From Eledone cirrhosa (Eukaryota), in the NCBI GenBank assembly GCA_964016885.1, contig OZ024750.1:46190001-46254000 (forward strand): 64,000 nucleotides of DNA, in the 5' to 3' direction. The translations under genes and the position numbers were made by a program. Positions 1 to 64,000 of this stretch are shown piece by piece. Position 1 is the stretch's first letter. Every line of letters begins with the position of its first letter. A model generated the notes under the pieces. The model made no database searches. It was not told where the DNA came from and was given only the letters and a program-made list of their open reading frames with translations.

Positions 1-14700: not shown

Positions 14701-15744
14701 TTCCTTATGAAAATTAACGGCTGAGCAGCCTAATTTGCATATTGAGTGAGTTAAATCGGTTAGGCATACCGAAAACGATAAATTGAAACAAAATGAAAAC
14801 GAAATTTCATTTCTCACTCTTAGTATGGCACTTACTTAAATGTAAGTATGCATGTATACGTACATACATATATGTATACAGACGTACAGTAGCATGCACA
14901 TATACATATATATATATATATATATACACATATATATACATATGCATACAGGTACACATACATATATGCACGTATTAGTTTAGCGGCGCTAACGTCGCTT
15001 TGTTCGCTTGTAAACAAACTGAACAGCCTGAATTTATGCCATACGGTGTTAAGGCAACCACGTCACCTTTTTGTTCAACACTGACACAGGAACGATGTAC
15101 TAGTTTCAAGCTTGTTAGCTATCATCAGCACCGTTTACCCATCTGCCAGATAGTTGAACGTTCGAAAGTATATACTTTCCTTATGAAAATTAACGGCTGA
15201 GCAGCCTAATTTGCATATTGAGTGAGTTAAATCGGTTAGGCATACCGAAAACGATAAATTGAAACAAAATGAAAACGAAATTTCATTTCTCACTCTTAGT
15301 ATGGCACTTACTTAAATGTAAGTATGCATGTATACGTACATACATATATGTATACAGACGTACAGTAGCATGCACATATACACATATATATATATATATA
15401 TATACACATATATATACATATGCATACAGGTACACATACATATATGCACGTATCAGTTTAGCGGCGCTAACGTCGCTTTGTTCGCTTGTAAACAAACTGA
15501 ACAGCCTGAATTTATGCCATACGGTGTTAAGGCAACCACGTCACCTTTTTGTTCAACACTGACACAGGAACGATGTACTAGTTTCAAGCTTGTTAGCTAT
15601 CATCAGCACCGTTTACCCATCTGCCAGATAGTTGAACGTTCGAAAGTATATACTTTCCTTATGAAAATTAACGGCTGAGCAGCCTAATTTGCATATTGAG
15701 TGAGTTAAATCGGTTAGGCATACCGAAAACGATAAATTGAAACA
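5778..15744 (-). repeat. Tandem array of ~21 hammerhead-containing 476/478-bp units (retrozyme concatemer, left arm)
   Basis: Near-identical units with periods 476/478 (unit markers at 6209, 6687, 7163 ... 15269). Each has a HHR on the minus strand. The left end abuts (TA)n. Confidence 0.95.
6031..6075 (-). ncRNA. Type I hammerhead ribozyme (first of 21 copies in the left arm)
   Basis: Minus strand reads AACGGTG-CTGATGA-T-AGCT-AACA-AGCT-T-GAAA-CTAG-TA/CATCGTT. Stem I is 7 bp and extendable via CTGGCA/TGTCAG and GTTCAAC/GTTGAAC. Stem III is minimal and palindromic; the cleavage triplet is GUA. Confidence 0.88.
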
Positions 15745-16039
15745 TAACTCACTCAATATGCAAATTAGGCTGCTCAGCCGTTAATTTTCATAAGGAAAGT
15801 ATATACTTTCGAACGTTCAACTATCTGGCAGATGGGTAAACGGTGCTGATGATAGCTAACAAGCTTGAAACTAGTACATCGTTCCTGTGTCAGTGTTGAA
15901 CAAAAAGGTGACGTGGTTGCCTTAACACCGTATGGCATAAATTCAGGCTGTTCAGTTTGTTTACAAGCGAACAAAGCGACGTTAGCGCCGCTAAACTGAT
16001 ACGTGCATATATGTATGTGTACCTGTATGCATATGTATA

Positions 16040-16070
<31 letters not shown>

Positions 16071-17624
16071 GTGTATATGTGCATGCTACTGTACGTCTGT
16101 ATACATATATGTATGTACGTATACATGCATACTTACATTTAAGTAAGTGCCATACTAAGAGTGAGAAATGAAATTTCGTTTTCATTTTGTTTCAATTTAT
16201 CGTTTTCGGTATGCCTAACCGATTTAACTCACTCAATATGCAAATTAGGCTGCTCAGCCGTTAATTTTCATAAGGAAAGTATATACTTTCGAACGTTCAA
16301 CTATCTGGCAGATGGGTAAACGGTGCTGATGATAGCTAACAAGCTTGAAACTAGTACATCGTTCCTGTGTCAGTGTTGAACAAAAAGGTGACGTGGTTGC
16401 CTTAACACCGTATGGCATAAATTCAGGCTGTTCAGTTTGTTTACAAGCGAACAAAGCGACGTTAGCGCCGCTAAACTGATACGTGCATATATGTATGTGT
16501 ACCTGTATGCATATGTATATATATGTGTATATATATATATATATATATGTATATGTGCATGCTACTGTACGTCTGTATACATATATGTATGTACGTATAC
16601 ATGCATACTTACATTTAAGTAAGTGCCATACTAAGAGTGAGAAATGAAATTTCGTTTTCATTTTGTTTCAATTTATCGTTTTCGGTATGCCTAACCGATT
16701 TAACTCACTCAATATGCAAATTAGGCTGCTCAGCCGTTAATTTTCATAAGGAAAGTATATACTTTCGAACGTTCAACTATCTGGCAGATGGGTAAACGGT
16801 GCTGATGATAGCTAACAAGCTTGAAACTAGTACATCGTTCCTGTGTCAGTGTTGAACAAAAAGGTGACGTGGTTGCCTTAACACCGTATGGCATAAATTC
16901 AGGCTGTTCAGTTTGTTTACAAGCGAACAAAGCGACGTTAGCGCCGCTAAACTGATACGTGCATATATGTATGTGTACCTGTATGCATATGTATATATAT
17001 GTGTATATATATATATATATATATGTGTATATGTGCATGCTACTGTACGTCTGTATACATATATGTATGTACGTATACATGCATACTTACATTTAAGTAA
17101 GTGCCATACTAAGAGTGAGAAATGAAATTTCGTTTTCATTTTGTTTCAATTTATCGTTTTCGGTATGCCTAACCGATTTAACTCACTCAATATGCAAATT
17201 AGGCTGCTCAGCCGTTAATTTTCATAAGGAAAGTATATACTTTCGAACGTTCAACTATCTGGCAGATGGGTAAACGGTGCTGATGATAGCTAACAAGCTT
17301 GAAACTAGTACATCGTTCCTGTGTCAGTGTTGAACAAAAAGGTGACGTGGTTGCCTTAACACCGTATGGCATAAATTCAGGCTGTTCAGTTTGTTTACAA
17401 GCGAACAAAGCGACGTTAGCGCCGCTAAACTGATACGTGCATATATGTATGTGTACCTGTATGCATATGTATATATATGTGTATATATATATATATATAT
17501 ATGTATATGTGCATGCTACTGTACGTCTGTATACATATATGTATGTACGTATACATGCATACTTACATTTAAGTAAGTGCCATACTAAGAGTGAGAAATG
17601 AAATTTCGTTTTCATTTTGTTTCA

Positions 17625-17630
<6 letters not shown>
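15745..17630 (+). repeat. Inverted arm of the same array (~4 units, HHR on + strand)
   Basis: Reverse complement of the left-arm unit, starting TAACTCACTC at 15745 and ending TTTCAATTTAT + (AT)n. Confidence 0.95.
15839..15883 (+). ncRNA. Type I hammerhead ribozyme (first of 4 in the right arm; others at ~16319, 16795, 17273)
   Basis: AACGGTG CTGATGA TAGCTAACAAGCTT GAAA CTAG TA/CATCGTT. Predicted cleavage after 15876. Confidence 0.88.
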
Positions 17631-17662
<32 letters not shown>

Positions 17663-17667
<5 letters not shown>

Positions 17668-18370
17668 TCTGTGAGTATTGATTTATTATTTTCTAGATCG
17701 TACAGGCAGACCTTATGTTGTTGAATTAAGATTTTTCTCTCTAGCGATCTTATTAGTCAATTGCAACTATAACATGTAAATGTTCATCAAATATTAATTT
17801 ATACTGCTCAGAAGCGATTCCTAGAGCTGAAATGATTGTAAATGACCTCTCTGAGTCTAAACTCTAAGCTATTTATCACTGCTCCCCAAGGTGAGCTGAA
17901 TTTTGTAATTCCATACAAACGGCTGTTATTTCTAGCACTATGTGTGGGACGTTAGAGGACTGGAATAAGCCGTGTGCAAAACCTCGTGTATTTTCGCTAC
18001 GCTAACCAGACCTTAGATATTTTTCTGAGGTTGAGTTATTTTATTTTTATCTGGGTGCCTATTGATAAACACAGAAAAAGTTGATTAACTCACTGCTAAT
18101 TAGTTAATTATTTTACTATTATACCATCCTTTGTGAAACATGTTTGAAGTTTGAAGTTCTGACCGATCTGCGGAAAAAGTTTGTATTTTGAATTTTAAAC
18201 GTGTCTAGGTACCAAGGCTTTTTGCCCATATGAGTCTGTGAGTATTGATTTATTATTTTCTAGATCGTACAGGCAGACCTTATGTTGTTGAATTAAGATT
18301 TTTCACTCTAGCGATCTTATTAGTCAATTGCAACTATAACATGTAAATGTTCATCAAATATTAATTTATA
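17663..18370. mobile_element. Small element with ~140-bp direct terminal repeats between (TA)n tracts
   Basis: 17663-17802 is nearly identical to 18230-18369 (period 567 bp). Confidence 0.7.
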
Positions 18371-18381
18371 TATATATATAT

Positions 18382-18719
18382 ATGAATGTGTGTATAGTAC
18401 ATTTAACAATATACTGTATGTTTAATTAAAAACATTTTGAAGTCCTTGCGATAGCATTTTGAAGTAGTGACTATGTCACTTACTTCTTTTTTCGGCAAAC
18501 GAAGAGGAGTTCGTTGCTCTGAGGAACACCAACAGTGTGAAACAGAATCTGTCAGCTTCTCTCCCTTCCTTTGCTGAAAAAAGAAGTAAGTGGCATAGTC
18601 AGTACTTAAAATGATAGCGCAAGGTCTTCAAAATGTTTTTTAATTAAACATACGGTATATTTTCAAATATACTATACATACATTCATTTATACATCGCTA
18701 TTTCAGAGCACAAATCCTA

Positions 18720-18722
<3 letters not shown>
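18382..18722 (+). mobile_element. Fold-back element with a hammerhead at its centre
   Basis: Inverted repeat 18382-18499 / 18570-18688 plus a ~34-bp tail, flanked by (TA)n. Confidence 0.8.
18516..18556 (+). ncRNA. Type I hammerhead ribozyme
   Basis: GCT-CTGAGGA-ACAC-CAACA-GTGT-GAAA-CAG-AAT-CTG-TC/AGC. Canonical core and GUC triplet, with all three stems formed. Confidence 0.88.
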
Positions 18723-18759
<37 letters not shown>

Positions 18760-18764
<5 letters not shown>

Positions 18765-19114
18765 GAAAAAATGAAACGAAATTTCATTTCCCACTCTTAG
18801 TACGGCTGTTACTTAAATATAAGTATTTACACGTACATACATATATGTATACAGACGTACAGTAGTATGTATATATATATACATACATGCACACATATAT
18901 ATATATGTACGTATGGATTCACCGAACATGTATTAAAATGCTCGGTGTGTTTGTAAACAAACATCCCGTATACGGATGTTTGTTTACAAACACACCGAGC
19001 ATTATAATAAATGTTCGGTGAATCCATACGTACATATATATATGTGTGCATGTATGTATATATATATACATACTACTGTACGTCTGTATACATATATGTA
19101 TGTACGTGTACATA

Positions 19115-19118
<4 letters not shown>
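18760..19118. mobile_element. Palindromic fold-back of a diverged relative of the 476-bp unit (3' part only, no HHR)
   Basis: Shares AAACGAAATTTCATTTC.CACTCTTAGTA and TATACAGACGTACAGTAG with the array unit. Symmetric about CCGTATACGG (~18970), with the left arm ~60 bp longer. Confidence 0.85.
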
Positions 19119-19155
<37 letters not shown>

Positions 19156-19177
19156 CAGCTATTGATTTAAGATCAAT

Positions 19178-19367
19178 AATTGTTTCTATTTTAGGCACAA
19201 GGCCAGCAATTACCCAGTACATTACTGGTACTTTATTTTATCGACCCCGTAAGGATGACAGGCAAAGTCAACCTCGGCGGGATTTGAACTCAGATCATAA
19301 AGGGACGTAACTATTCTGGAAAGCATGGCGTTCGACCTTCTACCGATACTGCCAATCCACCGATCAA
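19178..19367 (-). mobile_element. tRNA-derived SINE, full length, with 20-bp target-site duplication
   Basis: A-box-like TGGCAGTATCGG and B-box GTTCAAATCC on the minus strand. ATTGATTTAAGATCAATAAT occurs at both 19161-19180 and 19368-19387. Confidence 0.93.
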
Positions 19368-20056
19368 ATTGATTTAAGATCAATAATGAAAAGTTATTGG
19401 CCAGTATATATGAATATCAGTTAAGGAAGACATGTTAATTGTTGGTGTTGTTGCTGTTATTGTTGTTGTTGGTGTTGTTATTTCTGTAGCTGTTTAACCC
19501 CAGGTCAATTCTCATTGGAGAAATGTCCTCTGTAATGTCCTCTGTAATATCAAAATTTAAATGAATATTCTTACAATGTTTGCCGAGCACGAAAAGGGGT
19601 TCGCATCAAATGGCTATGATATCAACCAATACCACATGAAACTATGTTAATTTATGCAACTATTGCCACCAATATTGTAAGTATATTCCTGTAAGTTTTG
19701 ATATTACAAGTATTTGAAAGCAAGGAGTGTTTTCGTTGGTCACCTTGTAAAGTCGTAGGAAAGTTTATAATACAGAATGACTCGAAGATACGAGACAGTG
19801 AGAGGCAATAACAGTGCAGGGGAGACAATCCAATATCTCCTAGCAGCTTAATTTCCAGCCACCTCACGCTACGGCTGCTGGAATTATGTGGTATATGATG
19901 AATACTTGTCTAATAGTTCACACACACATAGATGTATACAACACACACGCATAGGCATACACATACATACACATACATACACACATACATACATACATAC
20001 ATACATACATACATACATACATACATACATACACACATACATACATAATACATACA

Positions 20057-20172
20057 TAATTGTTTCTATTTTAGGCACAAGGCCAGCAATTACCCAGTGC
20101 ATTACTGGTACTTTATTTTATCGACCCCGTAAGGATGAAAGGCAAAGTTAACCTCGGCGGGATTTGAACTCA
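20057..20172 (-). mobile_element. tRNA-derived SINE, 5'-truncated
   Basis: Family core and 3' end. Confidence 0.9.
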
Positions 20173-20478
20173 TAATACATACATAATACATACAAATATA
20201 TACATCAATACATTCACATGCATATATATACATACATGCATACATACATACAAATATATACATAAATACATTCACATACATGTATATACATACATGCATG
20301 CATACATATAAATATATACATACATATGCATACAAACATACGTAAATACATATATACATATATACATACATGCATACATACATTTATACAAACACATGTA
20401 TATATATAGAGAGAGAGAGAGCGAGAGAGATATTTATATATATATACACATACATACATACATACATACATACATACA

Positions 20479-20510
<32 letters not shown>

Positions 20511-21069
20511 CATACAAGCATATATATATACATATACATACGTAGAGGAATACATAAATACATATATAGAGGAATGTATAAATATATACATTCATATATT
20601 CATACAAACATAATATAATACATACAAATAGATACACACATATATACACGCATGCGCAAGCGCATGCACATGCACACACACACATATACACGTGCACACA
20701 CGCCGTATCATACAACATCATCTGTTGACGTCGCTCTTGTTCCTATATGTTATTAGAAAAGGCATGAATGTCACAACACCACACCAACTAGCCAACAATG
20801 AGCCTCTGTATGATAGCTCGATCTACTGGAAATAGCAACCAAATTTCACTCAAATCACACTTTGTTTTCTTAAAACAAGTTACAGTTCATAACTTTGGTA
20901 ATAGACATGGATGGAGCATTTAATGAGTCTGATCATGTGTCAGTACGTGAAGAGTTGACCCAGGGTTAAACAACAACTATAACTTTAATTATAACATTAT
21001 CCTGCCTATCTATATATATATTTCTTTAACAGGATCAAGAGGCTGTTGTTATTGCTCAAGCCCAGATCT

Positions 21070-21172
21070 GCCCTCGTCGCCCCTCGTCAGACCAGGTCTA
21101 CCCTCGTCAACCCTGGTCAACCCTGGTCAATCCTGGTCAGCCCTGCTCAGCCCTGACAAATCCTGGTCATCC
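21070..21172. repeat. 10-bp minisatellite (CCCTGGTCAR)n, degenerate
   Basis: About 9-10 imperfect copies visible. Confidence 0.75.
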
Positions 21173-21187
21173 CATGGCTGTGATGGA

Positions 21188-21371
21188 ATAATTGTTTCTA
21201 CTTTAGGCACAAGGCCAGCAATTACCCAGTGCATTACTGGTACTTTATTTTATCGACCCCGTAAGGATGAAAGGCAAAGTCAACCTCGGCGGGATTTGAA
21301 CTCAGATTGTAAAGGGACGTAACTATGCTGGAAAGCATGGCGTCCGACCCCCTACCGATACTGCCAATCCA
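21188..21371 (-). mobile_element. tRNA-derived SINE
   Basis: Full family sequence, reverse orientation. Confidence 0.92.
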
Positions 21372-21444
21372 ATGAAAAACGTTTTGGTCGTAAAAATACC
21401 GTCCTTTTTTTTCCTTCCTCAAAATTATTATCATTATATTTCAG

Positions 21445-21830
21445 CGGAATTGGCAGTATCGGTAGAGGGTCGGGCGCCATGCTTTGACGCATAGAGTTAC
21501 GGCCCTTGCCATTCTGAGTTCAAATCCCGCCGAGGTTAACTTTGCCTTTCATCCTTACGGGTCGATAACATAAAGTACCAGTAATGCACTGGTTAATTGC
21601 TGGCCTTGTGCAAAAAGTAGAAACAATTATATTTCAGTTGAAAAGGGCGGTGGAATACTTTGCGACATATAGTTACGTCTCTTACGTTCTGATTTCAAAT
21701 CCTGCTGAGGTTAGCTTTGTCTTTCATTCTTACGGATTCGATAAATAAAGTACCAGTAACGAACTGGAGTTGTTTTTCCTCTCCCCCAAACAATCGTACG
21801 TCTTGTGTCTGAATCAGAAATATATAATTT
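21445..21830 (+). mobile_element. tRNA-derived SINE (21445-21630) followed by an older degenerate copy
   Basis: Family consensus match; the second copy is diverged. Confidence 0.85.
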
Positions 21831-22484
21831 TTTTGTTCTTAAATAATCATGTATATATTGAAATTATACTTACTATTATGAAATTATGACTGAGTTATTC
21901 AGAAGTACGTTTCGATATCATGGGGTCCTGAGTCCGATAGCTCTTGTCGCAACATAGCCAGGAGTAGACACAAGGTTTGTGAATGAAATATGGTATCTAG
22001 TTAGTGTGTCAAAGCCCTTTGGATGAATTGTAATTATAATTTAAACTCCCAGCCGTATCATATTATATCGCAAGAATTCGAAATTGGGTACATTATATAC
22101 ACGTGTCCACTGGCTGACTGGCCAAGTTGCCAGGCTGCCCAATGCCAAGTGGGCCCCAAAGGGCCCACGATAACATTGCGGGGGCCCAAATTAGCATTGC
22201 AGGGCCCGCCGTAGTATTTTGGGGGCCAATGCTTAGCTTGCAAAAAGTACCTGAAGTCTAAGAGAAGGAATAGAATTTTTTTAAAAATGAATAAAGCAAT
22301 TAATCAAAGCATATGGACAACCAATTCCCCAGGGAATTAATAGATATCAAAATATATGATAGTGCTATTAGCTGGAATCGGGGGTTGTACATTCTACTAA
22401 ATCTAAAGCTTAGTGTATTATTTCATGCATGAAAACATACATATATAGACACACACAAGCATATATATATATATATATATATAT

Positions 22485-22848
22485 ATTGTTATACTTTGGG
22501 AGGGTCATGTTGCCAATAAGAAACACACGCACCAGTTGCTTTCACTTCAATTTATTATATATTTATAAATTTATAAATTTATAAATTTACAAATCTACAA
22601 ACTTATAAATTTCTGGTTGGTTGGTTGGTTCCACAACCAGATAGTTGTTTATATATAGTCATAGTCCTTTCGTCACACACTCTGTGACCTCTTCAGTGAC
22701 TGGGGATTCCTCTCTTTGTTTCTGTGCCTTTCCTTTCTTCTATCCTACGCCATTTTGTTGGCAACATGACCCTCCCAAAGTATAACAATATCGGTTTCAA
22801 CACACGATTTCAGATAAAGAATCTTGCTAAACAAATTCAGAAACGAAA
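22485..22848. mobile_element. Fold-back element with hammerhead, in (TA)n
   Basis: 34-bp inverted repeat TATTGTTATACTTTGGGAGGGTCATGTTGCCAA (~22485-22518 / 22759-22791) plus a ~55-bp tail. Confidence 0.8.
22657..22701 (-). ncRNA. Type I hammerhead ribozyme (minimal stem III)
   Basis: Minus strand reads AGTCA-CTGAAGA-G-GTCAC-AGAGTGT-GTGAC-GAAA-GGAC-TA/TGACT. Confidence 0.82.
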
Positions 22849-23529
22849 TATATATATATACATATATATATATACAAATATTTACACATACACCAATTAA
22901 ACAAAGTCACAGGTATATATGTGTTTTTGCAACTTTTCACGATGTGGCTCAATGGAGAATTAATAAATTAATCAGAGCGAAATACTATAGAGTAAAGCAT
23001 GTCCAGAGAATTATTTGATAATATATATACATCATCTCTACTCCCAATCAGCATAATTAACCACACAAAAAATCAATTAGCCCAGGCTATAAGAATAAAA
23101 GGCATCTATGAAGAAACAGTAAATAAATACGCCATTGTGGCGTGCAACCGCTATAGAATATTTACCCAACATTTCAACAGCACGTGGAAATTAATTAAAT
23201 ACACGGTCAACCATACATAATTAGGTAAAAATTAATGTTAGAAATGCTTATATACATACGAGGACTAAATCACTAAATCCCGACCCTTTGGTTTCGCTCA
23301 CTTTTGAGATACCTTATTTAAGGTTCATACTCGAGTTTTAGAGCTCTTCGGGGGATAAACTCACTAGGACATATTATTTTCTGAAAATAGGACATCGAAA
23401 TCGATCAGTAGCGCGCCCAAGGCCTTTTATCGATCAAAAGGCCATGAGGGAAAGAAAAGAAATATATATATATATTGTGTGTGTGGGGGTATTACACGTC
23501 TTCTGGTGAGGATTCAACTGGGTCGGAAA

Positions 23530-23900
23530 ACGATTAACAGTATCGGAAGAGCATTTGACATCATGCTCTGCGGCATATTGTTACGTCTTATTACGTTCTG
23601 AGTTAGCTTTACCTTTCATCTTTATGGGCCGATTAAATAAAGTACTAGTAATGAAATGGGGTTGATTTAATCGACTTCTTTCACCTCCAAAATTGTTGCC
23701 GTGTGCCTAAATTAGGTGGATTGGCAGTATCGGTAGAGAGTCGGACGCCATGCTTTCCAGCATAGTTACGTCCCTTTACGATCTGAGTTCAAATCCCGCG
23801 CAGGTTGACTTTGCCTTTCATCCTTACGGGGTCGATAAAATAAAGTACCAGTAATGCACTGGGATAATTGCTGGCCTTGTGCCAAAAGTAGAAACAATTA
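23530..23900 (+). mobile_element. Two tandem SINE copies (old degenerate 23530-23712; young 23716-23900)
   Basis: Family consensus match. Confidence 0.88.
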
Positions 23901-24688
23901 TTTATCATGGTTATAATAAGTGGCGGACTGGTTCTAAAAATATTGGTTGCCAGGAGATGAAGGAGGCCCACCTACATATAGAATGCTATCATTTAATTTT
24001 TATAACGTATAAATAATACATTAGTGGAAACAAAACAGTGCAATGAAATGTTTGCGGAAAACTATCTTACCTTCTCCATTAAAAAATATTATGTATTGTG
24101 TGAAATCCAGAGACTTTCAATAATGACCAGAAGTCGACCCTAAATATTACTAATAGCTCTAGGAAAGCTATGAACGACACCATATTTAACTTTGATTTTG
24201 AAAGTAGATTTATTATTATCAATTTTCATTATACGTTTGTAGCTGTCTCGGTGGCCTAGTTGGAGCAATCATAGCCGGTGGTGACAATGGTCTGAAGTTC
24301 GAGACTAGGGTTTCCGTTAAATCTTTTCAGTTTTTTTCTATTGGTTGTAAAATAGAAACTAAAAAAGGTTACATGTACCTCTTGACCAGGACTGATCCCA
24401 GGGCCAGGATCTCCACCATTTATAGTACCTACCACTAGGCCACAGAGACAATTACAAAAATCTGATGAAAATTCATATTTGTTAACCTACTTACAAAATT
24501 TTCAAAACAAAGTGTTGTGGTGTCGTTTCATGTCTTTACATTATGGGACGATGTGCTGGGAATAGCAGCCAAATCACTCTCGAAGCAAGTACAATCCAAG
24601 CCATTTCGATAATTTGTTTCTCATCTATCTAGACTACATTTTAACCTGAATCCATGTTTCATTTCTGTTCCACCACATTTCTCCCACG

Positions 24689-24764
<76 letters not shown>

Positions 24765-24890
24765 CCCTCTCTCTCTCTCTCTGTGATATTTGAATCTACT
24801 ATGATTTTGGCTTACCTTATTCCTATATGTATGTTTTTGTATGTCAGTTAGATTCAAACTTACAATGATTGGCATTATATATATATAATT

Positions 24891-25314
24891 GGATTGGCAG
24901 TACCGGTAGAGGGTCGGACGCCATGCTTTGCAGCAAAGAGTTACGGCCCTTTATGGTCTGAGCTCAAATCCCGCCGAGGTTATCTTTGCCTTTCATCCTT
25001 ACGGGGTCGATAAAATAAAGTACCAGTCACGCACTGGGGTCGATTTAATCGACTTCCCTCCCCCCAAAAAAAAAAAAAAAAATTACTGGCCTTGTGCCTA
25101 TATAAGAAACCATTATATATATATAATTGGATTGGCAGTATAGGCAGAGGGTCGGACGCCATGCTTTGCAGCAAAGAGTTACGGCTCTTTATGGTCTGAG
25201 TTCAAATCCCGCCGAGGTTAACTTTGCTTTTCATGCTTACGGAGTCGATAAAATAAAGTACCAGTAATGCACTGGGATAATTGCTGGCCTTGTACCAAAT
25301 GTAGAAACAATTAT
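24891..25314 (+). mobile_element. Two tandem SINE copies (long subfamily 24891-25115; short subfamily 25128-25314)
   Basis: Family consensus. The long form has an extra GGGGTCGATTTAATCGACTTCCCTCCCCC segment. Confidence 0.92.
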
Positions 25315-25652
25315 TACAGATTTTGTCATTGTTGTTGTTGTTATTTACATACCACGTGACTTATCAATTGAATAGCAATCTGTTTCCAAAATATGAAATT
25401 ATTGTATTTTTGATATACCAACATTGAAGTTGTTGTTATTGTTGTTATTACCCTATTTAATTTCACTCCAGCAGATCTATGCTTACAGATATATCCAGTC
25501 ATGACCATCCCATTAATTTATATTTGATGAAATTATCGAAATGGCTTGGCTTGTACTTGCTTCGGGAGGTGATTTGGCTGCTATTCCCAGCACATCGTTC
25601 CACAATGTAAAAAAAAGTCCCTCCCGCTTTATGTGCCCTTGTGCTCCATTAT

Positions 25653-40565: not shown

Positions 40566-40865
40566 ATATGTAGGCTTATTTGTGTATATGTGTTTATCTC
40601 TGTATTTATATCTATATATAACTATGTTCATGTATGTATATGTGTAAATATATATGCACGCATTTCGTACGTGCATACTTATGTATATATGAATGTATGT
40701 ATGCATATATGTATGTATATGCATATATGTATATACATAAAATGTATATATATATATATTTATGTATCTATGTGTATATGTACGTATGTATATATGTATA
40801 TATACGTATTTATGTATCCATGTGTATATGTACGTGTGTATATATGTATATATGTATATATATAT

Positions 40866-41044
40866 GAAAAATGATGACCCCGACGGCAGAGCTCAAGCCG
40901 TTTCGACGGCTATTCTGGAATCGTCGAAACGGCTTGAGCTCTGCCGTCGGGGTCATACTTTTTCCTATTACCCACTCTACTACTCTTAGTATTGAGTACT
41001 CTGGTGCGTTATGGTCCATCTGGTTCCTTACCACAATTCCTTCG

Positions 41045-41046
<2 letters not shown>
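40866..41046 (+). mobile_element. Fold-back (hairpin + tail) element, copy 2
   Basis: Near-perfect palindrome 40866-40964. Tail GAGTACTCTGGTG.GTTATGGTCCA..CTTACCACA is shared with 3488-3528. Confidence 0.85.
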
Positions 41047-41080
<34 letters not shown>

Positions 41081-41083
<3 letters not shown>

Positions 41084-41384
41084 GGAGGTGAGTTTTATTG
41101 TAGTACAATAAAGCAATGCAGATATCGGATAAGTAGCACTCTACAGTTTGTAGGACTGGAGTATAAATAATATAAGATCAAAAGATGGTTAAAAGAGTTC
41201 CATGTATTTTATTATGCGCATTTCAAAAACAAATATCATCATGAGATGACATTTGCGTTTTCGTCAGATAAAATAGGGAGACATGATATGAAGGTTAAAA
41301 AACACTTGTGAATAGTGCAGTTTGATATGTTGATTTAAAACTGTACTATTCACAAGTGTGACTCTTTTAACCATCTTTTGATCT

Positions 41385-41390
<6 letters not shown>
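41081..41390 (-). mobile_element. Fold-back element with hammerhead, in (TA)n
   Basis: AATATAAGATCAAAAGATGGTTAAAAGAGT (41169-41198) is inverted at 41361-41390. There is a second hairpin at 41293-41372 and a tail at the left. Confidence 0.78.
41205..41275 (-). ncRNA. Type I hammerhead ribozyme
   Basis: Minus strand reads TATTTTAT-CTGACGA-AAACGCAAATGTCATC-TCAT-GATGATATTTGTTTTT-GAAA-TGCGCA-TA/ATAAAATA. Stem I is a perfect 8 bp, stem II is long and stem III is palindromic. Confidence 0.88.
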
Positions 41391-41479
<89 letters not shown>

Positions 41480-41485
41480 TATATG

Positions 41486-41516
<31 letters not shown>

Positions 41517-41618
41517 ATATTTCTGATATATTTGCTATATATTTATCCTTATCGAGCCCTATTTGGATTTTAGTCTTTAAATTTGTTATTGTTACTATAT
41601 ATATATATATATATATAG

Positions 41619-41683
<65 letters not shown>

Positions 41684-41884
41684 CGTACATATACACATAG
41701 ATACATAAGTATATATGATTGTATATATGATTGTATGTATGTATACATATATGTATATATTTATGTATGTATTCATGTATGTATATATATATGTGTGTGT
41801 GTGTATGTGTGTGTATGTATGTGCAAGCATGCATATCAATGAATCTGAATCTCTATGTATTTATTTATACACACACACACACCT

Positions 41885-41993
<109 letters not shown>

Positions 41994-42305
41994 CGCACTC
42001 ATATATTCGTCTTTTTCAAATGTCGACAGCTTCATTAATGGTTCCTAACTGTAATTTCCTAATTAGAGTTGTCTCTACTTGTTACATCAAATCTAGCCCA
42101 GCGTCTGAAAAATAATTCTGAGAGAAGTATTTTGAAAATATAAATCTCCAAACATCACAGATATAAATATAAAGTTATAGATTTGCAACTACAATGTTCT
42201 GTTGTGTGTACAATTGTAGATTTGTAAATATACACAAACACACAAACACACACACGAACACAGACACAGACACACACACGCACACAGACACAGACACACA
42301 CACAA

Positions 42306-42357
<52 letters not shown>

Positions 42358-42363
<6 letters not shown>

Positions 42364-42558
42364 AAGAGGGTGTGGTAAGATACCAGGTGATCAATAAAGC
42401 ACCATAGTACTCCATAATTAGTGTAGTAAAGTGAGTAATATGAAAAGAGCCAAGACACCGACGGCTGAGCTCCAGCAGCTTCGGCAGCTAAATCCGTACA
42501 GTTCGGACCTAGCTCTCGAAACGATCGAATATCAGCCGTCGGAGTTCGGACTCTTTTC
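42358..42558 (-). mobile_element. Fold-back (hairpin + tail) element, copy 3
   Basis: Imperfect palindrome 42442-42558; tail homologous to copies 1 and 2 in reverse. Confidence 0.8.
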
Positions 42559-42561
42559 ATA

Positions 42562-42635
<74 letters not shown>

Positions 42636-42672
42636 ATTAAATAAATGGAAACTATATTTATAAAACCATATT

Positions 42673-42738
42673 TATTTCATTATATATATTTCGGGGATAT
42701 CATATTAACAATATGCTATGCCTTCCTCAGACAAAATA
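42673..42738 (-). ncRNA. Type I hammerhead ribozyme (inverted-arm copy)
   Basis: Reverse complement of 47191-47256. Confidence 0.78.
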
Positions 42739-43559
42739 CAATATAAACAGTTTTATAGATAAATAGATTCGACATACCGTTATAACACCGACTTGCATTT
42801 GAAGAGGTTAAGCTGGCAGTGAAAAAATTTTATACAGAGAGAAAGAAAGAGAGAAAAGAAAGAAAGACAGAAAACGAAGAAAAGGAAGAAAAAGAAGAAA
42901 TGCATGGAACAAAATATAGAGATGGAAAGATAGATAAAGAGAAGAACTTCATGTAAAGAAACAGAAAGAGATATATATATATATAGAGAGAGAGGAAATA
43001 GAGATAGATACATATATATATAGAAAATTAGGTAGTGGGAGGTCATTTTGAGTAAATGTATCAATGATACATTTATTTATTTATTTATTTAGCTCTAGTA
43101 TTAATGTAAGGGAGATATATAGAGAGAGAAAAAATATAGAGAGAGAAAAAATAGCGAGAGAGAAAATTTAAAAATAGCCAGATATATTCGAGGCGTAAAA
43201 ACCCTATGTCTTAATGTATTAGAATTCATAAAACTTCCACTATATTGTAAATATCAGTATTCCTGAATGAGACAAGTATCCATAGTGTGTGAAAATTAAT
43301 TATCTTATGTTTAGTTTTTAAAAAAAATTCATATGTTTATGTTATAGCTACAAACATCCATGCGAATCCACATTATCAACTCTGCAAATTCTAAGTTCAC
43401 GGAAAACATTCTCAATGTGGTATAAAAATTTGAGTATACATATATGTGTATTATTATTCCTGTCTTTACTCTACAAGATTATCTATCAAGCAGAAATAGA
43501 GAGCAGATTTCAATATACTAATAAAAATATATATCAGAAACAAAACTAAAAATAAAAAG

Positions 43560-43590
<31 letters not shown>

Positions 43591-43815
43591 GTAATAATAA
43601 AATAGAAAACTAAAAAAATATTACGAAAGAATATTACATATTAAAAATATTACATACTAAAAAATATTACGTATTAAAAAATATTACGTATTAAAAAATT
43701 TACATATTAAAGATATTAAAAATAAAAATAAAAAATATTATAAAATACTACAATAATAAAATCTAAAAGAAATCCACCCCCTAACAAACTTTTATCTGAC
43801 TTTGAAAACGATATA

Positions 43816-45795
43816 ATGTCTATCATACAAGGGGTCAAATTCAAGAGAAACTTCAAAGGCCAGGAATATCTGAAAGGCATTAAGGATAACATTGAGACCT
43901 TAGAGAAAACTGAGAAGATCTTGGTGAAATCTGACAAGACCAACAACCTCTATGGAGTGCAGAAAGACATGTATAATGGCCTCATACTGAAAGAGCTGAG
44001 GAAAAAGTACAAGGTAGCAGATAAGGCCGAACTTGAGAAAATGAATGTCGAAGCATCTTGTATAATGCACGAGTTGGAAATTGAGAACAGAACACAACCT
44101 TTCGTGCCCAGGAAACCGAAGATCAATATGAAGGATCACAAGAGGAATTTTGAAAATGACCTGCCAGTTAGATTGATCGCACCATCAAAATCGGACCTGG
44201 GCAAATTAAGCAAAAACATTCTTGACAGGGTGATACAGCAAATTAAGAACTTGGATTGTGTATCTAACCTGAGCTTGTGGAAGGGAACTGGAGAGGTTGT
44301 TGAGTGGTTTAGGCAAATTAAATATAACAATAATAATAGGTTTATTCAACTTGATATAGCTAACTATTATTCTTCTATTACCCATAGTCTACTAAATAAG
44401 GCACTAAATTACGCATTCAAACATACTGACCTAACTAGCAAAGAAATGCATATTATATTATCGGCTAGGAAAACTTTGATAGAATTTAATGACAAATTAT
44501 GGACCAGAGCAGATAGAGATAGCAATTTTGACATAACTATGGGATCTTCCGACTCAGCTCAGGTAACTGACCTTGTGGGCTTATTTTTAATCAATTCGCT
44601 AAATAGGAAAATACCTGGTACTACCGGAGGTTTATATAGGGATGACATGCTTTTACTTATTAATAATAATAACCCTGAACTAAATAGAAAATGTAAACAA
44701 ATTACAAATTTTTTTAATTACTTTAACCTTAAAATAGAAATTGAGAACAACCATAGAATAGTCAATTTCCTAGATATAACATTAAATCTCAACACATGTC
44801 TCCACTATCCTTTTCACAAGTTGAATGAAAACTTAAACTATGTCAACTTTAACTCTAACCACCCCAGATCTGTCAAAAACACTATAGTAAACTCTATTCA
44901 AAAACGTATCTCTAGGATCTCGTCGAATAGAAAGATTTTCGACGAAAAGGCCCAATACTATAATGAAGCATTAGCTAGGGCAGGATATGCTGATAAGATT
45001 GTGTACATAGATAATGATAGACAAACTAAACAAAGTAACAACTTTTTTAATTACGGCAACAACATTAACAACTATAATAGAAAGCATTACAATAATTCCA
45101 AAGGCCAAAAAAGAAATAGAACTAGGAACATAATTTGGTTCGCCCCCCCTTTCTCACTAAACATTAAAACCCACATCGCTAAATTATTTTTCAAAGCTCT
45201 TGATAATCACTTCCCTAGAACACATAGGTATCATTCAATTTTCAATAGGCATACAATTAAATTAACCTACTCATCCACCAAAAATTTAGCACAAAATATT
45301 AATAGAATAAATAATAGGAACTTAAAACCTAGTGATAATAGCATAAATAATATACAAGTTAACAAATGTAACTGTAGAGATAGATCTAAATGTCCGTTAA
45401 ATAACAACTGCTTAGTTAAAAATATAGTATACAATTGTAATGGTAATACTGACTCTAATTCTTTTAACTACGTCGGTTCCACATCGACGGAATTTAAACT
45501 TCGCTATAATAACCACAAGAATTCTTTCACAGATCCAAGTAAAAAATCTTCAACGGCACTATCAGGCGTACTCTGGCAACTTAAGCTAGATAACGTTAGA
45601 TATTCGACGGCTTGGAATATAGTCTCAAGGGGGATTCCTTTTAATTCATCCTCTGAGACATGTGACCTCTGCGCAGAGGAGATATTCTTTATACTAAAAT
45701 CTAAAAATTCCCTTAATCTACGGACAAATTTATTCAGTTGTTGCAAACATAGATTAAACTCAACGTTTAAATATAAATTTAAATTTAAAATGTAG
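43816..45795 (+). CDS. Penelope-like reverse transcriptase + GIY-YIG endonuclease (probably Naiad-type), N-terminus likely truncated
   Basis: Motifs in order: KSDKT, KDHK..RLI, DIANYYSSI, GSSDS, LYRDD, NFLDITL, SNHP, WFAPPF, CxCx5Cx5C zinc finger, IVY..YVGST..FKLRYNNH, CDLC. The frame stays open upstream (KSKRNPPP..FENDI) to the inversion junction at ~43761. The clade assignment is from recalled motif layout. Confidence 0.95.
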   Translation: MSIIQGVKFKRNFKGQEYLKGIKDNIETLEKTEKILVKSDKTNNLYGVQKDMYNGLILKELRKKYKVADKAELEKMNVEASCIMHELEIENRTQPFVPRKPKINMKDHKRNFENDLPVRLIAPSKSDLGKLSKNILDRVIQQIKNLDCVSNLSLWKGTGEVVEWFRQIKYNNNNRFIQLDIANYYSSITHSLLNKALNYAFKHTDLTSKEMHIILSARKTLIEFNDKLWTRADRDSNFDITMGSSDSAQVTDLVGLFLINSLNRKIPGTTGGLYRDDMLLLINNNNPELNRKCKQITNFFNYFNLKIEIENNHRIVNFLDITLNLNTCLHYPFHKLNENLNYVNFNSNHPRSVKNTIVNSIQKRISRISSNRKIFDEKAQYYNEALARAGYADKIVYIDNDRQTKQSNNFFNYGNNINNYNRKHYNNSKGQKRNRTRNIIWFAPPFSLNIKTHIAKLFFKALDNHFPRTHRYHSIFNRHTIKLTYSSTKNLAQNINRINNRNLKPSDNSINNIQVNKCNCRDRSKCPLNNNCLVKNIVYNCNGNTDSNSFNYVGSTSTEFKLRYNNHKNSFTDPSKKSSTALSGVLWQLKLDNVRYSTAWNIVSRGIPFNSSSETCDLCAEEIFFILKSKNSLNLRTNLFSCCKHRLNSTFKYKFKFKM

Positions 45796-47190
45796 TATAT
45801 TTAGTTTGATTTATATTTATATGGGAAACTAGCCGATAAATTTTTGATTCCTAAATTTTTGATTCCTTCTTTTTATTCTTTTTTTATTGTTTATTTTTAT
45901 TTTATTTTTATTTAAACATTCCTCATGAAAAATTAAGCTACCCTAAAAGCTGATGCTCCAAATATTTTGAATAAACCTTACACTAGATAAACTTCTATAT
46001 TAAATATAAGAACACATGTAGACCTAATTGGACATCATAAACTTTTTGAAATGATCTTTGCTAGATGTGATTTGATAGATAATTTTTGGCCTTGTCTTAT
46101 AATGAACTTGGCAATATATTGTCAATTAATTTTGAAGGGTTGATCTTTGTGGTTTATTTTTATTTTTTATTATTGTAGTATTTTATAATATTTTTTATTT
46201 TTATTTTTAATATCTTTAATTATGTAAATTTTTTAATACGTAATATTTTTTAATACGTAATATTTTTTAGTATGTAATATTTTTAATATGTAATATTCTT
46301 TCGTAATATTTTTTTAGTTTTCTATTTTATTATTACTTATTATTATTATTATTATTATTGTTATCTTTTTATTTTTAGTTTTGTTTCTGATATATATTTT
46401 TATTAGTATATTGAAATCTGCTCTCTATTTCTGCTTGATAGATAATCTTGTAGAGTAAAGACAGGAATAATAATACACATATATGTATACTCAAATTTTT
46501 ATACCACATTGAGAATGTTTTCCGTGAACTTAGAATTTGCAGAGTTGATAATGTGGATTCGCATGGATGTTTGTAGCTATAACATAAACATATGAATTTT
46601 TTAAAAAACTAAACATAAGATAATTAATTTTCACACACTATGGATACTTGTCTCATTCAGGAATACTGATATTTACAATATAGTGGAAGTTTTATGAATT
46701 CTAATACGTTAAGACATAGGGTTTTTACGCCTCGAATATATCTGGCTATTTTTAAATTTTCTCTCTCGCTATTTTTTCTCTCTCTATATTTTTTTTCTCT
46801 CTATATATATCTCCCTTACATTAATACTAGAGCTAAATAAATAAATAAATAAATAAATGTATCATTGATACATTTACTCAAAATGACCTCCCACTACCTA
46901 ATTTTCTATATATATATGTATCTATCTCTATTTCCTCTCTCTCTCTCTATATATATATCTCTTTCTGTTTCTTTACATGAAGTTCTTCTCTTTATCTATC
47001 TTTCCATTTCTATATTTTGTTCCATGCATTTCTTCTTTTTCTTCCTTTTCTTCGTTTTCTGTCTTTCTTTCTTTTCTCTCTTTCTTTCTCTCTGTATAAA
47101 ATTTTTTCACTGCCAGCTTAACCTCTTCAAATGCAAGTCGGTGTTATAACGGTATGTCGAATCTATTTATCTATAAAACTGTTTATATTG

Positions 47191-47256
47191 TATTTTGTCT
47201 GAGGAAGGCATAGCATATTGTTAATATGATATCCCCGAAATATATATAATGAAATA
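47191..47256 (+). ncRNA. Type I hammerhead ribozyme in the Penelope 3' terminal repeat
   Basis: TATTTTGT-CTGAGGA-AGG..CATATT-GTT-AATATG..CCC-GAAA-TATATA-TA/ATGAAATA. Sense to the ORF, as is known for PLE pLTRs. Confidence 0.8.
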
Positions 47257-47386
47257 AATATGGTTTTATAAATATAGTTTCCATTTATTTAATATTGTAA
47301 ATATACTCCAAATATTTGTCGAGTGCTTTTATATCAGTTATAAATATTTACTAGTTGTAACCCAACAATTTTAAATATAACTTTCC

Positions 47387-47413
<27 letters not shown>

Positions 47414-47417
<4 letters not shown>

Positions 47418-47572
47418 GTTCCTGTGTCAGTGTTGAACAAAAAGGTGACGTGGTTGCCTGAACACTGTACGGCGTAATTCAGGCTGTTCGTTTGTTTTCA
47501 AGCGAACAAACCGAGCATTATAATAAATGTTCGGTAAACTGATACGTGCATATATATATGTGTGCCTGTATG

Positions 47573-47653
<81 letters not shown>

Positions 47654-47741
47654 GCTACTGTACGTATGTATACATACATACTTACATTTAAGTAAGTGCC
47701 GTACTAAGAGTGATAAATGAAATTTCGTTTCATTCTATTCC

Positions 47742-47745
<4 letters not shown>
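47414..47745 (+). mobile_element. Solo diverged copy of the array unit, starting at the HHR cleavage site
   Basis: Begins CATCGTTCCTGTGTCAGTGTTGAACAAAAAGGTGACGTGGTTGCCT, identical to 15877 onward. Ends at the same region as the array's right end; (TA)n on both sides. Confidence 0.9.
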
Positions 47746-47791
<46 letters not shown>

Positions 47792-48096
47792 CACAAATAT
47801 CAAAGTTATGTTCAAATCATTTAATCGCTGACAATTGTTTCTTCCAAACTTTAGTTTGGAGTCATCGCAGCATTATCAATGTTTGTACCTGTAATTACCT
47901 CCTATTCAACTGAAGAATTATATAGAAACATATATATTGATGTTGTGAACAACAGTTTAGTATTTACAGTGTGTAATGGATGCGACATATATTATACGAG
48001 AATTGTACAATAATTCAAATTAAAATTAAAAGCACAGAGTGGAATACATTCGACAGATAATACAAGATAAGGGTGTATATATTTTAGAGTCTAGGT

Positions 48097-49298
48097 AACA
48101 CCCTTTCATAAACCTAACGAAAAACTAATTTTTGTGGATACCAAGTCTAACTACCCTAAATCCATATTAAACTCAATCACTAAAGGAATATCTAATAGAA
48201 TCTCTTGTCTATCATATAACGAAACCATATTTAACAATAATTCCCAATACTATAATTAGGCATTAGCTAAATCAGGCCATACAAATGGGGTTGAATTCCT
48301 ACCTTTAAAATCACCTAGTTACAGCATCATTTCTCACAATATGCCCATGAGGAAAAATAATAAGAGTACTAGCCACTCTTACTCTAATACGAAGGGTAAT
48401 ATCAAACTTAACTCGCACCAAAGTAAACACCACGATAATATTATAAACAGAAATACAAAAAACAAAAATAGAGGAACTAATACATTCTTCAATCCCCCTT
48501 TCAATCTAAATGTCTCTACCAACTTGCCTAGGGCTTTCTTCTCAATCCTAGAAAAAAACTTCCCATCTGGCCACAAATACCATAATCTTATAAATAAAAA
48601 TACCATTAAAATCTCTTACTCTACCACACCTAACATCGCATACCATATATCTAGTAGTAATAAAAGGAAGATTAATAATTATTTCCAACTAATTAAAACA
48701 CAGCAGGAGGTAAACTTACAGAACAACATAGTACCTATAAACCCTAGTAGCAATAGTAATAATGGTAATAGCGCTAATGAAATCAATAACAATAGGAACG
48801 ACAACCATCATTACCCTAATGCTATCCATAGGCAACCAGACTTCTACACAACATAGTAACTGGCAAGCTAACATCCAAAATAAATGTAACTGTAGATCAA
48901 ATAGAACTTGCGCATTAGGTAATAATTGCTCAATCAAATACATCATTTACTCCTGCACGGTCAATACAAACAACTCTTCTAAAACATATATTGGCTCTAC
49001 TTCGAACTGCTTCAATACGAGATACAACTCGCACCTCCACTCTTTCAAAAAACACAATCTAGCCAACTCCACCTCACTATCTAGTTACATACACTCTCTG
49101 AAAACTAGGAATAGACCATATACACTTTAATGGGAAGTAGTAGGTATGGCTACATCGTATAAACCACCGAATACATTATGTAACCTCTATCTTCTAGAGG
49201 TTTCGAAACTAAACCTCCTAAATAAAAAGTCAGAGGTGTTTTCCTCATGCCAGCACCACTACCGACACTCATTCCATAACTTTAAACCTAGCCGCTAG
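48097..49298 (+). pseudogene. Disrupted Penelope thumb/linker/GIY-YIG coding region
   Basis: PFHKPN..SNYPKSI, FFNPPFN, CNCRSNRTCALGNNC, IIYSC..YIGST..FNTRYNSH, with stops and a frameshift. Confidence 0.88.
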
Positions 49299-50470
49299 TA
49301 TATAACAATGTCAAATTTGAAATCCTCACCACCATTAACACTTCACCTCTAAAACTTTTCTTCCCCCCCTGCATCACACTCTTTGATCTGTTCTTTCCTC
49401 TACACAACTCCTATTTATCTCAAACATTATACTCTACAATAACTATTAGAAACAAACATATAGTCACCACATTTTAATATAACTACTTTAGATTACTTAT
49501 AATATATACAGTAATGGATATATAATATGTAGAGACATTAAATGTAATGTGTGACAATGAATTATATATACATTTATAATTAAATGTATAAATTAATAAC
49601 ATTGTATATAAAGGATTAAATTATTAAAATAAGGGATTTATCTGATTGGACATGTAAACAACTATACATTATTCCATATCTTGCCTAGTATTGGGTAGAT
49701 AACAATCTAATGAAACCGTTAATATATTATGAGAGAGTAGACTGTATTTAAAATTAAATATAAATATATAACATTATGTAAAAAGGATTCAATTGTGACA
49801 CTATATATTGTCTATTAGAGCAAATAATTTAATTAGTTTAATGAGCTAGTTACCTCCCCTTACGCATTAGCTCCCCTTAATTTTGGATCTCATATCCACT
49901 TCCGGATATTAAACCGTTGGAAAATCTTGCTGTAGAACAACTCTAATCCATGAATATGAATACAATATGACCAATTTACAATCCATTACTATAACTAACT
50001 AAAAACATTCAATACAAACATTAACTAAAATATAATTTAACATATGTAATGGATAGGAAATCATTAACTTTCATATTCTCCACACATACAAATTTGAACT
50101 CTACTGAAACTATCGTCGCATTACATCCTCCATAATACACTAACATATTCGCTTAAAGTGCTTGTATTTTATGTAATATCTTGCCATACAGTATTCATAT
50201 GTGCCTAATACCTTTGCTTGTTTCCTTCTCGTGTATATGACTAATGTATATGCAATCTCTACACGCTTGAATATGGACTTCTTTCTTGTATTATCTGTCG
50301 CATGTATTCCACTCTGTGCTTTTAATTTGAATTTAAATTATTGTACAATTCTCGTATAATATATGTCGCATCCATTACACCCTGTAAATACTGTTGTTCA
50401 GAACATCAATATATATGTATATATATGATTGTTCAGTTGAATAGAAGGTTAATTAGATGTACAAACATTG

Positions 50471-50526
50471 TTAATGCTCCGATGACTCCAAACTAAAGTT
50501 TGGAAGAAACAATTGTCAGCGATTAA
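50471..50526 (+). ncRNA. Hammerhead ribozyme, core variant CCGAUGA
   Basis: TTAATGCT-CCGATGA-C-TCCAAACT-AA-AGTTTGGA-A-GAAA-CAATTG-TC/AGCGATTAA. Inverted copy at 47821-47876 has core GCGATGA. Confidence 0.7.
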
Positions 50527-50690
50527 ATGATTTGAACATAACTTTGATATTTGTGTAATTTATATTCCTGCTCTGTAAAACACCTGATGTTCTTACATTG
50601 AGCTGTTTCTCTTACTGGTAATAAGGTAGTAATAAATTACTGACCTTTCCTGTTTATAGTTGTTTATAGTATAGTATATATATAACAATA

Positions 50691-50870
50691 ATTGGCAGTA
50701 TCGGTAGAGAGTCGGACGCCATGCTTTCCAGCATAGTTACGTCCCTTTACGATCTGAGTTCAAATCCCGATGAGGTTGACTTTGCCTTTCATCCTTACGG
50801 GGTCGATAAAGTAAAGTACCAGTAATGCACTGGGTAATTGCTGGCCTTGTGCCTAAAGTAGAAACAATTA
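50691..50870 (+). mobile_element. tRNA-derived SINE
   Basis: Full family sequence. Confidence 0.92.
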
Positions 50871-51096
50871 TTATTATATATATATATATATTCAAAATTT
50901 TAACAAATGAAGATATTCACATAATCAAAATATATGCTTTATTATATATATTTCGAAGGTACTGTGTTGTTTTTTTAGTACGTCCTCGTCAGATAAAATA
51001 TATATATAATAAAGCATCAATTTTTTCTATTGAGTGCTTTTAATCTATTGTAAAACTGTATTCATTGAGTAATCAATGAACCATATTAATCTTTGG

Positions 51097-51150
<54 letters not shown>

Positions 51151-51326
51151 GCGAGAATTTGGACAGTGAATTTGTTTGTAGGTCTATAGTTATATCTGTA
51201 AAAATGAACGGCTTTATCTACTTCATCAACGTATTTAGACTGTGCAATTAATTTAAGACATTCATACAAGCTTGTATCGATTTCGTATTGATCTTATATT
51301 TAGATATACGAAATATGAGTTTAGAA

Positions 51327-51647
51327 CAGTGGTCCCCAACCTTTTACGCACCATACTTCACCTCAACGCCAAAATAATTGTTATCCCCCCAACCTCTTTG
51401 ATATAAAAGCAGCGATGATGATCAACTGTAAAGAGTAAACAAATTGGTATGTAGGTGGTGCCATAACAATAATGACATGTAAAGTTGAAGCAGGAGGTTC
51501 TGACTATAATGTTTACCCAAATTGCCTTGATGTAAAAGTAATGTAGTAAAACTGGAGTTTGTTCTTATTAACATCATTTTCAAATGGTCACCTTAAATAT
51601 TTAAATTGCCCCCTTGTGGGGTGTACGATCCATGGCGGGAATCACTG
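51327..51647. mobile_element. hAT-type MITE
   Basis: TIRs CAGTGGTCCCCAACC / GGCGGGAATCACTG, with an exact 8-bp TSD GTTTAGAA at 51319-51326 and 51648-51655. Confidence 0.88.
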
Positions 51648-51987
51648 GTTTAGAAGAATTTGTGATAATGCTCCTACTTTAAATACTCCTACCCCTCTTC
51701 TAAATATTTGTTTAAAACTTCAGTAATCAATTCTTTCTTTTAGTTTTTTGTCACTAATATCCATTTTTGTCAGAGTTTACGTTAGGTTACTTTGCAAATC
51801 TGTTTCCGAATATCCCTCTCGGTTACATTTCATTTACTTGTTCCGTTGGGAGCAACACCCCTTTTTTTAATAAAACAATTTCATGCGTAAGATAAAACCA
51901 AATCAAAACGAGTATTAAATAAGAATCTATCCGTTAATTGTGGTCTTTTTTGCTTGGAACTTATTTCATAAAAAATAACGTACATGT

Positions 51988-52054
<67 letters not shown>

Positions 52055-53524
52055 GCGTGTGTGTGTGTGTCTGTGTGATTCGGGCGAGGAAACTACAAGT
52101 AATTTCCAGTCTTCTTTTCTGTCGACTCACTCATATATTAGCTGAGGATTCAACCCATTCTACTCAGAGTTTGACAGGCGCACAGACACACATTCTGTCA
52201 GGAAATCCTGGACGAATTAATATCTGTGATTGTTTACATTTGCTGATAGTATCGCTACTTAAAAGTGTTTGCTAGGATTCCCCGATAATTCCTTTCAGTG
52301 AAGTCATAGGTTATTATAATTGCTATATATACGTCCCCAATTTAGAGGCAGGATCCTCGAAGCGTACAGAGACAGGGGCTTCTGCGGTGACAAGCCGGTT
52401 GTTCAAGTGAGAACTATCATAGCGTATGGTTTAAGTTGTTATGCGAATTCTAGGTTTATTACAAAAGCAGCAATAGCAACAATATCAACACAGTAATAAC
52501 AATAACAAGAACAGAACAAAAATCAAGAAGATTGTTCTATGTTATGTATGTGTGATTTCTTTGCGTAGTTTGAGTGTGCATGTGTGTGCTTATGGATTTG
52601 TATATGTTTATGTATGAGTTCACACATTCACTTGCATATGCGTTCATGCATATGTCTATTTGTTTATGCATATGTGTTTGTGCGAGAGATAGAGCGATAG
52701 AGTAAGAGGGAGTATGATTGAGACTGGGAGAAAAGGTAAGAGTGAGATTGAGAGTGAGAGAGGGCAGAGAATGGAATTAGAGAGTGAAAATAAAGATGAT
52801 TGTAAAATGTTAAAATATCCTTGGGGGTGGGGAGGAGGGGTAAGAAGCAGAGAAAATAACTAACTAAATAAACAAAAAATAATAGAAATAAATATAACAA
52901 TTTAAATACAAATAAAGTAAAATATATAACTAAGAATAATATAAAAGAAATATTATAATATAAATAAGGTTATTTGGGTGAATAAATAAACACTACAAAC
53001 GAATGATGAAGAAGAAGAAGAAGAAGAAGAAGAAGAAGAAGAAGAAGAAGAAGAAGAAGAAGAAGAAGAAAATTGAGGAGAAGGAGGATGGGGGGGAGAA
53101 GAAGAAGAAGAAGTGGGAGATTTGTGGAATAAAAGTTTTATAGGGATTTAACTGAATGTAATAGGAAGGGATGAGATGGATGGTATGGATGGGTGGTGTG
53201 GAGGTGTAGAGTAGCACAAGGGGGTGATATAATAATATAGGTGCATGGATGGTGAATGGTTGATGATGGATGGTAGATGGATGGTAGATGGATGGTTGGT
53301 GAGGTGGTGTTGTGAATCTGATAATATAATCGGGTGGATCGGGGGGGGGGGGGAATTAATGGTGAGGGAAGAGGAGTGGGTAAGCAGAGATTTAGAAAAT
53401 GAATATAAAGAGTGTAAAAAGAGGTTGTGTGGTTACTTAGCGGCGGAAGCAATCAACTTAGCAGCTACGAATACGTCTCGGGGAAACTCTAAAAGGCACA
53501 CTCACATTTAATCAAGTGTTATCT

Positions 53525-53593
<69 letters not shown>

Positions 53594-53817
53594 GTGTGTT
53601 GTTGCTGTTGTTGATGCTCATGTTATTGTGATTATTATAAATAATCTATTGAAGTAACGAAAGAAAGGAAATAATATGCTGTAGTTTATTACCATTATTA
53701 GAAATGTTACAATTATTTTATTTTATTAGTTTTGCTGTATTCAACATAATTGTTTCAGTTATTAATTCTATTATTGTAAGTTGCAGTATAATTATTATTG
53801 TTCTTAGTATTAATATT

Positions 53818-54425
53818 GGTGGTGGATTGGCAGTGTCGGTAGAGGGTCGGACGCCATGCTTTGCAGCAAAGAGTTATGGCCCTTTATGATCTGAGATCAA
53901 ATCCTGCCGAGGTTAGCTTTGCCTTTCTTCCTTACAGTGTCTATAAAATAAAGTACCAGTCACGCACTGGACTCGATTTAATCGACGTTCCCTCCCCCCA
54001 AATTGCTGGCCTTGTGCCTATATATAAGAAACCATTATTAGGATTGGCAGTATCGGTAGAGCGTCGGACACATGCTTACCGGCACAGAGTTATAGCCCTT
54101 TACGTTCTGAGTTCAAATCAGACCGAGCTTAGCTTTGCTTTTCACCCTTTCGGAGTAGATAAAATAAAGTACCAGTAATGCGCTAGAGTCGATTTAATAG
54201 ACTTTCCCCTCTGGCCAAAAAATTGTTGCGCCTAAATCAGGGTCGGACGCCATGCTTTGCAGCATAGAATTACAGCCCTTTATGTTCTGAGTTCAAATCC
54301 TTCCCAGGTTAATTGCCTTTCATCCTTACGGGGTCGATAAAATAAAGTACCAATCAAGCAATGGTGTCAATTTAATCGACATTCTCCTCTCACAAAATTG
54401 GTGGCCTTGTGCCTAAATCAGAAAC
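53818..54425 (+). mobile_element. Three tandem SINE copies (long subfamily)
   Basis: Family consensus three times, head-to-tail. Confidence 0.88.
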
Positions 54426-54772
54426 CCTTACTTTTATTGCGCATCATTGCAGCTTTACCGAGCACAGCTCTTTGCGCCTTGGGTATGCGCAGTTGCAGTG
54501 TAGTCTTTATTGGTGTTGTTTCTATTGTATTGATAGTAATTTTCGTACCATGTGTGAAGTACCTAGTAATATTATTTTTTGTATGCTGTGTATATTTATA
54601 AGTCCTGGGGGTTTTGGTTACGCTTTTACTCTTTTACCTGTTCCAGACATCCGGTTGAAGCCATGCTAGGGCAACGCCCTGGGTTATGTATTTTTCTGTG
54701 TGTGTGTGTTTTTTTATCATTCCCAGAGCACCTATTATTACTGGTATTGTTTCAGTTAGGAAAATGAAATGT

Positions 54773-55381
54773 CAGTATCGGCAGATCGTTGGATACCATA
54801 CTTTGCAGCATAGTGTTATGCCCCTTTATGTTCTGAGTTCAAATCCCGCCGAAGTTACTTTTGTCTTTCATTCTTCAGGGGTCGATAAAATAGAAATGGG
54901 GTGGATTTAATCGACTTTCGCCTTCCCCCATATTGCTGGCCTTGTGCCTCTAATAGACACCATTATAATTATTGTTGTTCAAATCTGAGTTCAAATCTGA
55001 GTTCAAATCTGAGTTCAAATCTGAGTTCAAATCCCGCCAAGGTTGACTTTGCCTTTCATCCTTACGGGGTCGATAAAATAAAGTACCAGTAATGTACTGG
55101 CTAATTGCTGGCCTTGTGCCTAAAGTAGAAACAATTATAATTATTGTTGTCGTTGTTGTTTTTAATTTCAGTAGAAGTAATACGAGTATTATTAGGTAGA
55201 TTGGCAGTATCGGTAGAGGGGCGGACACTATAATTTGACGCATAGAGTTACGCCCCTTGCTAATCTGAGTTCAAATCGCGCCAAGGTTAACTTTGCCTTT
55301 CATCCTTACGGGGTCGATAAAATAAAGTACAGTTATATACTGGGTATTTGCTGGCCTTGTGCCAAAAGTAGAAACAATTAT
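54773..55381 (+). mobile_element. Three further SINE copies (54773-54965, 54977-55137, 55196-55381)
   Basis: Family consensus. The middle copy is 5'-truncated with a reiterated B-box 12-mer. Confidence 0.88.
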
Positions 55382-55819
55382 TAGAATTTGTAATATTTTT
55401 ATCATTATGGTTACTGGTAGTTCGTTTTTTATGTATATTTCCTTATATATTTATTTCAAGTAAGGGAGATATGTTTAAATGTTGCTATAGCTTTTGTCAA
55501 TTGGCTTCGTTTGAAAACAGGCAGATGTGTTCTATTTATTGACGAGATTGAAAGGGAAAATAATACACCCCCCCCCCCTCTCCATACAAACATGCACTCA
55601 TAAATATATATATATAGATATAGATAGATTAGGAAAATCTGCTTCATAGAATCAAGACGTATCTGAGGACCTTGAGATTTTCAGAGTCAGGTTCGATCAT
55701 CACACCGATCGTGCCTCGAGCTGGTCGCCAGAAAAACGATTGTAATATGTCCAATAAATTCCATTCGTCACAACACTGATTCTCTCTTTTTTTTGTGATA
55801 TATATATATATTATATATG

Positions 55820-56000
55820 TGGATTGGCAGTATCGGTAGAGGGTCGGACGCCATGCTTTGCAGCAAAGAGTTACGGCCCTTTATGGTCTGAGTTCAAATC
55901 CCGCCGAAGTTAACTTTGCCTTTCATCCTTACGGGGTCGATAAAATAAAGTACCAGTAATACACTGGGATAATTGGTGGTCGTGTGCCAAAGGTAGAAAC

Positions 56001-56004
<4 letters not shown>
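55820..56004 (+). mobile_element. tRNA-derived SINE
   Basis: Full family sequence. Confidence 0.92.
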
Positions 56005-56092
<88 letters not shown>

Positions 56093-56204
56093 TTTGTTAA
56101 AAGTGTATGTGTTATTTATGCGTATATTATTTATACAATATGTATAACTTATTGTATTGAACCGTGTTTAGATGCAGTGTGCACTAATGTGGATATAAGA
56201 TATT

Positions 56205-56338
56205 TGTTTCTACTTTTGGCACAAGGCCAGCAATTACCCCAGGGTATTACTGGTACTTTATTTTATCAACCCCGTAAGGATGAAAGGCAAAGTTAACTTC
56301 GGCGGGATTTGAACTCAGACTATAAAGGGCCGTAATTC
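56205..56338 (-). mobile_element. tRNA-derived SINE, 5'-truncated
   Basis: Family core. Confidence 0.88.
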
Positions 56339-56437
56339 TACAGATACTGCCGGTATTTTTTTCGTCTAGGTCTGTATTCTTCCATGCTGAAAGAAGATTG
56401 ATCGTATATGTGGGCATCATTTATATATAGAGAGAGC

Positions 56438-56576
56438 CCTACTACTAGTACAACTACTACTGCTGCTGCTGTTGTTGCTGCTGCTGCTACTGCTGTTTCT
56501 TCTTCTTCTTCTTCTTCTTCTTCTTCTTCTTCTTCTTCTTCTTCTTCTTCTTCTTCTTCTTCTGCTGCTGCTGCTG

Positions 56577-56611
<35 letters not shown>

Positions 56612-56642
56612 GCTACTACTACTACTACTACTACTACTACTG

Positions 56643-56722
<80 letters not shown>

Positions 56723-56832
56723 ACTACTACTACTACTACAGCTGCTGTGGTTCCTGGTGCTTATGTTGAAGATGATGATAAGGATGATGATAAGGATGAT
56801 GATAAGGATGATGATGATGATGTTGATGATGG
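56438..56832. repeat. Compound trinucleotide tracts (CTG, TTC, CTA, AAT, GAT)
   Basis: Directly visible. Confidence 0.95.
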
Positions 56833-57876
56833 TTCTGTCACTGCCGTAAACTCTACAACTGCAGTTCAACTTCTCTTCGTTGCTGTACTTCTTAGAGTGT
56901 TATTAATAAACAGAAAGACTGTGAGTTGCCGGAAGTTCAGTGACAGGTGGAGAACTTTGTTTTAAAAAGAAGATTGTTTGATTATCTAAAATGGCTGCCA
57001 TTTCAGACAAATGACCCACATACTTTTCTATAATGTCTCTATTATTGCGCATTTATGCCCACACACACACACACACATATATACATGTGTGTATGTGTGT
57101 GTGTATATGCGCGTGTGTATGAATGTGTGTGTGTGTGTGTGTGGGTATGTATGTGTGTGTATGTATGTGTGTATGTGTGTGTGTCTGTATGTATGCATGT
57201 ATCTATGTGTGTGTGTGTATAAATATATAATAAATAATTGAGACGGTTTTATTCGTACATCTTCATTTTATTACCTAATACTATTATACGTATTTCATAG
57301 ATGTGAGGGTGGTTTTGTGATAAGCCCCGGGCATGTTTTCATCAGATAGTGTAAGATGTATTTTCCTATCTATTCATCAACTATATATATATATATACAC
57401 ATATCTCTTCGTACTCCTGGAGATGAGGGTTTCACATTTTTTCGGGGGTATGTGTTACCCATATAAACTGTCTCCCCCTATTGGGGAAAATCGACTAATT
57501 TTTTAAATTGCATTTGTGATAACATTTTACACGTTTTTATTGTATGTAAACTTCCCACTTTGTATTTGTCCCCTTCTTGTGTGCCCCTGTGGCTAATAAA
57601 GACACATATATATATATATATACACATATATATATATGTAAATATACATACATACTCATTGCTGGTTTTGTTGTTGTTGTGGTTGTTGCTGTTGGTGGTG
57701 GTGGTGGTGGTGGTGGTATTGGAGGAGGCGTAGTTTACTGCTGTTCTTATTTATACTACTGGTTGTTGGTGGTAGTTGTGATGACAGAAATATTCGTAGT
57801 GGCAAACGTGTAGTTCGCTGGTTACATTGTTTCATTCACAGTGTTGAGTTCAAGGCTGTAGGTTCAATTCCCATTA

Positions 57877-58062
57877 TGGATTGGCAGTATCGGTAGAGGG
57901 TCGGACGCCATGCTTTATAGCAAAAAGTTACGGCTATTTATGGTATGAGTTCAAACTCCGCCGAGGTTAACTTTGCCTTCCATCCATATGGGGTCGATAA
58001 AATAAAGTACCAGTGATACACTGGGTTTATTGCTGGCCTTATGCCAAACGTAGAAACACTTA
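57877..58062 (+). mobile_element. tRNA-derived SINE
   Basis: Full family sequence. Confidence 0.9.
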
Positions 58063-58215
58063 TTACATAGTGTCCTAAAGCAAGACACTTTATTTCACAC
58101 GTTGCTCTGATAGTTATGTTTATAGTGGTTGTTGGTAGTTGTGACACTGAGAACTCTGCTGAGTACACGTGTCAGTGCAATACCATTAGTGCATATTACT
58201 TTCACCTACAGACTG

Positions 58216-58389
58216 TCTTCTTCTTCTTCTTCTTCTTCTTCTTCTTCTTCTTCTTCTTCTTCTTCTTCTTCTTCTTCTTCTTCTTCTTCTTCTTCTTCTT
58301 CTTCTTCTCCACCAACTGTCACCACTACTACTACTACTACTACTACAACTACTACTACTACTACCACCACTACCACCACCACCACCACC

Positions 58390-58422
<33 letters not shown>

Positions 58423-58515
58423 TCAGATGCTTCTGTTGTTGCTATTGCTGTTGCTACTCATAATGATATTAATAATAATAATAGCAGCTACAACAACAGC
58501 AACAACAACAACAGC

Positions 58516-58554
<39 letters not shown>

Positions 58555-58569
58555 AGTAGCACAACCATC

Positions 58570-58600
<31 letters not shown>

Positions 58601-58665
58601 GCAATAGTAGCACCACCACCACCAACAACAACAACAACAGCAACAACAACAGCAATAGTAGCACC

Positions 58666-58710
<45 letters not shown>

Positions 58711-58760
58711 AGCAGCAATAACAATAACATTACTAATAACATTAATAATAATAACAAGAA
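58216..58760. repeat. Compound trinucleotide tracts (TTC, CTA, CAC, CAA)
   Basis: Directly visible. Confidence 0.95.
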
Positions 58761-58949
58761 CAGAATCCCCCCCACCCCACATTCAAATTTATTTTTCTTC
58801 GTAAACAATCTCATTTATGGTTAAATAAAACAGCAAAAACAATTCCATTTTCTCAATTTATTTGAAATTTCCATTTAAACTTCTCCATCTTATTATAGTG
58901 CAATGAAAGGCGCCATTACTGTCTTGAAAAAATAATCACATACACTGAG

Positions 58950-60245
58950 GCACACAAATATATACACATAAATATACAGGCATATATATACATATACATA
59001 CAGACTTATATACATACACACATAAACATAGAGGCATATATACGTACACACATAAACATACAGGCATATATACAGATAATCATACAGGCATATACACATA
59101 CACACATAAACATACAGACATATATACAGATAATCATACAGGCATATATACATACACACATAAACATACAGACATATATACACGTAAACATACAGGCTTA
59201 TATACACATATACATACAGGCATATATACGCATATACATACAGGCATATATACACATAAATATACAGGCATATATACATATAAACATACATGCATATATA
59301 CATATAAACATACATGCATATATACATATAAACATACAGGCATATATACATATAAACATACAGGTATATACAGATAAACATACAGGCATATATACACATA
59401 AACGTACAGGCATATATACATATAAACATACAGGCAAAAATACACACAAACATACAGGCATATATACACATAAACGTACAGGCATATATACAGATAAACA
59501 TACAGGCATATATACAGATAAACATACAGGCATATATACAGATGAACATACAGGCATATATACACATAAACGTACAGACATATATACATATAAACAAACA
59601 GGCATATATACATATAAATATACAGGCATATATACACATTAACGTACAGGCATATATACATATAAACATACAGGTATATATACATATAAACATACACACA
59701 TATATACATATAAACATAGAGGCATATATACATACACACACAAACATACAGACATATATACACGTAAACATACAGGCATATATACACATATACATACAGG
59801 CATATATACATATATACATACACACACATATACATACAGGCATATATACAGATATACATACATGCACAGATACACATAAACATACACACACATATATACC
59901 CATAAACATACAGGCATATATACACATATACATACAGACATATATACACAAACATACAGACATATATACACATATACATACAGTCACATATACACATATA
60001 CATATACATATAAACATACAGACATATATACACGTAAACATACAGGCATATATACACATATACATACAGGCTAGTATACATATATACATACACACACATA
60101 TACATACAGGCATATATGCAGATATACATACAGACATATATACACATGTACATACACACACATATACACATATACATACAGGCATATATACACATATACA
60201 TACACACACATATACACACAAGCATATATACACATATATACACAC
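58950..60245. repeat. 24-bp minisatellite (CATATATACACATAAACATACAGG)
   Basis: About 50 degenerate copies; source of the spurious 450-aa and 391-aa ORFs. Confidence 0.92.
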
Positions 60246-60399
60246 GTTTCTGACACACCTCGTATATGTGTGTAGTTGTTTTTAAATGTGTATTTGTTTG
60301 TAGGTGCATGTATATATATGTTTGTGTTTGTGCGCGCGTGTGTGTGCTTGGAGGGGGGTATGTATGTATATATAAAATATTAAGGATACTATTTATAGT

Positions 60400-60800
60400 A
60401 TGTATATACTATATACAACTATAAAGAGGTAAGGTCAGTAATGTATTACTACCTATTACCAGTAAGATAAATAGATCAATGTAAGAACATCATTTGTTAT
60501 ACAGAGCAGTAATATAGAATACACAAGAATCAAAGCTATGTTAGAATATTTATTTGCTGACAATTGTTTCTTCCAAGTCTAGGCTTGGAGTCTTCGGAGC
60601 ATTATTAATAATGTGTTTACATATAATCAACCTCCTATTCTGCCGCAGAGTCATACAGATACATATTCTGGACAACAGTGTGTGATGGTAAGATTCAAAA
60701 TTACAATTAAAAGCTTTTGGTGGAGCATGTGACAGATAATACAAGAGCGTCTAGTACATAAATAAAATTAAAGAGACAGTACTTGTGTTAGTCATACATA
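60400..60800 (-). mobile_element. Diverged terminal-repeat fragment of the 47.8-50.7 kb Penelope family, with hammerhead (60553-60603)
   Basis: Homologous to the reverse of ~50230-50680. HHR reads AATGCT-CCGAAGA-C-TCCAAG..CTTGGA-A-GAAA-CAATTG-TC/AGC. Confidence 0.8.
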
Positions 60801-61229
60801 TATATATATATATATATTGACTGAAGGCTGTCTATTGTAGCAGTCGCATTGAGTTGCAGTTCACACTGGTTTGAGGCCTAGAACCAAATACCTGTCGATT
60901 ACGTGAATCCCCTGTTCGATCATAGAACACCACAAGCTTACGTATTACGTAAGTTGGATTGATGATTTCGTATTCATAGAAACATATCGGACTATTGCAG
61001 AATATCGTTCGATCTGTCCAGGTCTGTTGTTTTAACCTGATTAGTTCTTTCGTTGTGTTGGTATTGTATGGCTGGGTTTTGCCTGCCGCAATTTTCAATT
61101 TGTCAAGCTATCTAAACGTATATTTTTACTCTGAGGGCCTACGCTTATTGAGTGCTTTGCTACTCATTCCCAATTGTAGGTCGATTTTGCTTGGCTGCAC
61201 CTAAAGCTTCGATTTTACTAAGCTTCAAC

Positions 61230-61271
<42 letters not shown>

Positions 61272-61277
<6 letters not shown>

Positions 61278-61612
61278 CTGATTATTTCTGAAGACAGCAT
61301 ATATTTGTGATGGTATGTATATTCTCCTTGATAGTTTGTATAATTTTGTACATAGATCTTTTGAATATGCATGCCAATTCTAACACATATATGTCCTAGA
61401 AACGATCGTAAAATAATGAACTTTTTTTGTTTAATATAAGGAACTGTTTCTTTGTTTTATTCATTATTTTTTTAATATTTTATCTTGACTCTGTATTCCG
61501 TTTATCTTTCACCGAAAGTGATTTTTGAATGCATCTCTTCTTTCCATGATATCCGGATTACATTGAGTTCTTCATACGGATTGGACACTACCGTAAACTT
61601 TTGGTAGATTTA
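61272..61612 (+). mobile_element. Solo terminal-repeat fragment with long-stem-II hammerhead (61281-61417), in (TA)n
   Basis: ATTATTT-CTGAAGA-[~105 nt]-GAAA-CGATCG-TA/AAATAAT. Homologous to 3016-3235 and continuing into a ~130-bp tail. Confidence 0.82.
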
Positions 61613-61618
61613 TCTATC

Positions 61619-61651
<33 letters not shown>

Positions 61652-61759
61652 ATATATGATTTTAAATAGCTCTGTACTATACATAGAGAACTCTCCTTTC
61701 CTTTTCCTTGTCTACGGAAATACAAAACATATGTGTGTGCGTGTGTGAAGGAATATAAG

Positions 61760-62865
61760 TGTGTCTGTCTCTATGTGTGGATATAGGTGTATGTGTGTAT
61801 ATATGCATATACATATATATATATGTATGAATGTATGTAGGTGTGTATATGTAAGTGTGTGTGTCAATGCCTGTGTTTATTTTTATATGAAATTATGCGG
61901 GTATGAATGCATGTGTGCATATGTGTGTATGTATATGTGTGCATATGTGTGTATGTATATGTGTATGTATATGTGTGTATGTATATGTGTGTATGTATAT
62001 ATGTGTATGTATATGTGTGAATGTATATGTGTATGTATATTTGTGTTGATATATGTGTATGTATATGTGTGTATGTATATGTGTGTATGTATATATGTGT
62101 GCATATGTGTGTATGTATATATGTGTATGTATATCTGTGTATGTATATGTGTATGTATATGTATGTATATGTGTGTATGTATATGTGTGTATGTATATGT
62201 GTGTATGTACATGTGTGTATGTATATGTGTGTATGTATATGTGTGTATGTATATGTGTATGTATATGTGTGTATGTATATGTGTATGTATATGTCTGTAT
62301 GTACATGTGTGTATGTATATGTGTGTATGTATATGTGTGGATGTAAATGTGTATGTATATGTGTGTGTGTGTATGTATATGTGTATGTATATGTCTGTAT
62401 GTATATGTCTGTATGTATATGTGTGTATGTGTCTGTGTATTTGTGTATGCGTGTTCTGAGTGAGAGAATATGTATAGGTGAATGTGTGTTTGTGTATGTG
62501 TGTGTGTTTGTGTGTTTCTGTGTGTGTTGTTGTGTTGTTGTATGTGTGTTGTGTGTGTTGTTGTTGTTGTGTTGTTGTTGTGTTGTTGTTGTTGTGTTGT
62601 TGTTGTGTTGTTGTGTTGTTGTGTTGTTGTGTTGTGTTGTTGTGTGTGTTGTTTGTGTGTGTTGTTGTTGTGTTTGTTGTTGTGTTGTTGTTGGTGTCTG
62701 TTTTGTTGTGTGTGTTGTTGTGTGTTGTTGTTTGTGTTGTTGTTGTGTGTGTGTTGTGTGTGTGTGTCTGTTGTTGTTGTGTATGTGTGTGTTGTGTGTG
62801 TTGTTGTATGTGTTGTTGTATGTGTTGTTGTGTTGTTGTGTTGTGTTGTTGTGTGTCTGTGTGTA
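61760..62865. repeat. (TGTGTATGTATA)n and (TGT/TG)n degenerate microsatellites
   Basis: Directly visible. Confidence 0.93.
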
Positions 62866-63169
62866 GATATTTATGTTTAAGTTAGTGTGTATCATCTAAA
62901 GACTTCGTTATTTAATAAAATCCCTTCTTCACACACCCCCATTCACCCCACCCCACCCTTCCACCTTCCCTACAAATTACTCTCCACGCCGCCGCTCCAT
63001 TCAATGAAAGCAACAAAGAGAGAAATAAACACTTAATCTTTTAACTTTATTAAATTGCTGAGTTGTTGTTGTTGTTGTTGTTGCCTTTATATATAGTTAG
63101 TTTTTACCTCAGTTAGCACTACATGGGAGGAGGGGAGAGGGTGTAGATGGACGTAGGGGGAGGAGGGGG

Positions 63170-63445
63170 GAGAAGAAGAAGAAGAAGAAGAAGAAGAAGA
63201 AGAAGAAGAAGAAGAAGAAGAAGAAGAAGAAGAAGAAGAAGAAAAATAATAATAATAAGAAGAAGAAAATAATAATAATAAGAAGAAGAAGAAGAAGAAG
63301 GAAAAAGAAGAGGAAAAAGAAGACGAAGAAGGAGGAAAAAGAAGAAGAAGAAGAAGAAGAAGAAGAAGAAGAAGAAGAAGAAGAAGAAGAGGAAAAAAGA
63401 AAAAAAGAAGAAGAAGAAGAAGAAGAAAAAGAAGAAGAAGAAGAA

Positions 63446-63477
<32 letters not shown>

Positions 63478-64000
63478 AGAAGAATGCCACTAATTTGTGT
63501 ATAATGTTCATTATCGTTACTCTTGTTGTTTTTGTTTGTTTGTTTTCTATTGTTGTTGTTATTGTTGTTGATGTTGTTTATATTATTGTTGATATTGTTG
63601 ATGTTGTTTATATTGTTGTTGTTGATATTGTTGTTATTATTGTTATTGTTGTTATTGTTGTTATTGTTGTTATTATTGTTATGTTGTTATTGTTGTTATT
63701 GTTGTTATTGTTGTTATTGTTGTTATTATTGTTGTTATTGCTGTTGTTTTGTTAGTGTTGTTGTTGTTGGTGTTGTTATTGCTGTTGTTGTTGTTGTTGT
63801 TGTTGTTGTTGCTGCTCTGCTGCTGCTGCTGCTGTTGTTGTTGTTGTTGTTGGTGTTGACGTTGTTATTGCCGCTGTTGTTGTTGTTGTTGATGTTGTTA
63901 TTGCTGCTGTTGTTGTTGATGTTGTTATTGCTATTGTTGTTGTTGGTGGTGGTGGTGTTGTTGGTGTTGTTATTGCTGCTGATGTTGTTGTTGTTGTTTT
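63170..64000. repeat. (GAA)n and (TTG)n tracts
   Basis: Directly visible. Confidence 0.95.

Follow-up and report, generated by a model that had tools for sequence, protein, structure and literature searches.

The retrozyme family found in the window (the whole 64,000-nucleotide stretch analysed, from 46,190,001 to 46,254,000 of contig OZ024750.1 of Eledone cirrhosa) is best explained, with a probability that we put at roughly 0.8, as a non-LTR retrozyme copied by a Hydra-type reverse transcriptase from uncut and probably circular RNA, the solo copy at 47414..47745 (+) being a member that was truncated by chance. The first-pass annotation, made on this DNA from the sequence alone, had noticed that the solo copy starts exactly at the predicted ribozyme cleavage site and had interpreted it as the retro-copy of a self-cleaved RNA, and its start as evidence of hammerhead activity in vivo. 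Counts of 5' ends over the genome do not bear out this interpretation, and it is the 3' ends and the inverted arms of the insertions that carry the information on how the family moves.

The window holds 25 retrozyme units, which form a non-coding tandem repeat with a hammerhead motif in each unit. The left arm of this array (5777..15744, -) comprises 21 units of alternately 476 and 478 bp, with one break in the alternation, and has its 3' end at the second of the two sites described below (ACATTTA followed by TA, ~+261 to +266, where +1 is the first base after the predicted cut). The right, inverted arm (15745..17627, +) comprises about four units and has its 3' end at the main site (CAATTTA followed by TA, ~+319). 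Counted from both 3' ends, the 478/476 alternation has the same phase in the two arms; in the left arm, four consecutive short units at ~7470-9370 shift this phase. The 3.0-Gb genome contains 15,874 exact matches to a 19-mer that starts at the cut, and the family therefore comprises at least 15,874 units. Non-coding tandem units, one type I hammerhead per unit and many genomic copies are the features of a non-LTR retrozyme, and open reading frames (ORFs) of Hydra-type Penelope-like elements (PLEs) co-exist with the retrozyme both in the window and at about 28 retrieved loci.

In one array unit, the predicted type I hammerhead motif (15839..15883, +, with the cut predicted between 15876 and 15877, after GUA and before C) can be drawn with a 7-bp stem I, a CUGAUGA core, a 4-bp stem II above a U-U, GAAA and a 2-bp stem III, every pair being standard or G-U. 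Rfam gave a weak match to Hammerhead_HH9 (18.5 bits, with an E of 0.033, for a gathering score of 52) and no match for the motif at the gathering level, and unconstrained folding of the motif did not produce the hammerhead fold. Among 143 copies the core is near-invariant: variants present in more than 10% of the copies are confined to N7, loop II, the distal base of stem I and one G-U to A-U pair, and none of the 11 core positions is variable, compared with 6 of 51 in the flanks. As the common variants spare the core and the pairing, the predicted ribozyme looks conserved for function, modest as this evidence is with so few variable sites. Further hammerhead-like patterns (CUGANGA...GAAA) are present in other repeats of the window, at 22696 (-), 18519 (+), 41267 (-), 50992 (-) and 5471 (-), their pairing having been judged by eye at most. 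Dozens of dispersed retrozyme copies, almost all of them of the CTGACGA subfamily, have lost stem II to a deletion of 8 nt that recurs between two AGCT repeats.

The metazoan non-LTR retrozymes known from coral, mussel and axolotl are self-cleaving and build up as circular RNA (Cervera and de la Pena 2020, PMC7229834), and PLEs have been proposed as their helpers. Like them, the Eledone family is made of tandem units that do not code, measure a few hundred bases and carry one type I hammerhead each; it has a low G+C content, thousands of copies and a predicted RNA that is highly self-paired, and co-occurs with PLEs; the U-U at the base of stem II is shared with axolotl HHR_Amex2 (PMC7229834). 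Its unit of 465-500 nt lies at the upper end of the range of 150-450 bp given for metazoan retrozymes and contains an internal TA-rich hairpin, unlike those described in that article, whose passages on metazoan retrozymes likewise do not describe (TA)n targeting, inverted arms or two fixed 3' ends, all of which characterise the Eledone family (PMC7229834). Circles have been demonstrated for metazoan retrozymes (PMC7229834); for the Eledone family they are proposed. As judged from its sequence, the family fits the metazoan non-LTR retrozymes. It may also be common to related species; sequencing runs labelled as four different organisms contain 58-86% of the words of the retrozyme unit.

The solo copy is a 5'-truncated member of subfamily B that covers unit positions +1 to ~+319. 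A (TA)n tract at 47387..47413 separates it from the 3' end of a Hydra element, and its own 3' end is joined, at the main 3' site of the family, to the (TA)n at 47746..47790. The 5' boundary reads (TA)13 followed by CATCGTT, with CATCGTTCC running from 47414 directly after the TA run, and the array counterpart of its first C follows the GUA at 15874-15876. The copy begins, as had been noted, at the predicted cut site just 3' of GUA, lacks the upstream ribozyme core and terminates at the same point as the right arm of the array (ATTTA followed by TATA). The remark that the preceding TA could be attributed to either the cleavage triplet or the microsatellite was also correct: this TA fits both, so that the copy may truly start at -2, -1 or +1, three positions that we pooled as the "cut bin". 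The copy had been described as diverged, which holds for its 81.6% identity to the array but does not mean decay, as it belongs to a second subfamily and is 96-97% identical to other genomic copies.

To count 5' junctions over the genome, we used patterns that combine an anchor at +19 with non-consensus bases in stem II and are expected to find family starts from -9 to +19; they returned 169+190+170 = 529 such copies. From contigs C1 and C2 we retrieved every one of the 186 rows, which makes the sample complete for these two contigs, and the removal of duplicates and of copies with a mere indel in an intact ribozyme (three by hand) left 140 junctions, of which 97 are inversions, 15 are TA-joined, 3 are sense and 25 are of other types. 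Starts are found over all positions of this -9 to +19 interval and the spike at CATCGTT that had been anticipated is not seen: the cut bin holds 10 of the 140 junctions for 15 expected under uniformity (p 0.94 for an excess), only one of them being exactly at +1, while the flanking bins hold 11 (-5..-3) and 14 (+2..+4). Addition of loci on C3-C5 gave 13 of 172 in the cut bin. Genome-wide, a cut-bin pattern that required a first letter other than C gave 44 rows; sorted by eye, 15 of these were indels or starts elsewhere and 29 were true junctions (20 inversions, 8 TA-joined and 1 other), for about 28-33 expected from a background of about 14 per base. Spread 5' ends without enrichment at the cut are precisely what the first-pass annotation had named as evidence against its own reading. 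The solo copy is one in 15,874 and there is no genome-wide spike, so its exact start is no more than chance, and neither its origin from self-cleaved RNA nor hammerhead activity in vivo can be deduced from it. In the best explanation the solo copy is a randomly 5'-truncated, single-armed insertion, whose start at the cut site is coincidental and aided by TA microhomology.

The histogram of the 140 junctions is not flat (chi-square p 0.002) and rises towards the anchor. We therefore compared it with an upstream control window, the pattern for which gave 507 rows in total; of the 80 C1 rows, tallied by eye, 61 were true junctions, within 32 nt, compared with 61 in 28 nt at the cut window, and the same rise was visible (22 of 61 in the nearest eight positions, by eye, and 58 of 140 in the cut window). 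Since the control shows a similar density and the same rise, we read the rise as ascertainment. The density of junctions also steps up across the cut, from 2.9 per nt at -9..-3 to 6.1 at +2..+19, which was considered as a signal and is ascribed to ascertainment as well; just 3' of the cut, a slight and smeared excess may exist. Ligation scars at the cut were another candidate that we rejected: deletions of at least 3 nt were present at 8 loci, versus 4 in the downstream control and dozens in the upstream control, which has a direct repeat. These deletions follow microhomology, and there is no excess of them at the cut.

It is very improbable, on these counts, that the solo copy arose as a run-off cDNA from a linear RNA with a ribozyme-cleaved 5' end and that such products are a real route by which the family spreads. 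A copy spanning exactly +1 to the main 3' site is what this route would give, eight TA-joined copies in the genome start at the cut (leaving aside one duplicated pair with a substitution) and the hammerhead core is conserved; but starts in the cut bin are at background, TA-joined starts are as common at +2 (9, with 4 more at -5, 2 at -1 and 1 at +3), and the 95% upper bound of 42 on the observed count leaves room for an excess of at most about 14 detected copies among at least 4,097 insertions. In vitro, moreover, a PLE takes unprocessed RNA as its dominant substrate: with the Poseidon element, hammerhead cleavage was not needed and no reads ended at the cut (PMC11167929), a result that anticipates our negative at the cut. 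As a single copy, the solo may have arisen from cleaved RNA. A looser pattern found 40 TA-joined 5' starts near +318, about four times as many as at the cut; they lie just past the main 3' site, and candidate causes are microhomology that is better there, a complete turn around a circle or TA tracts that separate units.

The 3' ends of the family are fixed. Genome-wide, one internal site, ~+319, is where 4,097 copies are joined to (TA)n (the family total being at least this), and a second fixed site is present at ~+261, about 58 nt away. When 414 copies were tracked downstream, 116 ran into a next unit, 106 reached a TA junction near +319 and 61 reached one near +261; for most of the remainder, either the copy terminates within the internal TA-rich hairpin or its course could not be traced. 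The two sites are used in pairs: in 72 of 119 inverted insertions, each end lies at one or other of the two sites (the other 47 having at least one end elsewhere or not assigned) and 68 of these 72 combine one of each, for 36 expected if the ends were independent, the remaining 2 + 2 using the same site twice. Where TA is present on both flanks, 38 of 41 inverted insertions are mixed. The +261 arm is the longer one in 32 of the 68 mixed insertions, a count to be read knowing that most loci were picked for junctions near the ribozyme, which biases arm lengths, and in the window it has 21 units versus 4; a simple fold-back of the other arm, consequently, does not explain it. In all 48 comparable cases the two arms of an insertion share their subfamily, with an edit distance of 1.1 between arms versus 5.5 between insertions, a similarity that homogenisation after insertion could also produce.

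Fixed 3' ends, a tail on one arm, random 5' truncation and an inverted arm together make up the insertion anatomy of PLEs. The earlier claim that the family moves via RNA is upheld on these other grounds, namely 3' ends fixed within (TA)n, 5' ends at random positions and 5' inversions. In sequence terms, the paired fixed 3' ends correspond to the "tail" signature of Penelope-like elements, which is also carried by the Hydra-clade element next to the solo copy, and we regard the link between the retrozyme and these elements as real. A literature search of incomplete coverage, made on articles without their supplements (those of PMC7229834 and PMC11167929 may bear on the question), found neither a 5'-end histogram nor paired 3' ends for an animal retrozyme.

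The neighbouring element has the architecture of the retrozyme insertions, with inverted arms that both end in (TA)n and one arm 80 nt longer than the other. Its inverted arm (42624..43735, -) has a hammerhead-like core at 42730 and, lacking the tail, reaches (TA)n 80 nt earlier than the other arm does; its 3' arm (46192..47386, +) has a hammerhead-like core at 47199 and an 80-nt tail, and ends in (TA)n. The same two-end pattern was found at several loci for other copies of this Hydra family. Between the arms, an open ORF (43744..45795, +) encodes a Penelope-like reverse transcriptase and a GIY-YIG-type endonuclease; when read against the description of the clade, it shows the DKT and CxCX5C linker motifs as well as a GIY-YIG-type domain at its C-terminus, and these, with the (TA)n target and a hammerhead-like core recognised by pattern only, are the Hydra-clade characters. 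The closest named relative of the ORF is an Argonauta protein (40%), and Pfam gave no matches for the three PLE ORFs submitted. The solo copy had been placed immediately after an intact-ORF Penelope element: it does adjoin a Hydra-clade element, but the ORF, although free of stops, starts at the inversion junction, upstream of which the frame is full of stops, and lacks about 60 N-terminal residues including the RWK motif, which are present in the homologue P0002, so that it is 5'-truncated rather than intact.

The retrozyme resembles the Hydra-clade PLEs (Craig et al. 2021, PMC8557442) in its (TA)n targeting, 5' truncation, inverted 5'-truncated copy, tail at one end and hammerhead, and differs from them in being non-coding, in forming long perfect tandems and in having no significant homology to the Hydra termini of the window (best E 0.68 against the four element ends). 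Its tail of ~58 nt and the 80-nt tail of the neighbouring element compare with 30-40 nt in Hydra-clade PLEs (PMC8557442). No chimeric retrozyme/PLE junctions were recognised among the PLE-containing loci retrieved. For the Poseidon element PAc, it has been found in vitro that both target strands are extended and that two internal starts of reverse transcription define the tail (Frangieh et al. 2024, PMC11167929); the retrozyme insertions likewise suggest two internal starts and extension of both strands, and show no excess of ends at the hammerhead site. PAc, however, is an autonomous element studied in vitro, with no difference in start site between strands, whereas the arms of the retrozyme, a non-autonomous RNA, use different sites in 68 of 72 cases (PMC11167929). 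That retrozymes derive from PLEs as non-autonomous elements has been argued from co-occurrence and pLTR homology in vertebrates (bioRxiv 10.64898/2026.07.22.740005); we arrive at the same dependence on PLEs as that preprint, here on the basis of insertion anatomy and with no homology found to the PLE ends of the window.

On its other side, the solo copy is followed by a second, degraded Hydra-related element with inverted ends (47782..50565, +), and another Hydra-related remnant lies at 1299-2759 (-). The remnant at 47782-50565, the solo copy and the element at 42624-47386 form a chain in one TA tract. That the solo copy adjoins a Penelope-like element follows from the fact that both target (TA)n, and locus L121 has the same order of elements as the window, with the retrozyme starting at +17. 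The 5' end of the solo copy could, alternatively, be post-insertional, a longer copy having been trimmed either when a deletion extended into the TA tract or when the Hydra element arrived. Most insertions of the family are two-armed (97 of the 140 junctions being inversions) and the solo copy sits between two Hydra-related elements in one TA tract, which would fit trimming, but single-armed, TA-joined copies also exist without a visible upstream element (L263, L282 and L287), and we consider trimming unlikely; it concerns the solo copy alone and is compatible with the preferred model of the family.

With regard to the template RNA, the arms traverse the cut site without extra stopping, are up to 21 units long and consist of identical or strictly alternating units. 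The solo copy is the exact product that a linear cut monomer primed at +319 would yield and yet such products are at background, which argues against the linear cut monomer as template. Among 15 further loci with at least four anchor matches, strict alternation was found at one (L321, G000:C3:200077000-200086500), where one substitution alternates strictly over 14 units, and weak alternation at another (L240); five show no differences between full units, one has a single full unit and the others show scattered differences. The L321 array is preceded by a different, 551-bp unit. At L108-L112 (G000:C1:184445900-184447830), five tandem units in one arm carry the same 7-nt deletion, which removes stem III and the triplet; elsewhere this ribozyme-killing deletion was found in one single copy, on C19, and there is no parent array in the assembly. 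Such patterns probably reflect rolling-circle copying of monomeric or dimeric circles, to judge from the arrays as they stand.

A rather less likely alternative, although a better one than either trimming or run-off cDNA, is that the templates are uncut linear multimers transcribed from existing arrays, with a slow or silent ribozyme and no circle, the arrays growing later by DNA slippage or unequal crossing over. It would explain the missing 5' spike equally well, and is consistent with the weak features of the ribozyme (the U-U at the base of stem II and the 2-bp stem III), with the failure of 8 out of 9 Xenopus retrozyme dimers to cleave in vitro (bioRxiv 10.64898/2026.07.22.740005) and with the existence of the five-unit array that carries the ribozyme-killing deletion; it is possible that long arrays grew as DNA in this way. 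It accounts poorly, however, for the shared phase of the alternation in the two arms of the window, for the strict alternation over 14 units at L321 and for a deleted array that has only one other, single copy as a relative in the assembly; the common variants, moreover, spare the ribozyme core and preserve its pairing, and related animal retrozymes accumulate as circles (PMC7229834).

In the reading that we prefer, copying from uncut and probably circular RNA, a Hydra-type Penelope-like reverse transcriptase/endonuclease would cut a (TA)n target and both DNA ends would prime reverse transcription on one retrozyme RNA, at ~+319 and ~+261. Each cDNA would then grow in the upstream direction, passing the ribozyme site and in many cases going round several units, before stopping at random, after which the two cDNAs would be joined head to head or one of them would be joined directly to the TA target, as in the solo copy. 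The template would be a monomeric or dimeric circle, produced by ribozyme cutting and ligation, rather than a linear cut monomer. For the more specific proposal that young insertions record twin-primed, rolling-circle reverse transcription by a dimeric Hydra-type PLE on a single ribozyme-made circle, with starts at ~+319 and ~+261 and with monomeric and dimeric circles giving identical and alternating arrays, respectively, we see the chances as about even.

The start of the solo copy at the cut site is thus no evidence for cleavage in vivo, and the family matters more than this one copy. How the tandem and inverted structures of PLEs are formed has been flagged as an open question (PMC8557442), and the mobilisation of retrozymes by PLEs from circles is a proposal based on co-occurrence and homology (PMC7229834; bioRxiv 10.64898/2026.07.22.740005). 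With at least 4,097 insertions, paired fixed ends, arms of the same variant and arrays of period 1 or period 2, the Eledone family allows both questions to be tested by counts within a single genome, and the anatomy of its insertions names two start sites of reverse transcription for an in vitro assay. This anatomy provides useful and testable support for a PLE-driven, probably rolling-circle, mobilisation of the family. If true, the twin-primed rolling-circle reading would constitute genome-level evidence for the proposed life cycle of retrozymes and for the origin of the inverted repeats and tails of PLEs.
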